Part shown: one piece after another, positions 1 through 64,000 of the stretch
Layout: each line of letters starts with the position of its first letter
How positions within the stretch are numbered: position 1 is the stretch's first letter
NCBI GenBank assembly: GCA_903884505.1
Contig: CAISET010000002.1
Coordinates: 277,917-341,916, forward strand
DNA length: 64,000 bases
Origin: an uncultured Candidatus Micrarchaeota archaeon
Lineage (GTDB): Archaea > Micrarchaeota > Micrarchaeia > Burarchaeales > Fermentimicrarchaeaceae
Direction of reading: 5' to 3'
Made by a program: the position numbers and the translations under genes
Notes under the pieces: model-generated
The model's input: the letters and a program-made list of their open reading frames with translations, nothing else
The model's database searches: none
Told to the model about the DNA's origin: nothing

Positions 1-17
1 ATATAGTTGGCGGAACG

Positions 18-410
18 GTGAGCAGGAGATTCCTCTCCGAGCTCCAAAAGCTGGGCAAGGTTTCTTTCATATACGCCAAGCGGGAGTTCGACGGCACGCT
101 GAAGCCAAAGGACCTGGCTGGCGCAGACATCCTCGTTACGAAAATCCTCGACAACTACGGAGAAGCGCTTTTCTCAAAGGCAGACCGGCTCAAATTCATC
201 GCCTCAATGCACGTGGACACATCAACCTACGCCCTGCATCATCTGCGGAAAAGGGGCGTCACTGTTTCGAATGCGAAAGGATACTGCACTGAGGCCGTCG
301 CGGAGCTGGCAATCTCCGCAATGCTCAGCATAGTGCGCCGGACGCACGAAGCAATGAAGCAGGCAGAGAAAGCGACTGGTCCTTCACGAAGCTCCGCAGC
401 CGCGAGCTGA
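18..410 (+). pseudogene. D-isomer-specific 2-hydroxyacid dehydrogenase, N-terminal (catalytic domain) fragment; reading frame breaks near nt 365-375
   Basis: N-terminal substrate-binding domain similarity. The downstream +2 frame continues as ...DWSFTKLRSRELKWKTLGIIGYGGIGRRV (NAD-binding GxGxxG), so the two ORFs are one gene split by a frameshift. Confidence 0.6.
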
Positions 411-466
411 AATGGAAAACCCTCGGAATAATCGGCTATGGGGGCATAGGGAGGCGTGTTGCCGAA

Positions 467-892
467 TTGGCGCGTGCATTCGGAATGAATGTGGAGTACT
501 GCTCAAAATCGAAGAAAACGATGGGGCTCGATGAGCCCCTCAAATCCAGCGACATAATCTCAATCCACTGCCTGCTCAGCAACGAAACGAAAAACCTTCT
601 CAACAAGAGAAGGCTCGCCCTCCTAAAGCAAGGCGCAGTCCTCATCAACACGGCGCGCCCGGAAATCTGCGACGTTGAGGAAGTGATTTCCCTTGCGAAA
701 AGGGGAAGAATCCAGGCCTATTTCGATGAGCTCCAGGATGACGGGCAGAGGAAGAGGGCGCTCGCAGCAGGCGTATTTGCAACTCCTGACTACGGCTGGA
801 TGACCGAGGAAGCGCAGAAGAATGACGAGGAAATCACGCTGGAGAACATAAGCGCATTTCTGAATGGGGAGCCGCTGCGAACTGTAAATTAG
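467..892 (+). pseudogene. D-isomer-specific 2-hydroxyacid dehydrogenase, C-terminal NAD-binding fragment (same gene as 18..410; frame extends upstream to about nt 362)
   Basis: GIIGYGGIG Rossmann motif lies just upstream in the same frame. The C-terminal domain is typical of the phosphoglycerate/glycerate dehydrogenase family. Confidence 0.6.
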
Positions 893-963
893 CTACGCTA
901 CTTCCAGATTTCACCCGGAAAACGGCGAGCGGTCTTTTTAATCGCTCCATACAAAATTGCTCC

Positions 964-1686
964 ATGACAACATATTCCCGACCATGGACCCGCCCGCCGA
1001 ATCGCCGCCAGCTTCTAGCCCTGTTCCTAATGGCCTTTGCCGTTGGGCTCGCATTCATTTTTGCCAACCATCCGCAGGCGAGCGGCCTTCTTTACTTATC
1101 CGCAACACTCTTTTTTGTCGCCCTTTTGTTCGTGATTACTGACTTCGGGCTTGGCAAATTCATAAATCCTAGCGCGCCCGAGCCTGAAGGAGCCGCGCCT
1201 CCGTCCCCACGTGCTCCAAGCGGAGACGCCAACCAGGAATTATCCCTTGCAGTTGAAGAGGCCATGAAGCGTGCGCTAGACAGCACATACTTCAATGCAG
1301 AGATAAACTCAATCTCACGGAGCGGAGTCAAGTTCCAGGCCGGCATCCAACGGGACGGCACTGCGGCGTTCATCACCGGCTTCGTGGGCACCAGCGTCGT
1401 AATAGAAGCCGCAAAGCTTAATGTAAAACCGGTCGCGATCCGCGAGGAAATGTTTGCAGGTTTTGAACTTGATGAAAAACAGAGAAAGGCGGCCGTAAGA
1501 ATCACAGAGGCATTCGACAAAGCGGCAAAAGCGAACGCGCATCTCGTGGTGCCAAGCGTGCAAAAGCTGAAGGGAATTCTCGGGAACAAGTTTGCCACTG
1601 AAATAGTCGAGATATCGGCCAATTGCTTTCCCGGCACAACTTCGTTTGAATCGGAAATGAGCATGCTCGCCAGCAAGCTCCCATAG
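964..1686 (+). CDS. hypothetical membrane protein
   Basis: Long ORF with an N-terminal hydrophobic segment (LLALFLMAFAVGLAFIF...LFFVALLFVITDF). No recognisable family. Confidence 0.45.
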   Translation: MTTYSRPWTRPPNRRQLLALFLMAFAVGLAFIFANHPQASGLLYLSATLFFVALLFVITDFGLGKFINPSAPEPEGAAPPSPRAPSGDANQELSLAVEEAMKRALDSTYFNAEINSISRSGVKFQAGIQRDGTAAFITGFVGTSVVIEAAKLNVKPVAIREEMFAGFELDEKQRKAAVRITEAFDKAAKANAHLVVPSVQKLKGILGNKFATEIVEISANCFPGTTSFESEMSMLASKLP

Positions 1687-1709
1687 GGCGCGCACCTAAA
1701 GCCAGCACT

Positions 1710-3137
1710 TTATGCTACTTCCGAGCTCCTTCCCGACTCCTTCTTTACCCCGTAGTCGCTCATCCCCGCCTTCCACCAGGAATCGTACCTGTCGCGCACC
1801 TGGTCCTCGATGCTGCGCGACTTCCTCACCGCGTACTCCATGTGCTTGGCAGTGATCTCCTTCGCATCCTCAATCACTGCCATGTCACCGGCTAGCTTCA
1901 GCATCCCGGCAATGTCACGGAACCGCAGGGTGAGCGCGTCGCCCTTCCCGTCAATCATCTTCGCCTTAGCCTTTGCATCCCTAATGATGATCTCAAGCGC
2001 CCCGCGGTCGGCATGCGGTATCTTGCCGTCCTTGACAATCTCCTGCGCTACAAACTGCGCGAGCTTCACCCTGTTCTCATCCGTGTCCGGCATCGTCGTG
2101 TTGAGCAGCACCTCATACCCGTCCCCGAGAATCCTCGAGCGCAGGGCAGGCAAAATTGAGCCCAGGTCATTCGTGTTCAAGGCCCCTGCAAGTATGAAAT
2201 CGCAAGGCACGCCATCAACGCGCACGGACGCGCCAGTGCTCGTCGCATTCCTGCCGACAATCGGGAACCTCTTCTCCTGCATCGCGGTGAATATGAACCT
2301 CTGGAGATAGCCGAGAGTGGAAAGCTCGTCTACGAAAAGAACGCCCTGGTGCGCCTCATGAATGGCTCCGGGGACAACCCGCTGGTAAGGCGCTATTCCC
2401 GCCTCGGGGTGCCCGCCATAAGGGTCGTGCCTCACATCGCCAAGAAGCTCGGTCTCGCTCGCCCCAGTCACCTGCACGAAAGTGTTCCTGCTCAGGGGCA
2501 CAATCACCTTGCGCGGCCTGTGCTTCCTCATTCCCTCGAGCTCGCGCACCTCCTTCTCGCTGAGCACGCGCACACTGTACCCATCCGCGCGCTCGTACGC
2601 GACCGCCTCCTCCCTTCCGCCAACCGTCCTGGTTGTGCGGACGCGCTCATCCCTCTTCTCGCCGGAAGCGGAGAGCACCAAATCATCGAAAGGCGATGAA
2701 GCCCCGCGGTACTTGTCAGCGCCGCAGGTCGGGCAGACGACGGCCGATGAGGCGCTTATGCTCCCGCACCTCCTGCACCTGTAGCCCAGCCTTTCGGCGG
2801 CAATGACCGGAATATCGCGCACATCAACGAGCTTCCCAAGGCCCCTCTCGTGCCTCATGTCGCTCTTAATTTTGTCAGCCTCCCTCACCTCAACAATCGG
2901 CCTCTCAGGGTTTTCGGGGTTGTGGAGCACGGAGATTTCCTGCGTGGGCTTGGGAAGAAGAAAGGCAATCGCCTGCGCAATCATTGACTTGCCGGTCCCG
3001 GGAGGCCCAACAAGGAGAAGGTGCCTTCTCTGCGCAGCGGCTATGCGCGCCATGCGCACAGCCTCCTCCTGGCCTATCACCATGTCTAAGGGATTGGTGG
3101 GAATCTTCACATCCCTCGTGCTGTCCGGGAGGCGCAT
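1710..3137 (-). CDS. LonB-like AAA+ ATPase lacking transmembrane and protease domains, with an inserted C4 zinc ribbon
   Basis: VIGQEEAVRMARIAAAQRRHLLLVGPPGTGKSM Walker A and the VRHDPYGG...GVLFVDELSTL sensor region match the archaeal LonB ATPase module. It carries CRRCGSIS...CPTCG in place of the membrane insert, and has no S16 domain (475 aa). Confidence 0.6.
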   Translation of the reverse strand: MRLPDSTRDVKIPTNPLDMVIGQEEAVRMARIAAAQRRHLLLVGPPGTGKSMIAQAIAFLLPKPTQEISVLHNPENPERPIVEVREADKIKSDMRHERGLGKLVDVRDIPVIAAERLGYRCRRCGSISASSAVVCPTCGADKYRGASSPFDDLVLSASGEKRDERVRTTRTVGGREEAVAYERADGYSVRVLSEKEVRELEGMRKHRPRKVIVPLSRNTFVQVTGASETELLGDVRHDPYGGHPEAGIAPYQRVVPGAIHEAHQGVLFVDELSTLGYLQRFIFTAMQEKRFPIVGRNATSTGASVRVDGVPCDFILAGALNTNDLGSILPALRSRILGDGYEVLLNTTMPDTDENRVKLAQFVAQEIVKDGKIPHADRGALEIIIRDAKAKAKMIDGKGDALTLRFRDIAGMLKLAGDMAVIEDAKEITAKHMEYAVRKSRSIEDQVRDRYDSWWKAGMSDYGVKKESGRSSEVA

Positions 3138-3170
3138 GGAGGACTATTGGCAGCGCAGATTATTATGTCT

Positions 3171-4451
3171 TCACGATGCCTTCGTTGCGATGCCCATCCC
3201 AGTCGGCCTCTTGAAGATGTTGCCCATCTTCACGCCCACGAGGATTTTCACTCCCTTCCCGTCAGCAAGGTCCACGAGCCTCTGCGTGATTATCCCGTCA
3301 AGGACAACCGCGTGAATCCCGCTTCCCTCCTGCAGCGCCCTGATCAAATCGCGCACAGGCATCTCGCTCTTCAGGCCGAGCGACCCATCGTAAAGCCTTG
3401 CCCTCAGCGTGTTCTCCAGTTCGGCAAGGCTCTTCATGAGCCCCTCAGGCACCTGTACCTGTTCAACGGGGGCGGCAGGCGCCTGGGCAGCAGCTGCCTG
3501 CGCCGCTGCAGCAGCAGCGGCCTGCGCATGCAGTGCCTCCTCTCCAGGAAGCTGCAGCGGGACAGCCTTCACCCTCTTCTCAGGGAGCGGCTCCCCGCTC
3601 TCCGTCTTCGGCTTAGGCAGCCCCTCAATCTGCTCCGCAGGCACGCGTGCCCTCAGGCACTTGATTATCTCCTTGCGCGTCAGCTCCTCGACCTCCTTTC
3701 CGCGAGGCGCCCTTGCAACATAGTCTATCTCGCAGGCGTTTGCAATCTCGCGCAGGATGATGTCGCCTCCCCTGTCCCCGTCAAGGAACACGGTGGTCTC
3801 CTTCGCCCTGCACAGTGCCGCAAGCGTCCTCGGCACATTCGCGCCGCCAACCGCCACACTGTTGTTCACGTCGTTCTTCAGCAGGTTCAGGACATCTGCG
3901 CGGCCCTCGACTATTATCACCGAGTCGAAGCCGTCAATCTTTGGCCCTGACGGCAGCCTCTCAGGCCCGTATTCCGAAATCTCGGCAATCTTGACCTCCT
4001 GCCTGACGAGCTCGGAAATCTCCCTGCTCTCAGGAATCTCGGTCGTGAGCAGGTTCTTGAGCAGGCACTTCGCCCTGTCAACCACCTGCTTCCTCTTCAC
4101 GTTGCGCGTGTCCTCTATCTTCTCAACGCCGATCCTCGCATCGCAAGGGCCGACACGGTCGACAGTCTCCAGCGCAGCAGCGAGAATGGAAGTCTCAACC
4201 ATGTCAAGGGAGCTCGGGAGCATAATCTTGCCTATGCTCTTCCCTCCCCTCACCTGCAAATCGACCTCAATCCTCCCGATCCTGCCGTTCTTCTGCAGCT
4301 CGCGCAGGTCGAGCTCGTCGCCAAGCAATCCTTCGGTCTGGCCGAATATGGCGCCCACAACATCGGGCTTCTCCACCATTCCGCCGATCTCAAGGTTAGC
4401 GTAAACGACGTACTTCACTGTGTCAATATACGTTTTTCCCATATTTTTCAC
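3171..4451 (-). CDS. dnaG: archaeal DnaG-like primase (Toprim domain; exosome-associated DnaG)
   Basis: The N-terminus MGKTYIDTVKYVVYANLEIGGMVEKPDVVGAIFGQTEGLLG is the archaeal DnaG signature. Toprim acidic residues are present. Confidence 0.85.
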   Translation of the reverse strand: MKNMGKTYIDTVKYVVYANLEIGGMVEKPDVVGAIFGQTEGLLGDELDLRELQKNGRIGRIEVDLQVRGGKSIGKIMLPSSLDMVETSILAAALETVDRVGPCDARIGVEKIEDTRNVKRKQVVDRAKCLLKNLLTTEIPESREISELVRQEVKIAEISEYGPERLPSGPKIDGFDSVIIVEGRADVLNLLKNDVNNSVAVGGANVPRTLAALCRAKETTVFLDGDRGGDIILREIANACEIDYVARAPRGKEVEELTRKEIIKCLRARVPAEQIEGLPKPKTESGEPLPEKRVKAVPLQLPGEEALHAQAAAAAAAQAAAAQAPAAPVEQVQVPEGLMKSLAELENTLRARLYDGSLGLKSEMPVRDLIRALQEGSGIHAVVLDGIITQRLVDLADGKGVKILVGVKMGNIFKRPTGMGIATKAS

Positions 4452-4861
4452 CTTTCATACCTCTCCATTTTCTCTCTCAGCTCCGCGACCTTCCTGTCCA
4501 GCTCCTCAAAGAACCGGACGCCGAAAAGGGCGCGCAGCTTCCTGCGGGAATCCAGGTCAGGCCTCACGCAATGCGCCTCAAGCGCCCCAGCCATCCTCTT
4601 CGCCAGCTCCTCGCCGGCATCATCGAAGTCCGTCATCACCGCAGCAATCTCCGCCCTTGCGGCGACCTTCGCGGCGATGTCATCCGGCTTCTGGTTTATC
4701 AGCGTGATGCGGTTGGCGACCCCGACTCTCAGGAGTGCCTCCCTGTCCCTTTTTCCCTCAACGAGAACCTCGGCGCCGGACTCCTCCAGCTCCATCATGA
4801 GGCTCCCGAATCTCTTCCATTTCTGCCGGAGGAGGTGACCCTCGCGGGATTCCGCGAGCAT
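4448..4861 (-). CDS. small stand-alone Toprim-domain protein (COG1658-like small primase-like protein)
   Basis: Toprim motifs VLVEGKRD and VMTDFDDAGE. Overlaps the dnaG start by 4 nt (translational coupling). Confidence 0.55.
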   Translation of the reverse strand: MLAESREGHLLRQKWKRFGSLMMELEESGAEVLVEGKRDREALLRVGVANRITLINQKPDDIAAKVAARAEIAAVMTDFDDAGEELAKRMAGALEAHCVRPDLDSRRKLRALFGVRFFEELDRKVAELREKMERYER

Positions 4862-5218
4862 TCAGACCCCTCCCGGCTTCGCCTCCCCTATTCGCCTTCG
4901 GGCGAATGGGGCGCATTTCGCGGAGCGAAATCGCGCCGGCGAAATGTCCGCACCTTCCGGTGCGGATAGCCTCCGCTTGATTTCCTCGAGCGGAAGTCCT
5001 ACCCTAAGCAGCTTCCTCCTGTCCCTTCCTCCCCGGACAAGCTCGACGGGCGCCCCGAGAATCTTCGAGAGCTCCCGCACAAGTTCAGCGTTCGCCCGCC
5101 CCTGCTCCGGCTTCTCGGTCAGGCTGACCTTGAGCCTTCCGCTCTTTTGGTCCCAGCCTGCCGCGAACTCCCTCGAGCCCGGGCGGACCGACGCTTCCAA
5201 TTCCGTCATATTCTTCAT
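4862..5218 (-). CDS. DUF167/YggU family protein (UPF0235)
   Basis: GRANAELVRELSKILGAPVELVRGGRDRRKLLRV matches the DUF167 core. Abuts the Toprim ORF. Confidence 0.55.
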   Translation of the reverse strand: MKNMTELEASVRPGSREFAAGWDQKSGRLKVSLTEKPEQGRANAELVRELSKILGAPVELVRGGRDRRKLLRVGLPLEEIKRRLSAPEGADISPARFRSAKCAPFARRRIGEAKPGGV

Positions 5219-5407
5219 GAAAGGATGAGCAGAAACCTGCTGCTCGGATAATCATGTGCTCTGCGATGTTGACTGTCGTTCATCGCCTGTCTAACTCCCG
5301 TGGCCATCCTCGCAGAGCACTATATTTGCCCCAGGAGCGGTATTTAAACCTGTGGCTCCGACGTGATCGTATTTATCCGGCAGTCCAATTTCTACATTTA
5401 AGCAATA

Positions 5408-6736
5408 TTAGAGGGCTTTGTCCTGCAAGCATCTCTCTTTGTCCAAAACAAATACGAATTGTTTACCTCTCGACAACTTATGTAAATAACCCCTTTCTGT
5501 TAAGTCAAAAAGATCAGTTCTTGCCGTTTGATAAGTAGTATTATACCGTTCCTTCATCTCATAAATGGTTATTGATTGTTCACTTTTACTCAAACTGATA
5601 ATTAAATCAGCTTGGCGGAAATTCATTTTTGGATTTCGGCGTATTGTTTCAAAGATTCTTTTATTCTCTTCTTTAGTTTTTTCTATATACTTTTCGAATG
5701 AAGTTATTGCAATATCCATTGCGTGCAGATTAAATTTTACAAAGTACGTAACGTCATTATTGTCCGTTTCAGCATATAAATAGGCGCGAGTATACTGCGC
5801 AGGGGCATTATTAATTGCAGTAGATATGGCAACGTATTCCAAATAATCATAATTTTGTGCCAAAAGATACCAATAGAACAGCGCCCTTGCAGTCCGGCCA
5901 TTGCCGTCAAAGAACGGGTGTATCCAACCAATCATATAATGAAGCACCATAGCCTTTACAAACGGATGAAGGTAGTACTCAGTAGACTCGCCATTAACGA
6001 AATTGCAGACCTGTTCCAAAAGCTGGTCAATCTGGCTGTATTCGGGAGGATCGTAAATGATCTGCTGTCTGCCGTCTCTAGAAAAGACCTTAATGTCGTT
6101 TGTTGTCCTGAACGCCCCCTCATATTTCTTATCGTCGAGCGTATCATTTGTGATTCGCTTATGGATTTCTCGAATTAAATCAAATGTCAATTTCTGGTTA
6201 GATTCTACATGCTCCTTGATGTACCTCATAGTAATATAGTTGTTGAGTATCATTTGTTCTGAGCGAGTCCGCGGTTTTCTATTTTCTCTCAGCATTTTTT
6301 TTGCAACCAATCTGGATGTAGATGCACCTTCCAATTGACTCGAAGCTATTGCTTCTTCCATTAATGAGTTTACTAAATATTTTTTTTGTAATTCAACCCC
6401 CATTTTAGCTTCTAAGTCTTTTTCGATTTTCCCAGCTACGCGCATGTCCAGTTCATGAAGTGTTTTTTCAATATTTGGGGTCTGTATATACCGTAGTCTC
6501 AGGCCATTGATGCCAATGGTTCGCGAATCAAAACTTCTAGAGAATTCGATAAATGTCCACAACTTCTTAAGGTCAATGTCCTTGAATTGGTCATTTATTT
6601 TCAATTCATCCCAGTGTAAGTACTCGCTATTGGCGGCATTCAGATACGGCCTAAGTTTGTCAAAGTCCTCGCGTCTCAGCTTTTCGATATGTAGCCCAAC
6701 CGGTGGTTTTTCGGGAATCCTCATAGCAGCACCCAC
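5408..6736 (-). CDS. Fic/DOC family protein (AMPylation-type Fic domain with an in-cis inhibitory motif)
   Basis: Canonical Fic motif HPFFDGNGRTARAL. An SSQLEG inhibitory-helix-like motif lies upstream. The gene sits in an AT-rich island. The ORF-table start is GTG at 6736, with an alternative ATG at 6724. Confidence 0.8.
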   Translation of the reverse strand: MGAAMRIPEKPPVGLHIEKLRREDFDKLRPYLNAANSEYLHWDELKINDQFKDIDLKKLWTFIEFSRSFDSRTIGINGLRLRYIQTPNIEKTLHELDMRVAGKIEKDLEAKMGVELQKKYLVNSLMEEAIASSQLEGASTSRLVAKKMLRENRKPRTRSEQMILNNYITMRYIKEHVESNQKLTFDLIREIHKRITNDTLDDKKYEGAFRTTNDIKVFSRDGRQQIIYDPPEYSQIDQLLEQVCNFVNGESTEYYLHPFVKAMVLHYMIGWIHPFFDGNGRTARALFYWYLLAQNYDYLEYVAISTAINNAPAQYTRAYLYAETDNNDVTYFVKFNLHAMDIAITSFEKYIEKTKEENKRIFETIRRNPKMNFRQADLIISLSKSEQSITIYEMKERYNTTYQTARTDLFDLTERGYLHKLSRGKQFVFVLDKERCLQDKAL

Positions 6737-6777
6737 ATACTAATGTCACCTCTATTAGTACACATTCCCATTTATTA

Positions 6778-6880
6778 ATCTATGTACTAATTATAAACTC
6801 ATTAGTACTCATTAGTATATTGTTGGGTTCGAATGGATCAATCTATGTACTAATTATAAACTCATTAGTATTCATTAGTA
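6778..6880. repeat. tandem direct repeat: 40-bp unit (atctatgtactaattataaactcattagta[c/t]tcattagta) x2 at 6778-6817 and 6841-6880, separated by a 23-bp spacer
   Basis: Seen directly in the sequence, with internal ctcattagta sub-repeats. It lies at the right edge of the low-GC Fic island. The spacer contains gggttcgaat, which resembles a tRNA T-arm. Confidence 0.8.
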
Positions 6881-6892
6881 CGAGCTAACGGT

Positions 6893-7432
6893 TTAGGCCT
6901 CGGTTTCCTCTTCGCAGTCCTCGCAGACGAGCTTCTTCCCGACCTTCCTGAGCGATTCCGAGTAGTTGAAGCACTCCTCGCAGATTCCCGTGAACTCCTC
7001 CGCCTTCCCGAACCTCTCAATGGTGTTCCTCTCCCTTATTATGTCGAAGAGCGCGGGGCTCACGCGGACAACGTCCGTCTCGCTCAGGATTCCAATCAGC
7101 TTCCCCTTGTTGCTGACCACGGGCAGCCTCTTAATGCGCTCGTCGCGCATCATCTTCGCCGCGTCCTCGATGTCGACTTCCGGCCCGACCGCCTTCAGCG
7201 GCGAGCTCATAACCTGCTTGAGCTTGACCTTCTTCGGGTCCTTCCCAGGCGCCATCACCTTGAAGACAAGGTCCCGCTCAGTCAGAATCCCGACCGGCTC
7301 GCTCTTGTGCAACACTATTATGCTGCCGATGGCATTCTTCTTCAGAGTCTCGGCTGCATCCTTGACTGCCGCATCCTGCGGCAGCGTAATCACGCCCTTC
7401 CTCATCACGTCGCCGACTCGAACTTCTTTCAT
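6893..7432 (-). CDS. CBS-domain pair protein with a C-terminal Cys4 zinc ribbon
   Basis: Two CBS-like segments (VITLPQDAAV...; IKRLPVVSNKGKLIGILSETDV). C-terminal CEECFN...CEDC. Confidence 0.65.
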   Translation of the reverse strand: MKEVRVGDVMRKGVITLPQDAAVKDAAETLKKNAIGSIIVLHKSEPVGILTERDLVFKVMAPGKDPKKVKLKQVMSSPLKAVGPEVDIEDAAKMMRDERIKRLPVVSNKGKLIGILSETDVVRVSPALFDIIRERNTIERFGKAEEFTGICEECFNYSESLRKVGKKLVCEDCEEETEA

Positions 7433-7485
7433 GTTCGAGGTATTGGCTGCTGGCTTTTAAAATAGTTCCCGTCCCACAACAACCC

Positions 7486-7869
7486 ATGGCAAGCTATGCG
7501 AAGGGCGCAAGGTGCGAGAGGGAGCTGATAGGCCTGCTCGCAGCCAAGGGCTTCTCAGTCATCCGCGCAGCGGGCTCGGGCGTGGCCGGAGAATGCCCCG
7601 ACCTCCTCGCTTTCAAGGGGCCGCGCCAGTTCGCTTTGGAGTGCAAGGCCTGGGGCGGCGACCGCGTCGCAATCGACCACGCGCACTACCGCTCGCTGAA
7701 GCGGTGGGAGGACAACACCGGCATCACAACAATGCTCGCCTGGCGCATGGACCGCGCAGGATGGCTTTTCATCTACCTCTCCGAGCTTGAGGAGAACCCG
7801 CAGTCCTACTCCATCACGAAGAAAAGGGCGGAAGAAATAGGAAGGAGTTTCGCAGATGCCGTGCGATAG
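7486..7869 (+). CDS. hjc: Holliday junction resolvase Hjc
   Basis: KGARCERELIGLLAAKGFSVIRAAGSG...PDLLAFKG...ALECKAW matches the archaeal Hjc nuclease fold (E...D...EXK). Confidence 0.75.
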   Translation: MASYAKGARCERELIGLLAAKGFSVIRAAGSGVAGECPDLLAFKGPRQFALECKAWGGDRVAIDHAHYRSLKRWEDNTGITTMLAWRMDRAGWLFIYLSELEENPQSYSITKKRAEEIGRSFADAVR

Positions 7870-7904
7870 GGATTTAAACGCGGCGGGGCAAACCTTTTCG
7901 GGGG

Positions 7905-8303
7905 ATGATTATGAAGGAACTGGTCATAGTTACAAAGGACAGGGTCGGGCTTCTTGCTGACATCTCCGAAGCGCTCGGAAAGGGAAAGGTCAACATAGAG
8001 AGCGTCAGCGCGGATGTCGTTGGGAAGAACGCGGTCGTCAGGCTCATGGTGAGTGATGACAAGAAGGGAAATGTCGCGCTCACAAAGGCAGGCTTCAAGC
8101 CGGTTTCCGAGGACACAGTCGTAATCACGCTCGATGACAGGCCGGGCGAGCTTTCCCGCGCGGCGCGCATCCTCTCGGAGGCAGGGGTAGGGATGACGAA
8201 CGTCTTCCACCTGAGCAAGGAGAAGGGCAAGGCGCTCGTCGCGCTGCGGGTCCAGCCGGAAGACCTGATGAAGGCGAAGAAGCTGCTCAAGGAATTCCTC
8301 TGA
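7905..8303 (+). CDS. ACT-domain protein (tandem ACT)
   Basis: Two ACT-like beta-alpha-beta-beta-alpha-beta segments (VIVTKDRVGLLADISEALG; VITLDDRPGELSRAARILSEAGV). Confidence 0.55.
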   Translation: MIMKELVIVTKDRVGLLADISEALGKGKVNIESVSADVVGKNAVVRLMVSDDKKGNVALTKAGFKPVSEDTVVITLDDRPGELSRAARILSEAGVGMTNVFHLSKEKGKALVALRVQPEDLMKAKKLLKEFL

Positions 8304-8307
8304 TTTT

Positions 8308-8790
8308 ATGCGGCGCTACGAGAGGCACCCGACGCGCTCGGGGAACTCGCTGCAGGAGTGGCACAGGGTGAAGAACCCCCTGGCAGTGGTATTCAACTTC
8401 ATGGTAATCTCCCTCACCAAAATCCTCCCCTCCCTTTCGCTGAAGAGATGGCTTCTCCGCCGGACAGGGATGAAGGTCGGCAAGGGCGCGGCGATAGGCC
8501 TTGACGTGCAGTTCGACATCTTCTTCCCGGAGCTTATCGAGCTTGGCGAGAACTGCGTGGTAGGCTATGGCGCAGCGCTCCTCGCGCACGAGTACCTGAT
8601 CAAGGAATACCGGACCGGAAGGACGCGCATAGGGAATAACGCCGTGATAGGCGTGAATTCAACATTGCTCTGCGGCGTCGAGATTGGCGACGGCGCGACG
8701 GTTGCCGCTGGCGCGGTCGTTGCAGACAACGTCCCGGAAGGCGCTGCTGTCGGCGGCGTTCCCGCAAGGCCGATGAGGATGCGCGAATGA
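8308..8790 (+). CDS. hexapeptide-repeat (LbH) acetyltransferase, maltose/galactoside O-acetyltransferase-like
   Basis: Repeated [LIV]G-x-x-x-x hexapeptides (IGNNAVIGVNSTLLCGVEIGDGATVAAGAVV). Confidence 0.65.
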   Translation: MRRYERHPTRSGNSLQEWHRVKNPLAVVFNFMVISLTKILPSLSLKRWLLRRTGMKVGKGAAIGLDVQFDIFFPELIELGENCVVGYGAALLAHEYLIKEYRTGRTRIGNNAVIGVNSTLLCGVEIGDGATVAAGAVVADNVPEGAAVGGVPARPMRMRE

Positions 8791-9398
8791 AAATTCCCTG
8801 GCATCAGCTCACGCTCCTCGTCATCCTCTGGATAAACATAATCGGCTCGCTCTACGGCTACTACTTTTACCAATCCCAGCTTTCCGCAACGCCCGTTTAC
8901 CTCTGGCTCTTCGTTCCGGACTGCCCGCTCTACACCACACTTTTCGCAGCCGTGATACTGCTCGCGCTCCTCGGATACAGGAACACGCTCTTCAACCTCA
9001 TCGTCTCGATTGGGCTGATGAAGTACGCCGCATGGACGCTCTTCGTCCTCTCGTTCTTCAACGGCTTCTACTTCCACACCTCCTTCGACATAACGGTGCA
9101 GGCCGCAATCCTCTTCGCCCTCCACATAGGCATGCTCCTCGAGGGCCTGACGCTCCCGTTCCCGAAAATAAGGCCCTGGCACATCGCGGCCGCGCTCGGC
9201 TGGTTCCTGCTGAACGACATCCTCGACTACTTCGGCCCGTCCGTCCACCCGTTCATCCCGGCGGGCGGCAGCATAACCATTGTGATGGCCGCCACCTTCG
9301 CGATGACCTTCTTCTTCACCTGGCTCGCAGCCTGGCTATATGGAAAAGGAAAAAGAATCGACATAGGGCTTTTGCCTACTGCCACTCCACGAGACTGA
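8787..9398 (+). CDS. integral membrane protein (DUF1405-like)
   Basis: Five or six predicted TM helices. Overlaps the upstream stop by 4 nt. Confidence 0.45.
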   Translation: MKIPWHQLTLLVILWINIIGSLYGYYFYQSQLSATPVYLWLFVPDCPLYTTLFAAVILLALLGYRNTLFNLIVSIGLMKYAAWTLFVLSFFNGFYFHTSFDITVQAAILFALHIGMLLEGLTLPFPKIRPWHIAAALGWFLLNDILDYFGPSVHPFIPAGGSITIVMAATFAMTFFFTWLAAWLYGKGKRIDIGLLPTATPRD

Positions 9399-9427
9399 GA
9401 TGCAGGCAGCCCGACGATTGCCCTAAC

Positions 9428-10153
9428 CTACTGCCACGCCGCATACTTCCGCGCAAATCCGAGCCCGAAAACCAAGAGCCATGCGATGAGCACCTCAAGG
9501 ATTCCCTGCGCCGCATTCCAGCCGATAATCATGTACCACTGGAGAGCGGTCATGATCCCTTCTGTCGTTGCGCTGAGGTAAATCGGGCCGGCATAATAGT
9601 AATTCGCGGCCAGCATCGCGGCGATGCGGATAAAAAGAGCGACCGCAACTACCTCGGCGAGAAGCCTCGGCTGCGCGAACGGCATCGGGCTGAGCTTTTT
9701 CGAGTATCTCCCCCAAATCAGCAGGAGCCAGAATGAAAGGAGGAAAATTGCTGCGATTGGGAGCATGCCCAGGAGCAGGCCGCCGAGCTGAATCTCATTC
9801 TGGACTATCGTCACGCCCTTCTCCCCGATTACCAGCGAAGCAACGGAAAGCGGCGCGGGCGGGGTTGTCATCGCCTCGAACAGGGCGAACACAAAAAGCG
9901 CGACGAAGAGCGCAAAGAAGGCATTGAGCCACAGCCTGTTGAGGCTGAACTTCCTCTCCATGAAAAGGGCATAGAGCGCAGGGATGGAAATCATCGGCAG
10001 CGTGGCCGCAAGCTTCATGCTCGCGCCAAGCCACGAGTCCGGCGCAGTGAACGCGATGAAAATCGAGGCGAGCAGCAGCACGGCGACCGAGCTCCTATAC
10101 CCGTAGAGGAAGAATGCGAGCAGCGCAGGCACGGCCACGAGGTCGAGCGCCAT
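9428..10153 (-). CDS. integral membrane protein (about 6 TM helices)
   Basis: The ORF extends to 10633, but the internal ATG at 10153 avoids overlap with cdc48 and begins the hydrophobic core (MALDLVAVPALLAFFLYG...). Confidence 0.45.
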   Translation of the reverse strand: MALDLVAVPALLAFFLYGYRSSVAVLLLASIFIAFTAPDSWLGASMKLAATLPMISIPALYALFMERKFSLNRLWLNAFFALFVALFVFALFEAMTTPPAPLSVASLVIGEKGVTIVQNEIQLGGLLLGMLPIAAIFLLSFWLLLIWGRYSKKLSPMPFAQPRLLAEVVAVALFIRIAAMLAANYYYAGPIYLSATTEGIMTALQWYMIIGWNAAQGILEVLIAWLLVFGLGFARKYAAWQ

Positions 10154-10235
10154 CCCGTAGCCTCCCTGGATTCCCAGCACTCCGCGAAGCGCCTGCAGCG
10201 CGCAGGAAAGCGCGGCGAACAGGATTACTATTGCT

Positions 10236-12479
10236 ATGTCGTACTCCTGGCTTCTCTTCAACCCATCACCGCTTTCCTTTTGGGGGCAAGCGTTTAATGG
10301 GTTTCGCACCCAACTATACCTTGTGGCAGAAAAGGAGCTCGAGCTGAAAGTGAAGGAGGCCCTCCAGAGCGACGTAGGGAGGGGCATCGCAAGGATAGAC
10401 AGCGCGAACATGGATAAGCTCGGGGTCGAGACTGGCGACGTGCTCGAGGTCGAGGGGCAGGACGGGAAGAAGGCAGCCGCCCTCGCCTGGCGCGCAAGGG
10501 CGGAGGACGAGGGGAAGGGGGCTGTCCGGCTCGACGGAATCCTCAGGCACAACAGTGGAATAAGCGTCGACGACATCGTGAAGGTCAGGAAGGCGGACGT
10601 GAAGCCCGCGAAAGAAGTCCACGTCGCGCCCACTCAGGAAATCTCGTTCAGGGAGGACTTCATCTCATATTTCCACGAGCGCATGCTGAACGCGCCGCTC
10701 ATCTCGGGCAACAGCATTGTTTTGGAGGTGATGGGCCGCGCGCTCGTCTTCACGGTCACGAACACGGCCCCGAAAGGAGTGGTGCAGGTAACTCCTGAAA
10801 CAAAGGTGAAAATTTCCACCAAGCCCATGAAAGCCGCGGCAGCCGTGGGCGTGAGATACGAGGACATCGGCGGCCTGAAGGAGGAGATAGAGTCCATCCG
10901 CGAAATGGTCGAAATCCCAATGAAGCACCCGGAGGTCTTCAAGCGGCTCGGAATCTCGCCGCCGAAGGGCGTGCTGCTCTTCGGCCCGCCCGGCTGCGGG
11001 AAAACATTGCTCGCAAAGGCAGTCGCCTCCGAGAGTGAGGCGCACTTCATCGCGCTCAACGGCCCGGAAATAATCTCGAAGTGGTACGGCGCATCGGAGG
11101 AGAACCTCAGGAAGATTTTCGACGATGCAAAGGAGCACGCGCCCACCATCATCTTCATGGACGAGATTGACGCAATCGCCTCGAAGAGGGAGGAAGCCGC
11201 GGGCGAAGTGGAGAGGCGCGTGGTCTCGCAGCTTCTTACATTGATGGACGGGCTTGAGGCAAGGGGCGACGTAATCGTAATCGCAGCCACAAACAGGCCC
11301 GATTCGATAGACCCTGCGCTGAGACGGCCAGGGAGGTTCGACCGTGAAGTGGAAATCCGCGTCCCGGACAAGGCCGCAAGAAAGGAAGTCCTCCAGATTC
11401 ACACGCGCGGAATGCCGCTCGACAAGGACGTGGACCTTGACGAATTCGTCGAGGTGACCTACGGCTTCACGGGTGCGGACGTCGCCGCGCTCGCGCGCGA
11501 GGCGGCCATGCGCTCCCTCAGGCGCGTCCTCCCGGACATAAAGCGCAGCGAGGAGGGGCTCAGCAAGGAGGTCCTCGGCAAGCTCGTGATAAGGAGGCAG
11601 GATTTCATAGACGCGCTCAAGAAGGTGGAGCCTTCCGCGATGCGCGAGGTGCGCGTGGAAGTCCCGCGGACAAGGTGGTCTGACATCGGCGGCCTCAACG
11701 CCGTGAAGGAGGAGCTTCGCGAGGCGGTCGAGTGGCCCATAAAATACCCGGACAGCTTCGCAAAGCTCGGCATCTCGCCGCCAAAGGGCATAGTCCTGAT
11801 CGGTCCGCCCGGCTGCGGCAAGACGCTTCTCGCCCGCGCAGCAGCAACCGAATCGCAGGCAAACTTCATCTCAATCAGCGGCCCCTCCATACTCTCCAAG
11901 TGGGTAGGGGAGAGCGAGAAGGCCATACGCGAAACGTTCAAGCGCGCGCGGCAGGTCGCCCCCTCCATCCTGTTCTTCGACGAGCTCGACTCCATCGCAG
12001 GCTTGAGGGGCGCGGGGGTTGGCGGCGGAGCCGAAGTCACGGAGCGCGTCGTGGACCAGCTCCTCGTTGAGCTTGACGGGCTGGAAGAATTGCACCAGGT
12101 TGTAGTAATCGCAGCGACCAACCGGCCCGACCTCGTCGACCCCGGGCTGCTCAGGCCGGGGAGGTTCGACAAGCTGGTCTACGTCCCTATGCCGGACAAG
12201 GAGGGAAGGAGGCAGATTTTCGGAGTCTGCACGAAGAAGATGCCCCTCGCCTCCGATGTCAAGCTCGAACAGCTCATCGACAAAACCGACGGCTACAGCG
12301 GCGCGGACATCGCGGCCGTCTGCAAGGAGGCGGGGCTTTTCGCCCTGCGCGAAAGCAAAACAGCCAAGGAAGTGGGCATGAAGCATTTCGAGCATTCCCT
12401 CGCAAAGGTGCGGCCCAGCCTGACGCCGGACGATGCGAAGGCGTGGGAGGAACTGAGGGCGAAGTTCGTGCGCGCCTGA
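10236..12479 (+). CDS. cdc48: CDC48/VCP-like AAA+ ATPase (two AAA domains)
   Basis: An N-domain ([19 protein letters not shown]) precedes two Walker A motifs (GPPGCGKT, twice) with DEID/DELD Walker B motifs. The true start may be the GTG at about 10323. Confidence 0.92.
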
Positions 12480-12514
12480 AAGGTTTAAAAATCACCTAAT
12501 GTGAAAGAGACGCT

Positions 12515-13054
12515 ATGAAGCGCGGACAAAGTGCTATTGAGTATCTTACCACCTACGGGTGGGCCATCCTGATTCTGCTCGTCGTCATCGCAGCGCTGTT
12601 CTGGCTGGGCGTGATAAACCCGAAGAGCGTGCTCCAGTCGAGCTGCTTCTTTCCGGCTGACATGAGCTGCCGCGCCTATGTAATGAACACGACCGGTTAC
12701 GTCGCGCTGGACCTCGGGCAGTCCACGGGCCACCCGATAAACGTCACCAACTTCCTCTGCACCTCGCAGAACAACCCAGCCCTGATAACCCCGCTCAACA
12801 ACCCCGTTGTCATCGTGAACGGCGACCACCAGCTCATAACGGACGGCACGCAGCAATGCCTCGACTCAAGTGGCGATATCGCTTCCGGCAGTGCCGGGAA
12901 CCAGTACAAGGGCAAGATATTCATCGAATACGTCGAGCTGGACACGGGCTTCACGCACACCGTCGCAGGGGATGTTTCGCTGAAGTACGAGGAAGTAGCG
13001 ATGCCGACCCCGCAGCCCACGTCAACCCCAACATCGACCCCCGGGCCCGGATGA
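12515..13054 (+). CDS. archaeal type IV pilin-like protein (class III signal peptide, DUF361-like)
   Basis: MKRG|[22 protein letters not shown]: prepilin-peptidase site with Q+1 and E+5 followed by a hydrophobic helix. PT-rich C-terminus. Confidence 0.75.
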   Translation: MKRGQSAIEYLTTYGWAILILLVVIAALFWLGVINPKSVLQSSCFFPADMSCRAYVMNTTGYVALDLGQSTGHPINVTNFLCTSQNNPALITPLNNPVVIVNGDHQLITDGTQQCLDSSGDIASGSAGNQYKGKIFIEYVELDTGFTHTVAGDVSLKYEEVAMPTPQPTSTPTSTPGPG

Positions 13055-13058
13055 GCTG

Positions 13059-14795
13059 GTGTCTTTGGCAGGCTCAAAACGCGGCCAGATCGCCCTCGGA
13101 TCGTCTCCGGCGATAACGCGTGGCCAGACCGCTCTCGAATTCCTGACAACCTACGGCTGGGCAATCTTAGTGCTCCTGGCCGCGCTCTCAGTAATGTATT
13201 ACCTCGGAATCTTCACCCCTCCTTCGCCCAACTCCTGCATCCTTCCCTCAGGTTTCGCATGCCAGGGGTACAAGCTGTCCTCAGGCCCCGGTGGCAGTGG
13301 CGTGCTCACGCTCGACCTCTCGCAGACGACCGGCCACACAATACACATAGTCGGGCTGGCTTGTTCGGCAGAATCCGCGCCCGGCATGACTGCTGTTGAC
13401 GCAACCTTGGACACGGGCCAGAAAGCCAGCTTCCCCTCCCTCAATTGCTCCAATGTCGACGGTTCGCGACCGGCCGCAGGCGATTACTACCGCGGCAAAT
13501 TATACACCAACTACACGGACGAGGACACGGGAATAAGCCACGTCGTGAAGGGCGAACTATCCTACCGCGTCGAGGTAGCCAGTGCAGCCTCGCCCACACC
13601 AAGCCTCTCTCCCAGCCCCTCCCCGACAGTAGGCATATCCCCTAGCCCGTCACCATCGCCCAGCCCAACTCCGACCCCAACACCTACAGAAACCCCGACT
13701 CCCACTCCAACCCCGACACCGGCGCCCACATCCGCCTTCACGATAGACACGACCGCGGACTTCGACGCTGGGGCTGAGAATGGCACCGCAACGATAACCC
13801 AGAACCCTGGAACGACGGCGGCGGATACGCTCGAACTGAAGAACGCCGAGATAACACCTGATGCGAACACTGTGGGTCTCTGGCACATGGACGAGGGCTC
13901 GAGCGGCACAACCGCTGATTCAAGCGGGAATGGGAATACAGGAACGATAAGCGGCGCAACATGGAATTCCTCCGGCATGTTTGGGAACTCGCTGGCGTTT
14001 AATGGGAGTACTGATTATGTAGATGTCGGGAATAATCCAAGCCTTAGTCCTTCTAATGCCCTGACCGTAACAGCATGGGTAAAATATAATGTTATAAATA
14101 GAAACACGGCCATCTATTCAAATAGCGAAATAATAAATATTGCAGTTAGTAATAGTGACAATGCATTTTTTTATCTTACAGACGTGAATTATTGGGTCAT
14201 GCCTGCAGGTGCAATCGGGAACATCAATAACGGGCAATGGCACCAACTAGTTTTTACTTATGACAGTGCAGGCGGTGCAAATAACATGCGTGTCTATGCA
14301 GACGGCATCTTGAAGCAGCAGACAACAGCAACAGGCACGCTGGCACCAACCAGCCACCATACGAAATTAGGCGTCTGGGCTGACGCTTACTATTGGTATG
14401 ATGGCACCATGGACGACGTCGCAATCTACAACCGCTCCCTCTCGGCTGATGAGATAACCGCACGCTACAATTCCGGCCTGAAATACCACACCTCCGGCAA
14501 CTGGACCTCAGCCACCCAAACGATGCCATCCGGCAAGCAGCTCTACGACCTCAGCCTCACGGTTTCAGGAGGTGGCACCTCAGACATAAGCAAGGTTGAG
14601 GTTCTCGACTCATCTGATAATAGCGTCATCACCACATGTTCCACACCCATCACAACGAGCACCGTGCTCACTGCCGCAGACTTCGACAACGGGTTCGGCG
14701 GGACTATGAACAAGAACCTGAAGCTAAGGCTCTACCTCGTTGGCGATGGCGCAAGCAGCATCGCAATTGAGGATATCCAGGGAAGGGCGCAATAG
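13059..14795 (+). CDS. large pilin-like surface protein: class III signal peptide + pilin core + Pro/Thr/Ser linker + LamG (Laminin_G_3 / ConA-like lectin) domain
   Basis: ITRG|[18 protein letters not shown]. (SP)n(TP)n linker. LWHMDEG..DSSGNGNTGT..GATW..GMFGNSLAFNGSTDYVDV......DDVAIYNRSLSADEI is the PF13385 hallmark. Confidence 0.8.
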   Translation: MSLAGSKRGQIALGSSPAITRGQTALEFLTTYGWAILVLLAALSVMYYLGIFTPPSPNSCILPSGFACQGYKLSSGPGGSGVLTLDLSQTTGHTIHIVGLACSAESAPGMTAVDATLDTGQKASFPSLNCSNVDGSRPAAGDYYRGKLYTNYTDEDTGISHVVKGELSYRVEVASAASPTPSLSPSPSPTVGISPSPSPSPSPTPTPTPTETPTPTPTPTPAPTSAFTIDTTADFDAGAENGTATITQNPGTTAADTLELKNAEITPDANTVGLWHMDEGSSGTTADSSGNGNTGTISGATWNSSGMFGNSLAFNGSTDYVDVGNNPSLSPSNALTVTAWVKYNVINRNTAIYSNSEIINIAVSNSDNAFFYLTDVNYWVMPAGAIGNINNGQWHQLVFTYDSAGGANNMRVYADGILKQQTTATGTLAPTSHHTKLGVWADAYYWYDGTMDDVAIYNRSLSADEITARYNSGLKYHTSGNWTSATQTMPSGKQLYDLSLTVSGGGTSDISKVEVLDSSDNSVITTCSTPITTSTVLTAADFDNGFGGTMNKNLKLRLYLVGDGASSIAIEDIQGRAQ

Positions 14796-14819
14796 CCGCC
14801 AAATAACCAAAGAAGAGAT

Positions 14820-17264
14820 GTGATTATGTCCAAGATGCAACGTGCGATGCAAATCAAATCGTCTCCGGCGATAACGCGCGGCCAGACTGCTCTCGAATTC
14901 CTGACAACATATGGCTGGGCAATCTTGGTGCTTCTGGCCGCGCTCTCAGTAATGTATTACCTCGGAATCTTCACCCCTCCTTCGCCCAACTCCTGCATCC
15001 TTCCCTCAGGTTTCGCATGCCAGGGGTACAAGCTGTCCTCAGGTCCCGGCGGCAGCGGCGTCCTAACACTTGACTTCTCACAGACTACCGGCCATACCAT
15101 CCACATAACCGGCCTGGCCTGTTCGGCAGAATCCGCGCCAGGCATGACTGCGGTTGACGCAACCCTGGACACGGGGCAGAAAGCCAGCTTCCCCACCATA
15201 AATTGCTCCAATGCAGACGGTTCGCGACCGGCCGCAGGCGATTACTACCGCGGCAAGATCTACATCAACTACACGGACGAGGACACGGGAATGAGCCATA
15301 TCGTGAAGGGCGAACTATCCTACCGCGTTGAGGTAGCCGGCGCAGCCTCGCCCACACCAAGCCCCTCCCCGACTGTCGGCATATCCCCTAGCCCGTCACC
15401 ATCGCCCAGCCCAACTCCGACCCCAACTCCGACACCCACGCCAACTCCTACGCCCACGCCTACCCCGACACCAGTGCCGAACGGCTGGTTCTTCGGCACG
15501 GTCACCGGTTCCGGGCCTATCGAAGGGGTTAGCGTGAATGCAAGCAACGCGACCGGCTTTTGGGCTGACACCACCAATGCCAGCGGCCAGTATGCGATTT
15601 ATGACCTCGCGCCAGGCCAGTACGACCTGAACGCCAGCATGGCAGGCTATTATGACAATGCTACGACCGCCACCATAACCCCTGGCGCCGGAACAGAGAT
15701 GAACTTCACGCTGCAGGCTATCCCGCCTCCCGCCATATTTTTCGATCTGACGTCGACCGCGGACTTCGACGCTGGGGCTGAGCATGGCACCGCAACAATA
15801 ACCCAGAATCCCGGAACGGCAGCTGCGAACACGCTTGAGCTGAAGAACGCCGAGATAACACCTGATGCAAACACAGTGGGCCTCTGGCACATGGACGAGG
15901 GCACTGGCGTCACAACCGCTGATTCAAGCGGGAACGGAAACAGCGGTATGCTTGGCTCTTCCGTGAATTGGGCTTCCAGCAGCCAAGGTTCGACGGCATC
16001 GGCTACTTCCGTATGGGGAGCTCCCTACCCTGCGTCCAAGACTATCGATGATGTTACCAGCGGACTTGGAGGCGCTTGGGCAGCCGCCGATTACGCGGCG
16101 TACCCAATCAATGTGACAATTGATCTGGGGACTGTGCGAGACATCTACAAAGTCGTTGTTTGGCAGATTGATCTCGCGGACTATCATGTGAAAGACTATC
16201 AGGTTCAATTCTCAACAGACGGTTCGAGCTACACTACTATGGCATCCAATACCTTGCCCGACACAACCGCGTATGCCCAAACCAACACGTTCAGTTCCAC
16301 TCCAACAAGATACATACGAATCTACATTACTTCAGGCTATCACCATTATGCGTATGACTCCGCGGGGTTGGAGGAAATCCAAGCATATTCTGCCCCCAGG
16401 TGGAACTCCAGCGGCATGTTTGGGAACGCGCTGCGCTTTGACGGGGCGGATGATTATGTTGATGCTGGAAATGGGGCCAGTTTGAATATCGTTAACACAG
16501 TTAGTATCGAAGCATGGGTGAAGCCTGCATCAAATACTCAGAATAGTGCAATAGTTTCTAAATGGACAACTGGGTTAGGCACAATCAATTCTTATGCTCT
16601 ATACATCGGGCAAAATGCAGGCAACAACAAATGGGCATTTGCCATAGAACAATCAAATAATACTTATCGGGAACTTTCACCAAGTTCTCCAACTTTTAAT
16701 GCAGGAACATGGTACCATGTCGCTGCAGTGGCAGACGGCTCATACTTGCGACTTTATATAGATGGAATAGATACCGGAACAACAACTTCTTATGACGGAA
16801 CCATCAAAACCACTACTAAAAAACTGCTTATTGGAAAATTGAGAGAAGAAGACAATCTTTATGATTTTGACGGCACCATCGACGACGTCGCCGTCTACGA
16901 CCGCGCCCTCTCAGTAGATGAGATAGCCGCGCTCTACAACTCCGGCCTGAAATACCATACCTCCGGCAACTGGACCTCAGCCACCCAAACGATGCCGTCC
17001 GGCAAGCAGCTCTACGACCTCAGCCTCACGGTTTCAGGAGGTGGCACCTCAGACATAAGCAAGGTTGAGGTTCTCGATTCATCCGACAACAGCGTCATCA
17101 CAACGTGCACCACGCCAATCACAGCGAACACCGTGCTCACCGCTGCAGACTTCGACAACGGGTTCGGCGGGACTATGAACAAGAACCTGAAGCTAAGGCT
17201 CTACCTCGTTGGCGATGGCGCAAGCAGCATCGCAATTGAGGATATCCAGGGAAGGGCGCAATAG
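14820..17264 (+). CDS. large pilin-like surface protein: class III signal peptide + pilin core + PT linker + carboxypeptidase-regulatory-like domain + F5/8 type C (discoidin) domain + LamG domain
   Basis: The N- and C-terminal modules are near-identical to 13059..14795. Inserted domains: [37 protein letters not shown] (CarbopepD_reg-like); [30 protein letters not shown] (discoidin-like); LamG with [15 protein letters not shown]. Confidence 0.8.
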
Positions 17265-17314
17265 CCCCCGAAAAACCTTATAAACTATCAGCAGCCAACC
17301 TTCGCTTAAGGGGT

Positions 17315-17815
17315 GTGATTATGTCCAAAGCACAAAGCGCGATGGAATTCCTGATGACCTACGGCTGGGCGATACTGATAATGCTCACGGTCATCGCAAT
17401 CCTGTTCTACCTGGGCGTCTTCAGCCCGGCAACCGTTTCACCCAACGCATGCGTCCTTCCGGCCGGCTTCTCATGCCACGGCTACAAAGTGACATCCGGA
17501 TCAGGCGACGACGGCCGCCTCTGCCTTATCCTCCTGCAGACGACCGGCCATACAATCAACATAACGAAAATGGCCTGCTCTGACCAAGAGAATCCAGCGC
17601 CGGTTGATATACATCGGCGGCTTTACAACGGCGAAACGTTAGAGATGTCACAGCTCACATGCCTAAAGGCGGACGGTTCCCCTCCCGGAGTCGGAGACTA
17701 CTACCGTGGAACCCTTTACATCAACTATACGGACGAGACAACGAACATAGACCATCAGATAAGCGGGGAGATAGCATACAAGGTCGAGCAGCAGATAGGC
17801 CCCTGCTTCCCATAG
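17315..17815 (+). CDS. archaeal type IV pilin-like protein (class III signal peptide)
   Basis: MIMSKA|QSAMEFLMTYGWAILIML, with the same mature N-terminal consensus as the three upstream genes. Confidence 0.7.
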   Translation: MIMSKAQSAMEFLMTYGWAILIMLTVIAILFYLGVFSPATVSPNACVLPAGFSCHGYKVTSGSGDDGRLCLILLQTTGHTINITKMACSDQENPAPVDIHRRLYNGETLEMSQLTCLKADGSPPGVGDYYRGTLYINYTDETTNIDHQISGEIAYKVEQQIGPCFP

Positions 17816-17855
17816 GCAAGCAAACCGTTAAATTCGCCTGCCGCCAATCCAAATC

Positions 17856-18656
17856 ATGGCATTTTCTTTCCTAGCCATCGCCCGAAGGATTTCAAAAAAA
17901 GCCATTGCAACCGCAGGAAAGGCGGGAGGAAGCCGCATAACCGGCACGAACCCCCTCGGGCAGAAGACGATTAAGGCGGACAGGGACCTGGAGAACCTCG
18001 TAATAGACGAGCTGAAGATGTCAAGGATTCCCTGCGTCCTTGCCAGCGAGGAAGCGGGGCTGGTCGAAATCTCCCGTGAGCCGAAATGGAAGTTCGTGCT
18101 GGACCCGCTCGACGGCTCCGAGAACTACAAGCGCAACGTCCCGAGCTATTGCCTCGGGCTCTGCTACGCACCGCTCCGCGGAAGGTCCGGCGATGTCCTG
18201 GAATCCTACGTAATCAATCTCGCCCGCCCCGATGAATTCTACGCAAGGAAGGGGAAAGGCGTTTTCAGGAACGGGAAACGCGTCAGGCCAAGCCGAGTTG
18301 AAGAAATGCGTAAAGCAATCGTTTCGCTCGACTTCAACGGGGAAGCTGCCGGGGGCAGGATAAGCCCGGCGCGGAAGCTCGCGCTCCTCGGCTGCGCAGA
18401 CCATAGGAGGTTCGGCCCGGACCTGCTCGACATGTGCTACACGACTTTCGGAGGGGTCGATGCCTTCGTGGACGGGAGGGGCTCGCTCTCCGCAGTCCAT
18501 GCAAGCGGCATCGCGCTTCTCGCGGAAGACTGCGTGCTCACGAACGAGCACGGCAGGCAGGTTGATTTTGCGCTGGAGGTTGAGGCAAGCACCGGTATCG
18601 TCGCGGCCGGGACGAAGGAACTGCACGCCGAGCTTCTTGCGGCGCTGAGGAGATGA
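17856..18656 (+). CDS. inositol monophosphatase / fructose-1,6-bisphosphatase family protein
   Basis: DPLDGS metal-binding motif. IMPase fold sequence features. Confidence 0.7.
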   Translation: MAFSFLAIARRISKKAIATAGKAGGSRITGTNPLGQKTIKADRDLENLVIDELKMSRIPCVLASEEAGLVEISREPKWKFVLDPLDGSENYKRNVPSYCLGLCYAPLRGRSGDVLESYVINLARPDEFYARKGKGVFRNGKRVRPSRVEEMRKAIVSLDFNGEAAGGRISPARKLALLGCADHRRFGPDLLDMCYTTFGGVDAFVDGRGSLSAVHASGIALLAEDCVLTNEHGRQVDFALEVEASTGIVAAGTKELHAELLAALRR

Positions 18657-18660
18657 TGGT

Positions 18661-19296
18661 ATGGCAATGAAATCCGGATTTTCCGAGACTGCGGAACAAA
18701 TAGGGGTCAAGCTCGGCATAGTCTTCTCCAAAATCCCCCTCACCCCGAACCAATGGACCGTCCTCTCAATAGTTCCCGCAATCCTCGGCTTCATAGCGCT
18801 CGCGTATTACAGGGAGATGGGCTGGGCGCTTGCGCTCTTCCTCCTCTCCGGCCTCATCGATGCGGTTGACGGCGGGGTCGCAAGGGTGACCGGCAGCGTC
18901 TCGAACCTCGGCGCATACCTGGACGGGATGTTCGACAGGTTCGTTGAGGCTCTCCTCCTCTTCGGCCTGATAGCTTTCAGGCTTCCGGACTCCGCTGTAC
19001 TAGGCTACCCGGTGCCGATGTGGCAATGGCTCGTCCTCCTCCTATTCATAGGTACCTGCATGGTCAGCTACTCGCGCGCCTACGCAGACCACCGGAAAGT
19101 CCTCACAGACCCGAAAAAACTGAAGAAGATGGGTGGCCTGCTAGAGCGTGCGGAAAGGCTCGCGCTCGTCTTCCTCGGCATGCTGCTCTTCTACCTGGAT
19201 GCGGCATACCTCAACGCCGCGATAATAGTCGCCGTGCTCCTCTCCGCGGTAACGCTCCTCCAGAGGATGTGGTTCGTTGTGAAAAACGCAGAGTGA
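18661..19296 (+). CDS. CDP-alcohol phosphatidyltransferase (archaetidylinositol-phosphate / inositol-phosphate synthase-like)
   Basis: DAVDGGVARVTGSVSNLGAYLDGMFDRFVE matches D-G-x2-A-R-x8-G-x3-D-x3-D. Multi-TM. Adjacent to the IMPase. Confidence 0.75.
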   Translation: MAMKSGFSETAEQIGVKLGIVFSKIPLTPNQWTVLSIVPAILGFIALAYYREMGWALALFLLSGLIDAVDGGVARVTGSVSNLGAYLDGMFDRFVEALLLFGLIAFRLPDSAVLGYPVPMWQWLVLLLFIGTCMVSYSRAYADHRKVLTDPKKLKKMGGLLERAERLALVFLGMLLFYLDAAYLNAAIIVAVLLSAVTLLQRMWFVVKNAE

Positions 19297-19300
19297 AAGA

Positions 19301-19987
19301 ATGAAGATAGACCTGCACATCCATACCGCAAATTCGCTCGATTCCTGGATAGTCCCGGACAAGCTGCCAGCCATTGCCAAACGGAAGGGGCTTGACGGAA
19401 TCGCAGTCACCGACCATGACACCGCGAGCGCATGGCCCGCAGTTGAGAAGGCTGCAAGAAAGCTGGGAATAGCCGTCATTCGCGGTGAAGAAGTCGGCGT
19501 CAGGCCCGCAGGCAGGCGAGTAGGCGAGATAATCGGGCTTTTCATGAATGAGCCGGTTGACGGAAAAGGAAAGACGTCAGTCGAAGTAATCGACGCCCTC
19601 AAGGCGCAGGGCGCGATAGTGGTCCTTCCCCACCCGTTCGACAAATACAGGAAGATATTCCCGGAGGATGAATTGCGTGAGCTTGCGGTCAAGGTCGATG
19701 CGGTCGAGGTCTTCAACCCCCGCGTCGCCCTCCCGGAGCTCAACCGCAAGGCGAAAGCCTTCGCTGAAGAATTCGGCCTTCCGGAAACCGCCGGGAGCGA
19801 TGCGCACGTCTCATGGGAGGTCGGGAAGGCCTACACCGAGGCGAATGCCAACAGCCCGGAGCAGTTCAGGAAAGCGCTCATCTCGGGGAAAACGAAGGCG
19901 CATGGCACCTACCACCCGTTCTTCACCAGAATCTTCCCGTCAATAGCGAAGCTGAAGAGCAAGCTGCTCGGGAAAAAGCACCGCTAG
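19301..19987 (+). CDS. PHP-domain (polymerase/histidinol phosphatase-like) metal-dependent phosphoesterase
   Basis: MKIDLHIHTANS...GIAVTDHD...LPHPF...GSDAHV are PHP histidine motifs. Confidence 0.7.
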   Translation: MKIDLHIHTANSLDSWIVPDKLPAIAKRKGLDGIAVTDHDTASAWPAVEKAARKLGIAVIRGEEVGVRPAGRRVGEIIGLFMNEPVDGKGKTSVEVIDALKAQGAIVVLPHPFDKYRKIFPEDELRELAVKVDAVEVFNPRVALPELNRKAKAFAEEFGLPETAGSDAHVSWEVGKAYTEANANSPEQFRKALISGKTKAHGTYHPFFTRIFPSIAKLKSKLLGKKHR

Positions 19988-20622
19988 CACGGGACCAGTT
20001 CCGTAGTCTCGCCCGTTATCTGCGGCTCGTTCAATGCGCAGGTCTCAGGCGTAATCCACGCCCTTCCCATATAGGTTACTATGCCGCACACATTCCCCTG
20101 CTGGTAGGTGAAGCCGATTGTCGGGCTCTGCCTCAAGTCAACGGTTATCTTCGCCTTCACTTCTTCTTCGCTTAGTGGCGTGCACGGGGCAATCCCGGTG
20201 CACCAGGTCGGGTGGTAGTGCGTGAACAGCTGGTTCCTGACATTCTGTTCGCATGGATTAGCGGATGAGGGAGCTGGCGTAACCGCAGGCGTGGCGGTGT
20301 GCGTCGCAGCAGGCGAAGGGGTTGCGTTAGGGGTTGCAGTCGGAACAGGCGTCGGAGTAGGCTGGAACTGCGAGAGGTCTATCCTGCTGCCATTAGCATC
20401 AGCACAATAGGGCGGCCCGCGGCAGCAGTTCACGAATTCAGGGCCCGAAGACGCCCAGTGCCCTCCGGCCCCGCTGCACGCGTCATTCATCCAAGGCGCC
20501 GGGCTGATATACTGGGGGCAGTTGCTGTAGCCCAGCCCAAGGCAGAAATCCGTCCCCAGGCATCCGGGCAGCAGAAGCGAAGAGAGCACGGCCAAGGCCG
20601 CAACGAAGATTGTGCGTTCCAT
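19984..20622 (-). CDS. secreted cysteine-rich protein with a Pro/Thr linker
   Basis: N-terminal signal peptide (MERTIFVAALAVLSSLLLPGC). Many Cys. PTPTPVPTATPNATP linker. Confidence 0.5.
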   Translation of the reverse strand: MERTIFVAALAVLSSLLLPGCLGTDFCLGLGYSNCPQYISPAPWMNDACSGAGGHWASSGPEFVNCCRGPPYCADANGSRIDLSQFQPTPTPVPTATPNATPSPAATHTATPAVTPAPSSANPCEQNVRNQLFTHYHPTWCTGIAPCTPLSEEEVKAKITVDLRQSPTIGFTYQQGNVCGIVTYMGRAWITPETCALNEPQITGETTELVPC

Positions 20623-20631
20623 GGTGAGCAG

Positions 20632-21624
20632 TTAGCCCGCCTGCCTTAAAATTTCTTTCCCTTTCCTCGTAAGGCCGTAGAACACGAACTTCCTGCCCGC
20701 CTCCTCCTTCTTCTCGACAAATCCCGCGTCCATCAGCCTGTCAAGATGCTCGACCACGGTCGCCTTGCTCTTGCCCACCCGAGTGCTGAGGTCCGTGGGC
20801 GTCAAATCCCTCGCCTGCAGCTCGCGCATGAGCCCGAGCCGCGTATCCGAGGAAAGCGCCCGGTGCATCTCCGCATCCGGAATCTCAAACTCGACTCCCT
20901 GCCTCTTCGTAATTACCACATACGCGCCGAACGCCGCAAGCACCAGGATTACTGCGCCGCCGGCCGCATATGGCCTCGCAGTATCCGCCCAGCCGGCAAT
21001 CCCGCTGCTTTCATGGCCGCTTCCCTTCTCCGCAGCGCCAGCTGTCCCCTCCCCGGCGCCTGCCGTCCCCAAACAAAACGTCCCCTGGCAAGACGGTGCC
21101 CATTCACCGGGCGAAGGCATCGGCGTCGGAGCTGGTTGCCCGGATGGAAGGTCGTTGATGAACGGCAAATACGCGCCCGTTGACGCCCCAGTTGCCGCGT
21201 CCGGGCATGCGATTCCAGGGGCGGGATATTCCTTCGCGCCCTGAGCAGTGAAGACGTACCCTGCGAATCCTTCCCTGTATGCGACCGCGGTGTATTCGTC
21301 GCACGTGGAGAGATTGGCGTTTGTTGCGGTCGCATCTGCGAGGAAAAGTGAATACTCCTCGGGGGTCATCTTCGTCACAGAATAGCCGTGCGCGATGAAC
21401 TCCCAGACCGTTGCCTTCTCCTCATCCGTTAGGTTCAGGCCAGTCCAGTTCTCTCCGTTATTGTAAGCCATAACCGAGTCAAAATCAGTGACGTTGGCCA
21501 CGGGCTGGCTGCTCACAAAGAAAAGCTTGGTTTCCCCAACCTCAACGGATGGCGCTTCCACCCAGGCGTGCGCGATTCCCGCGAACAGCAGGGCAAATCC
21601 CAGCGCGACGAGTTCCGGCCTCAT
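20632..21624 (-). CDS. membrane-anchored winged-helix transcription regulator with an extracytoplasmic N-terminal domain
   Basis: Order of domains: signal peptide, about 200-aa ectodomain, PT/Gly linker, a single TM (AGGAVILVLAAFGAYVVI), then a C-terminal wHTH (SDTRLGLMRELQARDLTPTDLSTRVGKSKATVVEHLDRLMDAGFV). Confidence 0.55.
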   Translation of the reverse strand: MRPELVALGFALLFAGIAHAWVEAPSVEVGETKLFFVSSQPVANVTDFDSVMAYNNGENWTGLNLTDEEKATVWEFIAHGYSVTKMTPEEYSLFLADATATNANLSTCDEYTAVAYREGFAGYVFTAQGAKEYPAPGIACPDAATGASTGAYLPFINDLPSGQPAPTPMPSPGEWAPSCQGTFCLGTAGAGEGTAGAAEKGSGHESSGIAGWADTARPYAAGGAVILVLAAFGAYVVITKRQGVEFEIPDAEMHRALSSDTRLGLMRELQARDLTPTDLSTRVGKSKATVVEHLDRLMDAGFVEKKEEAGRKFVFYGLTRKGKEILRQAG

Positions 21625-21748
21625 GGGTAAAACCGCTCAATCCGGTTTTAATACCCTTTCTTTTTTGTTCGGCGCGTTCCTAACAATGTTTCTGCGTCGT
21701 AAAGTAGCGTGCGAATACCCATATTAACCCAGGCTGCGAAATCCACTC

Positions 21749-23305
21749 GTGCCTGAAGGAACTCTTGTTGACAGGGAAAAGGTGCATTCGCGCGAATACC
21801 AGGCCTCGATAGCGGAGAAAGTCCTTGCAGGCGGAAATTCGCTGGTTGTCCTCCCAACGGGCCTTGGAAAGACCATCGTCGCCCTTCTCGTCATAGAACG
21901 GAAGCTGATGGGCGGAAAGCGCGTCATCTTCATGGCGCCAACCCGCCCGCTTGCGGAGCAGCACCAGAAGACGCTCAGCGATATGCTCAAGCTTCCTCCG
22001 GACAGGGTTATTCTGCTCACCGGAACTACGGGCGCGGAGAAGCGTGGCGCATTATGGGAAAACGCTTTCATAGTCTGCGCAACCCCGCAAACAGTTGAGA
22101 ACGACCTTAAGGCGGGTAGGGTTCCGCTCGAAAGGTTCGGCCTCTGCGTGGTTGACGAATGCCACCGCTCGGTCAAGAAATACGCCTACACCTACGTTGC
22201 CGAAGCCTGCAAGAAGAAGGGCGTGCAGCTCCTCGGTCTAACCGCATCCCCAGGAGGAAAAAGGGAGCGGATAGAGGAGGTCACGAAGGCACTCGATGTG
22301 AAGTGCATAGAAATCCGCACCGAAACCGATGAGGACGTCGCCCCGTACGTGAAGAAGCTCGATGCGAAATGGGTGGATGTGGTCCTGCCGCCAGAGATGT
22401 ACGAGCTGAAGGAAGAGCTGGAGAAGGTGATAAGCGACAGGATGGCACCGCTGAGGAACATGCGCCTAATCAACACGACAAGCCCGAGGCTCCCGAAGCG
22501 CGTCCTCCTGGAAGTCGGCAAGAAGCTGATGGCAAAGCCCGATTCCGACAAATTCAAGTTCATCATGCTCTCCCACTACGCCACCGTAATGAACCTAACG
22601 CACGCGCACGAGCTCCTCGAGACGCAGGGAATCTCAAGCTTCCTCGACTTCTTCAAGAGGCTGGAGGCGCGCGAGAAGAAGAGCAAGGCAGTCACGCGTA
22701 TTCTCGACGACCCGCTCATCAAGCGAATCCTGCGCAAGGCAGAGGAGTTCAGGCTCGCGAAGGGCGAGCACCCGAAGCTCGCAAAGCTCGTCGAGCTCCT
22801 GAAGATGAGGCCAGGCAAGAAGGTGATTGTCTTCGTCCAGTTCCGCGACCAGATCAAGAGGATAGTCGAGGAGCTTAAGGCGAAGGGGATAACGGCGGAG
22901 CAGTTCGTCGGCAAGCGGCAGGGCGTAAAGCTGAAGGACCAGAAGGAGACCATCCAGAAGTTCCGCGATGGCGCGTTCGATGTCATGGTCGCCTCCTCAA
23001 TAGGCGAGGAGGGGCTCGACATACCGAGCGTTGACGCAGTAATCTTCTATGAGCCCATCCCCAGCGAAATCCGCAGCATACAGCGGAGGGGAAGGGCCGG
23101 GCGGGCGAAGGCTGGCGAAGTGGTCATATTGATTACAAGAGGGACCCGCGACGAGGCCTACCACTGGGTCGCGCGCCGGAAGGAGAGCAGGATGAGGAGC
23201 ATAGTGAAGGGGATGCAGGCAGGCTTCGTTAAAAAGGATGCCGCACAGGATATTCCGTTTATTTCAAAAGAAGGCCAGGCGAAGATGACGGACTTCTTCG
23301 AGTGA
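21749..23305 (+). CDS. Hef/FANCM/RIG-I-like SF2 helicase (helicase core only; no ERCC4 nuclease domain)
   Basis: Motif I LPTGLGKT, motif II DECH, helical insertion domain, motif VI QRRGRAGR. 518 aa. Confidence 0.7.
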   Translation: MPEGTLVDREKVHSREYQASIAEKVLAGGNSLVVLPTGLGKTIVALLVIERKLMGGKRVIFMAPTRPLAEQHQKTLSDMLKLPPDRVILLTGTTGAEKRGALWENAFIVCATPQTVENDLKAGRVPLERFGLCVVDECHRSVKKYAYTYVAEACKKKGVQLLGLTASPGGKRERIEEVTKALDVKCIEIRTETDEDVAPYVKKLDAKWVDVVLPPEMYELKEELEKVISDRMAPLRNMRLINTTSPRLPKRVLLEVGKKLMAKPDSDKFKFIMLSHYATVMNLTHAHELLETQGISSFLDFFKRLEAREKKSKAVTRILDDPLIKRILRKAEEFRLAKGEHPKLAKLVELLKMRPGKKVIVFVQFRDQIKRIVEELKAKGITAEQFVGKRQGVKLKDQKETIQKFRDGAFDVMVASSIGEEGLDIPSVDAVIFYEPIPSEIRSIQRRGRAGRAKAGEVVILITRGTRDEAYHWVARRKESRMRSIVKGMQAGFVKKDAAQDIPFISKEGQAKMTDFFE

Positions 23306-24048
23306 TTCTCATGGACGTATGGTTGAAAAGATGGATTGCGTACAAGCACGTTCTGCGCGAGTGCGACGTGGTTCTGCAGGTGCTTGACGCGCGCGACCCT
23401 GCCGGCACGCTGAACCGGGGGCTTAGCCGCTACATGAGCAAGATGATAATCGTAGTGAACAAGAGCGACCTGGTTCCCGCACTGAATCTCGAAGAGCTCC
23501 AGCGGCTCCTCAGGGGCTACCGCGGAGTTGCGGTCTCGAGCAAGACGGGAGGCGGCTTCAACCAGCTCTTCCAGGAGATCAAGGGCGTCACGCTCCGCAG
23601 GCCGATAAAGGTCGCAGTCGTCGGCTACCCGAATGTCGGCAAGTCCTCAATGATGAACCGGCTCGCGCGGAGAAAAGCGACCAAGGTCTCGCCCATTCCG
23701 GGCGAAACAAAGAATGTGCAGTGGATTTCGCTCGGAGACGTGCTCCTCTGCGACACGCCAGGGATAGTCCCTCTCGGCGAAACCGGCGTCGGCCTGGTCC
23801 TTAAGGCGGCGGTTTCGGTGGAAAAGCTTCATTCCCCGGAGCCCGTCGCAATCGGAGTAATAGAAAAAAATCGGGATGCTACAGCCAAGTATTACGGGGT
23901 GCGCATCTCGGAAAAGGACAATGCAGAGCTGATTCTCGAGAAGATAGCAAAACGGCGCGGGAAGCTCCTTAAAGGCGGCGAGCTGGACCTCCAGGAGACG
24001 GCAAGGATGGTCGTGCGCGACTACCAGCACGGGAAAATCAGGGCTTGA
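23302..24048 (+). CDS. circularly permuted GTPase, YlqF/RbgA/Nug1 family (ribosome-biogenesis type)
   Basis: G4 (NKSDL) precedes G1 (GYPNVGKSS) and G3 (DTPG). Start overlaps the helicase stop (GTG 23302 or ATG 23311). Confidence 0.7.
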   Translation: MILMDVWLKRWIAYKHVLRECDVVLQVLDARDPAGTLNRGLSRYMSKMIIVVNKSDLVPALNLEELQRLLRGYRGVAVSSKTGGGFNQLFQEIKGVTLRRPIKVAVVGYPNVGKSSMMNRLARRKATKVSPIPGETKNVQWISLGDVLLCDTPGIVPLGETGVGLVLKAAVSVEKLHSPEPVAIGVIEKNRDATAKYYGVRISEKDNAELILEKIAKRRGKLLKGGELDLQETARMVVRDYQHGKIRA

Positions 24049-24319
24049 GCATGCCGGTGAACATCAGGATGAGGATTGTCCCGAGCCCTCCAAGGCCGAA
24101 CAGTGCGATTGAGATGAGGTAAGGCAATGTCAGCGGCACCTTCACCCCCACTAACGAAAGGATGAAGACGAAAACCAGCCCAACAATCGAATTGGCCAGC
24201 AGTGCGATGAAGAACTTCATGATGTTCTTCAGCAGCCTGAAAACGATGAAAAGGACGACCAAGGCCGCAACCACGAAGAGAAACGCCGCTATCGCGAGCG
24301 TGAACATATCGAGTGCCAT
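24038..24319 (-). CDS. small hydrophobic membrane protein
   Basis: 93 aa with three predicted TM helices. Confidence 0.4.
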   Translation of the reverse strand: MALDMFTLAIAAFLFVVAALVVLFIVFRLLKNIMKFFIALLANSIVGLVFVFILSLVGVKVPLTLPYLISIALFGLGGLGTILILMFTGMLKP

Positions 24320-24660
24320 AATCCCCTTTAGCTAGGACGTGGTTTAAAAAGTTGAGCGACGGGCCATAATCCACCTTCGGTTTTGGGCAGCATTTGACTG
24401 AGCGGCCGAAAGGCCTTGCACCGCAGATGCCGCTTGCGCGGCAAACGCCTAATGCCGGGCGCGTTTCACTCCGCTCTGCCCAACGTCCTTGCGTCATCCT
24501 GCGGGCAGGCGGATCCGTTTCTGTTCCCGGCGCCGGCCTTAAACCGGCTCGGCGATTCACGGTGGGCGGAACTTCCTCAGGGAAACCCCGGAGCTGCCGG
24601 CCCATCGCTCGGGATAGAGTGCGAATCAGCAATATATAAAAGCGCTGCCAAATCCCTCCG

Positions 24661-25116
24661 ATGCTCACGGATTCAGAGAAGAAGATACTCCGCGCGATAG
24701 GCAAGGACTCCCGCGCCTCGTTCCGGAAGCTGGCAAAGCGCGTGGGAATAGCGCCTGCGACGCTCATCCAGCACGTGCGCAGCCTTGAAGAAAACGGTGT
24801 GATACGGCGCTATACCGCTGATTTTGATTTCGAAAAGCTTGGCTATACCATAACCGCTTTCATCGAGGTGCAGTCGAAGCGAGGCATGCAGCTGGAAACG
24901 GAGAAGGCGCTCGCCTCCCTGCCGAACGTCTGCGCTGTCTACGACCTCACCGGCCCGTTCGACTTCATCGTCATTGCCAGGTTCAAGGACAGGGATGACC
25001 TCAGCAGCTTCGTGCGCAAGCTCCTCCTCATGGAGCCGGTGGAGCGCACGAATACGCGCATAGCGCTCTCCACGCTGAAGGAGGATTTCAGCGGCGTCGG
25101 CTCTGCCAGCCTCTGA
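24661..25116 (+). CDS. Lrp/AsnC family transcriptional regulator
   Basis: N-terminal HTH (LTDSEKKILRAIGKDSRASFRKLAKRVGIAPATLIQHVRSLEENGVI). C-terminal RAM/AsnC_trans domain. Confidence 0.8.
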   Translation: MLTDSEKKILRAIGKDSRASFRKLAKRVGIAPATLIQHVRSLEENGVIRRYTADFDFEKLGYTITAFIEVQSKRGMQLETEKALASLPNVCAVYDLTGPFDFIVIARFKDRDDLSSFVRKLLLMEPVERTNTRIALSTLKEDFSGVGSASL

Positions 25117-25165
25117 CGCCGAGTAAAAGGTTATTAAAACGAGTCCGCAAAATACCTACCCACAT

Positions 25166-25298
25166 GCCGTGGTAGCTCAGCCTGGGAGAGCATTCGAATC
25201 TTTTCTTGGTTTCCAAGAAAAGGTGATGAAGCTGAAGGATTCCCAGACGAGGGGAGCCAGAAACCGAAGGGTCGCAGGTTCAAATCCTGCCCACGGCA
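25166..25298 (+). tRNA. intron-containing tRNA (about 133 nt; anticodon uncertain, possibly CUU/Lys). Intron of about 60 nt in the anticodon loop with a 10-bp hairpin and a GUGAUGA box-C-like motif
   Basis: Acceptor GCCGUGG/CCACGGC+A. D-arm GCUCAGCCUGGGAGAGC. T-arm GCAGGUUCAAAUCCUGC. The two halves are separated by an insert. Confidence 0.7.
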
Positions 25299-25372
25299 CT
25301 GACCCTTTTCCCAATCGCCCGGGTTCGCAGCCCGGCGATATGGTAAAAGCGTCAACGGAAAACGTCATAAAT

Positions 25373-25524
25373 GCGATCGTAGTCTAGCCTGGTAGGACTC
25401 GGCCTTGCCAAGGCCGTGGCCCGGGTTCAAATCCGAACCGCGGAGGGGGACACCCCCTCCTCAGTTTGAGGGTCCTCCGGATCCTCCCCCGTTCGACGGG
25501 GCGGTGAAACTCCCGGCGGTCGCA
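25373..25524 (+). tRNA. tRNA-Gly(GCC) with an ~85-nt intron in the T-arm (between the T-loop and the 3' T-stem)
   Basis: GCGAUCG-UA-GUCUAGCCUGGUAGGAC-U-CGGCC-UUGCCAA-GGCCG-UGGC-CCGGG-UUCAAAU, then [insert with three hairpins], then CCCGG-CGGUCGC-A. Confidence 0.7.
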
Positions 25525-25532
25525 TGTTTTCT

Positions 25533-25689
25533 GCGGTCGTAGTCTAGCCTGGTAGGACTTAGGCCCTCCAATGGCCCTTTTCCCACCGCATATCCGGCTC
25601 CGCCGGGTTGCGCATGGTAAAAGCGCCAGCGGAAAATCCGCTGGCGAAGAGGAAAGCCTATAACCCGGGTTCAAATCCCGGCGGCCGCA
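25533..25689 (+). tRNA. intron-containing tRNA, most likely tRNA-Gly(UCC) with an ~80-nt intron at 37/38. The alternative reading Trp(CCA) is not excluded
   Basis: The 5' half is near-identical to the other Gly tRNAs. UAGGC/GCCUA stem pairs perfectly across the insert. Intact T-arm CCGGGUUCAAAUCCCGG and acceptor GCGGUCG/CGGCCGC+A. Confidence 0.65.
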
Positions 25690-25693
25690 TTCC

Positions 25694-26866
25694 TTATCCT
25701 AAAAGGAGCCATCCCGTAGCATAAGCGTCGCCAAGCCCAACGGTGAACTTCGGTTTCACGGCGAGCGCAGGGACAAGAACGGCATTCGCAAACCTGTGCC
25801 CGTTGAACTTCTCCAATGCGGCGATTCCCTCTTGGCTCACGGGATGCTTCTGCGAAAGAAAATGCCTCAGCTCGACGAAGCCCGCATTCCTCCCCTTCGC
25901 CGCCTTGAAACCCGCGAGCGCATGCCCAAACAGCATTTTAGGCTCGAGCCTCTGCTTTTTCCTGCTGAAGGCGAAGGAATAGGCTTTCTCGTGAACAACC
26001 ATCCCGCCAAGCTGGTACGGGAGCTCCGCAAACACCTTCTCCGCAACCGCAAACTCGTCTCTGCCCTTTGCGCCAAGAACGGACGCGACTCCGCGCAGCT
26101 CAAGCTCATTCATGCCAAGGGAATCGGCATATGGGAGAATACGCCGCAGGACCAGGCGGAGCACGTCTTCACTCGCGAAGTCGCCGAACTCAACGTGAAC
26201 TCTCATCCGAGGGTTAACCTTCTTCCACAGCCTCATCAGCCCGGCAATCTCCGCGAGCTTGTGCTCGCACCCTTCTTCGCGAAGGTTATGGAAGCCGGAA
26301 ACGAGCGCGCACTCAAACTCTCGCGCATGCTTCAAGGTGAATTTCTTGAACGCTGTGCTCACCTTCATCTCCTCATTCGCAGGGTCATGGGTGAAGATGA
26401 GCCTTCCAGACTCGGGAATTGAAATTCCGAGAAGCTCCTGCCCCTTGCTGAATTCGAATACATAATGTACCGAGGATTCGCCTGAGGCATCGCCGATGCA
26501 CTCCACCCTGCATTCCATTACCATGCGCTGCGTTCCGGTGAGGTTCGCAACATGAAGTGCAGCCCGCACGCCCAGCTTCGCAGCCGCGTTCGCAGCATTG
26601 CCCGCCTGCCCGCCGCCCCTCCTCTCCCCGAACGGGAAGCTCCTGCGGATAAATTCAGCGGTCTTTCGGCCTATCCTGACTTCCCCGCTCTCTCCGCTCC
26701 GCATCGCCTCAAAAAGTGGCAGCATTTCTTCCGGCAAGTCGGTTCTTTCAACCAGCTGGTCGACCTTCCATACTGCGTCTATGTTCGTGTTGAAAGCAAA
26801 AATAGCTGATTTCGCAACCTCGGCCTTGCCAGCCACTTTTGCATATCCCCGCAGCCAGTCTTTCAC
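25694..26866 (-). CDS. ADP-dependent sugar kinase (ADP-dependent glucokinase/phosphofructokinase family)
   Basis: NTNIDAV...GGQAGNAANAAAKLG...GLGDAYATGWLL motifs of the ADP-PFK/GK ribokinase-like family. Confidence 0.7.
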   Translation of the reverse strand: MKDWLRGYAKVAGKAEVAKSAIFAFNTNIDAVWKVDQLVERTDLPEEMLPLFEAMRSGESGEVRIGRKTAEFIRRSFPFGERRGGGQAGNAANAAAKLGVRAALHVANLTGTQRMVMECRVECIGDASGESSVHYVFEFSKGQELLGISIPESGRLIFTHDPANEEMKVSTAFKKFTLKHAREFECALVSGFHNLREEGCEHKLAEIAGLMRLWKKVNPRMRVHVEFGDFASEDVLRLVLRRILPYADSLGMNELELRGVASVLGAKGRDEFAVAEKVFAELPYQLGGMVVHEKAYSFAFSRKKQRLEPKMLFGHALAGFKAAKGRNAGFVELRHFLSQKHPVSQEGIAALEKFNGHRFANAVLVPALAVKPKFTVGLGDAYATGWLLLG

Positions 26867-26878
26867 AAGAAGAAAATC

Positions 26879-27766
26879 TCAATCAGGCCCTTTAAATATG
26901 CAGCCGATGAGCTTGTACGCGAGCCGCGCCGCAAGGAAGTCGGATGCCGGATTCCCAGGTATCGGCGCGAGCTCCACCACATCGAAGCCGACAACCCTCT
27001 TCTGCGCGCACACCCTCCTCAATATCTGCATCACTTCATGCCAGCGGAAGCCCCCTGGCTCCGGAGTGCCTGTTGCGGGCACCTCACTCGGGTCAAACGC
27101 ATCCATGTCGATTGAGATGTAAACATCATCGCTCAGCGCAGGCAGCGCATTGTCAAGCGTGGCTGCCAACCCTTCCTCCCTTATGTCATGCATGAAGAAC
27201 GTCCTGACATTCTCGCTCCCTTTCATGAACTCCGCTTCCTCTGCGGAAAGCGACCTTATCCCGAGCTGCACAACCGGGCATATCTCGCTGGCCCTCCGCA
27301 TTACGCTCGCGTGGCCATACTTCGTCCCCTCGAACGCGTCCCTGAGGTCGGCATGCGCATCGATATGCAGGATTGAAACGCCGTCATGCTTCTCATTAAT
27401 CGCCCTTATCGCGCCTAGGGATACCGAGTGCTCCCCCCCTAGCATTACAGGGAACTTCTCCGCCTCCAATATCTCCTCGACCGCCTCCTCTACGCGCGCT
27501 ATGGTCTCCTCCGGCGACTTGAACGAAGGCTCAAGCTCATCCAGCGTGAAAATTCCGACATCCGCGGGCGAATAGCCCAGCTCCTCATCGTAGAGCTCCA
27601 TGTTCCGCGACGCCTGGATTATCGCATGCGGCCCGTTCCGCGCCCCGGCGTTGTATGACGTAGTGGAGTCATATGGCACAGGCAGGACGACAATGCGGCA
27701 ATCCTTGAACTCCTTCGCCTCTATTCCGCAGAAATTGAACGGTGGGAGTGAATGCAACAGCTTCAA
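26879..27766 (-). CDS. agmatinase / arginase-family ureohydrolase
   Basis: Mn-binding motifs DAHADL, GGEHS and SIDMDAFDP. Confidence 0.8.
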   Translation of the reverse strand: MKLLHSLPPFNFCGIEAKEFKDCRIVVLPVPYDSTTSYNAGARNGPHAIIQASRNMELYDEELGYSPADVGIFTLDELEPSFKSPEETIARVEEAVEEILEAEKFPVMLGGEHSVSLGAIRAINEKHDGVSILHIDAHADLRDAFEGTKYGHASVMRRASEICPVVQLGIRSLSAEEAEFMKGSENVRTFFMHDIREEGLAATLDNALPALSDDVYISIDMDAFDPSEVPATGTPEPGGFRWHEVMQILRRVCAQKRVVGFDVVELAPIPGNPASDFLAARLAYKLIGCIFKGPD

Positions 27767-27770
27767 AAAA

Positions 27771-28856
27771 TCACCCGTAAGTGAGCTTCAGCTCACCGTT
27801 GCCCCAGTCAAACGCCGGCTTCTTCCTTTTGCGCGCAATCTCAAGCGCATTGTCATACAATGCGTGCGCAACTATCGGGAGCGCAATCGTGGCATCGACG
27901 AACACCTGCGCGGTCTTCGCCCGCCTGCCTATTTTTCCCCATGAGACTGCCTCTTCAAACGTGCATCCGCTCAGGCCGCCCCAGTGCGGCGCGTCAGTAG
28001 TATATTGCACTGCATACTCATGCCCGGGCATCTCCACCCCAAGAATAAGGTTGAGTAGCTCGGTCTGCTGGATGAAGTTCTTTGGAACTCCCCCGCCAAT
28101 GTAGACAACTCCGGTCATCTTCGCCCTTTCCGCAATTTGCACGGTCTCATCCGCATCCGCAATATTGTCCACAACTATAAATCTCTTGTCAGTGCGCAGC
28201 AGCCGCCTCCCCTGCTTCCCGTCCTTCCATCCCCGGCGTGCCATTACGAAGGAATAGCCGATTGAAGAGTCCGCGAGCGCAGGGCAAAAGACCGGGACGC
28301 CTGCGCGCGCAGCCTCGCCGACAATCGAGTCTTCAGCCTTCAGCGCAAGCAGCTCCTTCCCAAGCAATCCTATGAACTCGCGCGAAGAGACGGGCCTTTC
28401 AAGCTCGAGCTTCTCGATTATCCCCTGCACCCACCTGTCCGTCTTCCTGAACTTCTGCTCCTCGCCGAATACGTCATACATCCTGTCAACGGACTCATCC
28501 AGGAGCTCCTCGTCATCAACGTGCGCGCTCCCTTTCCAGTGGTAGTTGCCAAGCGCTTCGTGCACATCATGGAAGAGCTGCGCGCCGGAGGAAACAAGAA
28601 CATCAATCATCCGCTCCCTTATCATCCACGCAATTATCTTGCGCATCCCGGCAGGCACCATCGCGCCGGACAGCCCCATCATTATCGTTATGTTCTCCTC
28701 CCTCAGCATGTCCGCCCATATCTGCACAGATTCCCCGAGCTTTCTCCCCTGGAATCCGGTCTCTGCCATCGCGTCCGTTAGCTGGCCGATGCTCTTTTTG
28801 CCGACCGTTACGGGTGTCACTGGCTTCTGCAAAAATTTGCTCATCTCACCACACAT
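27771..28856 (-). CDS. dys: deoxyhypusine synthase
   Basis: GGGVPKNF and DAPHWGGLSGCTFEEAVSWGKI are typical DHS motifs. Adjacent to agmatinase, as in many archaea. Confidence 0.85.
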   Translation of the reverse strand: MCGEMSKFLQKPVTPVTVGKKSIGQLTDAMAETGFQGRKLGESVQIWADMLREENITIMMGLSGAMVPAGMRKIIAWMIRERMIDVLVSSGAQLFHDVHEALGNYHWKGSAHVDDEELLDESVDRMYDVFGEEQKFRKTDRWVQGIIEKLELERPVSSREFIGLLGKELLALKAEDSIVGEAARAGVPVFCPALADSSIGYSFVMARRGWKDGKQGRRLLRTDKRFIVVDNIADADETVQIAERAKMTGVVYIGGGVPKNFIQQTELLNLILGVEMPGHEYAVQYTTDAPHWGGLSGCTFEEAVSWGKIGRRAKTAQVFVDATIALPIVAHALYDNALEIARKRKKPAFDWGNGELKLTYG

Positions 28857-28874
28857 TTTTTCTGGCAGGGCTGG

Positions 28875-30023
28875 TTAAATAATCTTCTGCTTTTTTCTCC
28901 AGCATCCGCATTCCGCAGAAATCCGTTCATAGGCTTCAATCAGCGGCATCCTCTTCCGGCGGGCTATTGCACGCACGTCGTCAAACTCAGGCTTGCACTT
29001 CTCAATCCCGGCCGAGCACTTCACGTGCACGGCCCCCAAGCTGGTCTTCACAATGACAATCTTCCGCTCGAGCATGTGCTTCTGGACCGGAATCTCCCGG
29101 ACTCCCCATGTGGTCGTTTCCCTGAGCATTGCATCGAGCACGCGTTGCCTGTCCGCAACATTGCACAGCGCCTGGAGGATGACGCCAGGGCGGCCCTTCT
29201 TCGCTATAATCGGGATGATGCACGAGTCCTTCGCGCCTTCCTCCATCAGCCTCTCAGCGGCATACTGCAAGGCTTCCCCGCTCATGTCATCGATGTTCGC
29301 CTCAAGCATGATGAAATTCGCCCCACCTTCTCGCTCCCCGAGTGCCGCGCGAAGCACATTCGGCTTTTCAAGCTCAGCCTTCCCCGCACCGTAAGCCACC
29401 TTCTCCGCAACCATCTGCACGTCTTCCGCAGGCCTCGCGGCAGCCACAATCAGCGCAGCGCCTGTCGGAGTGCATAGCTCGTGCGAAGACTCTCTTATAA
29501 CAAATGGGAACCGCGCCTTCCTCAAAATCTCCATGGCTGCGGGCCCTGCCCCGCTTCCAACCCCGACTGGCAGCGCAAGCACTTGCGCGCCGCTGAATGC
29601 GCCAAGCTCGTCGAGAAGGGCTGCAGTCCCGATAATATCCATGATTGTGTCCTCCTCCGCAAGCTCGTGCAGATGAACGTCCCTGGTTCCATGCACGGCT
29701 TTCTCAGCCGCCAGGATTATGCCGAACGCCTTTGCGCAGAACTCCTGCGCGCCCTTCGATAGCCCAGCTGCTTTCGCCCCAGCGGCAATCCTCTTCTGCA
29801 TCTCCGCAGCCGAATACCGCACCGGCTTCCCCACGGCCTTCATCAGCCTCGCGCGCACATGCCCCCTTTCAACGAATCCGAAGCCCACCCGCTTCCCCAC
29901 GCCTGCCGCGCGCAGCTTCGCGTTCAGGAGCTTTTCGCTGCCGTCAACCAGGCCCGAAAGCGCAGAGATTAGCATGTCCCCGCTCGCGCCTGAGCCGGCA
30001 TCAACCAGAATTGCCTTGACCAC
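28875..30023 (-). CDS. larC: LarC-family nickel insertion protein (DUF111)
   Basis: ILVDAGSGASGDMLISAL...LHELAEEDTIMDIIG are DUF111/LarC N-terminal motifs. Confidence 0.75.
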   Translation of the reverse strand: MVKAILVDAGSGASGDMLISALSGLVDGSEKLLNAKLRAAGVGKRVGFGFVERGHVRARLMKAVGKPVRYSAAEMQKRIAAGAKAAGLSKGAQEFCAKAFGIILAAEKAVHGTRDVHLHELAEEDTIMDIIGTAALLDELGAFSGAQVLALPVGVGSGAGPAAMEILRKARFPFVIRESSHELCTPTGAALIVAAARPAEDVQMVAEKVAYGAGKAELEKPNVLRAALGEREGGANFIMLEANIDDMSGEALQYAAERLMEEGAKDSCIIPIIAKKGRPGVILQALCNVADRQRVLDAMLRETTTWGVREIPVQKHMLERKIVIVKTSLGAVHVKCSAGIEKCKPEFDDVRAIARRKRMPLIEAYERISAECGCWRKKQKII

Positions 30024-30055
30024 GTTTTTTAATAGGCGCGCGCAATATTAAAAGC

Positions 30056-30850
30056 GTGAGCAAAGGAAGGGCAAACGGAAAGCTGAAAACCCTGCTTGAG
30101 GTGCTTAGCAGCATGGTGCCAGCAGCAGTCGCGCTCTCCGGCGGCACAGACAGCTCCCTTCTTGCAGCAGCCGCTTTCCGCGCGCACAAAGGCTCGGTCG
30201 CAATCACTGTCGACGACGCAACCCTTCCGCGCAGCGAGCTTGCGGATGCAAAAAAAGTGGCAAGGTTGATAGGAATCCGCCACATAACCATCAAAATCGG
30301 CGCCCGCCCCAAAGCCTTCTTCGCAAATGACGCGCGCAGGTGCTACTACTGCAAAAAGCAGACCTTCGGGCGCATCCGCGAAGCAGCAACCGAGCTTGGC
30401 ATAAAGCATGTTCTTGACGGCACGAATGCGGATGACATTTACGATTTCAGGCCTGGGATGCGGGCTGCGCGCGAGGAAGGCGTGCGGTTCCCGCTGCTTG
30501 AGGCGGGCATGGGCAAATCCGACGTCCGGAAACTTGCGAAGTCGCTAAGCCTCCCGGTCTGGGACAAGCCCGCCTCAGCCTGCCTCGCCTCCCGCATCCA
30601 GCGCGGCATGCCCATAACGAAGCGGAAGCTCTCCCGCATCGAGGCGGCAGAGGAATTCCTTAAGCGCAAGTTCGGCGTGAGGCTCGTCCGCGTGCGCGAC
30701 CATGGGAATCTGGCGCGCATCCAGTTCAGCCGCAGCGAGATGCGCAGGCTGCGCGAGGACGGCGGGCTGGCAGCCGCATCGAGAAGGTTAAAATCACTCG
30801 GCTACAAATTCGTCTGCATGGATGCTGATGGCTATGTGCGCGGAAGTTGA
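30056..30850 (+). CDS. larE: LarE-like ATP-dependent sulfur transferase (PP-loop ATP pyrophosphatase)
   Basis: PP-loop SGGTDSS. Conserved Cys (ASACLASR). Confidence 0.75.
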   Translation: MSKGRANGKLKTLLEVLSSMVPAAVALSGGTDSSLLAAAAFRAHKGSVAITVDDATLPRSELADAKKVARLIGIRHITIKIGARPKAFFANDARRCYYCKKQTFGRIREAATELGIKHVLDGTNADDIYDFRPGMRAAREEGVRFPLLEAGMGKSDVRKLAKSLSLPVWDKPASACLASRIQRGMPITKRKLSRIEAAEEFLKRKFGVRLVRVRDHGNLARIQFSRSEMRRLREDGGLAAASRRLKSLGYKFVCMDADGYVRGS

Positions 30851-31583
30851 GGAAGTCCTGCAAGCAGTTCGGGGCGGCCGCCTCTCGATAAATGCAGCCG
30901 CGCGCAGGCTCAGGCTCAACAGCATCACCGAGGTAAGGGATTTCGCAAGGCTCGACTCATTCAGGGCCGCACGCTCCGGCATTCCGGAGATAATACTCGC
31001 AGAGGGCAAAAGCCCGGAAAAGGTAGTTATGATAGCGAAGGCCGCAAAATCGCCTATGCTCATAACCCGGATGGGGAACGGGCACACCGCGGCTCTGAAA
31101 AAGGCGTTTCCTAAGATGACCTACAACCGGAGCGCCCGCTCCGCATTCACCGGCAGCCTACCGGCAAAATCCGCAGGAAGAATAGGCGTGCTCGCGGCAG
31201 GCACGAGCGACGTGCCAATCGCGGAGGAAGCAGCTTTCACGGCCGAGGCAATGGGCTGCGAGGCGCTCCGCGCATATGATGTGGGGGTTGCCGGAATCCA
31301 CCGCCTTTTCAAGCCGCTGAAAAGCATGGTTGGGAAGGGGGCCCGCGCATTCGTAGTCGCTGCAGGAAGGGAGGGAACGCTCCCGGCAATAGTCGCGGGG
31401 CTCGTGGACGTGCCGGTGATAGGCCTTCCCATTTCAACGGGCTACGGATACGGGGGGAAGGGCGAGGCAGCGCTCAAATCCATGCTGCAGAGCTGCTCCT
31501 TTTTAACGGTTGTCAATATAGATAATGGGATTGGCGCAGGGGCCTGCGCCGCGTTGATTGCCAAGAAGGCGGTGGGAAAATGA
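30822..31583 (+). CDS. larB: LarB-like nickel-pincer nucleotide biosynthesis carboxylase (PurE-like)
   Basis: PurE-fold C-terminal half (IGVLAAGTSDVPIAEEA...VVAAGREGTLPAIVAGL.. VIGLPIS). The upstream N-terminal extension is typical of LarB. Confidence 0.7.
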   Translation: MLMAMCAEVEEVLQAVRGGRLSINAAARRLRLNSITEVRDFARLDSFRAARSGIPEIILAEGKSPEKVVMIAKAAKSPMLITRMGNGHTAALKKAFPKMTYNRSARSAFTGSLPAKSAGRIGVLAAGTSDVPIAEEAAFTAEAMGCEALRAYDVGVAGIHRLFKPLKSMVGKGARAFVVAAGREGTLPAIVAGLVDVPVIGLPISTGYGYGGKGEAALKSMLQSCSFLTVVNIDNGIGAGACAALIAKKAVGK

Positions 31584-32434
31584 ACATAAACGCGTTCATC
31601 AGGCTGACGAGGCTCGAGCATGCAGTTATGCTGTGCGCAGCAGTGCTCGTGGGCGAGATCATCGCATTGGGCCAGCTTCCCGACCTGCAGTACATCCTGC
31701 TCACCTTCTTCCCGCCGTTCCTCATAGAGATAGCCTCCTTCTCAATAAACGACCTGTTCGATGTTGATACGGACACCGCGAACAAGCGCTACGACCGCCC
31801 CTTGGTGACCGGTGACGCAAAGCTCGGGGAGGCGTTTTTCATCTCAATCGCAGGCTTTCTCGTAGGTGTCATGGCCGCCCTGCTTATAAGCGTCCCCGCT
31901 TTCGTCGTCGCGCTTCTCTTCGGCGCATTCGCATTCCTCTACAGCTACAAGCTGAAGGACATGCCCCTCGCGGGTAACATCTACATCGCGACTACGATGG
32001 CAATCCCCTTCATCTTCGGCAATCTCGCGGTCCTGAAACCACTTTCATCATCCATAATGCTTCTCGCCCTCATCGCATTCATGGCGGGCCTGGGCAGGGA
32101 GATACTCGGCACAGTGCGCGACATGGAAGGGGACGTGGCAGCCCGCAAATCGCGCACGCTTCCGGTGATAATCGGCAAGCAGCTCGCGCTCCTGCTCGCA
32201 GCCGTGCTGCTCATCATCGCGGTAATCCTCAGCGTAATCCCATTCACGTACCTGTCAGCGTACAAGGGCGACTACAACTACCTTATTCCAGTAGCAGTTG
32301 CCGACGTCCTCCTGCTATACGTGGCGGCAAGGGCCATCGGGGATTCCGAAGACTTCCTTTCGCGGGCGCGGCTCATAACGCTCGCCGCGCTCGGATTCGG
32401 CCTCATCGCCTTCCTGCTTGGCGCAATCTATTAG
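31580..32434 (+). CDS. UbiA-family prenyltransferase, likely digeranylgeranylglyceryl phosphate synthase
   Basis: INDLFDVDTDTANKRYDRPL (NDxxDxxxD) and a second Asp-rich motif (RDMEGD). 8-9 TM helices. Confidence 0.75.
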   Translation: MNINAFIRLTRLEHAVMLCAAVLVGEIIALGQLPDLQYILLTFFPPFLIEIASFSINDLFDVDTDTANKRYDRPLVTGDAKLGEAFFISIAGFLVGVMAALLISVPAFVVALLFGAFAFLYSYKLKDMPLAGNIYIATTMAIPFIFGNLAVLKPLSSSIMLLALIAFMAGLGREILGTVRDMEGDVAARKSRTLPVIIGKQLALLLAAVLLIIAVILSVIPFTYLSAYKGDYNYLIPVAVADVLLLYVAARAIGDSEDFLSRARLITLAALGFGLIAFLLGAIY

Positions 32435-32445
32435 AGTGGTCCATA

Positions 32446-33339
32446 ATGGAGACGATAACTGAGCTCAGCCTACCAATGAAGCTTTTTTCCAGAGGAAAGG
32501 TGCGCGACACCTACGAACTGGATAGCAGGCTGCTGATGGTGGCGACGGACCGTCTCTCAGCTTTCGATGTGGTTTTCAAAGAGGGGATACCGCTCAAAGG
32601 CGCGGTCCTCACGCAGCTAAGCGCCTTCTGGTTCACGAAGACGCGCAAGATAATCCGCAACCACCTCATCTCCACTAATGTCTCTGACTTCGGCAGCGCG
32701 GCCCAAAAATTCTCCGACGAGCTAAGCTACCGCTCAATGCTGGTCAGCAGAGCAAAGCCCGTGAAGGCGGAATGCGTTGTCAGGGGATACCTCTCAGGCT
32801 CAGGCTGGAAATCGTACCAGAAAACCGGCGAAATATGCGGAATAAGGCTCCCCAAGGGCCTGAAGGAGAGCAGCGAGCTTCCGGAGCCCATCTTCACCCC
32901 AACGACGAAGGAGGACGTGGGGAAGCACGACATGAACATCACCGTGCAGCAGCTCGCCGAGAAAATAGGGACTGACTTGGCAAAGGAGCTTGAGGAGAAA
33001 AGCCTGCAGCTCTACTCATCCGCAGCCAAATACGCGAGGAAGCGCGGCATAATCATCGCGGACACGAAATTCGAGTTCGGAATGGTCGGGGATGACCTCA
33101 TACTTATTGATGAGGCGCTCACGCCGGACAGCTCCCGCTTCTGGCCAGCAGATGGCTGGGAGCCGGGCAAGCCCCAGAAGTCATTCGACAAGCAATACGT
33201 CCGCGATTACCTTGAGTCAATCGGATGGAACAAGAGCCCCCCGCCCCCACCGCTCCCAAAAAGCATAATAGAGGGAACCACAAAGAAGTATGTGGAAGCC
33301 TACGAACGGATTACGGGCGAACGATTCCCCGCGAAATAG
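32446..33339 (+). CDS. purC: phosphoribosylaminoimidazole-succinocarboxamide (SAICAR) synthase
   Basis: GKVRDTYEL...ATDRLSAFD N-terminal signature. Confidence 0.9.
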   Translation: METITELSLPMKLFSRGKVRDTYELDSRLLMVATDRLSAFDVVFKEGIPLKGAVLTQLSAFWFTKTRKIIRNHLISTNVSDFGSAAQKFSDELSYRSMLVSRAKPVKAECVVRGYLSGSGWKSYQKTGEICGIRLPKGLKESSELPEPIFTPTTKEDVGKHDMNITVQQLAEKIGTDLAKELEEKSLQLYSSAAKYARKRGIIIADTKFEFGMVGDDLILIDEALTPDSSRFWPADGWEPGKPQKSFDKQYVRDYLESIGWNKSPPPPPLPKSIIEGTTKKYVEAYERITGERFPAK

Positions 33340-33344
33340 GTGAT

Positions 33345-33785
33345 ATGATGCCGGAAGTCCTCATAGTAATCGGAAGCGAATCGGACAAGAAGATTGCGGC
33401 CGCAGCCGTGCAGATGCTCGGCGAATTCGGCATCTCCAACTCAATAGTGGTTGCCAGTGCCCACAGGACGCCTGAGGAGCTGGAGAAGCTCGTCGCCTCC
33501 TCCAATGCAAAAGTCTTCATCGCAATCGCAGGCCTGAGTGCAGCCCTCCCAGGGGTAATCGCCTCAAAAACAACCAGGCCCGTGATCGGAGTGCCAGTCA
33601 ACGTTAAGCTCGAAGGCCTCGATGCGCTCCTCTCAATGATGCAGATGCCTTCCGGCATCCCGGTCGCAACCGTGGGGATAGACAATGGCAAGAATGCCGC
33701 TCTTCTCGCGGTCGAGATGCTTGCACTCTCGAGCCCGACCTTAACCAAGAAGCTCGAAGAGCACAGAGCGCGGAGCAAGAAGTGA
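33345..33785 (+). CDS. purE: phosphoribosylaminoimidazole carboxylase catalytic subunit / N5-CAIR mutase
   Basis: VLIVIGSESD...ASAHRTP...AGLSAALPGV...VIGVP. The ORF-table frame extends upstream to 33225; ATG at 33345 chosen. Confidence 0.88.
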   Translation: MMPEVLIVIGSESDKKIAAAAVQMLGEFGISNSIVVASAHRTPEELEKLVASSNAKVFIAIAGLSAALPGVIASKTTRPVIGVPVNVKLEGLDALLSMMQMPSGIPVATVGIDNGKNAALLAVEMLALSSPTLTKKLEEHRARSKK

Positions 33786-33792
33786 ACTGCAA

Positions 33793-34149
33793 ATGAAACG
33801 ATTGGCTCCGAAGATAACGCGCCAGAGGCTCCTTATCGAAGGGTTCTACAACATCCCGGTTGATAAGAATACTGTGACAGCCTTCTTCGATGGCATTACG
33901 GGGGAGCTGGGCTTGAAAGCTTACGGAAAGCCTGCCGTCCATTCCCCCTCGGGCCAGGGCAAAGCGATAAACCAGGGATTCGACGCCTTCGTGCCGCTTG
34001 TTGACTCCGGAATCAGCCTTTACGTCTGGAGCAACGCCCGGTTCTTCTCGATTGTCATCTACAGCTGCAGGCGTTTCGAGGTCAAAAAGGCGGTAGCATT
34101 TGCCAGGCACTTTTTCAGCGCAAGGGACTTGGCCTACCATTCATTCTAG
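33793..34149 (+). CDS. pyruvoyl-dependent decarboxylase of the SpeH (S-adenosylmethionine decarboxylase) family
   Basis: DSGISLYVWSN resembles the ESHISIHTWPE processing/active-site region of class 1 AdoMetDC. About 118 aa. Confidence 0.55.
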   Translation: MKRLAPKITRQRLLIEGFYNIPVDKNTVTAFFDGITGELGLKAYGKPAVHSPSGQGKAINQGFDAFVPLVDSGISLYVWSNARFFSIVIYSCRRFEVKKAVAFARHFFSARDLAYHSF

Positions 34150-35352
34150 CAGGTCGAAAATCTTCTTCGCAATCCCGCTCTTCCTTTCGGCAAATTTCGC
34201 TCCGTCACCGTTCTTTCTCAGGATTAGCACCTCATTCGTCTCCGTCCCGAACCCGGCCCCTTTTCTTGAAACATCATTCGCAACAATCAAATCAGCGCCA
34301 CACTTCCTCATCTTCTCCAGAGCCCTCCGCTTCAGTTCAGCATCGCTTACCCCGCTCTCCGCCTTGAAAAGCACAAGCCCGGCCTTCCTGTTCCATTTTC
34401 TAACGGCATCCGAAATCTTCGGCGCAGGCAAAAGGGAGATGTTAGCGTTCTTCCTTCCCGAACTCATCTTCCCCTTCTCCTTCTTCGCAATGAAATCGCC
34501 AACTGCCGCCGCAAGGGCTATCACGGCAGCGCCTTTGGCCTCCTTCCTGGCCGCAGCGTGCATCTCCGATGCGCTTCCCGCGCGCACAACCTTCAGATAG
34601 CCCGGAACCGGCGCCTCCGTATGGCCGGCAATGAGCGTCACATCCGCCCCGCGCAGCCACGCTTCCCTTGCGAGCGCAATCCCCATCCTTCCGCTGCTAG
34701 GGTTCGAGATGAACCGCACGTCATCGATTGGCTCCCTCGTCGCGCCGGCGGTCACAAGCACCTTCTTCCCCTTCAGCGTCCCCTTCGCGAGCCTTCTTAT
34801 GCAGACATCAACAATCTCGCGGCTCTCAGCAATCTTCGCCTTCCCCTCTTCCATCCGCGGCATGATTACCTGCACGCCTTTCTTCTTCAGGCGGGCTATG
34901 TTCTCTGCGACAAACGGGTTCTCATAGATGCTCAGGTGCATGGCCGGCACAACCACAATCGGAATTTTCGCCCCGAGCGCGGTGCTTGCGCAGGTCGTTA
35001 CCGGCGTATCGTCAATTCCCCAGACCATCTTCCCAATCGTATTCGCGGTGCATGGCGCAATTAGAAGCAGGTCTGATTTCCCCGCAGTCCCGCACAGCGA
35101 AATATGCTCGCACTCGCCAGTGAGTTCCGTGACAACGGGATTGCCCGTGGACCAGTGCATCAGCTGCGGGCCTACAAGCCCCTGTGCTGCGCGGCTCATC
35201 ACGCAGAATACTTCGGCGCCATGGCGCATCAGCCCGCGCGCAAGCTCCGGTGAGTTCGCCGCGGCGACGCTGCCGGTGATGCAGAGGCATATCTTCTTTC
35301 CCGCAAGCTCAGAGCCGCTCGAGCCGATGATTGATGTCGAGCTGTGCATCAT
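34141..35352 (-). CDS. coaBC: bifunctional phosphopantothenoylcysteine decarboxylase / phosphopantothenate-cysteine ligase
   Basis: N-terminal flavoprotein domain (ICLCITGSVAA...PAMH) and C-terminal DFP ligase domain. Confidence 0.85.
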   Translation of the reverse strand: MMHSSTSIIGSSGSELAGKKICLCITGSVAAANSPELARGLMRHGAEVFCVMSRAAQGLVGPQLMHWSTGNPVVTELTGECEHISLCGTAGKSDLLLIAPCTANTIGKMVWGIDDTPVTTCASTALGAKIPIVVVPAMHLSIYENPFVAENIARLKKKGVQVIMPRMEEGKAKIAESREIVDVCIRRLAKGTLKGKKVLVTAGATREPIDDVRFISNPSSGRMGIALAREAWLRGADVTLIAGHTEAPVPGYLKVVRAGSASEMHAAARKEAKGAAVIALAAAVGDFIAKKEKGKMSSGRKNANISLLPAPKISDAVRKWNRKAGLVLFKAESGVSDAELKRRALEKMRKCGADLIVANDVSRKGAGFGTETNEVLILRKNGDGAKFAERKSGIAKKIFDLLE

Positions 35353-37169
35353 TTCCTGCGCCTCTTCGCAGCCACCCTGATTTTCTGCGCCGCCATCGCC
35401 CTTCCCTTCGATATCGCGCGCGTGTAAAGCACGATGCTCAATATCGCGGAGGTTACCAGGAGTATGCTGAGCAGCACTATCACAACGACCAGCGACTCGT
35501 TCAGCTTCTCGACGTTCTCCTGGGCCGGTATTGAGGCAGGCGTCGCTGAAGGCGCCGGGACCGCATTCGGGTTCTCGAATAGCACGAGCATCATCGTGGT
35601 GTCGTTCTCCATCCCATCGGCTATAGATCCGAGCCTAAGCACCGTGCCGGCGTCTCCGCCAGTCAGGTTGTAAAAGCTCGCATGCGCAAAGAAGAGCGCG
35701 GACCAGAGCGTCTTCCCCTTCCTCGCCAGGAACCCGCTTGCCTTCTGCGAGGCGGCGTTCTCCCCTTGGGCGCTATAGTTCGCCGCCCTGAGCGCGCCAA
35801 GCACGTAATCAGCATCATACACCGCGGCCCCGTACTCGCTCGCATTCAATGCCATCTCAGCGCTCGAGAAGTGGAACTGCAGGTCGCTGTCTTCCCCCTG
35901 CGGCCCTGCCATCGCCCCGCGCGCCTCGCCTACGCGTGCAAGCGCCAGGTTCCTGAGCGCCGCCTCATCCGCACCGCTTCCGCCCACTTCGGCAGCCGCG
36001 GAGTAAAGCTCCTTCGAAATCCCGCACCAGCTCTTCGCGAGCAGGGCGTCCTTGTAGAGCACGAGCACCTCCTCGCTGTCATTCACCGCAAGCTCCTGCT
36101 TCTTCACTTCCGCGAGCTTGTTTCTCGCCCATGTTGCGCGCAGGTCCGCCCCCACCCTGAACCCGAGGTTCTCCTTCGTTAATCTTCCGCGGTCAATCCC
36201 GTTTATGCAGCTTCCGACATCTGAAATAAGAAGCGCCAGGTCCTGCCTGTTCGGGCTGCCGTTCTTCACCACTTCCGCATTGATGCGGTTCAGGAAGGCC
36301 GTGTTCGCCGCAGTGTAGAAATACCCATTGGCCAGCATCTCCCCGCTGTCCGCAACATCCTCCCTAAGCAACGGCAGTACGGTTGCCGCCGCTATGCTGT
36401 TGCTTCTTGCCGCATCTTCGGTCTCGTTCGCAGAACTTTCCACCACCCCGCTAGCTATCTCCCCGAACCTCCCGACTCCGCAGCCCGGGCAATCGTAGGA
36501 GTAGGGCTGGAGATGCAGCGGCGCGGGCGTTTCCACGGGCAGCGGCTGCGGGTAAGTGCCCTCCGCAGCGAACGCTATATCCCTGACTTGGGTGATGTTG
36601 TCAACCTCGAATACGGTCACATTGAGCCTGCCCATCAGGCTCACGAGCGTTATCTTATCGAACGTGTCGCTTTCCCGCGGCAGCAGCACGAGTTTTATCC
36701 CGCCAGCAGAGGCCGCCTCGACCTTCTGGTATATGCCGCCAACCGCCCCCACCTTCCCGCCGTCCTCTATGGTTCCAGTTACCGTGAAATCCCCGCGCAG
36801 CGGCCTTCCCTCGAGCGCGGAAATTGTGAGCAGAGTCATCGCGGCTCCCGCGCTTGGGCCGTCAACCTGCCTCGTTTCCCCGACATCCATCGTCAGGAAA
36901 ACATCATAGTCGCTCTCATTCTTCCCGAGGACGGCCATCGCGTTCTCGACCGCCTTCCTTTCGGACTGCTGCGTGTCAATCCCAATCAGCGGGTTGGTCG
37001 AGGTGTATATGTTCCCGGTTCCATTCCTCACATCGACGGTAATAAGTATGAGCACCCCTCCGCCGTCCGTGACTACTGCAGGCACGCGCATGCTCGCATT
37101 AGCCGCGCTGGCCTGCAGCGACGCACAAATAAGCACAAAGGCAAGAACGATTATCGCATTCATCTTCAA
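35349..37169 (-). CDS. membrane-anchored extracytoplasmic Lon-like S16 serine peptidase
   Basis: Signal peptide. VDGPSAGAAMTLL...GGIYQKVEAASAGG (Ser-Lys dyad of the Lon proteolytic domain). C-terminal TM plus basic tail. No AAA module. Confidence 0.65.
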   Translation of the reverse strand: MKMNAIIVLAFVLICASLQASAANASMRVPAVVTDGGGVLILITVDVRNGTGNIYTSTNPLIGIDTQQSERKAVENAMAVLGKNESDYDVFLTMDVGETRQVDGPSAGAAMTLLTISALEGRPLRGDFTVTGTIEDGGKVGAVGGIYQKVEAASAGGIKLVLLPRESDTFDKITLVSLMGRLNVTVFEVDNITQVRDIAFAAEGTYPQPLPVETPAPLHLQPYSYDCPGCGVGRFGEIASGVVESSANETEDAARSNSIAAATVLPLLREDVADSGEMLANGYFYTAANTAFLNRINAEVVKNGSPNRQDLALLISDVGSCINGIDRGRLTKENLGFRVGADLRATWARNKLAEVKKQELAVNDSEEVLVLYKDALLAKSWCGISKELYSAAAEVGGSGADEAALRNLALARVGEARGAMAGPQGEDSDLQFHFSSAEMALNASEYGAAVYDADYVLGALRAANYSAQGENAASQKASGFLARKGKTLWSALFFAHASFYNLTGGDAGTVLRLGSIADGMENDTTMMLVLFENPNAVPAPSATPASIPAQENVEKLNESLVVVIVLLSILLVTSAILSIVLYTRAISKGRAMAAQKIRVAAKRRRK

Positions 37170-38101
37170 GCAATCGCCTCCACTGCGGCAGCGATGCGCG
37201 CCTTCGCCTCAGGCTTCGCGAGGAGCGCCCTTTCGCCGGCCTCAAATACAAATTCACGCTCGGCTTTAATAACAGCTTCGCCCTCCGCTCCTGCGGCGAC
37301 AGAGCCCGCAACCGAGACAGGCACGTACTGCATGCCTATGCTCAGGAAGTACTGCCCGCTTGAGACTCCGCCAGAGAACTTCGAAGCCTTCAATCTCACC
37401 TTAATCTCCTTCCCGCTCCTCAGCGAGCCGGGCTCGGCAAGCACGAATCCCCTCTCCAGCTCCTCGGCTTCCGCGCCCTTCATAGCCACCCCAACCCTGC
37501 TGCCGCACGATGCCTCCTCCACGTCCTCGTCCTGCACCTGCAGCGACTTCGCAACCACTTTCTTCCCAGTAGGGTAGAGCTCGAGCTCCTGGTGCTTCCT
37601 CACGCTTCCCCTTGCAACTATCCCCAGCACAACAGCGCCGACGCTCTTCACTGCAAACGAGTGGTCTATCGGGATTTTCGTGGGGCCGGCAGCCCGCTCA
37701 ACCTTGACCCCGCTCACCTTCCCCCTGATCAGGTTCGCATCCTTCGCGACGAACTCGTACTTTTCCAGCGCGGTCCCCTTCAAAAACGCTTTCACTGCTT
37801 GCTCATCCGCCCCTTCTCCAACCGCAATAAGCCCATTTTTCTTCCCGAGCAAATCGAGCGCAACAACCGTCTCCCCGAAGAACCTGTCAACCTCATTCAC
37901 CACAAGCACGACAAAATCCGCCGGGTTTATGCAGTGGAGCAGCGGCTGCAGCTTCTCGGGGTAAAGGGTTGGCTCGAAGAAGCTGACCACCTCCCCCTCT
38001 GCCTTCAGGTGGTAAATCGTGAAATCGCTCGCTGTCCCCTTTTTCGCAATCTCCTTACCGATGTTCTTGTCGCCCAGCAGCGCGACGTTCAAGTGGTCCA
38101 T
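37166..38101 (-). CDS. EF-Tu/EF1A-like GTPase-fold protein with a degenerate P-loop
   Basis: ALLGDKNIGKEIAKKGT sits in place of GHVDHGKST. A beta-barrel domain-2-like region follows. The ORF-table start (38230) would overlap the tRNA, so the internal ATG at 38101 was chosen. Confidence 0.45.
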   Translation of the reverse strand: MDHLNVALLGDKNIGKEIAKKGTASDFTIYHLKAEGEVVSFFEPTLYPEKLQPLLHCINPADFVVLVVNEVDRFFGETVVALDLLGKKNGLIAVGEGADEQAVKAFLKGTALEKYEFVAKDANLIRGKVSGVKVERAAGPTKIPIDHSFAVKSVGAVVLGIVARGSVRKHQELELYPTGKKVVAKSLQVQDEDVEEASCGSRVGVAMKGAEAEELERGFVLAEPGSLRSGKEIKVRLKASKFSGGVSSGQYFLSIGMQYVPVSVAGSVAAGAEGEAVIKAEREFVFEAGERALLAKPEAKARIAAAVEAIA

Positions 38102-38118
38102 ATTCTCATCAATTTGAA

Positions 38119-38278
38119 TGCGGCCGCCGGGATATTCAGCGAAGCTGAATGCGCGTGCGCGCACGCAACCTGCATTTGAACCCGGGTTATAAGCTTCTTC
38201 CGGTTTCTTTTCCAGGGTTTTCTTTCCCAAAGAAAAGCCTTGGGAAGCTCATGTCCTACCAGGCTAGACTACGGCCGC
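38119..38278 (-). tRNA. tRNA-Gly(CCC) with two introns: about 44 nt at 37/38 and about 42 nt in the T-arm after the T-loop
   Basis: Minus strand GCGGCCG-UA-GUCUAGCCUGGUAGGAC-A-UGAGC-UUCCCA|intron|A-GCUUA-UAAC-CCGGG-UUCAAAU|intron|CCCGG-CGGCCGC-A. Confidence 0.65.
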
Positions 38279-38399
38279 ATCAGAACCAATGGTTGGCTTC
38301 CTCGCTCGCACCCAATGCACGTCTCCCGCAACACCTGAGGGTGTTGCGCAGTTGCACTGGGGCTCGCTCGTCGCCATATCCTTGGTTCCTGAACCTCCA

Positions 38400-39179
38400 C
38401 TAACGGATATAGCTTAGCTCCTTGCCGGCGAAGCCCCCTTCCTGTATCTGCTTCTGCTTCTCGGTCTCCTTCTCCATCCTCTTCATGAACTTCTCGCTCT
38501 CCTTCGCCCTGATTTCAAGCTTGGAAAGGTCGATCTTCACCTCAAGTATCCTGGAGAGCACCTCGAGCACGCTCTGCGCGCTCTTCGCGTCAACATAGCC
38601 GCCGTGCGTCTCGCCCATCAGGCAAACACCCTTAATCCCCCTAAGCTTCCCCAGCCCGAGCAGCATGCCCGCAGCGCCGATGATCGAGCCACTAGCCTCC
38701 CCGAACAAAATTCCGTGCTTCTTCAGGCTCGTGACAACTTCCATCCTGGTCGCCGAGCCGAACACGCGGGGCTTCTCCACAACGCGGCCTACCCCGTAGC
38801 CCCCGAGCGTGAATATGAATTTTCCCCCGAGCTTCTGGTAGAAGTCCAGTATGGCCCCGCAGACCTCGAACTGCGCCTCGGGCGTCACAGCCTGCACGTC
38901 GCCAACCAGTATTACAATATCCCTTCCGCCCTTCTTCGGGTTCTTCCAGTAGTAGAACTTGTTCTTCAGCATCCGTATTATGCCCTTCTTGAGCATGAGG
39001 ACCTGGTGCGGAAAATGCGGAGAGTAGAGTTCGGCGAACTTCTCGGCCTTCAACTCCTTAATCATGTGGTCAGCAGCCAGCTTCCCAACCAATCCAATCC
39101 CGGGCAGGCCCTCAATGAGCACCGGGTCGTTCAGCTTCACCTTCTTCGAAACAATGAGCGTCTTGTCCATGCACATCAC
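38400..39179 (-). CDS. PAC2-family proteasome assembly chaperone-like protein (COG1938)
   Basis: LIEGLPGIGLVGKLAADHMI N-terminal motif. Conserved position next to nop10/eIF2alpha. Confidence 0.65.
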   Translation of the reverse strand: MMCMDKTLIVSKKVKLNDPVLIEGLPGIGLVGKLAADHMIKELKAEKFAELYSPHFPHQVLMLKKGIIRMLKNKFYYWKNPKKGGRDIVILVGDVQAVTPEAQFEVCGAILDFYQKLGGKFIFTLGGYGVGRVVEKPRVFGSATRMEVVTSLKKHGILFGEASGSIIGAAGMLLGLGKLRGIKGVCLMGETHGGYVDAKSAQSVLEVLSRILEVKIDLSKLEIRAKESEKFMKRMEKETEKQKQIQEGGFAGKELSYIR

Positions 39180-39315
39180 CTATTTCCCAAACTTCGCTTC
39201 CCTCCGAACCGCAGGGGGCCTGCGCTCTTCGCCTTGCGGCGAAGGCGCGGCGCTTTCGCCCGAAGGCGAAATGCGCCTGTCGCCCCCTTCAGTTTGAGGT
39301 TCCTCCTGATTCCCC

Positions 39316-39459
39316 TTACTCCCCATACTTCGCTTCCCTTCTGTACTTCGCCCACTTGTCCTCGGGCGAATACCTTGGCGGGTGCGCGGTCCCGGTCTTT
39401 CCGCCGCATTTCGGGCATTTCTCGCCCATCGCATACGCGCCGCACGCCCTGCACTTCAT
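39316..39459 (-). CDS. nop10: H/ACA ribonucleoprotein complex subunit Nop10
   Basis: MKCRACGAYAMGEKCPKCGGKTGTAHPPRYSPEDKWAKYRREAKYGE: zinc ribbon plus the AHPPR(F/Y)SPEDK signature. Not in the ORF table because it is under 60 aa. Confidence 0.8.
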   Translation of the reverse strand: MKCRACGAYAMGEKCPKCGGKTGTAHPPRYSPEDKWAKYRREAKYGE

Positions 39460-39471
39460 GAGCTTCTTCAA

Positions 39472-40272
39472 TTAAGCCGCCTCTCTCACGAACTCGACGG
39501 CCCCTATCCCCTTCATCAGCCTCTGCACTTCCGCAGTCGCGGCCTCAAGCGCCTTCTCAGCGCTCTTGTATTCGCCGGCCTTCACCGAAAGCCTGTACCT
39601 CGGCGCGCCAAGGTAATGCAGCGTTATCTCGGTCCCGCCTTTCTCGGTTGACTTCGCGGCGAGAAGCGCCTTCCTTATGTGGTCAATCGCATCGGGCGCA
39701 TGGGATGTTATCATCAGCGTCCCCGTGATGTTCACTTCCGGCAGGTGGATGTTCAGCTGCGCAACCTCGCCCAGCACCTTCCTCCATTCTGCGGAGATTT
39801 CTGCCCCTTTGAACGCTTTCTCCCCGTTGAAAGAAATATCCTCTAACGCAAGATACATGTCATCGTGATTCTTCAGAAGTTCGGCGCCGACCGTCTTCCA
39901 GGCAGAGGCAACCTCAACCTTCATCTTCTTCGCGCACAGCTCGAACAGCTTCGTCGCGCGCTTCTCCCTCTTGAAGCCCTCCATCTTGAGCTTCTTGTCG
40001 CTCTCACTCACCCTCCTGAGCGAGAGGTCCACCTGGTTCTTCTCCGGCGTGAGGCGGTGCACCCTTGCGACCACCTTCTGCCCATCCTTCAGGAACTCGT
40101 GGATGTTCTTCACCCACCTGCTCGCCACCTCTGAAACATGGAGGAATGCCTCCCTGCCGTTGTACTCGTCAAGCGTGCAGAACGCGCCGTAGGGCATTAT
40201 TTTCCTGACTGTGGCTATCACGAACTCGTCGAGCTCTGGCATGTCATTCTGCTGCGGGTTCGCTTCAGCCAC
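39472..40272 (-). CDS. eif2a: translation initiation factor 2 alpha subunit (aIF2alpha)
   Basis: N-terminal S1 domain (VIATVRKIMPYGAFCTLDEYNGREAFLHVSEV). Conserved gene neighbourhood. Confidence 0.85.
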   Translation of the reverse strand: MAEANPQQNDMPELDEFVIATVRKIMPYGAFCTLDEYNGREAFLHVSEVASRWVKNIHEFLKDGQKVVARVHRLTPEKNQVDLSLRRVSESDKKLKMEGFKREKRATKLFELCAKKMKVEVASAWKTVGAELLKNHDDMYLALEDISFNGEKAFKGAEISAEWRKVLGEVAQLNIHLPEVNITGTLMITSHAPDAIDHIRKALLAAKSTEKGGTEITLHYLGAPRYRLSVKAGEYKSAEKALEAATAEVQRLMKGIGAVEFVREAA

Positions 40273-40280
40273 TCATTCAC

Positions 40281-40439
40281 CTAAAGAACCTTCAAAACCT
40301 TCCCGACGATCTTTGCCCTTCCGCCCGTCGGGATTGCGAGCGTCTTCTTGCACTGCAGGCACGCCACCTTGACGGTCGCGTTGCCGAACACGTTCTGCTC
40401 GTTCCCGCATTCGCACTTCACCCTCAAAAACCTAGACAT
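40281..40439 (-). CDS. rps27e: 30S ribosomal protein S27e
   Basis: [52 protein letters not shown]: C4 zinc ribbon, 52 aa. Confidence 0.8.
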
Positions 40440-40449
40440 AATAGCACCC

Positions 40450-40734
40450 CTAAGCCGTAGTTACCTCGAGCTTCTTCCTCGTCCTCGTCCCTATGGTCCT
40501 CTCATGCTTCTTCTTGCACACGCTGCACTCGAGCACGACCTTGTTCCTCTTCCCGAGCTTCTTAACGCTCTTCTCGCCCGCCACCTTGCCCTTGTAGCCG
40601 ACCAGCTTCCTCGCATGCTTCAGCTGGCCCCAGGCCATGGTGCGCGCGTTGCCCTTCGAGTAGAGCTTCGCCTTGTGCTTCGTGTGCTTCCTGCACTTCG
40701 GGCAGTACGTGTTAACGCTTGCCGGATACTTCAT
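40450..40734 (-). CDS. rpl44e: 50S ribosomal protein L44e
   Basis: [21 protein letters not shown]...[10 protein letters not shown]: L44e zinc-binding signature. Confidence 0.85.
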
Positions 40735-40838
40735 TTCTCATCACCATCTCTAATTGTAATCGATAACAGCCCAAAATCCGAGCCTACCGACGCTGGAACC
40801 TATATTTGGGCGCTTTTGCTTTTTAAAGCCAGCGCCGT

Positions 40839-41390
40839 CTAAGCCTCGGCGGCGACCTTTCTCTTCAAAAGAAGCTCCGCAACCTTCTGCGGCACGGAGA
40901 ACGCCTCGTCCTTCCTGAAAGGCCCGTACTTCACGCCATCGACGCCCACGAACTGCGGGACATCGGCAAGCGCCTTCAGCTGCCGAACCTCGGGCGCAGC
41001 CATCACCCTTCTCTCCACTTTCTCAACCGAATTTCCGTCAAGCGACCTCTCAAACAGCTTCTCGCATTCGGAGATGGCATCCTTCACCTTCCCATACATC
41101 TCCTGCTCCTCCCTGGCAACCCCGGAGATTCCATCCCCGCCTTTCGCGCCCCGCAAGGCCCTGAAAAGGAGCTTCTGCTCCCTCACCTCGTAAATGTCGC
41201 GGATCACCTTCACCGCATTCTCATACTCCTTCGCCTTCTCGAGCGCAAATTCGCCTTCCATCCCTTTCTTCATCCTTGCGAGCATCTCCCCGGCTTTCTC
41301 GTAGAACTCCTCGTGCAGCTCACCGAGCATGCCCGTGCTGCGCTCCTTCTGCTGGACGCGCCTCAGTAATTCGTAAGTCAAATCCTCCAA
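40839..41390 (-). CDS. GINS complex subunit (Gins51/Gins15-like)
   Basis: LTYELLRRVQQKERSTGMLGELHEEFYEKAGEMLARM resembles the GINS51 N-terminal helical domain. Located immediately upstream of priS-priL. Confidence 0.5.
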   Translation of the reverse strand: MEDLTYELLRRVQQKERSTGMLGELHEEFYEKAGEMLARMKKGMEGEFALEKAKEYENAVKVIRDIYEVREQKLLFRALRGAKGGDGISGVAREEQEMYGKVKDAISECEKLFERSLDGNSVEKVERRVMAAPEVRQLKALADVPQFVGVDGVKYGPFRKDEAFSVPQKVAELLLKRKVAAEA

Positions 41391-41438
41391 AGAAACCGAC
41401 CGCTAGAGTTTTCCCGTGCTGCCATTTAACCCTTGCGC

Positions 41439-42638
41439 TCACTTCCACAAGTTGGCTTCCCGTTTGCAAATCAGATAAACAGCAGCGAACTCTGGAAGCT
41501 CCAACTCCTGGTTCTTGTAGGGTCCGAAAGTCTGATTTTTCATAATAAACACAGGCGCCTCCCCAGTCTTCACCCGAACAGGCGCATCAGAGAAGACAAC
41601 CGCATCATTCATCGGCTCAAAAGAGGCGAGCGCATCCACGCTTGCGACCTTCTTCGCAGCCAGCCCGGTCTCCCCGTGCAATGAGTTCGGCAGCCTTATC
41701 AATTTGCTGACATCGAACGTGACCCCGACATCCACCTCATCGCCGACCTTCCCCATCCCCTCAATCTGGATTGCTGCGCTCCCAATCAGCTTCTCAACCA
41801 GGTGGTCCTTCTCGGGCCCTGTCATCCTAACAGTATCCCAGTTCCCGCGCCCAACCCCCTCAATCACCTTTGCCATGCTCTTCTGCAGCCTTTTCGCAAT
41901 CACGGGCTCAACCCCGAATTCGGCCAGTTTCCCAGCCTGCAGCAGTTGCAGGAACCTCTTCGCAATCTTCCCGTGCCAGCCGGGCGTCTCAGGAGTCGGG
42001 CCCTCAAGCTTTCCCTTGAATCTCGAATAGAAAAGCGACTTCCCATTCAGCCCAGCCCCGGAGATGTAATCGGCAATCTCCCTCCTCGCCCACCCGCTCA
42101 GCTCCCGGACGGTCCCATTCCTTACATGGACGTGATAGCCGCGGTTCCCGGAGAAATTCACGGAAATCTCATCCTTCGAAAAGCCGAAATCAGGCACAAG
42201 GAACTCCTCAATTAATTTCAAGGTCTCTTCCTTCACAGCGGAAAGGCATTTCTCGCACGGGAATTTCTTCGGATGCGTCTTTCCGAGGCATTCCAGCTCC
42301 AGGTGGTCCGCATCCAAATCGAAGACCAAATCAGCGCCCATCCACCCTTTCCGCGGCATCGGCCTCCCATCCGGGAATTCGTAATACGCGGCTGAATAAG
42401 AAATGTAGAACGGCGTGTTCCTCACCAGGTAGCTCTTGAGTGCCTGTGAATCCCTGAAAGCCATGTGCCTTGACTCTATTTTCTTGTCCCAGGTCCCGAG
42501 CCCGAACTCCCTCTGCGAAATATCCGGCGGCGCAACCTGCTCGGGCTGGCACCTCTCGTAATAGGACTGGAAAAGCCTGCGGGCGAACCCCTCCTCGGGG
42601 TTCGCAATGGACAGCTGCGCCTGCGCCTCGTCAGCCAC
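41439..42638 (-). CDS. priS: DNA primase small (catalytic) subunit PriS
   Basis: Catalytic motifs DLVFDLDADH and SGNRGYHVHV. Confidence 0.85.
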   Translation of the reverse strand: MADEAQAQLSIANPEEGFARRLFQSYYERCQPEQVAPPDISQREFGLGTWDKKIESRHMAFRDSQALKSYLVRNTPFYISYSAAYYEFPDGRPMPRKGWMGADLVFDLDADHLELECLGKTHPKKFPCEKCLSAVKEETLKLIEEFLVPDFGFSKDEISVNFSGNRGYHVHVRNGTVRELSGWARREIADYISGAGLNGKSLFYSRFKGKLEGPTPETPGWHGKIAKRFLQLLQAGKLAEFGVEPVIAKRLQKSMAKVIEGVGRGNWDTVRMTGPEKDHLVEKLIGSAAIQIEGMGKVGDEVDVGVTFDVSKLIRLPNSLHGETGLAAKKVASVDALASFEPMNDAVVFSDAPVRVKTGEAPVFIMKNQTFGPYKNQELELPEFAAVYLICKREANLWK

Positions 42639-43575
42639 TCTTCCTCGCCTCCACGAAAACTCTCTTCTTGTAATTCAGCGGGTGCCTCACCCCGCAGTCG
42701 GCAATGCAAAGCCCGTAAGTATCCACGCTCGCGCAGGAAGGCACGGAATAGTTCCTCTTCGCAAGATATTCCACCTGATACCTTGTCACCTGCTCATTAT
42801 AGTCCGGCGCAGTCCTGAACGCGGCAATCACATCCTCGACCTTCATCCCGGTCTTCAGCAGGAAAGCGGCAAGGTACCAGCGCGCGGTATGCGGCAGGTT
42901 CTCGGAATTCCTCATCCTCTCGAGCAGCTTCGCGATGCAGGGCGGGTAGCTCCCCTCGTCCATGAACACCTTCCCGCCGAACCCCTCCTCTTTTGGCAGC
43001 TTTCCCCGCACCTCTTCAGCCGCTTTCCTCACGTTCTCCGGGATTCCACTCACATCAGCAGGCATCTCCTCCATCCGCATCCTGGCTGCCTCCTCGAGCA
43101 CGCGGATTAGCTCGCTCCTTCCGAGGTGCACCTTCCCGTCCCTCATCCTCATGTTGATGAGCTTGTAGTCGATGGACTTGGGCGCATACTTGAGATAATC
43201 GGCGAAAGGAAGAGCGAACGGGCTATCGGAAAAAAGCGCCACCCCGAATTCCGCGGCAACCCTCTTCAGCCCCGCATCCTCCTCTTCTGAAAGATACCTT
43301 CCGACCCTCTTTGATTCCGCAACAGCAAACCTGCCTAGGAAATACCTGTTCTTCAGGCACGCGAGCATCATCCTCGCCACTGCATAGGACGAAACCTCGC
43401 CCTCGAGCACCGCATCAACGCCAACCGTCACCGGCTTGAGCCCACCCTTCCCGAGCGCGGAAAGGAGCCTTTTCTTCGCCCTCTCCACATCATCGTAGCC
43501 CACGCTGATCTTCTTCTTCATCAGGGCTTTCGCTTCGGATGAGAACGGATAGCGCGAGCAGAAGAGCAGGTCCAT
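42631..43575 (-). CDS. priL: DNA primase large subunit PriL
   Basis: C-terminal Fe-S domain with conserved Cys (PPCIAKLLERM...SCASVDTYGLCIADCGVRHPLNY). Overlaps the priS start by 8 nt. Confidence 0.8.
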   Translation of the reverse strand: MDLLFCSRYPFSSEAKALMKKKISVGYDDVERAKKRLLSALGKGGLKPVTVGVDAVLEGEVSSYAVARMMLACLKNRYFLGRFAVAESKRVGRYLSEEEDAGLKRVAAEFGVALFSDSPFALPFADYLKYAPKSIDYKLINMRMRDGKVHLGRSELIRVLEEAARMRMEEMPADVSGIPENVRKAAEEVRGKLPKEEGFGGKVFMDEGSYPPCIAKLLERMRNSENLPHTARWYLAAFLLKTGMKVEDVIAAFRTAPDYNEQVTRYQVEYLAKRNYSVPSCASVDTYGLCIADCGVRHPLNYKKRVFVEARKSG

Positions 43576-43724
43576 TCAGAACCCCCGTTGCGCACGCTCG
43601 CTCCTCGTTGCCAAACGAGCTCGCTCGCGGCGCATATCGTCGGTTCCTGAACTTCCGTCCATAAAATCAGCTCATACAGTATTTGGCAGCGATTTAATAA
43701 AAGGCGCCTGGGGTTGGTTCCAGT

Positions 43725-44303
43725 TCAACTCTTTTGCCCGGATGCCGCGCGCTCCCTTATCGCCTGCAGCGCGGCGTTCTCGGAAACGAACCCCAAATAT
43801 TCCCGCGGTAGCTTCGCGAGGGCATAACCCGCCTTTTCCAAGTCCGTGGAGCACAGGCAGACATACTGCAGGCATTGGCCTGCAAAGTTGGAATGCCCGC
43901 CGCACCTTTTCGCGAGGATGTCAACCCCCTGCATCCACGCCCCGCGGTCCTTTGCGTACACTACTGCGGTCGCCACGTCAAGCTCCTCGTTTTTCGCCGC
44001 CCTCTCCACATCAGCAACGGTAATGCCCGCAAGCCTGGCGCGCGCATACTCTTTCATGCCGGCAATTTTTGAATTCTCGGCTGCGTCTTCCATCGCGCCG
44101 AACTTTCCCTTCCCAAACAGCATGCCCAGCCCATATTCGGCAACCTTCGGATTCTCGGTTTTCTCCGTCTTCGATATTACCCTGTGAACCCTGCCATTCT
44201 TCGCATCGCGGTCCATCCCAAGCACTGCAATCTCTCCGAAAAGCCCGGCTTCCATGAGTTTTGGATGGTTGGAATTATTCTTCGCAGTCCTGAACATAAT
44301 CAA
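43725..44303 (-). CDS. conserved hypothetical protein
   Basis: 192-aa ORF with high coding potential. No confident family assignment. Confidence 0.4.
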   Translation of the reverse strand: MIMFRTAKNNSNHPKLMEAGLFGEIAVLGMDRDAKNGRVHRVISKTEKTENPKVAEYGLGMLFGKGKFGAMEDAAENSKIAGMKEYARARLAGITVADVERAAKNEELDVATAVVYAKDRGAWMQGVDILAKRCGGHSNFAGQCLQYVCLCSTDLEKAGYALAKLPREYLGFVSENAALQAIRERAASGQKS

Positions 44304-44365
44304 ATCGTGTCCTCTTCAAACCCGCTGAATTCTACAACTCAGGAATAAAAAGATGCGCAATGCTG

Positions 44366-45130
44366 CTAATGCTTCACGCGCCCGTTATCTACGACGAGCA
44401 CCTGCCCATTGACCCCTTTCGCAGTCGCAAGGAATACTATCGCCTCCGCGACATCCTCCACTTCCACAAGCTTCCCGTTGGGCGTAAGCGCAGCATAGAC
44501 CCTCCATCTCGCCTCAGGCGTCCTCTCCATCAGCTTCGTCCGCACGGGTCCCGGCGCAACGGCATTCACTGCAATCCCGTGCTCCGCGAATTCATCCGCC
44601 CAACTGTAGGTGAGCCCTATGGCCCCGCTCTTGCTCGCAGCGTAATGGCATCCGCTCCTGCTCCCAATGATTCCTGCGATGCTCGCCACATTGACGATTC
44701 TTCCGCCCTTCCCCCGCTTAATCATCTCCCGCGCGACCGCCCGCGTGCAGAGGAAGGCTCCTTTCAGATTAACTCCCATGAGCCAGTCCCACTCCTCCTC
44801 TTGCAATTCGACAGTCGGCCGCCCCGGCTTCCTCGAATAGGCGCCCGCATTGTTCACGAGGATGTCTATCCCGCCGAATTCCTTCACAACCCGCGCGACC
44901 ATCCGTTCGACTTCTTTCGCTTTCGAGACGTCGGCCTGCACGGCAATGCATCTCGCCCCAAGTTTCTTAGCTTCCTTGACGACTTCCTGCGCCTCTTTTG
45001 CACTCCCAGAACTAGCGTAATTCACAGCTACGTTCGCCCCGAGCTTGGCAAAATTAAGAAGAGCCGCCCTCCCGAATCCCCGGCCCGAGCCGGTGACGAG
45101 GGCGGTCTTACCTGAAAGTGGCTCCATCAC
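44366..45130 (-). CDS. short-chain dehydrogenase/reductase (SDR), FabG-like
   Basis: Cofactor site TGSGRGFG, plus NNAG and catalytic YAASK. Confidence 0.85.
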   Translation of the reverse strand: MMEPLSGKTALVTGSGRGFGRAALLNFAKLGANVAVNYASSGSAKEAQEVVKEAKKLGARCIAVQADVSKAKEVERMVARVVKEFGGIDILVNNAGAYSRKPGRPTVELQEEEWDWLMGVNLKGAFLCTRAVAREMIKRGKGGRIVNVASIAGIIGSRSGCHYAASKSGAIGLTYSWADEFAEHGIAVNAVAPGPVRTKLMERTPEARWRVYAALTPNGKLVEVEDVAEAIVFLATAKGVNGQVLVVDNGRVKH

Positions 45131-45137
45131 GCCACGC

Positions 45138-45950
45138 TCAGCGCGTGAAGGTCGTCACGGTCCAGTCGTTGGTCGGGTCGTCCGCGTTCGCCTGGTCCGC
45201 CGTGAAGGTGTGGGTGTAGCTCTGCGTCTGGCCCTCGTTCAGCGTCACGCGCACTGTTGCGGTTGTGGGTGCAGTCACCCCGTGGTCGGAGTAGTACCTG
45301 ACCTTGATGGCCCACTGCCCGGTCTCCGTTGTGTTCTCGCATATGAAAGTCTCGGGCCCGTACCCGTCCGTCTTGTCAAGATCGAGGTTGCATCCCGAGA
45401 TGCCATTGAGCGCCTGGTACCAAGTGTGATCGCTGTTCAGTGTGCTGCTGTAGCCAGGGGCGTACACGTGCATATCTACATCCGTTAGGTTCGTGTCCCA
45501 GGTCAGCACCACTTCTACCTGGCGCGCAGGCAGGTTGCCCGTCACCGTGAAGGTGTCGCTCTGGCCATAGGCGCCGCCGTTTGCGTCCTCGACCTGGACA
45601 ACGACATTGTTCGTGCCCCTGCCGATGACGAAATCGGCGCCGAAGTCCCAGGTGCCATCGTCGTTCCTCGTCATGTCCGTGACATACTGCTTCTGCCCGT
45701 TGAGCACAACCGCAACCCTCCCGCTGAATATGGTCGCGTCATTGCCGCCGGGGTTGTCTACCGTGCCCGCGATGTGCTGCACCCTCTCCGTAGTAGTGCC
45801 GCCATTGGCGACAGCAGTCCCGTCCCTCCCGGTGAGGCCCGTTACATTCGCGTGCTGTGCGTTTCCGCCCGGAAACGGTATGCCGCAGCATCCGTACAGC
45901 ATCAGAGCCGCGACAATTACTGCCGCAGCCACAAACCACTGCTTCGTCAT
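45138..45950 (-). CDS. secreted protein with a DUF2135/YfaP-like beta-rich domain
   Basis: Signal peptide from the internal Met (MTKQWFVAAAVIVAALMLYGCC). VVLTWDTNLTDVDMHVYAPGYS resembles DUF2135. The ORF extends to 46019 in the table. Confidence 0.45.
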   Translation of the reverse strand: MTKQWFVAAAVIVAALMLYGCCGIPFPGGNAQHANVTGLTGRDGTAVANGGTTTERVQHIAGTVDNPGGNDATIFSGRVAVVLNGQKQYVTDMTRNDDGTWDFGADFVIGRGTNNVVVQVEDANGGAYGQSDTFTVTGNLPARQVEVVLTWDTNLTDVDMHVYAPGYSSTLNSDHTWYQALNGISGCNLDLDKTDGYGPETFICENTTETGQWAIKVRYYSDHGVTAPTTATVRVTLNEGQTQSYTHTFTADQANADDPTNDWTVTTFTR

Positions 45951-45966
45951 AGTCCCAACCCCCAAT

Positions 45967-46692
45967 TCAAGCCGCCTCAATCCGCGGCGCAAGGTAATAC
46001 GTAAGCACAGCATCGCCAATGGAATACTCCACCTTCACGGGCGCGTTCGTCTTCAAATGCAGCGTTATCTGGGAATCGTTCGGGCATGCCCTTGCGATGT
46101 CGTCAAGGAACTGCAGCGGGAAGGTCGCCCTTGCCGGCTTCTTCACGTCCATCTCGGCAGTCGCCTTCTCGTTCAAATCAGCGGAATCGCCCTTCGCATC
46201 CACGAAGAAGCCCGCCTCGGTCGCCTCGAGCACCAGATGGGACGATACGAGCGTCGCGTCCCTCAAAATCTCCTTGAACTGCCCCGCATTCACCTTAACA
46301 GTGGCATCGTAGTCAATCTTCGGCTCCTTCTGCGGCCCGGCGCTCAAATCCAGCAGCGGAATCTTGAAGCTCCTCTTGCCCTCGCCGCTGAACTCCAGCC
46401 CGAGCTTGTTCTCTTCGAGCACCATCTTCAATTTCTCCTTCTCCCTCGCCCTCGCAAGGAACTTGGAGAGGCTGTCGAAATTCAGCCCTATCTTCCCGAC
46501 TCCCTCCACCTTGTATTCCACGAAGGACTTCTTCGGCACGAAAAAGGAGACCATCGCAATCTGCGAGGGGTCCATGGCCCTGAGCGAAATGCCGTCCGCC
46601 TTGACCTCCAATACCCCCTCATCAATAAGGTTGACTATCGCATCAACGCAATTCTTCCAGAACTTCGCATCCTCGACGCTTACCTCGAACAT
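45967..46692 (-). CDS. pcn: DNA polymerase sliding clamp PCNA
   Basis: MFEVSVEDAKFWKNCVDAIVNLIDEGVLEV...: two PCNA domain repeats, about 241 aa. Confidence 0.88.
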   Translation of the reverse strand: MFEVSVEDAKFWKNCVDAIVNLIDEGVLEVKADGISLRAMDPSQIAMVSFFVPKKSFVEYKVEGVGKIGLNFDSLSKFLARAREKEKLKMVLEENKLGLEFSGEGKRSFKIPLLDLSAGPQKEPKIDYDATVKVNAGQFKEILRDATLVSSHLVLEATEAGFFVDAKGDSADLNEKATAEMDVKKPARATFPLQFLDDIARACPNDSQITLHLKTNAPVKVEYSIGDAVLTYYLAPRIEAA

Positions 46693-46858
46693 CTGAATTC
46701 ACCCCAGATTAAATAGACGGTTTATCCTTTGCAGGCAGGGGTTTAAAATCTCTCCTAACCCCGAAGCGGCTTCAGCCTTTCCTTGCTGCCGCCCGGCTGC
46801 ATTAATCTTTCCGAATCTAGGCCTCCCTTCCCTTTGTCATGTTCTCGCCCAGTTTCCA

Positions 46859-47197
46859 TTACCACCTGATGTTTGGTTCGGGTTTCTCCACCCCTGGCCC
46901 GAGAAACGCCTTCAATCTTTTTGCCTCTTCAGCAAACTGTTCCAAAAGCTCTGCTAACTTCCGGCGGTCATCGGCGTTATCCGAGTAGCCGCCGCCGTTG
47001 TCGCGAAGCGTCGAGAAGAGCCCGTTCATCCTCTTCAAACTGCCGTTCATTTCGGATACGTGCTTCACCAGGCCGGGAAGCAGTGCCGATATACTCTGGC
47101 TCGCGCTCAGCATCCTTGCAAATTCAGGATCCGGGCGGTCCGGGTTCCAGAGCAGCGAGAGGAAGATTGACGGATTCGGCTTCTCTTTCGTTTTCAT
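46859..47197 (-). CDS. hypothetical protein
   Basis: 112-aa ORF. No known motif. Confidence 0.35.
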   Translation of the reverse strand: MKTKEKPNPSIFLSLLWNPDRPDPEFARMLSASQSISALLPGLVKHVSEMNGSLKRMNGLFSTLRDNGGGYSDNADDRRKLAELLEQFAEEAKRLKAFLGPGVEKPEPNIRW

Positions 47198-47404
47198 TCA
47201 AATCACTTCCTCGCAATTTCTCGAAACCGGCCGCGAGCGCTTCCGCTCGCCATTCAGCTTCCTGAAGGCCAATTCCCCGTCGCGCAGCTCGAGCACTACG
47301 CCATCAGTTATCCCGAGCGCCTCCCTTGCATCCACTGGCAAAACTAGCCGGAACTTCGCATCAAGCCTGCAGATGTATTTGCGTGTGCCAAAGGCGCATC
47401 CCAT
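47198..47404 (-). CDS. AbrB/MazE/SpoVT-family (swapped-hairpin) DNA-binding protein
   Basis: YICRLDAKFRLVLPVDAREALGITDGVVLELRDGELAFRKL matches the AbrB-N looped-hinge helix fold. Confidence 0.55.
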   Translation of the reverse strand: MGCAFGTRKYICRLDAKFRLVLPVDAREALGITDGVVLELRDGELAFRKLNGERKRSRPVSRNCEEVI

Positions 47405-47451
47405 TCACCAATGCGAAGATTGCGGCGTTCCCACTATTTAAAACAGCCCAG

Positions 47452-48405
47452 TCAGCGCGCAAGCGTTGAATCGCATCCGGCGGGCGTCCCAAGCAGGCCG
47501 AAGAGAAAAAGCTTCACGTAGCCGACGTACGGCAGCCTCGCGGCCACTTTCCCCACCACATGCTCCTGCGAAATGGGCGAATTCCCGAACTGCAAATCGA
47601 GCTGGTCGTTGTTGTCGCCCAAGGTGAAGTAGTATTTCTTCCCTTCAACATCCATCTTCAGGTAAACGCGATGTATCGTTTCGCCGCGGAACGTGTCGCC
47701 AGGCAAAGGCGAATAGACCACCACGTCATTGCTCAAATTCTGCGCAATCCGCTGCCCATCCGCGAGCACGGCCCTGGTGCAGGGGACCTCGGCAACGCTG
47801 CCGTTGTAATACCTTCTGGTGCAAATCCCGCACTCGTACTGGAGCAGGTTCCCGCTCTGGCTCGCCTCGCCAGTCAACTGCAGCCCGAGCGGCGTAATCA
47901 CGTAGCCCGCGGTGCAGGGCTCCATGCTCCTTGCCCCGGTGCTGGAATTTATCCTCTCGCAGAGCGCGCAGACTATCTGCTCCTTCTTCCAGTCCTGCGC
48001 GGCAAACTCCGATTGCGAAACCGCGACCTCGGGCGCATTCGGCTCAGCGCCCTGCAGAATCACCATATCGCCCCGCTCAAGGTTCGGAAGCATTGAGCAG
48101 GAGACGATTGCATCGAGCGGCGCGCCCGTATGGAGCAGGAACCCTCCTCCATACCAGATTGCTGCAGCAACAAGGACCGCAACCAGAATCTCCTTAATCT
48201 CGTTCTTCCATCCTCCTTTTGATGCGCTGTGCAGGGTATCCGCAACGAAAAGCGCGATGAGGGAAAGGGCGGTGAGCGCCGCGAAGATTACGGATTTGGT
48301 GATTAGGTAAAGGGCGAATACGAGTATGAAGACAACATAAAGTGCCTTAGTCGAAACTATCCAATCAAGCATTTTGCCCGAGCCATCTTTAGACTCTTCC
48401 ACCAC
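47452..48405 (-). CDS. signal peptidase I, archaeal/eukaryotic SEC11 type (S26B) with an inserted domain
   Basis: TM anchor. Catalytic SCSMLPNLERGDMVIL (Ser in an SMxP-like box). C-terminal TLGDNND box. Confidence 0.7.
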   Translation of the reverse strand: MVEESKDGSGKMLDWIVSTKALYVVFILVFALYLITKSVIFAALTALSLIALFVADTLHSASKGGWKNEIKEILVAVLVAAAIWYGGGFLLHTGAPLDAIVSCSMLPNLERGDMVILQGAEPNAPEVAVSQSEFAAQDWKKEQIVCALCERINSSTGARSMEPCTAGYVITPLGLQLTGEASQSGNLLQYECGICTRRYYNGSVAEVPCTRAVLADGQRIAQNLSNDVVVYSPLPGDTFRGETIHRVYLKMDVEGKKYYFTLGDNNDQLDLQFGNSPISQEHVVGKVAARLPYVGYVKLFLFGLLGTPAGCDSTLAR

Positions 48406-48477
48406 TCGAGAAACCCCCGGCGCTTCCCTCCTCGCAAGCTCGTCGGTCGCTTGCGTCGGTTTCTACGCTACTTCCGC

Positions 48478-49047
48478 TCATACCTTTCCACCACTTTCCC
48501 CCCTCACTATACCGCCTGCAATGACGTGCGCGAGCCTTATTGGCTCAGGAATTCCCGGGAACCTCGCAAGGAGCTTCCCCGCATCATCGGCTGAAATCCC
48601 GGCGACCTGCGCATAAACCCTTCCGAGCTTATGCACCCCGCCAGCCCGTTTAATCTTCACCATCTTCTCCTCGCTGCAGCAGACGTTGGAGAGCGCCTTC
48701 CGGACCTCGCCCATATCCGGCTTTCTCCGCACGACCGCAATCACCGGCTTCCCAATCTCCCGGCTCAAATCATCAATGTCAACCACATTGAACCCTCCGA
48801 GCATGATTGAGTTCAGCATCACGGCCCCGACCTGCCCTGCGAACCGCGAACCCAGAATCATCGCGGCAACCTTCTCTGTCGAATCATCGCCATCGCGCAT
48901 TACTTTCGTTGAGAGCACCCCTTCAACAACCTGCCCGCGCATAAGCACTCCGACAACAAGCACCTCATCATCCGATTTGGAGAACGGCGAATCGTCTATC
49001 CCAAGGATGCGAATCCCAACCTTCGGCTGCCTCCCATCCCCAGCCAT
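48478..49047 (-). CDS. DUF99 / UPF0215 family protein
   Basis: RILGIDDSPF N-terminal motif typical of archaeal UPF0215. Confidence 0.6.
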   Translation of the reverse strand: MAGDGRQPKVGIRILGIDDSPFSKSDDEVLVVGVLMRGQVVEGVLSTKVMRDGDDSTEKVAAMILGSRFAGQVGAVMLNSIMLGGFNVVDIDDLSREIGKPVIAVVRRKPDMGEVRKALSNVCCSEEKMVKIKRAGGVHKLGRVYAQVAGISADDAGKLLARFPGIPEPIRLAHVIAGGIVRGESGGKV

Positions 49048-49056
49048 CTAAATCGT

Positions 49057-49338
49057 CTATTTCTTCCCCCTGATTCTTTTCAGCTTTCCCCTCAGCTCAT
49101 CGACCTGGTCCGAAACGCTCTCAATGGCCTTCTTGAGCGCCTCCTTGGGCGTTTTCTTCTTCGTCCTTATCACGAGCTTCGGCGCAGCAAGCTGCGGGTG
49201 CTCCATCACATGGGCGGCGAACTCGACATCCGGGTCCTTGGAAAGCGCAGCGCTGAGCAGCGCGGGGATGGAATGGTCCTCCCCCTCAAAAGTTACCACC
49301 CAGTGCTTCTCGCCCTTAATATCCACTTTAAGCCCCAT
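49057..49338 (-). CDS. rpoL: DNA-directed RNA polymerase subunit L (Rpb11 homologue)
   Basis: FEGEDHSIPALLSAALSKDPDVEFAAHVMEHPQLAAPKLVIRTK: RpoL signature. Confidence 0.8.
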   Translation of the reverse strand: MGLKVDIKGEKHWVVTFEGEDHSIPALLSAALSKDPDVEFAAHVMEHPQLAAPKLVIRTKKKTPKEALKKAIESVSDQVDELRGKLKRIRGKK

Positions 49339-49342
49339 CGCA

Positions 49343-49921
49343 TCACCCTTGTTTAACGAATGAATATTCAGTTGAAAGCTTTCTCCTCTCCTCGCTGCCG
49401 CACCTTCCGCATTTGAGCGTGCCGCCGGTTATGAGCGCGAGCGGCCCCCTGCAGTGCGAGCAATAAGCCTTCACGACCCCGAGGCCCGGCGCCTTCGTGC
49501 TCAGCCCGATTTCCCCGTCCTTCCTTATTCCCTCGACCGAGCACTTCAAAATATCGCCAATCCTGACCTCGTCATGCACATTATCCACATACCCCTGCTT
49601 CACCCTGCTCGCATGCAGCACGCTGTAGCCCTCGGGCGGGACCTGCCTCGCCTCCCCGCCCTCCACCGCCTGCAATTGGATTAGCGCAACAGGCTCGAAA
49701 ATCGCCTCAACCCGTCCGTAGACTATCGAGCCCGCGTCTATCGGCTTCGGCGCCTGCACCCTCGCGCGGACCGAGACGACCTTGTCCCGCGAGACCTCCA
49801 TGGTGCCGAACACAGCAGCATAAATCTTGCCATCCTCCACTCTCGTGCCACTGCCTGCCGCAAACTCCTCTTCAGTTCCAAGGAACTCCCCCGGAAGAAC
49901 GATATTAGCCATAATACCCAC
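49343..49921 (-). CDS. csl4: exosome complex RNA-binding protein Csl4
   Basis: S1 domain plus C-terminal zinc ribbon (CSHCRGPL...CGRCG). Conserved csl4-rpoL adjacency. Confidence 0.75.
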   Translation of the reverse strand: MGIMANIVLPGEFLGTEEEFAAGSGTRVEDGKIYAAVFGTMEVSRDKVVSVRARVQAPKPIDAGSIVYGRVEAIFEPVALIQLQAVEGGEARQVPPEGYSVLHASRVKQGYVDNVHDEVRIGDILKCSVEGIRKDGEIGLSTKAPGLGVVKAYCSHCRGPLALITGGTLKCGRCGSEERRKLSTEYSFVKQG

Positions 49922-49998
49922 ACTGCAAAATAAGCAGTTGCAGGTTTCGGTTTCTCAACAACTATTTATATATCTGCCGCCGAAATCCTCTCGATAAC

Positions 49999-51222
49999 AT
50001 GCCGAAGAAGCGAATGCTCATACTCTGCGTGGACAGGGACAACGACCTCTTCGTAAAGGCGAAGACGGCCGGCCCCATCCTGGGCAGGGAGGCCAACATC
50101 GCGGCAGCCACGAAGCTGGCCATCGCGGACCCGGAGGAGACGGACGCGAACACCATATTCGAGGCGGTCAAGGTCTTCGATGAGCTCTCGAAGGACCACG
50201 AGCTGCAGCTCGCAACCCTCACCGGCTCCGAGCGGCTCGGCTACACCGCTGACCGCGAGGTTCTCAAGCAGCTTGAGCGCATTCTCAGCGAATTCAAGTG
50301 CGACTCCTGCGTTTTCGTTAGCGATGGCGCATCCGACGAGCAGGTCATACCCATCATCCAGTCCCGCATGAAAATAGACAGCGTCCGCGTTGTCGTGATG
50401 AAGCAGGCGAAGGAGCTGGAGAAGACGTACTTCGTCCTCCTGGAGAAGCTCAAGGAGCCGCACTACGCCCGGCTCATCTTCGGCATCCCGGCCATCTTCC
50501 TCATACTGCTCGCAATAGGCGAATACCTGGGCTACGGCTGGCGCCTCGTCGCGCTCGTGCTCGGCGCCTACCTGCTCGCGAAGGGCTTCGGGATTGAGGA
50601 ATGGTTCCTCAACCGCATCTCCGCCTGGCGCTTCTCAATGGAGCGGCTGAGTTTCATATTCTACCTCCTAGCCATCCCCCTGCTCATAATCGCGTTCGCG
50701 CAGGCCTACGAGGGCTATCTCACGCAGTCGGCGCAGACCACTGATTCCCTTAAGGTGCTCGCTTACACCACCACAAAGCTGCTGCTTCTCCTCCCCTGGG
50801 CAGCCCTCCTCGTCGTCCTAGGAAAGGCGATGGACCTCCTAGCCGAGAAGAAGAAATACGAGGTGGTCAAGTACGGGACATACGGCATCTTCGTGCTCGC
50901 ACTCTGGCTCATCTTCACCATCGCAAGCAGGTGGATTCTCGCGGACGTCTATTTCTCCGACTTCGTCCTCACAATGCTCTTCACAGTGGCGCTCGTCGTC
51001 CTTTCGGTCCGCGTCATGGACTGGCTAAGGATTAGGATTGCGGAGAGGATGAAACTGGAGAACAAGGAGGTGCTGACCGAGCTCGGCGCCTACCTCGGGA
51101 AGACGGTCGGCGTTGACAGGAGGCGCGGCGTCCTAATTGTCCAGACAGCCTACGGGCAGAAGCTGGACCTCCCATTCGAGAAGATAATCGGGATAGGCGA
51201 CAGGGTGACGGTGAGGTATTGA
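49999..51222 (+). CDS. DUF373-family membrane protein
   Basis: MLILCVDRDNDLFVKA N-terminal soluble domain, then about 7 TM helices. Confidence 0.6.
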   Translation: MPKKRMLILCVDRDNDLFVKAKTAGPILGREANIAAATKLAIADPEETDANTIFEAVKVFDELSKDHELQLATLTGSERLGYTADREVLKQLERILSEFKCDSCVFVSDGASDEQVIPIIQSRMKIDSVRVVVMKQAKELEKTYFVLLEKLKEPHYARLIFGIPAIFLILLAIGEYLGYGWRLVALVLGAYLLAKGFGIEEWFLNRISAWRFSMERLSFIFYLLAIPLLIIAFAQAYEGYLTQSAQTTDSLKVLAYTTTKLLLLLPWAALLVVLGKAMDLLAEKKKYEVVKYGTYGIFVLALWLIFTIASRWILADVYFSDFVLTMLFTVALVVLSVRVMDWLRIRIAERMKLENKEVLTELGAYLGKTVGVDRRRGVLIVQTAYGQKLDLPFEKIIGIGDRVTVRY

Positions 51223-51224
51223 CC

Positions 51225-51398
51225 ATGAACCTCTCCAAGTTCAGGAAGAAGCAGGATGAGCTGAGGGAGCGCGACTTCACGAGGCGCGCAGTCCAGCTCC
51301 GCGGCGTTTCCCCCGAGAAGACGCTCAAGGTCTTTTTCGCCCTCTGCAGGGCGGCAAGTGAGCTCGCGCGCGCAGGCAGGCACGTGACCGGTGTCTAG
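51225..51398 (+). CDS. small hypothetical protein (57 aa), possible partner of the downstream nucleotidyltransferase
   Basis: ATG at 51225 runs to the stop at 51396-98, 1 nt before the next start. Basic and helical (KFRKKQDELRERDFTRRAVQL). Not in the ORF table because it is under 60 aa. Confidence 0.3.
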   Translation: MNLSKFRKKQDELRERDFTRRAVQLRGVSPEKTLKVFFALCRAASELARAGRHVTGV

Positions 51399-51965
51399 AT
51401 GCGCGAAATAAAGGATTTGGCAACCACTGTTGCGCGTTTCCTAAATAAGGAGAAGATAAGGTACGCGTTCGTCGGCGGGCTTGCGGTTTCAGCATGGGGC
51501 GAGCCTCGCACGACGCGGGACGTGGATGTCATAATGCTAATCGGGAGGAAGCACATCCACCCGCTCGTAAATTTCCTTAAGCGCAGCGGGTTCGAGGCGA
51601 GCGAAGAGGATGCGGAAGCCGCGCTTTCCGAGAAATCCCACTTCAGCGTCTTCGACCGGAACTCCGAATACTGGCTCGACGTGAAAGGCGTGTATGCCGA
51701 GCGCGATGAAGTGACGCTGAAGAGGCGGAGTAAGGTTAGGCTCGGCGGGCTGCAGGTTTTCCTTGCTTCGCCAGAAGATACGATCCTCAGCAAGCTGGAG
51801 TTCGGCTCCGAGCGGGACATTAACGACATAAAGGGAATAATCCTGCGCCAGGGAAAACGGCTCGATGAACGATACCTGGCCGCAGGCTCCAGGCGCTCAG
51901 GCACGTTCTCAAAGTATGCGAAGATAAAGCGGGAAGCGGAGGAGAGCCTCTCACGTTATATTTAG
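51399..51965 (+). CDS. nucleotidyltransferase-fold protein (AbiEii/DUF6036-like)
   Basis: YAFVGGLAVSAWGEPRTTRDVDVIM: Pol-beta-like NTase hG[GS]...D.D motif. Confidence 0.55.
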   Translation: MREIKDLATTVARFLNKEKIRYAFVGGLAVSAWGEPRTTRDVDVIMLIGRKHIHPLVNFLKRSGFEASEEDAEAALSEKSHFSVFDRNSEYWLDVKGVYAERDEVTLKRRSKVRLGGLQVFLASPEDTILSKLEFGSERDINDIKGIILRQGKRLDERYLAAGSRRSGTFSKYAKIKREAEESLSRYI

Positions 51966-52005
51966 GCTTACGATACACGGCAAGACAATAACAGAGGTAC
52001 TGCCC

Positions 52006-52662
52006 ATGTGGATAGCGCGAATCAAGTATCGCCATGATGACTGCGTCACGATGCCGAAGGTCGTCAAGCACAACATCGTAGCCTACGCCTCCCCGGGAAA
52101 CGCAACCGCACGCGGCGGATTCATCTACAGCACCGGGTTTCTCCTGCTAATCGGAGACGAAAGCGCGAAAAAGGGCTTCATCAAGGATTTGAGACACGAT
52201 GAGCGCGTCACAAAAGTCGAGATTAATGGCGACCTGGTGGTTTTCGTCGAAAAAGCCCGGCCAGGCCGGGAAGTATTCCGCTCGCGCGACATAATCTGCG
52301 TCAAGCCGGTCTTCTGCAACCCGAAGGACGGGCACGAATACTGGGAGATTGCCACCTGGGACAAGAAGTTCATCAGTGATTTTGTCAGCAGGGCCAACCG
52401 GTTCGGCAAGGCGCAGCTTCTCAGCGTAAAACGCATGGCACTCAGCGACGTCTATCTCCTCCACGTCGCGCCGAGGCTTTCCCAGAAGCAGAAGGAGGCG
52501 CTCGGGCTCGCCTACAAATACGGCTACTACGACGTTCCGCGCAAGGTCGAGCTGGCCGCCCTTTCCAAGAAGCTGGGGATAAGCGGGCAGGCGTTCTCCG
52601 AGCGCCTGCGGACCGCGGAGCGCAAGCTGCTGCCACTGCTCATCGAGAGAAGCCTGCAGTAA
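52006..52662 (+). CDS. transcriptional regulator with a C-terminal HTH_10 (bacterio-opsin activator-type) domain
   Basis: LSQKQKEALGLAYKYGYYDVPRKVELAALSKKLGISGQAFSERLRTAERKLL. Confidence 0.6.
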   Translation: MWIARIKYRHDDCVTMPKVVKHNIVAYASPGNATARGGFIYSTGFLLLIGDESAKKGFIKDLRHDERVTKVEINGDLVVFVEKARPGREVFRSRDIICVKPVFCNPKDGHEYWEIATWDKKFISDFVSRANRFGKAQLLSVKRMALSDVYLLHVAPRLSQKQKEALGLAYKYGYYDVPRKVELAALSKKLGISGQAFSERLRTAERKLLPLLIERSLQ

Positions 52663-52716
52663 AAACCTTTCATGCGCAAGGTTTAAAATTAAGTAGAAGT
52701 TCCGCGCAATCCTTGC

Positions 52717-53016
52717 ATGGCGACCAAACTAAAAACCGAGAACCCGCTGGAGCGCGTCGTGCGCCCGCCCACGGGGGATTGCATGAGCTGGGAGGACCGC
52801 AAGAACGCATTCGAAACATTCGACCCGAAGCTGCATGACCCGAAAGGAAAGTTCATTGGCAGCCTGGACGATAGGGAGGCCTACCACTTATTCACTGAGG
52901 CAGGGAACGCCCTTGTTGATAAATGGCTGGCGGCATCCCCGGGCAAAGAATTCGATGAGGCCATGCGCCGGGCGCGCAGCAGCTCTGCCTTCCACCAATT
53001 CATGGAGCTTGCCTGA
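52717..53016 (+). CDS. hypothetical protein
   Basis: 99-aa ORF with reasonable codon usage. No motif. Confidence 0.35.
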   Translation: MATKLKTENPLERVVRPPTGDCMSWEDRKNAFETFDPKLHDPKGKFIGSLDDREAYHLFTEAGNALVDKWLAASPGKEFDEAMRRARSSSAFHQFMELA

Positions 53017-53093
53017 AGATGGCTTGCTATGAGCGCATCTTAACACACTAAGATACTAATAAATACTTCAAACTCGCCGGCTTAGCGGGTCGT

Positions 53094-53558
53094 TTGATGC
53101 CACCAACTAAAATTAAAACTGGGCAGCCCAGCGTCATCCCTAAGCAGCCCGAAAAAACGGTTGGGTCGACTTTTAGGGAGAAGTTCGCGAAGCTCCTCCT
53201 TAATGATAAATCCAGCGAACTTGACTGGAAGACGAAGAAAAGGGCAACCAGGCTGCTCTCGGAAGAGAGAGCCGCGGAGAAACTGGCCAACCGCGAAACG
53301 GGCGAACGAAACAGGAGCATCGTCATAGCATCGGCTCTCACAGCGATGAGTGCAGCGCTCACATACGTAGCCACGTATACAACTGCCGGCACTGTGCTGA
53401 CGATTCCAACCGCAGGGGGGTGCCTCGTCATCGCCGGAGTGTTCGCAGCCTACGCCCTTTTCCGCCATAACCGCGTCCAAAAAGCTGCCAAACGCCTGGA
53501 GAAAGTGCGCAGCGAGCTCGACGGAATCATCCAAAAATCTACCAAGGAAGCGTCTTAA
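53094..53558 (+). CDS. hypothetical membrane protein
   Basis: Two C-terminal TM helices ([20 protein letters not shown]...[16 protein letters not shown]). Confidence 0.35.
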
Positions 53559-55632
53559 TCAGCTTGTCCCGCGCCTCGCCTTCCTTCATCGAGTTCTTGA
53601 TGACCTCCTCAATGTTGGAGACAGGAATAATCCTCACCTTCTTCCTCCTTTTCGCATCAATGTAGACGTCATCGATGTTCGCCTTCGGGATGAGGATAGT
53701 CTTGCATCCCAGCTCAATCGCGGCCTCGACCTTCGCCGTAACGCCCCCGACCGGAAGCACTTCTCCCCGAACTGAAAGTGAGCCAGTCATCGCAACCGAC
53801 TGGTCGACCGGGATGTTCTCCATTGCGGAGAGCACTGCGATTGCGGTGGATATCGATGCCGAGTCCCCTTCCACCCCTTCGTAGGTCTGCAGGAACTGAA
53901 TATGAATATCATAGCTTGAGACGTCCTTCCCCATGTGCTTCTTCACGATTGCGGAGACGTTCTCGACAGCCTCCTTCGCAATATCACCTAGCTTTCCGGT
54001 TGCAATCAGCTTCCCCTCGGACCTTGAGCTCGCAGGCGTGACCTCGGCCACAATCGGCAAAATAAGGCCGCTCGCGCCCTCCCCGAGCACCGCAAGCCCG
54101 TTCACCCTCCCGATTTTGAATCCCCTTGTAACGAACACGCTGTAATCCTTCTTCAAATCTATAATCTGCCTTGAAATCTGCTGCTCGAGCGGCGCAGCCA
54201 CCTCTCTGGCAGCAATCACGTGCTTCTCATCAACGAGCTTCGCCCCTTTCTCCTTCGCAATATCCCCGGCAGCTCTCACAAGGCCCCCGAGCTCCCTCAA
54301 CTTCAAGGTAAGCCTCTCCTTCCTCGCAGCCTTCCTCCTCGCCTCCTCTATTATAACATCAACTGCGCCTTTCGTGAAGTGCGGGATCTTCCCGTCCTTC
54401 TTCACCTCCTGCGCCACGAACTGCACCAGCTTCGCCTGGCTCTCAGCATTATCGGGGATGGAATCCTCCATGTAGACCTCGTACCCATACCCGCGGATTC
54501 TGCTCCTCAGCGCCGGGTGCATGTTCTGCATATCCAGAAGATTCCCGGCGGCCACAAGCACGAAATCGCAGGGCACGGGCTGAGTCTTCACCAGCGCGCC
54601 GGAGCTCATCTCGCTCTGCCCCGTGATCGAGAACTTCTTCTCCTGCATCGCACTCAGCAGATCCTGCTGCGACCTAGGGGTAAGGGAGGAAACTTCATCG
54701 ACAAACAGCACTCCCTTGTTCGCCCTGTGAATCGCCCCGCTCTCAACCCTCTGGTGCGCGGGCGTGCCAAGCCCCCCGGATTGAAGTGGATCGTGCCTCA
54801 CGTCGCCGAAAAGCGCCCCAGCTCGCGCTCCCGTGGCATCAACGAAAGGCGCGTTGCTCTTCCCGGTGTTATCCACTATGAGCTTCGGCTCAGCCGACTC
54901 AAACGGAGAAACCCTGCGCGAAAGCCCGGATGTGAGCATGAACGCAGCGGAAAATATGAACAGCCCAAGAATAGTTGCCGCAAAAATCCACCCGTTATTC
55001 CCCTGCCCGTAATCCGTGAATGAAAGGACGAGCAGCACCCCGACAGAAATCAGCAGGAACAGGATAGGCATCGAAATCCCCTTGCCTTTCATCCTCCCCT
55101 TCATCCTATCCTCCTCAATCAGAACCCTCCCATACCCGTTCATCGACTCAAATGGCGCCTTCTCCTTCGCATACTTCGCCTTCAGTTCAGGCGGGTACGT
55201 CTTCACGGCCTTAACGATAGGCTGGTTCTCATCGTTCGGGTTCGGATAAACAAGCACGTCCTCCAGGTCCTCGCCAGGCATAAGCTCAGCCATCGCCTGT
55301 GCGAGCATGGACTTCCCCGTCCCCGGCACGCCCATGAGCAAAACATTCCGCCTCTGCGCAGCCGCCTTTTTTATTATCCTAACTCCCCGCTCCTGCCCGA
55401 TAATCCAGTCAATCAGCTTCGCAGGCACGGGAATCTCGGCAGTGCTGTGGAAATGCATCTTCGGGGCCTCTTTCACAGCCGCCTTCGCCGCAGGCTTCGC
55501 CTTCATTGCATTCGGCTCCCTGTTCGCAACAGGTCCGGCCTTCGCTGCCCCCTTCTCCCCCTTCCTCACCTTCTTCTTCGCCATCGCAATTCTCTTACAG
55601 CGCGCCTTAATTACCTTGCCCTTTTCGGCCAC
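53539..55632 (-). CDS. lonB: archaeal membrane-bound ATP-dependent Lon protease LonB
   Basis: GVPGTGKSM Walker A. TM insert ([16 protein letters not shown]...[12 protein letters not shown]). S16 domain with GDSASIS (catalytic Ser) and a Lys dyad. Lys/Ala-rich N-terminal extension. Confidence 0.9.
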
Positions 55633-56607
55633 TTAAGCCGGCCTTAGCTTCTTCCCCAGCACTTCCAGCATGTCCTTGGTCATCTCAGCAAGGTTATACT
55701 TGGGCTTCCAGCCCCACTCCTTCCTCGCAGCAGAATCATCAATGGTCTTGGGCCAGGAATCGGCAATCTTCTGCCGCTCATCCGGTTTGTACGAAATCGT
55801 AAATTCCGGAATGTGCTTCTTAATTTCAGCTGCAAGCTCCTTCGGCGAGAAGCTTATCGCCGCGAGGTTGAAGTCCGTGTGGTGCTTCAGCCCGGAGGCA
55901 TCTGCATCCATGAGCTGCAGCGTCGCATTTATGCAGTCCGGCATGTACATCATGGGGAGCGTGCTGTCATCGCGCAGGAAGCAGGTGTAGCGCTTGTTCT
56001 TAATCGCCTCGTAGAATATCTCCACCGCGTAATCAGTCGTCCCGCCTCCGGGCAAAGTCTTGTTGCTGATAATCCCCGGGTAGCGGACTCCCCGAATATC
56101 AACGCCGAACTTCCTGACGTAATACTCCCCGAGCTGCTCTCCCGCGACCTTCGTAATGCCATAGATGGTCCTCGGCTTCAGCACGGTTTCCTGCGGAGTG
56201 TTCTCGCGCGGGGTCTCGGGCCCGAACACGGCGATTGAGCTCGGGTGGAACACCCTTATCCCGTTCTCCCTCGCAATCTCGAAGATGTTGTAGGTGCCGT
56301 TGATGTTCACGTCCCAGGCATGCTGCGGGTTCTTCTCCCCGGTCGCGGACATGATGGCAACCATGTGGTAGATGGTGTCTATCCCGTACTTCTTCACGAC
56401 CGCCTCAATCGTATCCCTCTTCGTAACTTCCACGGTTTCGAACGGCCCGGTCTCAGCCAAATCTGCTGAAGGCGGCCTCTTGTGCCCGCCAACGACTACA
56501 TTCTCCCCGCCATACCTCTTCCGGAGCTCGGGCACAAGCTCGGAGCCTATCTGCCCGGTCGCCCCAGTAACCAGTATCCTTTTCGTAGGCCTTGCCATGA
56601 AATTCAC
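55633..56607 (-). CDS. tdh: NAD-dependent L-threonine 3-dehydrogenase (UDP-glucose 4-epimerase-like SDR type)
   Basis: ILVTGATGQIGSEL Rossmann motif. YGITK catalytic motif. Adjacent kbl. Confidence 0.7.
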   Translation of the reverse strand: MNFMARPTKRILVTGATGQIGSELVPELRKRYGGENVVVGGHKRPPSADLAETGPFETVEVTKRDTIEAVVKKYGIDTIYHMVAIMSATGEKNPQHAWDVNINGTYNIFEIARENGIRVFHPSSIAVFGPETPRENTPQETVLKPRTIYGITKVAGEQLGEYYVRKFGVDIRGVRYPGIISNKTLPGGGTTDYAVEIFYEAIKNKRYTCFLRDDSTLPMMYMPDCINATLQLMDADASGLKHHTDFNLAAISFSPKELAAEIKKHIPEFTISYKPDERQKIADSWPKTIDDSAARKEWGWKPKYNLAEMTKDMLEVLGKKLRPA

Positions 56608-56608
56608 C

Positions 56609-57805
56609 TCACTTTATTATCCCTAGCGTCTTGCCCGCCGCCTCAATCTCGCTGATTGCGAAGTCCAGGTCCTGCTGCGTCATCTGCGCGTGCATCTGGC
56701 ACCTTATCCTCGCACTGTCCTTGGAGACCATCGGGAAGACGATTGGCAGCACGTAGATTCCGCGCGACCAGAGCGTCTCGCTCAGCGCCCTCGCCTTGTG
56801 GCTCTCTCCGCAGATGATTGGGATGATTGGCGTCTGCGAATTGCCTGTGTTGAAGCCCAGGTCGTTCACCGCCTTCTTGAAGTATGCGGTGTTCTTCCAC
56901 ACGTTCTGCACATGCTGGGGCTCGGTCTCAAGCACCTCGATTGCCGCAATGCATGCCGCAAGGACTGCGGGCGACTGCGCGCTGCTCAGCAGCCAAGTCC
57001 TGCTCTTGTTGTATGCGAAATTAATCAAATCGCGCGAGCCGACCACATGCCCTCCGACCACGCCGAATCCCTTGCTGAATGTTCCCATCTCCACGTGCAC
57101 ATCCTTGTGGGTCAGATGGAAGTGGGACATCGCGCCCCTTCCGCCCTCGCCGAGAACGCCATCCCCGTGCGCATCATCAACATATACCATCGCGCCGTGC
57201 TTCGCGCCCAGCGCCGCAATCTTGTCCAAAGGCGCAATGTCTCCGTCCATGGAGAACACGCCGTCCGTAATTATCAAAATTCTCCTCGGCGGCTTCTCCC
57301 TCTTCTCAGCCTCCTCCAGCACCCTCGCAAGGTCAGCCATGTCGCAGTGCTTGTAGACCGCGCGCTCGGTCTTGCTCAGCCGGACCCCGTCAATTATGGA
57401 GCCGTGGTTGAGCTGGTCGCTGATGGTGAGGTCGCCTTCTCCGACCAGCTGCGGAATCAAACCAGCGTTCACCGCAAACCCAGTCGGGTAAGTCATCGCC
57501 GCCTCGGTTTTCTTGAAGCGTGCGAGCGCCTCGTAGAGCTTGGTATGCAGCGTCATGGTTCCCGCAATTCCCGGGACCGCGCCCGCACCTGCGCCGTATT
57601 TCTTCGTCGCCTCAATCGCCGCGTTTATCAGCTTCGGGTGCGTGCTCAGGCCGAGATAATTGTTCGCGCAGAGCAGCAGCACATCCTTCCCGGCCATCCT
57701 CGCGCGGGGCTTGCTCATCCCCTGCAGCTCCTTGGGCCGCCAGTCCAGCGCGTCCTTTACCATCACGTCATATTCCGTCTTAAGAAAAGCAGTCGGATTC
57801 CTCAT
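56609..57805 (-). CDS. kbl: 2-amino-3-ketobutyrate CoA ligase (glycine C-acetyltransferase), PLP-dependent
   Basis: Alpha-oxoamine synthase family, with the PLP lysine in FSKGFGVVGG. Start taken at the ATG at 57805, preceded by a GGAGGTCGAG Shine-Dalgarno-like sequence. The ORF extends to 57889. Confidence 0.8.
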   Translation of the reverse strand: MRNPTAFLKTEYDVMVKDALDWRPKELQGMSKPRARMAGKDVLLLCANNYLGLSTHPKLINAAIEATKKYGAGAGAVPGIAGTMTLHTKLYEALARFKKTEAAMTYPTGFAVNAGLIPQLVGEGDLTISDQLNHGSIIDGVRLSKTERAVYKHCDMADLARVLEEAEKREKPPRRILIITDGVFSMDGDIAPLDKIAALGAKHGAMVYVDDAHGDGVLGEGGRGAMSHFHLTHKDVHVEMGTFSKGFGVVGGHVVGSRDLINFAYNKSRTWLLSSAQSPAVLAACIAAIEVLETEPQHVQNVWKNTAYFKKAVNDLGFNTGNSQTPIIPIICGESHKARALSETLWSRGIYVLPIVFPMVSKDSARIRCQMHAQMTQQDLDFAISEIEAAGKTLGIIK

Positions 57806-57879
57806 TTTCTCGACCTCCCCTGCCCATATTTGGTGCGGACTTTTTAAAAAGCAGCGCCCAGAAAAGAAGCGGTGATGGC

Positions 57880-59097
57880 TTGTTTTCACACGAAACCCTT
57901 TCCCCGCGCATGGAATACGTGCAGTACGCGATACGGGAGCTTTTCCCGGTCGCCGAGCGGATAGAGAAGTCCGGCGTGAAGGTCACAAGGGTGAATGTTG
58001 GCGACCCCGTCCCCTACTTCGGCACGCCGAAATACATACTCGATGCAATGGCAAAGGCCGCGCACGAAGGGAAGACTAGCTATGGCAGGCCACCGGGCGA
58101 GACGCCCTTCCTTTCAGCGATTGCGAACAGGTACAAGCGGCTCTACAATTTCGATGCAGGCCAGGACTCAATTTTCGCGACCTACGGAGTCAGCGAGGCA
58201 ATCCAGTTCCTCAACGCGAGCCTCATGGGCGAGGGAAGGGGCTGCGCCATGTTCTCCCCGTATTACCCGGCATACATCCCCCAGCTGAGGATTTACGGAG
58301 GCGAGCCGTGCTTCTCAACATGCGATGAGGAAAGGGGCTGGGCGCCCGACTTCGACGATTTGAAAAAGCAGCTGAAGAAGGCAAAGGAGGCGGGGACGGA
58401 CCTGAAATACCTCCACGTAATCAACCCATGCAACCCGACGGGCGCGGTCTGGGGGAAAAAGCAGCTCGAGGAAATTGCGGCAATCGCGAAGGACGAGGAA
58501 CTTCTGCTAGTTAGCGATGAAATTTACGATGAGATGATTTTCGACGGCAAATTCACGAGCATGTGCCAGGTCGCGACTGGGCAGCCGCTCGTGGTTCTCA
58601 ACGGCCTCTCGAAAAACTGGTGCGCGACCGGGCTGAGGCTCGGCTGGGCAATCCTCCACGGAAAAGATGCGCACATGGGCACGCTGCGCGACGCATTCGT
58701 CCGCCTCTCGTCCGTGCGCCTATGCGCGAGCGTGCCAGCCCAATACGCCGGAGTGGAAGCCCTGAACAACGAGAAGGCGCATTCCGAATTCATCAAGGGC
58801 TTCAACAAGGAGGTCAAGAATAGGTCCGACTTCTGCTGGAAGAGGCTGAACGAAATTCCGGGAATTTCCTGCCAGCGGGCGAAAGGCGCATTCTACCTCT
58901 TCCCAAAAATCGACCTGAAGCTCTCGGGCTGCAGGACCGACAAGGAATTCATCCTCAAGCTCTTGGAAAAGGAACACGTCTGGGCAGTGCAAGGCTCGGG
59001 ATTCGGAGTAGGCGGCCACCTGCGCATCGTCACCCTTCCGCCGCTCGAAACTCTCGAGACTGCATGTGCCGGGATAGCGCGGCTTATGAAGGGCTGA
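57880..59097 (+). CDS. class I/II PLP-dependent aminotransferase (aspartate/alanine aminotransferase-like)
   Basis: NPCNPTG and the LSKNW...GLRLGW PLP-lysine region. Confidence 0.75.
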   Translation: MFSHETLSPRMEYVQYAIRELFPVAERIEKSGVKVTRVNVGDPVPYFGTPKYILDAMAKAAHEGKTSYGRPPGETPFLSAIANRYKRLYNFDAGQDSIFATYGVSEAIQFLNASLMGEGRGCAMFSPYYPAYIPQLRIYGGEPCFSTCDEERGWAPDFDDLKKQLKKAKEAGTDLKYLHVINPCNPTGAVWGKKQLEEIAAIAKDEELLLVSDEIYDEMIFDGKFTSMCQVATGQPLVVLNGLSKNWCATGLRLGWAILHGKDAHMGTLRDAFVRLSSVRLCASVPAQYAGVEALNNEKAHSEFIKGFNKEVKNRSDFCWKRLNEIPGISCQRAKGAFYLFPKIDLKLSGCRTDKEFILKLLEKEHVWAVQGSGFGVGGHLRIVTLPPLETLETACAGIARLMKG

Positions 59098-59110
59098 AGG
59101 TTTAATCCCT

Positions 59111-59236
59111 CTACGACTGCGCGACGGATTGCGGCGGGAGCGGCATGTGCGCGATGCCGGAAAGGAGGAGTAAGACAATCGCAACCGCGACAGAAACAAT
59201 GATGAACACCACAAGGAAGAGGCGGGTGGTCTCCAT
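59111..59236 (-). CDS. possible small single-TM membrane protein (41 aa)
   Basis: METTRLFLVVFIIVSVAVAIVLLLLSGIAHMPLPPQSVAQS from the internal ATG of ORF 59111..59380. Confidence 0.2.
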   Translation of the reverse strand: METTRLFLVVFIIVSVAVAIVLLLLSGIAHMPLPPQSVAQS

Positions 59237-59313
59237 CGTGAATTCCACGGCTACCACCGGCCGCGAAAGTCCGCGCTGGCGATTTATAAACGTTCCCTCC
59301 CTGAAATTACACC

Positions 59314-60201
59314 ATGCTAAAGCTCGTTGTCCTCGGCAGTTCAGCAGCGGTTCCGAGCACTGAAAGGGGCCTCTCGGCAATCGGCCTCCGCTACGAGGGC
59401 GACGTCTACCTCTTCGATTGCGGGGAGGGGACGCAGAGGCAGATGATGAAGTACGGCCTCAGCTTTTTCAAGGTCAAGGCAATCTTCATCACCCACACGC
59501 ACGCGGACCACATAGTCGGAGTTGCGGGCCTCGCGCAGACGCTCGACCTCTCCGGGAGAACGGAGCCTCTCCCAATCTTCTGCCCCGCGGGGCAGGAGCG
59601 CGACATAGAGGCGCTCCTCAGCATCAGCAAGTACTCCTACCAGATTGAGGTGCGCGGAATCGGCGAGGGCGAGATTCTCAAAGGCAAGGGCTTCTCGGTT
59701 TCCGCATTCCCGGTCGCGCACTCGCGCCCCTCACTCGGCTACGTCTTCGAGACCGGCCCGAGGCGCAATTTCGACGAGGAGAAGTGCGAAAAGCTCGGGA
59801 TAAAGGGGAAGATGTTCGGCGAGCTCGAGGAGAAAGGCGAGGCTGTGGTGAAGGGGAAAAAAATCCGCTACCAGGATGTCACCACCGAAAAGCCGGGCAT
59901 CAAAGTCGCATACACCGGCGACTGCGCCCCGGGTGAATCCACGGTTCTCGCAGCGAAAGGCGCGGACCTGCTAATCCACGAGGCGACCTACGGCTCGGAC
60001 CACGAGAAGGAGGCTTTCGAGAACAAGCACTCAACCGCGGCGCAGGCAGCGGCAATCGCCAAGAAAGCTGGCGTGAAGCGCCTGCTCCTCACGCACATCA
60101 GCGGTAGATACAAGGAAACCGCGCAGCTGGAGAAGGAGGCTCGCGAAATCTTCCCTGACTCAGATGCTGCCGAAGACGGGGCCGAAGCCCTGCTCAAATA
60201 A
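59314..60201 (+). CDS. rnz: ribonuclease Z (tRNA 3'-processing endonuclease, metallo-beta-lactamase fold)
   Basis: HTHADH zinc motif. Overall length and spacing typical of short-form RNase Z. Confidence 0.8.
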   Translation: MLKLVVLGSSAAVPSTERGLSAIGLRYEGDVYLFDCGEGTQRQMMKYGLSFFKVKAIFITHTHADHIVGVAGLAQTLDLSGRTEPLPIFCPAGQERDIEALLSISKYSYQIEVRGIGEGEILKGKGFSVSAFPVAHSRPSLGYVFETGPRRNFDEEKCEKLGIKGKMFGELEEKGEAVVKGKKIRYQDVTTEKPGIKVAYTGDCAPGESTVLAAKGADLLIHEATYGSDHEKEAFENKHSTAAQAAAIAKKAGVKRLLLTHISGRYKETAQLEKEAREIFPDSDAAEDGAEALLK

Positions 60202-62235
60202 CTACTTTTTCGCAACCCACGCGGCACCGATTCCGGCGAACAGCAGCGCGAATCCAGTTGGGCATATCCCTCCGCCTTGGCCGGGAGTTGCCGTTGCGGT
60301 AGGCGCAGGCGTCGCGGTCGCGGCCGCAGTTGGCGCAGGAGTCAGCGTCGGCACCGGAGTCGATGTGGGCGCAGGTGTCGCAGTCGCATTTCCCCCAGGC
60401 GTCGGGCTTCCCATCGGGCTTGCTGTCGGAGAAGCCGCTGGCGTGGGCGAAACCCCGGGCGACGGCGAAACTGCAGGCGTGGGGCTTGGCTGCGCGCACG
60501 CGCCTATGCTGAAGAACTTGACCTGCTGCGGGTATCCGCTCTTGTCAGCCACCGCTTTGTAGCTGCCCGCGCTTGAGGGCGTGAAGTTGGCCCTCCCGTT
60601 CGCGTCGCCGGTCAGGTTCGCAACCAAATCCCAGTTCAGCGAAGTGTTGTAGATGAACACCCCGACGCCCGCCCCGGGAATCGGGTTGCCGGACTGGTCC
60701 TCCACGCTCAAATTAATCCCCTCTTGCGTGCAGTTCCCGGCCACCGAAATCTTCAGCGCCCTAGTTGCATTCGGGCCGAACCCGTTGTCCTGCAGGTAAT
60801 AAATATCATAATTCCCCTGGAAGTTGTCCTCGAAAACCGCATGCACCCTGTTCCTGCCATCCAGCATGAAGTCATGGGAATACGAGTTCGAGTTGGTGTT
60901 GCTCACATCCCGCGCACCCCTCCAGGAGGAGTTCCACCCATTCCAATAAATCTCGCTGTTCCCGGGCGTGTCGTCCCCCCAGAGGACATGGAGGTAACCG
61001 TTCCCGTCCGCTCTTATCGCAGGCAGGTAGGAGAATCCCGTCGTGTTAGAGATGTCCGTCCAGTTGGAGAAGCTCACCCCGCCGTCATTGCTCCCAGAAT
61101 AAAGTATCTCATAGTTCCCGGGCGCGCCGTCCATCCAGGCCACATGCAGCTTATCGGACGCATCAACCTCGATTCTCGGCCAGTTCGAGTCCTGGTCCGG
61201 CGTGTTCGAAATGTCCTGCGAATTATGCGCCGCCCCGTTCTTCACGTTCGCATACCAAACATCCCACTGCGCGGGCAAGCTGCCGCTCGTGCCGTTCGCC
61301 TCCCTCCATGCCACATGCGCCACATCGAGCGAATCCGCATCCACGTCCGGCTTCTCCGAGCCTCCGATGGTGTTCGAGACATCAACAAGGTTGCCGCCTG
61401 TGCTGCGCGCATACCAAATCTCCATGCCCCTGTCCCACACCACGTGGAACCCGCCATTCTTGCTCGGCGCAAGCCTCGGGTGGTTCCCGCCGGCCGCATT
61501 ATCCAGCCACCTGGGGGCTGCCCACGGCTGCGGCACTCCAACATACTCCATGAACGACGCCATGGTCGCGCCATCCACGAACGCGAGCCCAGGCTGGCCG
61601 TTCTTGTCAATCGCGAGCTCGTAATAGATACTGGGCATCCCGCCAGCCACCGTGCTGGCCAGCCCGACGTCCGTTGCCTGCGCAGCGGCATCCCACGTCC
61701 TTCCGCGGTTTATCGAGCGCGAAAACCAGGGCGTATACTGCCATGCCTGCCCATGAACCTGCTCAGCCCAGACGACATACACGACCCCCTGCGAATCAAC
61801 AACTATCCTTGGCTGGATAGAATCATTGGTCGTGTTCGAAATGTCAATCGGCGCATTCCAGCTTCCGCCGAAATTGTTCGTGTATAATATCTCCCAGTTC
61901 CTCCCGCTCGGGCAATCGGCGAGCGGCGGCTCGGGCTCGCCAGCCGGGGGTGGCGTTGGCGAAGGCGTCACGCTCTGCGACGGCGTGGGAGTTGGCGTCG
62001 GGGTGGGAGTTGTTGTCGTGGCCGGCGTTTCAGTTGGCGATGGGCGCGGCTGGGGAAACACGCACTCCTGCCAGACGGCATGCACCACCCCGTTCGAGTC
62101 AACATAGACTCTCGGGTTTATCGAATTGCTCCCGGTATTCGATATGTCTACTGGCGCGCCGAAAGCAAGAACAAGCGAAGCTGCAAGAATCAGGGCTAGC
62201 CCTGCTCTAAATTCCCACGAGGCCATGCTAACCAC
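60202..62235 (-). CDS. cell-surface protein with repeated BNR/sialidase-like beta-propeller blades, a carboxypeptidase-regulatory-like domain, PT linker and a PGF-CTERM-like C-terminal TM anchor
   Basis: Signal peptide. At least six repeats of the pattern DISNT...P(R/A)I.VD..G..H.VW.D/E. C-terminus PTGFALLFAGIGAAWVAKK. Confidence 0.6.
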   Translation of the reverse strand: MVSMASWEFRAGLALILAASLVLAFGAPVDISNTGSNSINPRVYVDSNGVVHAVWQECVFPQPRPSPTETPATTTTPTPTPTPTPSQSVTPSPTPPPAGEPEPPLADCPSGRNWEILYTNNFGGSWNAPIDISNTTNDSIQPRIVVDSQGVVYVVWAEQVHGQAWQYTPWFSRSINRGRTWDAAAQATDVGLASTVAGGMPSIYYELAIDKNGQPGLAFVDGATMASFMEYVGVPQPWAAPRWLDNAAGGNHPRLAPSKNGGFHVVWDRGMEIWYARSTGGNLVDVSNTIGGSEKPDVDADSLDVAHVAWREANGTSGSLPAQWDVWYANVKNGAAHNSQDISNTPDQDSNWPRIEVDASDKLHVAWMDGAPGNYEILYSGSNDGGVSFSNWTDISNTTGFSYLPAIRADGNGYLHVLWGDDTPGNSEIYWNGWNSSWRGARDVSNTNSNSYSHDFMLDGRNRVHAVFEDNFQGNYDIYYLQDNGFGPNATRALKISVAGNCTQEGINLSVEDQSGNPIPGAGVGVFIYNTSLNWDLVANLTGDANGRANFTPSSAGSYKAVADKSGYPQQVKFFSIGACAQPSPTPAVSPSPGVSPTPAASPTASPMGSPTPGGNATATPAPTSTPVPTLTPAPTAAATATPAPTATATPGQGGGICPTGFALLFAGIGAAWVAKK

Positions 62236-62275
62236 CGCTAATTAGTGGCAGCCCGGCCAATATATATTGCTGCCC

Positions 62276-62710
62276 TCAGGCCGCCTTGTCGGTCTGCCCG
62301 GTGACCGCGCCCGGAGGCACCGGCCCCTTCCCTATCCTCACGGGCATGAGCATGACCGGCGCGTTAAGGCCGAGCGGCTGCGAGAAGAATGTGCCGTTCA
62401 CGGCGCAGGCGTAGGTTATGCCGTTCATCAGCACCTCTGCGAACTCATCAGGGAGCTTCTTCTTGTCCTTCCACTCCTTCGTTATCTCCTTCGCCCTCTT
62501 CGCATCCTCGCGCAGCATCACGAGGCCGCCAATCTTCATCTTGCCGACATTCTCATTGTAGGTGACCGTGAGCGTGTACTTGACAGTCATCTCGTCCTTC
62601 TCGGCTGCGACTTCCTCTATCGAGACGTTTATCGCCAGGCCCTGTACGGGCTCCAGCTTGTCCCTCTTCACTTCGACCGAAACAACCCTCCCTCCGATTA
62701 TAGTTGCCAT
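62276..62710 (-). CDS. hypothetical protein
   Basis: 144-aa ORF. No known motif. Confidence 0.4.
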   Translation of the reverse strand: MATIIGGRVVSVEVKRDKLEPVQGLAINVSIEEVAAEKDEMTVKYTLTVTYNENVGKMKIGGLVMLREDAKRAKEITKEWKDKKKLPDEFAEVLMNGITYACAVNGTFFSQPLGLNAPVMLMPVRIGKGPVPPGAVTGQTDKAA

Positions 62711-62734
62711 TCAAATCATCCTCCAAAACGGAAT

Positions 62735-63400
62735 TCAAATCTCAATTTTCTCACCGAACTTCATCACGACTGCCTTCTTCTCCGAGCCCGCGAGCGCTTT
62801 CGCGAACTCCTGCGGGTTCACCAGTATGTTGTCGAAACTCGAGTAATGGGTCGGCACGAAATACTTTGCATGTATCTCCTTCGCGGCCTTCTCAGCCGAA
62901 ATCACGTCCATCGTGTAGGTCCCGCCTATCGGGAGGAGCGCCCAGTCCGCCCGTATATCCATCATCCCGGAGAACTCGTAGGTGTCCCCTGCCGCGTAGA
63001 TTCGCTTCCCTTCCCCCTCGATCAGGTAGCCTACCGGGTAAGCGGACTGCGGGTGCACGGCCTGCAGCACATCGATGTTCACGCCCTTGAGCTGGAACTT
63101 GTCCCCCACCTTCACGTCCACCTTGAACTTGTCCGGAATCCGTATGTCCTTGAGCGCGGGCTTGGGGCCCACGACGGTCGCGAAGGTCCTCTCCGCGATT
63201 TCCATGACGGTCGCCGGCTCGCAGTGGTCGTGGTGCTCGTGCGTGAGGAATATTATGTCGCACTCCTTCACGTCATGCACGTCCTTCCTCGCGCTCGGGA
63301 ATTTCCTTCCCGAGGCAGTGAAGTAGGGGTCTATGAACATCACGACCCCGCCCAGCACTATCTCGAAACTCGAGTGCCCGAAGTAGCGGATATACGCCAT
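62735..63400 (-). CDS. metal-dependent hydrolase of the beta-lactamase superfamily (UPF0173-like)
   Basis: LTHEHHDH zinc-binding motif. Confidence 0.7.
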   Translation of the reverse strand: MAYIRYFGHSSFEIVLGGVVMFIDPYFTASGRKFPSARKDVHDVKECDIIFLTHEHHDHCEPATVMEIAERTFATVVGPKPALKDIRIPDKFKVDVKVGDKFQLKGVNIDVLQAVHPQSAYPVGYLIEGEGKRIYAAGDTYEFSGMMDIRADWALLPIGGTYTMDVISAEKAAKEIHAKYFVPTHYSSFDNILVNPQEFAKALAGSEKKAVVMKFGEKIEI

Positions 63401-63460
63401 AATTGTCCGTTAGTAATTTTGGGCTACTAATATAAATATGCCACCTCCAACATTTACCTC

Positions 63461-63580
63461 GATGAATTTGCCCCTATCTGTGCTATCAGGCAAAATATCT
63501 CGCAATCCTGCGGATTGCTCAATGAATTTGCCCCTATGTGCGCTGTCAGGCAAAATATTTCGCAGTCCTGCGGACTGCTC
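63461..63580 (+). repeat. tandem direct repeat, 60-bp unit x2 (about 88% identical), plus a partial third copy that contains the start codon of the downstream gene
   Basis: gatgaatttgcccctatctgtgctatcaggcaaaatatctcgcaatcctgcggattgctc / aatgaatttgcccctatgtgcgctgtcaggcaaaatatttcgcagtcctgcggactgctc. Each unit begins with an in-frame ATG. Confidence 0.8.
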
Positions 63581-63581
63581 A

Positions 63582-64000
63582 ATGAAATTCATAATTTTCA
63601 CGGCCCTGCTGCTTCTGATGGCCTTTGTGGCAGTGGCATCGGCCGACAACGTCACCGGGTTCGATGACTACTCCCTCACGGTCACGGTCACCGCCAACCC
63701 GGACGGGACCGCGCACGTGGACGAGGAGGTGCAGCTCATCGCCTCCCCGAACGTCTTCGACCTCTACAAGAACAGCCTGCGCTCGACCCGCCTCACCATA
63801 TCGGACTGGCAGAACACCACGGGCTCAAAGAACCTGCGCTACCACATCCTCGCCACCCCGATGAATACCCGCGTGTTCCCCCACCCTCTCCAGCCCTTCA
63901 CCTACGTGGACAAGTCCGTCGCCATCATCACGGTCGAATACGACACCTCGGCTCCCGTCTTCAACGTGACCGCGGCAGGCCCGCGCAAGACGCTCTACGC
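63582..64000 (+). CDS. secreted hypothetical protein (partial; continues beyond the window)
   Basis: ATG at 63582. Signal peptide MKFIIFTALLLLMAFVAVASA. Open frame runs to the window end. An in-frame upstream ATG at 63438 is possible. Confidence 0.5.
   Translation, partial: MKFIIFTALLLLMAFVAVASADNVTGFDDYSLTVTVTANPDGTAHVDEEVQLIASPNVFDLYKNSLRSTRLTISDWQNTTGSKNLRYHILATPMNTRVFPHPLQPFTYVDKSVAIITVEYDTSAPVFNVTAAGPRKTLY

Follow-up and report, generated by a model that had tools for sequence, protein, structure and literature searches.

Probable pilin-lectin genes in tandem, with recombining flanks and divergent AT-rich LamG cores, in an uncultivated DPANN archaeon

Four tandem genes, each starting with an archaeal pilin-type signal peptide, occupy positions 12515–17815 of the forward strand in the analysed window, a 64-kb stretch of DNA, as read from the open reading frames (ORFs) and their translations. 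They probably make up a pilin cluster, in an uncultivated archaeon of the DPANN group that is related to Micrarchaeota. Two short pilin-like genes stand at the outside, with two modular pilin genes between them. The first short gene, g1 (12515–13054), encodes 179 aa with the leader MKRG and a Pro/Thr-rich C-terminal tail; a TATA-like box lies upstream at 12484–12491, and the N-terminus can be aligned with those of g2, g3 and g4. The modular pilin-lectin gene g2 (13065–14795) encodes 576 aa, the length also called in public assemblies, and a GTG start at 13059 would extend the product to 578 aa. The second modular pilin-lectin gene, g3 (14847–17264), encodes 805 aa according to public assemblies, with alternative starts at ATG 14826 and GTG 14820. 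The last gene, g4 (17321–17815), follows a TATA-like box at 17278–17284 and encodes 164 aa with the leader MSKA/QSAMEFLMTYGWAILIM, the slash marking the predicted cleavage site; its N-terminal DNA is ~68% identical to that of g2 and g3.

The original prediction did not recognise these genes as archaeal. The window carries tRNAs with introns as well as archaeal genes for LonB, Hjc, a DnaG-type Toprim protein, primase and PCNA. The best named matches of LonB are a Candidatus ainarchaeum sp. record (76%) and Micrarchaeota/Micrarchaeia records (~63–70%).

All four products begin with a class III-type signal: a short basic leader ending in [KR]-[GA], then Q or S, then ~20 hydrophobic residues. The leaders read MKRG in g1, ...ITRG in g2 and g3, and MSKA/QSAMEFLMTYGWAILIML in g4, with cleavage predicted after the last leader residue. 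This N-terminal motif occurs four times in the 64-kb window, each time in one of g1–g4. No pilin family model matched the four proteins (Pfam at E ≤ 0.1, NCBIfam at E ≤ 1). An AlphaFold model of g4 (mean pLDDT of 84.8) contains a helix at residues 3–30 followed by a beta-sandwich. The fold match to archaeal pilins is non-specific: generic Ig-like folds score equally high, and Foldseek gave no match at E ≤ 0.001. A predicted ectodomain model (pLDDT 50) was too poor for use. Neither a prepilin peptidase nor pilus assembly genes were found among the ~40 window ORFs scanned. The pilin module of g2 and g3 probably consists of a class III-type signal peptide, a hydrophobic helix and an Ig-like sandwich.

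The two modular proteins share the order pilin module, Pro/Thr/Ser linker, TADFDAG segment, laminin G (LamG) domain and a conserved C-terminal beta module of ~100 residues. Laminin_G_3 was detected in both, with 83.9 bits in g2 and 112.4 bits in g3 against a Pfam gathering threshold of 27.6. A PDB profile match to 4qvs_A (E = 1e-15, profile positions 46–249) placed the g2 LamG fold at 13884–14495. The additional CarbopepD_reg and discoidin modules that had been predicted for the second gene proved real, and Pfam finds them in g3 only. The CarboxypepD_reg module (45.4 bits, above the Pfam cut-off), an Ig-like unit at 15495–15716, has the linker on one side and the TADFDAG segment on the other. 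The F5_F8_type_C match (58.0 bits against a cut-off of 28.2; residues 393–508, positions 15996–16343) is carried on an insertion of ~460 nt at 15941–16400. The presence of this discoidin domain was correctly predicted, and it does not stand beside LamG: it is nested inside the g3 LamG fold, among the first strands, because the insertion splits LamG blocks that are contiguous in g2. Modular pilins, in the sense of Raynaud et al. 2021, combine a pilin moiety with an extra domain that is not specific to pilus biology (PMC8179133); here, Laminin_G_3, F5_F8_type_C and CarboxypepD_reg all lie C-terminal to the pilin module. Type IV pili may display these heads, which would bind glycans of a host cell or surface.

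Self-BLASTN of positions 12000–18500, with which a repeat search agreed, recovered four direct repeats and confirmed the proposed layout of mosaic paralogs with similar ends around a divergent centre, with small corrections to coordinates and identities. The N block, covering the pilin module and the Pro/Thr linker, pairs 13100–13726 with 14858–15478 (88.5% identity over 633 columns). The M block pairs 13750–13936 with 15754–15940 (89.3%) and comprises the TADFDAG segment (to ~13883) and then the first LamG strands (LWHMDEG...SSGNGN). A further repeat pairs 13962–14033 with 16401–16472 (78%). The C block pairs 14399–14808 with 16868–17277 (92.2% over 410 nt) and holds the last LamG strands (to ~14495), the C-terminal module, the stop codon and 13 nt more. 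A repeat of ~93% identity had been proposed between 13105–13640 and 14864–15405; the repeat exists; indels in the Pro/Thr linker bring its identity down to 88.1% when the copies are aligned globally, and the pilin-coding part reaches 91–92%. The figure of ~95% given for 14465–14795 and 16933–17264 was accurate (94.6%), but the block is longer, beginning at 14399 and ending 13 nt past the stop codon. Likewise, the TADFDAG segment does recur, at a true offset of +2004 rather than +2010. The conserved flanks are not the whole modules they were thought to be: since the g2 LamG fold spans 13884–14495, they include its ends, namely the first ~50 and last ~32 residues.

Divergence between the copies amounts to dS 0.30 and dN 0.033 in the N block, 0.43 and 0.06 in the M block, and 0.23 and 0.034 in the C block, with dN/dS of ~0.08–0.15 across the three. 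The differences are clustered, leaving identical runs longer than expected by chance: one of 36 codons in the N block (p = 0.004) and one of 39 codons in the C block (p = 0.009). The longest identical stretches are 13176–13285 (110 nt) in the N block, and 14529–14608 (80 nt) and 14676–14797 (122 nt) in the C block.

In ten contigs taken from other assemblies, all sites of the three blocks that discriminate the paralogs were typed. Each site carried either the g2-type or the g3-type base with clean switch points, the one exception being a spurious placement at the end of contig L009. Such clean mosaics were found in contigs L001, L002, L005–L007, L009 and L049 and in protein variants P0001, P0078 and P0080, which have swapped C-terminal patches; all of these variants were obtained from short-read metagenome assemblies, a number of which were probably made from the same samples. 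L001 and L002 differ from the window solely at paralog-discriminating sites, in short patches of conversion. Larger rearrangements are seen in L005 and L006, which change from g2-type to g3-type within the 110-nt run, and in L007 and L009, where the g2 core is joined to g4 via two different crossover intervals (14529–14608 in L007, 14676–14797 in L009). These are deletion junctions, and between them either gene is deleted. L049, which runs on into the g3 leader, switches in the same interval as L007 and is its exact reciprocal, from a different assembly, and therefore implies a duplication. Together with the clustered differences, these mosaics bear out the predicted recombination between the conserved flanks, and the junctions agree with the predicted collapse or expansion of the locus through its repeats, with the caveats of short-read data.

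Those caveats define an alternative: the tandem pair or the mosaics could be assembly artefacts, created when short-read assemblies mis-walked through identical runs of 80–122 nt or joined strain alleles. Many public contigs end inside g2, the large-scale switches coincide with the longest identical runs, where assemblers too can err, several assemblies probably share samples, and L007 has an unmatched 5' end of 105 nt. Against this, a junction that leaves the C block at its end, crosses an unrepeated spacer (14809–14857) and enters the g3 leader is possible only in a tandem array, and it is present in the window, in L049 and probably in the 210 nt after g2 on an 8.6-kb contig from a third assembly. 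The patches of L001 and L002 are flanked by identical runs of merely 27–41 nt, L005 (scaffold-named) and L006 (k141-named) give the same junction, and the reciprocal pair L007 and L049 was assembled separately. The names of L006, L007 and L002 contain k141, which we take to be a MEGAHIT final k of 141, a length exceeding every identical run. We therefore regard an artefact as improbable and read the mosaics as products of recombination.

Between the repeats lie the divergent LamG cores, at 14034–14398 in g2 and 16473–16867 in g3 (~365–395 nt). As originally predicted, they are unrelated at the DNA level: the cores had no match in BLASTN, and a forced global alignment reached 54.8% identity. 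As proteins they are homologous (30–34% identity), with the same position and the same fold. Their predicted AT-richness was also borne out, with GC contents of 0.432 at 14000–14420 and 0.399 at 16480–16890 against a mean of 0.574 (sd 0.045) for 400-nt windows. This sets them apart from the local background, the Fic gene (5408–6736) being the only other place below 0.48 in the 64 kb. The shift is present at synonymous sites. Compared with 715 native 140-codon windows (mean GC3 of 0.751, sd 0.053, minimum 0.62), GC3 is 0.41 in the g2 core (13986–14405, z −6.5) and 0.34 in the g3 core (16473–16892, z −7.8), and it is as low in the Fic gene. The CarboxypepD_reg module has native GC3 (0.71 over 15486–15734), and the discoidin insertion is intermediate (0.53, z −4.2). 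Judged by codon usage, the cores appear to match a genome of ~35–40% GC and not this 57% GC genome. In g3, the boundaries of composition and similarity agree within ~30 nt; in g2, the AT-rich part extends over ~13990–14290, where GC3 drops to 0.20, and on the right its edge lies ~100 nt from the similarity boundary at 14399.

The foreign origin that had been proposed for the cores fits this composition, although searches of 1.8 billion representative proteins and IMG/VR returned no donor of either core and no viral source. For the g2 core, none of the best 150 relatives out of 1.84 billion representative proteins exceeded 36% identity, and the best relatives of the g3 core are 31–36% identical. 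Overall, the cores are 22–36% identical to all relatives, whereas the flanks are 58–77% identical to P0085 from a related archaeon. The missing donor, the offset right edge of the g2 core, the homology and shared position of the two cores, and the directly observed conversion of the flanks would all suit a different history, in which g2 and g3 are old paralogs with native cores. Gene conversion would then have homogenised the flanks, while the cores diverged in place under diversifying selection and became AT-rich by a local process, such as AT-biased mutation left uncorrected where the copies are too divergent to recombine. Several observations make this history unlikely. Homologues elsewhere with equally divergent cores (L050, L051 and L055) lack an intragenic GC3 dip, and the family members outside this locus are compositionally uniform along the gene, one of them residing on a contig of 29% GC. 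Among the strains seen, there were 0 core SNPs in the 878 nt of L007, so no fast evolution is under way in the cores at present. A Verrucomicrobiota protein is at least as close to the g3 core as the g2 core is, and the two cores have diverged from one another as much as each has from homologues in other phyla. Finally, the Fic gene shows that AT-rich DNA enters this genome. Given their codon usage, we favour import of both cores from AT-rich relatives; the first and last LamG strands, being conserved, may have been where the recombination took place.

A variable centre between conserved flanks also recalls the layout of expression-site and cassette systems. The locus might accordingly be an expression site fed by silent cassettes, as in pilE/pilS, or be diversified by a diversity-generating retroelement (DGR), and the 5' end of L007, which is out of frame and has a Thr/Pro-rich reading, might be a copy that lacks a promoter. 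Such programmed variation is very improbable. No further copies of flank or core, including pilS-like promoterless partial copies, occur within the 64-kb window; g2 and g3 are both intact with their own starts; and the cores are invariant among strains. For a DGR in particular, the mismatch spectrum between the copies is not adenine-specific, and the scan of neighbouring ORFs revealed no reverse transcriptase. A cassette repertoire of adhesin specificities, as originally suggested, was not observed: only these two cores were seen with these flanks.

Modular lectin pilins and bab-like adhesin gene conversion are both already known, and the g2/g3 pair is a variant of these. In Streptococcus sanguinis, PilC is a modular type IV pilin with a lectin module, and PilB is an example with a vWA domain (PMC8179133, PMC9934059). 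Modular pilins with a lectin serve as tip adhesins and are believed to be located at the end of the pilus, binding glycans (PMC8179133, PMC9934059). Like PilC, g2 and g3 combine a class III signal peptide and a pilin moiety with a grafted C-terminal ConA-like/LamG lectin, and g3 adds a comparable Ig-like spacer. Unlike PilC, they are archaeal, their pilin module matches neither bacterial nor archaeal pilin models, and a long Pro/Thr linker replaces the short loop. Their lectin is embedded between the TADFDAG segment and the C-terminal module, in g3 with the nested discoidin domain, and they form two recombining tandem copies.

Among archaea, the cultured Micrarchaeota member Ca. Mancarchaeum acidiphilum Mia14 has expanded LamG proteins, some linked to type IV pilus loci and genomic islands, and jelly-roll LamG proteins are abundant in DPANN, with a proposed role in host-cell interaction (PMC5498576). 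By LonB similarity, our archaeon belongs to the same broad lineage. Pilin–LamG fusion, tandem mosaic paralogs and intragenic compositional mosaicism are not described in that paper (PMC5498576), and, unlike in Mia14, no pilus assembly gene was found among the window ORFs tested here. TafC, the tip protein of haloarchaeal Tat-fimbriae, is a subunit of archaeal filaments whose C-terminal domain is laminin G-like, and it has been modelled at the end of the filament (PMC11821415). Its model NF052521 is the best NCBIfam match of g2 (43.1 bits) and g3 (68.3 bits), but membership in the TafC family was rejected, as these scores compare with a 410-bit cut-off and the LamG part alone aligned. TafC is exported by the Tat pathway and assembled by donor-strand exchange, in contrast to the class III signal peptide of g2 and g3.

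A close parallel to the recombination pattern is found in Helicobacter pylori, where babA, babB and babC have near-identical N- and C-terminal regions and a divergent middle that carries binding specificity, and where intragenomic gene conversion creates chimeric genes and makes gene content differ from isolate to isolate (PMC4552749). The g2/g3 pair likewise has flanks of 88–92% identity, middles without DNA similarity, and chimeric alleles and gene-content variation in populations. The products of the bab genes are outer-membrane proteins of a bacterium, encoded at scattered loci with phase-variable CT repeats, whereas g2 and g3 are archaeal pilin fusions. Since the latter stand in direct tandem, unequal crossover also alters copy number, unlike in bab, and their variable middles, unlike those of bab, are compositionally foreign.

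Overall, a four-gene pilin cluster with lectin heads, recombining flanks and imported cores is the best explanation of the locus, with a probability of roughly 0.68 for this reading as a whole. In this reading, the 5' and 3' parts of the tandem direct repeats g2 and g3 swap sequence by homologous recombination, short gene-conversion tracts holding the flanks at 88–92% identity under purifying selection. The one-gene forms, and the junction implying an extra copy, arise where unequal crossover strikes the longest runs of identity (110, 80 and 122 nt), and the central ~365–395 nt of each LamG fold remain outside the exchange. A bolder extension appears doubtful: the LamG end strands, together with the TADFDAG and C-terminal modules, might serve as homology arms through which DPANN archaea exchange cores from one paralog or strain to another, and even across species. 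Such portable cassettes would redirect the adhesins at the pilus tip towards new host glycans. Low-GC DPANN neighbours would then be the recent source of the AT-rich cores, with copy number adjusted by unequal crossover.

Little is known of how DPANN archaea, which live attached to other cells, recognise a host. A pilus subunit whose lectin head can be exchanged offers a concrete candidate for this recognition, and the recombination observed among natural variants would provide a simple route to change or lose specificity. The locus is also a clear compositional mosaic inside a single protein fold, which bears on piecemeal domain replacement. Bacterial precedents exist for both points, and the value of the finding lies mainly in archaeal and DPANN biology.

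Four pilin-like genes lie in direct tandem on the + strand: the short g1 (12515-13054, 179 aa) and g4 (17321-17815, 164 aa) enclose a modular pair, g2 (13065-14795, 576 aa) and g3 (14847-17264, 805 aa), and gene lengths called on public contigs agree with these open reading frames. All four N-termini consist of a short basic leader followed by Q-[ST]-A-x-E-[FY]-L-x-T-Y-G-W-A-I-L and a hydrophobic stretch, a pilin-type motif confined to g1-g4 within the 64-kb window. In g2 and g3 the pilin module leads into a Pro/Thr/Ser linker, a TADFDAG segment, a Laminin_G_3 domain (83.9 bits in g2 and 112.4 bits in g3; cut-off 27.6) and approximately 100 conserved C-terminal residues. A profile of the ectodomain matched the solved LamG-type structure 4qvs_A (E = 1e-15, profile positions 46-249); the LamG fold of g2 therefore extends from LWHMDEG (13884) to ...YNSG (14495), and the blocks conserved between the two genes take in its first ~50 and last ~32 residues. 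Two further modules are found in g3: a CarboxypepD_reg module between the linker and the TADFDAG segment, and an F5/8 type C (discoidin) domain (58 bits). Since the stretches flanking the latter are contiguous in g2 and in P0085, a protein of a related archaeon, the discoidin domain is nested within LamG.

TATA-like boxes, TTTAAAAA (12484-12491) and TTATAAA (17278-17284), were seen 24 and 37 nt upstream of the start codons of g1 and g4, respectively, with no obvious counterpart upstream of g2 or g3; g1-g3 may thus be cotranscribed, with g4 possibly under a promoter of its own. A scan for bacterial-type promoters and terminators, not applicable to archaea, gave chance-level results. The g2 leader 'SKRGQIALG' (13065-13099) resembles 'MKRGQSAIEYL' of g1 (12515-12545), and the g3 leader (14826-14857) resembles 'MSKAQSAMEF' of g4 (17321-17350), with 77% identity between 14813-14855 and 17308-17350. 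Both unique leaders look like remnants of other pilin starts, as though the shared N block (see below) had been inserted behind truncated pilin N-termini.

Self-BLASTN confirmed the near-identical blocks around divergent cores described in the original prediction: an N block covering the pilin and linker (13100-13726 vs 14858-15478, 88.5% identity), an M block covering the TADFDAG segment and the first LamG strands (13750-13936 vs 15754-15940, 89.3%), and a C block (14399-14808 vs 16868-17277, 92.2%). A fourth, shorter match (13962-14033 vs 16401-16472) had 78% identity. No DNA similarity was detected between the blocks, so the LamG cores (14034-14398 in g2, 16473-16867 in g3) are indeed unrelated as DNA. 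The C-terminal block, predicted at ~95% identity, measured 94.6%, while the ~93% proposed for the first block was too high (88% with the linker, 91-92% for the pilin-coding part); the TADFDAG block recurs as described, but its predicted coordinates were 6 nt out of register. Within the conserved blocks dS is 0.23-0.43 and dN 0.03-0.06, indicating purifying selection on sequences that are not fresh duplicates. Third-codon-position differences are clustered in these blocks, with identical runs of 36 and 39 codons (p = 0.004 and 0.009, permutation), as patchy gene conversion would be expected to leave. Diversification by a DGR was ruled out, as the g2/g3 substitution spectrum is not adenine-specific.

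The locus was found in many ENA metagenome assemblies, and we typed ten contigs at all positions within the three repeat blocks where g2 and g3 differ. With the exception of a spurious placement at the end of L009, all typed sites had either the g2 or the g3 allele, and the switches between the two were clean. Contigs L003 and L004 agree with the window, and L008 agrees downstream of g3. In L001 and L002, g2 contains uninterrupted runs of 3 and 7 g3-type sites (13535-13542 and 13499-13542, respectively), and L001 has three further g3-type sites at 13865-13877. Among the protein variants of the locus, P0001 and P0078 combine a g2 core with a g3-type C-terminal patch of 13 residues, and P0080 combines a g3 core with g2-type TTCSTPITTSTVL. 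Larger rearrangements were also present: in L005 and L006, g1 and the g2 leader pass into g3 inside a 110-nt identical run (13176-13285), deleting the g2 body, and the g2 core is joined to g4 via a 122-nt run (14676-14797) in L009 and via an 80-nt run (14529-14608) in L007. L049 carries a g3 core with the exact reciprocal of the L007 C-block pattern and then runs on across the g2-g3 spacer to the g3 leader. Such an arrangement, with a g3-type core ahead of a g3 leader, would be expected of the duplication product of the unequal crossover in L007. These paralog mosaics, taken from short-read assemblies, support the predicted recombination between conserved flanks, and the deletion junctions, together with the reciprocal of the L007 junction in L049, support the predicted collapse and expansion of the locus through its repeats.

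An assembly artefact is the rival explanation: all variant evidence comes from short-read assemblies, some of them probably the same samples assembled twice, and the large switches fall in the longest identical runs. We nevertheless consider this explanation very unlikely. Contigs with k141 names, which we take to denote a MEGAHIT final k of 141, imply a k-mer longer than any identical run, and the identical runs on either side of the small patches are just 27-41 nt long. Moreover, the non-repeated spacer and g3 leader (14809-14857) are joined to the C block again in L049, which belongs to a different assembly, and an 8.6-kb contig of a third assembly runs 210 nt past g2 and probably covers the C block-spacer junction.

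Several other contigs depart from the window. On an ERZ1426812 contig the position of the 805-aa g3 is taken by a 779-aa gene with a 130-nt spacer upstream, and on the longest contig with the locus (343,674 nt, P0079) g2 is called as only 497 aa; both calls could represent further structural variants. From position 1784 onward, compared with 17862-18660 of the window, L007 is without the inositol monophosphatase-family gene that separates g4 from the gene for CDP-alcohol phosphatidyltransferase; this transferase gene is 3% diverged, while the pilin-locus part of L007 matches the window exactly. Positions 1-105 of L007 are unlike the g2 linker, another frame reading as a Thr/Pro/Ser-rich linker out of frame with TADFDAG, and may represent another upstream partner, a copy with a frameshift, or noise at the contig end.

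The cores were predicted to be AT-rich, and GC and GC3 window analysis bore this out. In the originally proposed core intervals GC is 0.43 (g2) and 0.40 (g3), against a window mean of 0.574. The shift sits in codon choice: 140-codon windows centred on the cores have a GC3 of 0.41 (g2) and 0.34 (g3), corresponding to z = -6.5 and -7.8 relative to 715 windows from 34 native genes (mean 0.751, sd 0.053, minimum 0.62). The discoidin insert is intermediate (0.53), and the CarboxypepD_reg module and all flanks have native values (0.61-0.73). Boundaries of composition and similarity coincide to within ~30 nt in g3; the right-hand boundaries in g2 lie ~100 nt apart. The sole other AT-rich island in the 64 kb is a gene for a Fic/DOC protein with a DeoR-like HTH (5408-6736, - strand; GC 0.33-0.47 in 400-nt windows, GC3 0.41), flanked by a CBS-domain and a PF1765-like gene and probably a second piece of imported DNA.

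Elsewhere, GC3 of family members is uniform along the gene: 0.63-0.87 in L050, 0.70-0.97 in L051, 0.43-0.70 within the lectin module of L055, and 0.03-0.17 in L052, which is a 29% GC contig. The dip is thus peculiar to the g2/g3 locus, and the family does have very AT-rich carriers. The three cores known with related flanks (g2, g3 and P0085) are mutually 28-34% identical. In the flanks, g2 and g3 share 90-97% identity with each other and 58-77% with P0085. A BLASTP comparison of the two paralogous cores scored 43.5 bits, so that they are no closer to each other than the g3 core is to a Verrucomicrobiota protein (48.9 bits). The cores are without SNPs among the strains seen, with 0 differences in 878 nt of L007.

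Divergence of native cores in place would fit the failure to find a donor. In an exhaustive HMMER search with the g2 core, identity did not exceed 36% in any of the best 150 hits, out of 59,490 significant representatives, and relatives of the g3 core in the homologue search were just 31-36% identical; the full-length g3 search was swamped by Pro/Thr-linker words and did not return g3 itself, so it could miss paralogs. IMG/VR scans with both cores found nothing close, and GTDB species representatives scanned with g2 gave distant LamG matches of at most 36%. A JGI metagenome scan with an ectodomain alignment recovered one moderately close relative, L050 (from the same place as P0085), the remaining family members being 30-33% identical. 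We still regard in-place divergence as unlikely: the locus-specific GC3 dip, the existence of AT-rich carriers and the absence of SNPs in the cores favour import of both cores from AT-rich relatives, a plausible but unproven reading. The predicted foreign origin thus stands as to composition, but the HMMER and IMG/VR searches yielded no donor. Similarly, cassette-style diversification stands as to flank recombination but not as to a repertoire of alternative cassettes, as a chimeric flank-only query found no further protein, at high identity, in which the g2/g3 flanks enclose a third core.

The TADFDAG segment and the C-terminal ~100-aa module also co-occur in P0086, P0088, L052 (1041-2249) and L055 (443-2956), their carriers being bacterial and other proteins with ordinary Sec-type signal peptides or membrane anchors; in P0124 they surround a middle with no Pfam match on record. 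Judging from these arrangements, the two may be halves of one split domain that hosts inserted binding domains. A structure model of the ectodomain reached a pLDDT of 50, from a shallow alignment. On L122 (8001-10433), an archaeal metagenome contig with ribosomal protein genes nearby, the 810-aa P0007 joins a g4-like pilin module with Cys-rich repeats and with Gly-rich and Pro/Thr linkers, so that in other genomes this module bears quite different heads. Two other probable surface proteins are encoded on the - strand of the window: a 677-aa protein (60202-62235) with a Pro/Thr linker and a weak, sub-threshold CarboxypepD_reg match (28.3 vs 32.3 bits), and a 212-aa Cys-rich protein (19984-20622) with a Pro/Thr linker and an N-terminal hydrophobic stretch.

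The organism is an archaeon: the window codes for LonB, Hjc, a DnaG-type Toprim protein, both primase subunits and PCNA. Two tRNA matches on the + strand (25166-25298 and 25533-25689) span 133 and 157 nt against a 71-position model, implying introns, as would fit an archaeal genome. Among named LonB relatives, the best are one Candidatus ainarchaeum sp. record (76%) and many Micrarchaeota/Micrarchaeia records (~63-70%); these LonB hits are the basis for a DPANN placement.

In modular pilins such as S. sanguinis PilC, the pilin carries a grafted lectin module that it is proposed to present at the pilus tip (PMC8179133, PMC9934059); functionally, g2 and g3 look like proteins of this kind. TafC is the LamG-bearing subunit of haloarchaeal Tat-fimbriae (PMC11821415); it was the best NCBIfam match, yet far below the cut-off, and membership in that family was rejected. 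In their evolutionary behaviour, g2 and g3 resemble the H. pylori adhesin paralogs babA/babB, whose near-identical ends enclose a divergent middle and which form chimeras by gene conversion (PMC4552749). New here is that several features occur together: pilin fusions of an archaeon arranged in direct tandem, a LamG domain with a discoidin domain nested inside it, arms for recombination that extend into the lectin fold, and compositionally foreign cores. LamG proteins have been reported as expanded in Micrarchaeota, some of them associated with genomic-island type IV pilus loci, and were proposed to act in host interaction (PMC5498576); the g2/g3 finding matters mainly for DPANN host recognition.

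Follow-up and report, generated by a model that had tools for sequence, protein, structure and literature searches.

A predicted membrane-tethered ArsR-type regulator of Micrarchaeota, with an operator-like element at its own promoter and a putative lipoprotein gene downstream

The ToxR-ToxS and TcpP-TcpH systems of Vibrio cholerae and CadC of Escherichia coli rely on a protein that crosses the membrane once and directly connects an extracytoplasmic domain with a winged-helix DNA-binding domain. The operons of ToxR/ToxS and TcpP/TcpH also hold, directly downstream, the gene for a small extracytoplasmic partner. ArnR of Sulfolobus acidocaldarius has an N-terminal cytoplasmic helix-turn-helix (HTH) domain, a HAMP-like region and two C-terminal transmembrane (TM) helices, essentially without an ectodomain. 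The genomes of DPANN archaea, including Micrarchaeota, are very small and encode few regulators that can be recognised. ArnR and ArnR1 of S. acidocaldarius are membrane-anchored HTH regulators, and the characterised archaeal membrane-bound one-component regulators control type-IV-pilus-like surface structures (PMC6396743). A 2023 census of transmembrane transcription regulators (TTRs) found proteins with a DNA-binding domain plus TM segments in 367 of 404 archaeal species, approximately 4 per genome, and its table records TcpH/ToxS-like neighbours (PMC10269533); these figures contradict an earlier note on this DNA, in which such factors were called rare in archaea.

In this study, two adjacent genes, designated A and B, were analysed in a window of 64,000 nucleotides (the whole stretch of DNA examined). 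Both were confirmed as real ORFs on the minus strand, with the coordinates and the 9-bp gap given in the earlier note. The features of gene A, with a C-terminal winged helix-turn-helix (wHTH), were as follows.

20632..21624, minus: gene A, encoding a type-I membrane protein of 330 aa whose C-terminal part is an ArsR-type wHTH (ORF, Pfam HTH_5, homologues, AlphaFold2 model)
21565..21624, minus: predicted signal peptide, residues 1-20 (MRPELVALGFALLFAGIAHA, followed by W; hydrophobic 19-mers at residues 3-24)
21145..21564, minus: folded ectodomain, residues 21-160, an orphan alpha/beta domain
20980..21144, minus: disordered stalk, residues 161-215, Pro/Thr-rich and then Gly/Ala-rich (pLDDT, orthologue alignment)
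20908..20970, minus: single TM helix, residues 219-239, followed by K240 and R241 (Kyte-Doolittle, AlphaFold2)
20635..20877, minus: predicted cytoplasmic ArsR/SmtB-type wHTH, residues 250-330 (Pfam, AlphaFold2, matches to solved structures, orthologue alignment)

The topology of gene A was assessed by hydropathy and composition. In Kyte-Doolittle analysis the N-terminal hydrophobic signal covered residues 3-24 and terminated in AHA before W; alignment showed A-C at the cleavage position in the orthologues versus A-W in the window. The TM segment corresponded to the sole strong hydrophobic 19-mer, at residues 219-239, with a Kyte-Doolittle maximum of 2.34 and KRQ directly after it, and a long helix (residues 217-242) spanned it in the AlphaFold2 model. 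All 4 cysteines and all 4 N-X-S/T sequons of the protein are located N-terminal of the TM segment, no cysteine being found beyond residue 184. Because basic residues follow the TM segment, sequons and cysteines precede it, and homologous ectodomains lie between a signal peptide and a C-terminal TM segment, the ectodomain is placed outside and the wHTH inside. Gene A is thus supported as a one-component transmembrane transcription regulator of predicted topology; its HTH_5 match and helix 219-239 supply the DNA-binding domain and the TM segment that, in one polypeptide, define a TTR (PMC10269533). The order claimed previously, namely signal peptide, ectodomain, linker, single TM helix and wHTH, was borne out by hydropathy, the HTH_5 match and AlphaFold2. 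The ectodomain of about 200 aa claimed with it is correct only if the linker is counted, the folded part being approximately 140 aa with a confident core at about residues 25-130 (AlphaFold2). Residues 162-214 of the stalk had pLDDT values below 50, and its length and sequence differ between orthologues.

The C-terminal domain matched Pfam HTH_5 (PF01022) with 37.3 bits (cutoff 22; E = 2.5e-9) over residues 260-305. In the AlphaFold2 model it comprised helices 250-256, 260-271, 276-283, 287-299 and 320-329 and strands 303-307 and 314-318 at a pLDDT of about 90, which is the alpha1-alpha2-alpha3-alphaR-beta1-beta2-alpha5 fold expected of HTH_5; the recognition helix reads KSKATVVEHL. The nearest solved structures were PH1932 (1uly, 3.9e-9), HlyU and SmtB, soluble ArsR/SmtB repressors that share the wHTH fold and the recognition-helix pattern with gene A, from which gene A differs in being membrane-tethered. 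All 33 invariant columns of the orthologue alignment fell inside the wHTH. The score against the ArsR/SmtB metalloregulator model NF033788 (NCBIfam) was 39.5 bits, under the cutoff of 55, and, the cytoplasmic domain having no cysteines, classical thiolate metal sites are absent. In the alignment and the AlphaFold2 model, the tether from the end of the TM segment to helix alpha1 has only about 10 residues, a length that counts against a model of DNA binding from the membrane.

Gene B had the following features.

19984..20622, minus: gene B, encoding a putative lipoprotein of 212 aa, 13 of them cysteines (ORF)
20560..20622, minus: predicted signal peptide with a lipobox, LLPG followed by C, residues 1-21 (hydrophobic segment at residues 1-30)
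19987..20256, minus: C-terminal six-cysteine domain, residues 123-212, terminating in VPC (conserved across relatives)

The earlier note had described a secreted protein with a PT linker and 16 cysteines. An N-terminal hydrophobic signal and a PT-rich linker were indeed present, the cysteine count had to be lowered to 13, and the invariant G-C of the lipobox-like LLPGC suggests attachment to the membrane rather than free secretion. Gene B is therefore probably a lipoprotein, as predicted from sequence. Residues G20 and C21 were invariant in 5 of 5 relatives, in which the motif reads L-S-G-C, L-L-G-C or L-F-G-C versus L-P-G-C in the window, where Pro at position -2 is atypical of the pattern [LVI][ASTVI][GAS]C. 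Among five relatives the six-cysteine domain had 29 invariant columns, including all 6 cysteines, and it is the only part of gene B shared with the 160-aa relatives at loci L003 and L005; the N-terminal Cys-rich module is optional among relatives. Searches of Pfam, NCBIfam and PDB gave no match for gene B. Its relatives number approximately six sequences, and profile searching among 5.8 billion proteins contributed one fragment only.

Compared with ToxR and CadC, gene A retains the single-pass TM segment and the winged helix, and to this extent the comparison drawn in the earlier note stands. It fails in the domain order, which is opposite (the ectodomain comes first, after a signal peptide that is cleaved off, and the DNA-binding domain last), and in the type of the DNA-binding domain, which is ArsR-type (HTH_5) versus OmpR/PhoB-type in ToxR and CadC; no match to Trans_reg_C was found in gene A at E values up to 1. 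Neither the ectodomain of gene A nor gene B showed homology to the ToxR/ToxS, TcpP/TcpH or CadC proteins, so the likeness of gene B to ToxS and TcpH is one of gene order and location only. Gene A differs from ArnR in its large ectodomain and C-terminal wHTH, and Pfam gave no HAMP match in it. The closest wHTH relatives outside Micrarchaeota were two Methanococci proteins (L054 and L055; 73-75 bits), which have the LGKSKSTISEHL helix and are likewise membrane-anchored; unlike gene A, they consist of an N-terminal wHTH and then one or two TM helices, without an ectodomain, and no CCGAAC motif (see below) was present upstream of them. Gene A may be taken as an archaeal instance of a transmembrane transcription regulator in type-I orientation, in which the N-terminus is exported and an ArsR wHTH forms the C-terminus.

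The ectodomain carries the conserved motifs HGYS, EY..FL, C..Y.AVAY..GFAGY and INDL. No match to it was found in Pfam or PDB, and a fold search against solved structures was also empty; by sequence, this ectodomain and the gene B domain are orphan domains. Most proteins with this ectodomain are small archaeal surface proteins of type-I topology that lack a wHTH. Of 47 distant relatives, 32 have a signal peptide ahead of the domain and, behind it, a C-terminal TM segment with a basic tail of 2-13 residues; just one of the 47 (P0085) has a wHTH. These uncharacterised surface proteins (P0052-P0097) resemble gene A in the homologous ectodomain (E down to 7e-45) and the C-terminal TM segment, have signal peptides mostly terminating in [AGS]-C, and differ from it in that their cytoplasmic part is the basic tail only.

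Outside its own cluster, gene A had 46 homologues, and those with names were all from Micrarchaeota or related metagenome-assembled genomes. The gene A family is uncharacterised and restricted almost entirely to Micrarchaeota (DPANN); a full-text literature search returned no publication describing it. The family was surveyed at 41 Micrarchaeota loci from species-representative genomes; the protein encoded at each of them ends in a wHTH with a hydrophobic segment ahead of it. Identity in the wHTH ranged from 43 to 76% across the family, and the ectodomains fell into at least 13 unrelated types in BLAST clustering, VIT-vWA among them. The recurring neighbourhood, often kept, consists of genes for a helicase, a histone, gene A and a CDP-alcohol phosphatidyltransferase (CDP-OH-P-transferase), the histone gene being directly upstream of gene A in 22 of the 41 loci; some genomes have two paralogues (L019 and L027 are from one assembly). 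The TM-wHTH module and the operator described below are conserved and often syntenic in Micrarchaeota, and the ectodomain is exchangeable. Such swapping on a conserved TM-wHTH fits a sensor or adhesion input directed toward the environment or a host cell.

Inspection of the sequence upstream of gene A revealed two elements.

21667..21684, minus: operator-like imperfect palindrome GTTAGG-N6-CCGAAC, 43-60 nt upstream of the gene A ATG (aligned promoters, position weight matrix)
21646..21653, minus: putative TATA box TATTAAAA, 22-29 nt upstream of the gene A ATG (read from the sequence)

At this distance from the ATG the TATA box implies a leaderless mRNA, and a TATA-like element was found at an equal distance in the aligned promoters of the family. 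A CCGAAC-based element adjoined the TATA box in 28 of the 28 gene A promoters tested. With a leave-one-out position weight matrix (PWM), the gene A promoter was the top-ranked site in 28 of 28 loci, a result of which only the uniqueness within each locus counts as independent, the seed promoters having been picked for CCGAAC near -49. Within the window the operator site scored 27.0 bits versus 10.1 for the runner-up across the 64 kb, and CCGAACRAAAA occurred once; a motif search allowing up to 3 mismatches and the PWM scan revealed no second operator-like site in the 64-kb window. The conservation of this element at gene A promoters leads us to infer that the gene A wHTH binds the CCGAAC element of its own promoter and is autoregulated. 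A palindromic candidate operator in the gene's own promoter is typical of ArsR/SmtB repressors, and an 18-bp candidate operator is thereby defined for gene A. Control of transcription from within the membrane is predicted, with indirect support from this conserved operator-like motif.

The architecture, the distribution of the family, its synteny, the conservation and specificity of the motif and the dependence of gene B on a gene A context are shown by these analyses. Taken as a whole, the following model, in which we infer topology, DNA binding to the motif, direction of regulation, ligand and A-B contact, is considered moderately probable. After cleavage of the signal peptide, the orphan ectodomain of about 140 aa would be exported on a flexible Pro/Thr/Gly stalk; the chain would cross the membrane once and, about 10 residues on, present the ArsR-type wHTH at the cytoplasmic face. 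A wHTH dimer would bind the CCGAAC-based element directly upstream of the BRE/TATA of its own gene. Gene A would thus autoregulate while membrane-tethered, with occupancy or oligomerisation of the sensing ectodomain altering DNA binding. Gene B, a clade-specific lipoprotein made from the shared transcript, would be an accessory, most likely an extracytoplasmic co-receptor or stabiliser of gene A, by analogy to ToxS for ToxR and TcpH for TcpP.

Co-transcription of genes A and B, as previously proposed, is plausible, given the 9 bp without oligo-T between the gene A TAA and the gene B ATG and the T5 tract after gene B.

19973..19977, minus: T5 tract, candidate archaeal terminator of the A-B transcript, 7-11 nt past the gene B stop (read from the sequence)

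A purine-rich SD-like sequence ahead of gene B lies within the 3' end of gene A. All 5 gene B relatives of known context were located 1-9 bp downstream of a gene A orthologue, in agreement with the ligand/sensor pair suggested earlier. Three orthologues of gene A that share its ectodomain (L001/L014, L006 and L013) have no gene B beside them, and gene B was absent from all 41 representative Micrarchaeota loci (0/41), which speaks against that suggestion. Obligate pairing was ruled out by the orthologous loci without gene B, and gene B cannot be essential to the mechanism of gene A. It is possible, if somewhat unlikely, that gene B is a passenger with no relation to gene A, namely a surface lipoprotein particular to its lineage that was inserted between convergent genes and shares the gene A transcript without physical or functional interaction: besides these absences, its own N-terminal Cys-rich module is optional, and in loci without it the gene A stop abuts or overlaps the stop of the PHP gene just as the gene B stop does in the window. 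Against this reading, all 5 relatives occupy solely this position, beside gene A orthologues whose identity has fallen to 43-52%, which favours retention with gene A over random insertion. Gene B is accordingly described as a putative clade-specific accessory, ToxS/TcpH-like by analogy only.

The short tether also bears on where the wHTH would act, access to DNA from the membrane being sterically demanding. Gene A might be held inactive in the membrane until a signal at the ectodomain leads to site-1/site-2 type cleavage, freeing the wHTH to repress or activate in soluble form, like an ArsR protein; the Gly residues within the TM segment (AAGGAVILVLAAFGAYVVIT) and the long disordered stalk, a possible site-1 target, are consistent with this. 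Such release is unlikely, as no linked protease gene was found in the approximately 50 loci examined, the alignment shows no conspicuous conserved cleavage motif, and bacterial TTRs such as ToxR and CadC are established to work while membrane-bound (PMC10269533).

The arrangement of the half-sites raised another question. They form an inverted repeat in the clade of the window and a direct repeat in most other clades, and one dimer geometry hardly accounts for both layouts. The recognition helix is identical in clades differing in layout, and the proximal CCGAAC of the direct-repeat clade sits at the BRE position. Binding by another soluble factor, or a specialised BRE variant, with gene A having other targets or a role outside DNA binding, could explain these points. 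Across 697 kb, in which several hundred other genes lie, all 14 occurrences of CCGAAC followed by TATA were at gene A promoters, as were all 21 matches to the direct-repeat pattern. CCGAAC as a plain Micrarchaeota BRE was ruled out by the former count, which also argues against a generic BRE. The recognition helix and the half-site are both near-invariant across the phylum, which is simplest if they are in mutual contact. Another soluble factor or a specialised BRE variant is quite improbable as the explanation.

A purely structural role, in which gene A ties its promoter region to the membrane, for instance for nucleoid organisation or segregation in such very small cells, and the ectodomain is a surface or adhesion module only, would suit the phylum-wide conservation, the fixed synteny with the upstream histone gene, the one high-scoring site per locus and the wide occurrence of the ectodomain as a plain surface protein, but is very unlikely because the site coincides with the BRE/TATA of gene A, a classic autoregulatory position, ArsR-family proteins are established transcription factors and some genomes have two paralogues.

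With autoregulation from the membrane as the preferred reading, the gene A family is a concrete candidate, open to testing, for sensing of the host or the environment: the DNA-binding head is invariant, the promoter element matches it, and the extracellular domain is rapidly exchanged. A broader proposal is rather doubtful, namely that the TM-wHTH gene is a near-universal autoregulated outside-in switch of Micrarchaeota, in which the DNA-reading head and operator would be fixed, the extracellular head exchanged to suit the host archaeon or environment and gene B a clade-specific co-receptor, and which would be the main route from host contact to expression in these genome-reduced episymbionts.

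The earlier note had also placed the pair just downstream of a pilin locus and suggested control of surface functions. Control of the pilin or surface genes is not supported, the gene A promoter motif being unique in the 64-kb window. The placement is one of adjacency only: four pilin-like adhesin genes lie at 12500-17815 on the plus strand, opposite and convergent to genes A and B, with three housekeeping genes in between.

Gene A of the window encodes a predicted membrane-tethered regulator with a hydrophobic signal and, beyond it, a single further strong hydrophobic segment. The Cys-rich gene B follows in the same orientation, with 9 bp between the TAA of A and the ATG of B.

20632-21624, minus strand: gene A, ORF of 330 aa
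Residues 3-24 of A, minus strand: hydrophobic signal (hydropathy), ending in AHA before W
Residues 219-239 of A, minus strand: transmembrane (TM) segment (Kyte-Doolittle up to 2.34), directly followed by K240 and R241
19984-20622, minus strand: gene B, ORF of 212 aa

The C-terminal 80 residues of A are an ArsR-type winged helix-turn-helix (wHTH) domain, scoring 37.3 bits with Pfam HTH_5 (cutoff 22); with the NCBIfam ArsR/SmtB subfamily model A reached 39.5 bits, under the 55-bit cutoff. In an AlphaFold2 model computed from an alignment of 12 orthologues, the ectodomain core was predicted with confidence, residues 162-214 were disordered (pLDDT < 50), residues 217-242 formed a helix, and residues 250-329 gave a canonical alpha1-alpha5 wHTH with beta-hairpin. 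The ectodomain of ~200 aa in the earlier note needs correction, the folded part being ~140 aa.

Searching 1.84 billion representatives exhaustively with an ectodomain profile yielded 54 proteins, 47 of them outside the orthologue set of the first search and mostly 140-280 aa long. A signal peptide was present in 41 of these 47, a signal ending in [AGS]-C in 35, a C-terminal TM segment with basic tail in 32, and a wHTH in P0085 only. Thus, the ectodomain is an uncharacterised archaeal cell-surface module, fused to a TM-wHTH cassette in one Micrarchaeota subclade. At codon 21 of A (window 21562-21564), Trp replaces the post-signal Cys of the aligned full-length orthologues, which as [AGS]-C in the ectodomain relatives is lipobox-like; the protein also lacks another conserved Cys (K-x3-C). 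Paired loss of a disulfide would fit these changes; alternatively, a lipid anchor could have been lost. In P0002 (L061 3074-4426, 450 aa), an apparent second, more divergent ectodomain copy lies in tandem, with the B gene still 9 bp downstream.

Judged from sequence, four observations agree on a topology with the ectodomain outside and the wHTH inside. Basic residues directly follow the TM segment; all 4 N-X-S/T sequons and all 4 cysteines lie N-terminal of it; a low-complexity stalk precedes it; and the 32 of 47 distant relatives with signal peptide, same ectodomain, C-terminal TM segment and basic tail (2-13 residues) have the classic type-I layout, in which the wHTH of A occupies the place of the tail. 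Residues 219-239 are accordingly predicted to be more than a buried helix, and the wHTH not to be extracellular. Signal peptide, TM segment, ArsR-type wHTH and topology signs together support the proposed membrane-tethered one-component regulator.

In function, A can be placed among the transmembrane transcription regulators. It resembles the ToxR-ToxS and TcpP-TcpH systems in having a putatively co-transcribed extracytoplasmic partner (here B). However, their DNA-binding domain is OmpR-type and that of A ArsR-type, the topology of A is reversed, and no homology of its ectodomain or of B to these systems was shown; A is therefore not a member of the ToxR or TcpP families. ArnR and ArnR1 have an N-terminal HTH and lack a large ectodomain, whereas A has a C-terminal wHTH and an ectodomain. 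Both are characterised archaeal membrane-bound regulators (PMC6396743). The earlier note considered membrane-tethered transcription factors rare in archaea, which is contradicted by Demey et al. 2023 (PMC10269533), who found proteins with a DNA-binding domain and TM segment in 367 of the 404 archaeal species covered and counted about four of them in a genome; Micrarchaeota and other DPANN archaea go unmentioned in the main text of that study (PMC10269533).

A search of 5.8 billion proteins gave 47 matches to A in all, and those with a named organism were all from Micrarchaeota or related MAGs. Full-length orthologues share the ectodomain (41-52% identity); remoter matches share only TM segment and wHTH. 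Among genomes sampled at one per GTDB species, a scan detected an A-type gene at 41 Micrarchaeota loci, a related wHTH in reversed order (wHTH then TM) at 2 Methanococci loci, and 5 weak Methanobacterium or euryarchaeal matches. Each of the 41 Micrarchaeota loci encodes a protein, between 190 and 885 aa long, that has the wHTH at its C-terminus and a hydrophobic segment ahead of it. The wHTH is 43-76% identical throughout the family, in contrast to the N-terminal parts, which fall into 13 BLAST clusters (one VIT-vWA, one CarboxypepD_reg-like, most orphan). The neighbourhood is stable, with a divergent Hef-like helicase gene and often a histone gene directly upstream of A, and a convergent CDP-alcohol phosphatidyltransferase gene together with inositol-phosphate genes on the 3' side, to which a PHP gene is added in the window's subclade. 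This shared setting makes family members whose ectodomains are unrelated positional orthologues. Assembly LFW-121_3 has two A-type copies (L019 and L027). A full-text literature search found no paper describing the family.

A histone-fold gene, co-oriented with the TM-wHTH gene and lying between it and the divergent helicase gene, was seen directly upstream in 22 of the 41 representative Micrarchaeota loci. It is mostly missing from the window's subclade, and no histone homologue was found throughout the 64-kb window.

L003 5716-5931: upstream histone-fold gene
L008 5746-5946: upstream histone-fold gene
L009 5656-5865: upstream histone-fold gene
L011 3549-3746: upstream histone-fold gene
18 further loci: upstream histone-fold gene

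The closest non-Micrarchaeota wHTH relatives (73-75 bits), L054 5992-6339 and L055 5992-6459 from Methanocaldococcus/Methanococci MAGs, carry the LGKSKSTISEHL helix in small proteins built the other way round, in which the wHTH is N-terminal and one or two TM helices come after it. It therefore seems that this wHTH subtype has become membrane-tethered both with the TM segment before it and with the TM segment after it.

When the 160 bp in front of A were aligned with those of its orthologues, a common CCGAAC-A-rich element emerged directly 5' of a TATA-like box. The box lies about 22-29 nt from the ATG, implying leaderless transcripts. In the window, an A-rich, purine-rich tract separates the operator-like sequence from the box.

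21667-21684, minus strand: operator-like GTTAGG-aacgcg-CCGAAC, the 5' end of the promoter layout
21646-21653, minus strand: TATA-like box TATTAAAA, between the A-rich tract and the ATG
21624, minus strand: start ATG of A, the 3' end of the promoter layout

In most other clades, CCGAAC-N5-CCGAAC stands as a direct repeat right next to the TATA box; an inverted repeat, GTTCGG-N6-CCGAAC, is seen in the clade of the window and in the one with VIT-vWA, and some loci carry both layouts. CCGAACRAAAA had a single exact match in the 64-kb window, at the A promoter, and two matches with one mismatch, the number also obtained with shuffled sequence; degenerate searches found no second copy in the window. 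In 697 kb (window and loci), all 21 matches to the direct-repeat regex were at A promoters, as were all 14 of CCGAAC followed by a TATA box, so a generic BRE was ruled out. A leave-one-out PWM built without the TATA box gave the A promoter the top score in all 28 loci (window: 27.0 bits, next best site 10.1); as the 28 promoters were picked for CCGAAC near -49, that the motif is unique in its locus counts as an independent result, and that it is present does not. Since the recognition helix GKSKATVVEHL and the half-site in the gene's own promoter are both nearly invariant, autoregulation by A would be the simplest account. These results indicate that A is the local form of a TM-wHTH gene that occurs across the phylum, often in synteny; its ectodomain can be exchanged, and its operator-like element is conserved and specific to the gene. 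This family with its own promoter element, beyond the sight of the earlier note, is the more interesting result.

A perfect 7-bp inverted repeat, AAAACCG-N7-CGGTTTT (window 21629-21649, minus strand), reaches into the putative TATA box at its 3' end and also overlaps the site where transcription of A is expected to begin; the TTGAGCGG core that separates its arms also occurs in L006 and partly in L005, L003 and L013. In some loci a second CCGAAC copy follows right after the histone gene, 115-170 bp ahead of the A start (PWM 17-21 bits).

L042 about 5202: second CCGAAC copy
L024 about 3088-3151: second CCGAAC copy
L031 about 516: second CCGAAC copy

At L056-L060, the hexamer lies at -49/-50 from the start of weakly related Methanobacterium wHTH genes, whose products are apparently soluble and distantly related to A; this may be coincidence, the five loci being close kin.

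Gene B has 13 cysteines, not 16, and a PT-rich linker. Its signal peptide ends in LLPG-C, with the G-C invariant in 5 of 5 relatives, which makes B look more like a lipoprotein than the free secreted protein described before. No match was found in Pfam, NCBIfam or PDB. The roughly six known relatives share the putative lipobox, the PT linker and a C-terminal domain of ~90 aa with six invariant cysteines and VPC as its last residues. The Cys-rich module found N-terminally in the window's B is optional. The earlier observation was largely correct, with corrections to the number of cysteines, the label "secreted" and the size of the ectodomain. Its co-transcription of A and B fits the 9-bp gap without oligo-T and the T5 tract after B.

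In 5 of 5 cases with context (window, L061, L062, L003/L004 and L005), B comes 1-9 bp after an A orthologue, as the suggested ligand/sensor pair would have it, and the 3' end of A contains purine-rich SD-like sequence. Yet no B was found within 6 kb of three same-ectodomain A orthologues (L001/L014, L006/L007 and L013), where the A stop adjoins the convergent PHP gene, or in any of the 41 representative loci. B thus depends on the A context and A is independent of B, which is therefore accessory, not a core partner; a ligand/sensor pair governing surface functions is weakly supported.

The nearby pilin locus comprises the following genes:

12500-17815, plus strand: four tandem pilin-like genes with class-III-signal-like (type-IV-pilin-like) N-termini

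The two large proteins carry Laminin_G_3, F5/8 type C (lectin-type) and CarboxypepD_reg domains, a make-up suggestive of adhesins that are pilin-like or sit at a pilus tip. Their proximity to A/B stands and is syntenic within the subclade, but inositol monophosphatase, CDP-alcohol phosphatidyltransferase and PHP genes lie between, and the pilin-like genes are on the opposite strand. Nothing points to their regulation by A/B, motif searches and PWM having found no A-type motif 5' of them in the window.

Elsewhere in the window, Rfam tRNA matches on the plus strand at 25166-25298 and 25533-25689 span 133 and 157 nt. As the model has 71 positions, these lengths suggest archaeal tRNAs with introns. 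The ARAGORN set differs, with tRNA-Gly at 25372-25443 and tRNA-Phe at 25600-25688.

Follow-up and report, generated by a model that had tools for sequence, protein, structure and literature searches.

Four tRNA genes of a Micrarchaeota archaeon with six predicted bulge-helix-bulge introns and a dispersed hairpin repeat

Introduction

For Micrarchaeota, disrupted tRNA genes, introns at position 59/60 and a broad-specificity splicing endonuclease of the ε2 type were described in 2011 (PMC3239211), and the ε2 EndA of Candidatus Micrarchaeum acidiphilum (ARMAN-2) cuts a 59/60 intron in vitro (PMC3239211). Together with 30/31, 59/60 is a recognised archaeal intron position (PMC4090602). Here, we analyzed a 64-kb stretch of DNA (the window) for which interrupted tRNA genes had been predicted. 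The window contains four tRNA genes, all of them interrupted, with six introns in total, two of which lie inside the T-loop. This interrupted cluster is a further example of the tRNA disruption already described for Micrarchaeota in 2011. The four genes very probably function as tRNA genes in a Micrarchaeota archaeon, their six introns being of the protein-spliced kind with bulge-helix-bulge (BHB) motifs.

Host lineage of the window

Judged by its sequence matches, the host of the window (GC content about 57%) belongs to the Micrarchaeota. The best organism-named matches of the DnaG primase (3171-4451, minus strand) are with Candidatus Micrarchaeota/Micrarchaeia MAGs at 58-72% identity, and the closest matches of all reach up to 87%. 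Two MAG contigs are syntenic, L045 (labelled Micrarchaeota) and L009 (labelled Candidatus ainarchaeum sp.), and their neighbouring genes share 62-72% amino-acid identity with those of the window. Proteins encoded around the tRNA genes of the window are 35-72% identical to their counterparts on the syntenic MAG contigs compared. The DnaG matches and the syntenic contigs agree with the original prediction, which had listed ARMAN/Micrarchaeota among the candidate lineages. A genome scan for synteny via the neighbouring ADP-dependent kinase gave no relative, and the contig with the closest homologue of this kinase (69% identity) carries no tRNA cluster. Since the cluster sequence is 100% identical across three independent ENA assemblies, it is not an assembly artefact.

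BHB motifs at the intron junctions

Introns were defined with a BHB scanner and by blind enumeration of BHB-supported introns, which were scored with ARAGORN. The genes and introns are as follows:

25166-25298, plus strand: tRNA-Phe(GAA) gene, exons 25166-25196, 25231-25237 and 25263-25298
25197-25230, plus strand: tRNA-Phe intron 1, 34 nt, position 30/31, strict hBHBh' motif
25238-25262, plus strand: tRNA-Phe intron 2, 25 nt, canonical position 37/38, relaxed BHB
25373-25524, plus strand: tRNA-Gly(GCC) gene, exons 25373-25431 and 25511-25524
25432-25510, plus strand: tRNA-Gly(GCC) intron, 79 nt, position 59/60 in the T-loop, strict BHB
25533-25689, plus strand: tRNA-Gly(UCC) gene, exons 25533-25570 and 25655-25689
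25571-25654, plus strand: tRNA-Gly(UCC) intron, 84 nt, position 37/38, with copy 2 of the hairpin repeat at 25571-25640
38119-38278, minus strand: tRNA-Gly(CCC) gene, exons 38278-38241, 38195-38175 and 38132-38119
38240-38196, minus strand: tRNA-Gly(CCC) intron 1, 45 nt, position 37/38, strict BHB
38174-38133, minus strand: tRNA-Gly(CCC) intron 2, 42 nt, position 59/60 in the T-loop, strict BHB

Rfam, direct reading, the BHB scan and scoring of the spliced products confirmed all four interrupted genes where they had been predicted. Motif scans of the window revealed no further tRNA; the T-arm-like motifs at positions 6826 and 52826 were both rejected as hidden tRNAs. The search for BHB motifs at the predicted junctions, named earlier as a check, found one at all six: each intron is predicted to fold with the flanking exons into a BHB, which is strict at five junctions (a perfect 4-bp central helix between 3-nt bulges) and relaxed at the sixth, that of tRNA-Phe intron 2, with three of the four central pairs. 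The probability that all four pairs arise by chance at a fixed junction is about 0.017, a value calculated from the base composition of the window and not by a shuffle test. In the 37/38 introns, the central 4-bp helix is formed by positions 32-35 and the intron 3' end; in the 59/60 introns, U54-A57 of the T-loop pair with UGAA at the intron 3' end and the T-stem is the outer helix. Blind enumeration gave the same introns for Gly(GCC), Gly(UCC) and Gly(CCC). Splicing in silico results in canonical cloverleaves for all four genes, scored by ARAGORN at 115.8-124.3 as Phe(GAA), Gly(GCC), Gly(UCC) and Gly(CCC).

Introns at 59/60 with a 4-bp central and a 5-bp outer helix are present in at least seven further tRNA-Gly loci of MAGs, most of them labelled Micrarchaeota (L009, L010, L032, L035, L045 with two, and L094); in L020, L088 and L091 the central helix of the 59/60 intron has three of four pairs.

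It is very unlikely that the four genes are decaying pseudogenes, broken by repeat insertions and out of use. Decay would fit the poor or missing calls by standard tools, the presence of dispersed-repeat copies as one intron and one spacer, and the C33 of tRNA-Gly(UCC). However, the exons of all four genes are intact and all stems pair once spliced, the intron 3' ends complement exon bases precisely where a BHB demands it, the mature sequences of orthologues are 90-97% conserved while the introns differ, and a loop with C33 is found widely across the lineage.

The tRNA-Gly genes

Read without its intron, tRNA-Gly(GCC) reaches only 28.1 bits with the Rfam tRNA model. The spliced form scores 122.3 with ARAGORN and is identical to the spliced Gly(GCC) of L045 at 70 of 73 positions, the differences including a compensatory G29-C43 to U-A change. 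The central helix of the intron pairs U54-A57 (UUCA) with UGAA at the intron 3' end, next to the 5-bp T-stem as outer helix and a 3-bp inner helix, and the intron has a folding z-score of -2.77. The original prediction had rightly located the insert in the T-arm, but its length of ~85 nt has to be corrected to 79 nt. The T-arm inserts had also been placed at 60/61; BHB geometry moves them to 59/60, and the mature sequence is the same either way.

Neither ARAGORN nor Rfam calls the tRNA-Gly(CCC) gene, which was read directly from the sequence. Its two introns agree with the 37/38 intron and the ~42-nt T-arm insert expected beforehand. The spliced product (ARAGORN 124.3) is identical at 66 of 73 positions to Gly(CCC) of L009, a gene without a 37/38 intron. 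All four central pairs are formed in both introns, UUCC/GGAA in intron 1 (outer helix 6 bp, inner helix 2 bp) and UUCA/UGAA in intron 2 (outer helix 5 bp). Intron 2 is homologous to the T-loop introns of Gly(GCC) and Gly(UCC) in L045 and of Gly(CCC) in L009.

For tRNA-Gly(UCC), the Rfam tRNA model gives 45.9 bits and places a large insertion within the anticodon arm, and the spliced form scores 115.8 with ARAGORN. The insert had been foreseen at 37/38 with a length of ~80 nt, close to the 84 nt found. It forms a central helix CCUC/GAGG with four of four pairs, a 5-bp outer helix and an inner helix of merely 1 bp, and has a folding z-score of -4.63. The spliced sequence is identical at 71 of 73 positions to Gly(UCC) of L045, which lacks the 37/38 intron and has the same anticodon loop. 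This orthologue, with its identical anticodon arm, confirms the UCC anticodon favoured earlier; the alternative CCA (Trp) was rejected, since it would require an A·C mismatch and lacks a matching 3' stem, and the orthologue is UCC. The anticodon loop, CCUCCAA (C32, C33), is unusual; to our knowledge, U33 is almost universal in tRNAs. C33 could impair the function of this tRNA, but 15 of 47 Gly(UCC) genes of other MAGs have this loop as well.

A hairpin repeat within and beside tRNA genes

The Gly(UCC) intron and the spacer between tRNA-Phe and tRNA-Gly(GCC) are homologous, a relationship that had gone unnoticed before. Both are copies of a covarying hairpin repeat of ~70 nt:

25299-25372, plus strand: Phe-Gly spacer with copy 1 of the repeat, model match 25299-25366

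The consensus of the repeat is (A)UAAC-C-CUUUU-C-CCA-[covarying stem-loop]-UGG-U-AAAAG-C-GUUA-ACGGAAAA. Its covariance model R1 scores the spacer copy at 79.7 bits and the Gly(UCC) intron copy at 73.8 bits; the folding z-score of the spacer is -5.52. These are the two copies in the 64-kb window, and other copies were found on related metagenome contigs. Syntenic L045 is without both window copies, its Phe-Gly spacer being 1 nt long. Intron copies of the repeat are carried by genes for Gly(UCC), Ala(UGC), His(GUG), Thr(UGU), Lys(CUU) and Glu(CUC), the last at 37/38 as well as at 59/60; further copies lie beside tRNAs and in intergenic DNA of the metagenome contigs. Closely similar introns are found across several tRNA species and at more than one position, as in the transposed introns of Thermoproteales. 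The same repeat core, with one difference in ~45 nt, is shared by the window spacer, an intron in L137 and intergenic DNA in L144, and a tRNA-Ala intron contains one or two tandem copies depending on the population (L141 versus L128). In the intron copies, the 5' edge of the repeat lies at most ~1 nt from the 5' splice site, with the exception of L138, where a partial extra copy lies between. No BHB was found at the ends of the spacer and intergenic copies.

A comparison with Rfam 15 gave chance-level overlaps only (best 17.9 bits, E = 0.4, an unrelated bacterial motif), and viral contigs contained no match. The repeat appears to be clade-restricted, since there was also no match in ~700 kb of GTDB MAG loci, mostly from Micrarchaeota. 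The Gly(UCC) 37/38 intron looks like a lineage-specific insertion because it is built around a copy of this dispersed repeat.

A different explanation of the Gly(UCC) gene is that of a cis-adjacent split tRNA with halves joined in trans, the 5' half stopping at the CCCUUUU run and the 3' half being transcribed from a promoter-like GGTAAAAGCG box within the 'intron'. Such a reading gains from the CCCTTTTCCCA ... ATGGTAAAAGCG module of the intron, which is also found directly after the 3' end of tRNA-Phe and ~-30 from tRNA-Gly(GCC), like a terminator plus promoter. We regard it as highly unlikely nevertheless. The halves lie on one strand with 84 nt between them, T4 runs also occur within the tRNA-Phe and tRNA-Gly(CCC) introns, and there is no long complementarity between leader and trailer, the inner helix being 1 bp. 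Moreover, the module is present twice in tandem within a tRNA-Ala intron, its intergenic copies have no consistent orientation relative to neighbouring ORFs, and its stem covaries as a structured element would. Going by sequence geometry, contiguous exons on a single strand do not look like the separately encoded halves with complementary leader and trailer that characterise split tRNAs. A role of the repeat as terminator-plus-promoter cassette is likewise unsupported, given the tandem intron copies, the mixed orientation to ORFs and the covarying stem.

Returning to the Gly(UCC) insert as an intron, we tentatively propose that the repeat might be a small element, mobile or duplicating, that belongs to one Micrarchaeota clade, inserts in and beside tRNA genes and is kept as an intron where a BHB is completed. 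The 3' flank of the repeat would pair with exon bases and complete the BHB, the endonuclease would remove the repeat, and the repeat could then persist as an intron. [quoted passage not shown]

Two introns around a 7-nt exon in tRNA-Phe

The gene at 25166 is identified here as tRNA-Phe(GAA), an identity that the original prediction had not given. The Rfam tRNA model detects it with 47.9 bits and a large insert in the anticodon arm. A single hairpin-bearing insert of ~60 nt had been suggested; the hairpin was found, whereas the insert resolves into two introns of 34 and 25 nt around a middle exon of 7 nt, GCUGAAG, comprising positions 31-37. Intron 1 has a central helix CAUU/GAUG with four of four pairs and a 12-bp inner helix, of which the 10-bp hairpin noticed earlier is a part (folding z-score -4.55). 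Intron 2 is without a contiguous inner helix, and its outer helix is the anticodon stem, which is complete only once intron 1 is gone; the junction is fixed uniquely by the orthologous mature sequence. The spliced tRNA (ARAGORN 122.9, called Phe(GAA)) has a perfect 5-bp anticodon stem and the loop CUGAAGA. A UGAUGA..CUGA pair in the gene was rejected as a box C/D or K-loop motif on account of its 2-nt spacing; the BHB helix and the anticodon loop account for both motifs and thus explain their adjacency.

A single anticodon-loop intron of ~59 nt, giving tRNA-Lys(CUU), a CUA suppressor or Pro(CGG), is extremely improbable: ARAGORN with introns enabled does report CUA, or CUU if the intron is fixed at 37/38, and blind enumeration has a near-tied Pro(CGG) at 123.3 on two weak BHBs, but single-intron readings retain an A31·C39 mismatch and have junctions without a BHB, the CUU reading puts U at position 37, and Pro(CGG) is rejected by the orthologue only, while the two-intron reading yields the perfect stem and matches the intronless tRNA-Phe of L045 (711-784) at 71 of 74 positions.

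Proposed expression and splicing

The three plus-strand tRNA genes are most likely cotranscribed. A TATA-like TTATTAAAA box is located ~30 nt upstream of the tRNA-Phe gene, and the gap between Gly(GCC) and Gly(UCC) is only 8 nt. Trimming of the tRNA ends would fall to RNase P and tRNase Z; CCA is not encoded in the genes and must therefore be added after transcription. A broad-specificity splicing endonuclease would cut within both 3-nt bulges, leaving the exons to be joined by an RtcB-type ligase. From the lineage, the endonuclease is expected to be of the ε2 type. Neither a splicing endonuclease nor a ligase gene was found in the window, where a scan of 62 ORFs gave no match to the EndA family.

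The geometry suggests that the BHB of the 30/31 intron in tRNA-Phe borrows C25-U28, and because of this a non-cloverleaf fold would be needed for its removal. Splicing of tRNA-Phe would be ordered: the 30/31 intron leaves first, the anticodon stem can then form, and the 37/38 intron is presented to the endonuclease. As natural substrates for a broad-specificity endonuclease, the genes of the cluster offer long T-loop introns, a BHB at the 30/31 intron that is in competition with the D-stem, and a 7-nt exon that implies ordered splicing.

Consequences for tRNA annotation

With default settings, two of the four tRNA genes in the window are called correctly and one is missed outright. Default ARAGORN and Rfam gathering-threshold calls include Gly(GCC) as an intronless 72-mer and a false 'tRNA-Phe(AAA)' at 25600-25688, and these were discarded. 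ARAGORN with introns enabled gave contradictory anticodons (Pyl/Lys, Arg/Trp), because it permits only one intron, in the anticodon loop. Without BHB-aware prediction, the tRNA complements and completeness estimates of DPANN MAGs are biased.

Comparison with known systems

A conserved structured RNA module within a tRNA intron is also known from the box C/D RNA in the archaeal pre-tRNA-Trp intron; unlike that RNA, the hairpin repeat has neither C (RUGAUGA) nor D (CUGA) boxes and no Rfam match. With the split and tri-split tRNAs of Nanoarchaeum equitans and Caldivirga maquilingensis, the cluster shares Gly isoacceptors with identical 5' parts and BHB-like junctions at 37/38 and 30/31. In contrast to these tRNAs, the pieces in the window are contiguous, in order and on one strand, and long complementary leaders and trailers are absent.

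[quoted passage not shown] Both features resemble the situation described here. Thermoproteales belong to a different phylum, presumably with another type of endonuclease. Unlike in Thermoproteales, the shared sequence described here is a defined covarying hairpin, which is also present outside introns, in tRNA flanks, tandem arrays and intergenic DNA.

ARMAN-2 (Fujishima et al., 2011, PMC3239211; Hirata et al., 2012, PMC3488258) is from the same phylum, and most of its tRNA genes are interrupted. It likewise has 59/60 T-loop introns, strict and relaxed BHB motifs and very short internal exons, its tRNA-Pro carrying introns at 53/54 and 59/60. The window represents a different organism, in which the affected tRNAs are Phe and all three Gly isoacceptors, and its T-loop introns are 42-79 nt long compared to 13 nt in tRNA-Cys of ARMAN-2. 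The ARMAN-2 endonuclease is of the ε2 type, and the relaxed-specificity endonuclease suggested by the original prediction fits the literature on ARMAN-2.

Detection of four interrupted tRNA genes

Reading of positions 25000-25900 and of the reverse strand of 38050-38350 revealed four tRNA bodies with obvious acceptor, D and T arms but broken continuity:

25166-25298 (+), tRNA-Phe(GAA)
25373-25524 (+), tRNA-Gly(GCC)
25533-25689 (+), tRNA-Gly(UCC)
38119-38278 (-), tRNA-Gly(CCC)

Standard tools treat these genes badly. By default, ARAGORN made just two calls, one a misfolded 72-nt Gly(GCC) and the other a spurious Phe(AAA); with introns enabled, its anticodons were contradictory. Rfam called 25166-25298 and 25533-25689 at gathering score and, at a relaxed threshold, the Gly(GCC) gene as an intronless misfold (28.1 bits); 38119-38278 had no Rfam match even at the relaxed threshold.

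We wrote a scanner for archaeal bulge-helix-bulge (BHB) geometry, which scored predicted junctions for central, outer and inner helices. The 5' bulge comprises the final two exon bases and the first intron base, the 3' bulge the final two intron bases and the first exon base; in the central 4-bp helix, the four exon bases ahead of the 5' bulge pair with intron bases -6 to -3. This layout, reportedly that of Marck and Grosjean 2003, was validated here by the fact that it reproduced the canonical 37/38 junctions.

Table. Introns and helices of the BHB motifs (gene; position; length; central helix; outer helix; inner helix)
tRNA-Phe(GAA); 30/31; 34 nt; CAUU/GAUG, 4/4; 2 bp; 12 bp
tRNA-Phe(GAA); 37/38; 25 nt; 3/4 (relaxed); 1 bp before removal of intron 1; no contiguous helix
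tRNA-Gly(GCC); 59/60; 79 nt; UUCA/UGAA, 4/4; T-stem, 5 bp; 3 bp
tRNA-Gly(UCC); 37/38; 84 nt; CCUC/GAGG, 4/4; 5 bp; 1 bp
tRNA-Gly(CCC); 37/38; 45 nt; UUCC/GGAA, 4/4; 6 bp; 2 bp
tRNA-Gly(CCC); 59/60; 42 nt; UUCA/UGAA, 4/4; 5 bp; 2 bp

Since shuffled sequences often give BHB-like matches of some kind, the scanner alone is no proof of introns. The case for them is the 4-bp helix lying exactly at junctions fixed independently by the exons; given the base composition of the window, a junction would show it by chance with a probability of about 0.017. When every combination of BHB-supported introns was enumerated blind and ranked on the ARAGORN score, identical introns were recovered for the three tRNA-Gly genes. 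The interruption of the tRNAs noted in the original prediction was confirmed, with corrections needed in, for example, the insert structure of the gene at 25166. Its reading of the cluster, with intron positions as a lineage marker, is supported by the Micrarchaeota lineage and by BHB geometry at the junctions.

Identity of the first gene

A single insert of about 60 nt had been proposed for the gene at 25166; two introns around a 7-nt exon fit instead. The body is like that of archaeal tRNA-Phe, and CUGAAG is present within the supposed insert. With GCUGAAG (25231-25237) as the exon between two introns, the stem UUCGG/CCGAA pairs perfectly and its loop is CUGAAGA; ARAGORN scored the spliced product as Phe(GAA) with 122.9. 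No single excision yielded a loop that combined U33 and a purine at 37 with closure of the 31-39 pair.

In the blind enumeration a product read as Pro(CGG) was near-tied with Phe, but both of its BHBs are weak, and the syntenic relative L045 carries an intronless tRNA-Phe (711-784, 70.4 bits in Rfam) identical to the Phe-spliced product at 71 of 74 positions. This comparison is decisive for tRNA-Phe. The 30/31 BHB of this tRNA-Phe is incompatible with the D-stem and anticodon stem because it uses C25-U28. In a constrained fold lacking the 30/31 intron the anticodon stem forms and the 37/38 intron lies in a relaxed motif. We infer from this modelling that the introns would be spliced in order, 30/31 before 37/38.

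Lineage of the host

The window encodes archaeal DnaG, PriS/PriL, Cdc48, LonB, aIF2α and GINS; no splicing endonuclease gene was found in it. The best named matches of DnaG (58-72% identity) are Micrarchaeota/Micrarchaeia MAGs, and closer matches of up to 87% carry no organism label. Deoxyhypusine synthase gave no informative lineage placement. A genome scan with the 5' half common to the Gly genes matched 120 loci, mostly Micrarchaeota MAGs. By label, L045 is assigned to Micrarchaeota, L009 to Candidatus ainarchaeum sp. and L017 to Micrarchaeia. Neighbouring genes of the window are common to L045 and L009 at 62-72% amino-acid identity, and DnaG on L017 is 69% identical to that of the window. 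The exact tRNA cluster is present in three independent ENA assemblies (100% identical).

Further features of the window were recorded. A metallo-β-lactamase protein at 59314-60201 (+) matches the tRNase Z N-terminal domain and is a candidate 3'-end processing enzyme for these tRNAs. The mechanical ORF at 37166-38230 (-) reads through the Gly(CCC) gene; the ATG near 38091, immediately downstream of the tRNA, is probably its true start, and its protein matches EF-Tu/SelB in domain II only. A D-2-hydroxyacid dehydrogenase is divided between two successive ORFs (18-410 and 467-892, +) that encode its catalytic and NAD-binding domains, a division that may reflect a frameshift, pseudogene or sequencing error. 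An AT-rich intergenic region (6782-6882) contains two direct copies of ctatgtactaattataaactcattagta.tcattagta about 62 nt apart.

Intron turnover among relatives

L045 has the order Phe - Gly(GCC) - Gly(UCC) of the window beside the same kinase gene, with a Phe-Gly spacer of 1 nt versus 74 nt in the window. Its Gly(GCC) and Gly(UCC) genes each contain one 41-43-nt intron at 59/60, in the T-loop, and Gly(UCC) is without a 37/38 intron. These T-loop introns are homologous to those of L009 Gly(CCC) and of Gly(CCC) in the window. The differing intron sets of the window and its MAG relatives imply that intron content turns over quickly, while mature tRNA sequences remain 90-97% identical. Across MAG loci, seven further tRNA-Gly genes have introns at 59/60 whose central helix is 4 bp and whose outer helix is 5 bp, and three additional ones have 3/4 central pairs. 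The 53/54+59/60 intron pair, as in ARMAN-2 tRNA-Pro, occurs at two MAG loci.

The 41-43-nt T-loop introns (window 38133-38174 (-); L045 845-885 and 966-1008; L009) are homologous across Gly isoacceptors and genera, and all contain an internal hairpin, AUUCAGC-NNN-GCUGAAU. By sequestering the UGAA that the BHB helix requires and copying the T-loop UUCA, this hairpin suggests that two folds compete. U-rich/A-rich hairpins, CUUUUCUU...AAGAAAAG, are present at 25200-25222 and 38237-38216 (-) and in introns of L023, L034, L072, L088, L091, L094 and L150. Many Micrarchaeota have them in tRNA introns that are unrelated in other respects, and they may form a second family of intron motifs.

The anticodon loop of Gly(UCC) (25565-25571) is CCUCCAA, with C at position 33, which is almost universally U. 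The same loop was found in 15 of 47 tRNA-Gly(UCC) genes from MAGs, one labelled Hadarchaeota (loci L022, L023, L045, L048, L051, L066, L071, L074, L080, L093, L110, L114, L117, L119). No account of this C33 loop came up in a literature search.

A hairpin repeat in and beside tRNA genes

The Phe-Gly spacer and the Gly(UCC) intron have in common CCCTTTTCCCA ... ATGGTAAAAGCG.CA.CGGAAAA, and between CCCTTTTCCCA and ATGGTAAAAGCG the two copies differ but are self-complementary. The repeat, CCCUUUUCCCA ... AUGGUAAAAGCGUUAACGGAAAA, is about 70 nt long. In a metagenome scan, 29 contigs matched the two conserved blocks; about 16 are true relatives with the extended consensus, and the remainder look like chance matches in coding DNA. 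Thirteen distinct copies align as one long hairpin with compensatory changes in 10 of 19 pairs, the nine invariant lower-stem pairs having been set by the search pattern, so that their invariance is partly ascertainment. Paired cells amount to 94.3% (79% in shuffles), and the covariation score is 0.39 versus 0.13 shuffled and at most 0.14 with partners slid. A covariance model found only two copies in the window, 25299-25366 (79.7 bits) and 25571-25640 (73.8 bits), and 16 strong and three weaker ones in metagenome contigs (L127-L154). By this model, some 700 kb of GTDB MAG loci, the majority from Micrarchaeota, contained no copy, and the repeat had no match in Rfam or in viral contigs.

The 37/38 intron of tRNA-Ala(UGC) in the 16S-23S rRNA spacer holds the repeat, one copy in L141 and two in tandem in L128. 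In the gene at L128 883-1145, from one population, this intron is 141 nt long and contains two tandem 62-nt units; in that at L141 1439-1630, from another, it is 79 nt long and contains one. This spacer tRNA has an additional 43-44-nt intron at 59/60. The repeat also occurs within 37/38 introns of tRNA-Glu(CUC), tRNA-His(GUG), tRNA-Thr(UGU) and tRNA-Lys(CUU), within the 59/60 intron of a different tRNA-Glu, and directly 3' of tRNAs (window, L148, L137). In L132 it lies about 130 nt downstream of a tRNA, behind another tandem repeat. This distinct repeat of about 57 nt, AACCUUUCUUUGGUUGCUCGUGGAUGAAAUUGGUGAAGCGAGCAUAUCCUAAGAAA, is found twice in tandem at L132 2020-2150 (-), between tRNA-His and the hairpin repeat, and at L134 430-560 (+). 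In L149 (6290-6415, -) the hairpin repeat is upstream of tRNA-Thr(UGU), preceded by an adjoining 13-nt duplicate of that tRNA's 5' end, GAGCCCCCGTAGC, which looks like an integration scar. Some copies lie in plain intergenic DNA.

Every copy associated with a tRNA is oriented like that tRNA. Intron copies are in strict BHBs built by the tRNA with a short, variable linker on the 3' side, and no BHB was found at non-intron copies. Our interpretation is that the repeat is a hairpin element, restricted to one clade, that duplicates and is accepted as an intron at any site that allows a BHB, and we infer its mobility.

Comparison with known systems

Introns at 59/60 and 53/54+59/60, and in vitro cleavage of a 59/60 hBH intron by the ε2 endonuclease, were reported by Fujishima et al. 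(PMC3239211). Positions 30/31 and 59/60 are among the archaeal intron positions recognised in reviews (PMC4090602), which also describe tRNA intron transposition in Thermoproteales (PMC4090602, PMC4033280). The 59/60 introns, ε2 cleavage and intron positions having been reported already, the cluster belongs to a known kind of system. It is ordinary for Micrarchaeota, and the hairpin repeat is the sole feature that deserves follow-up.
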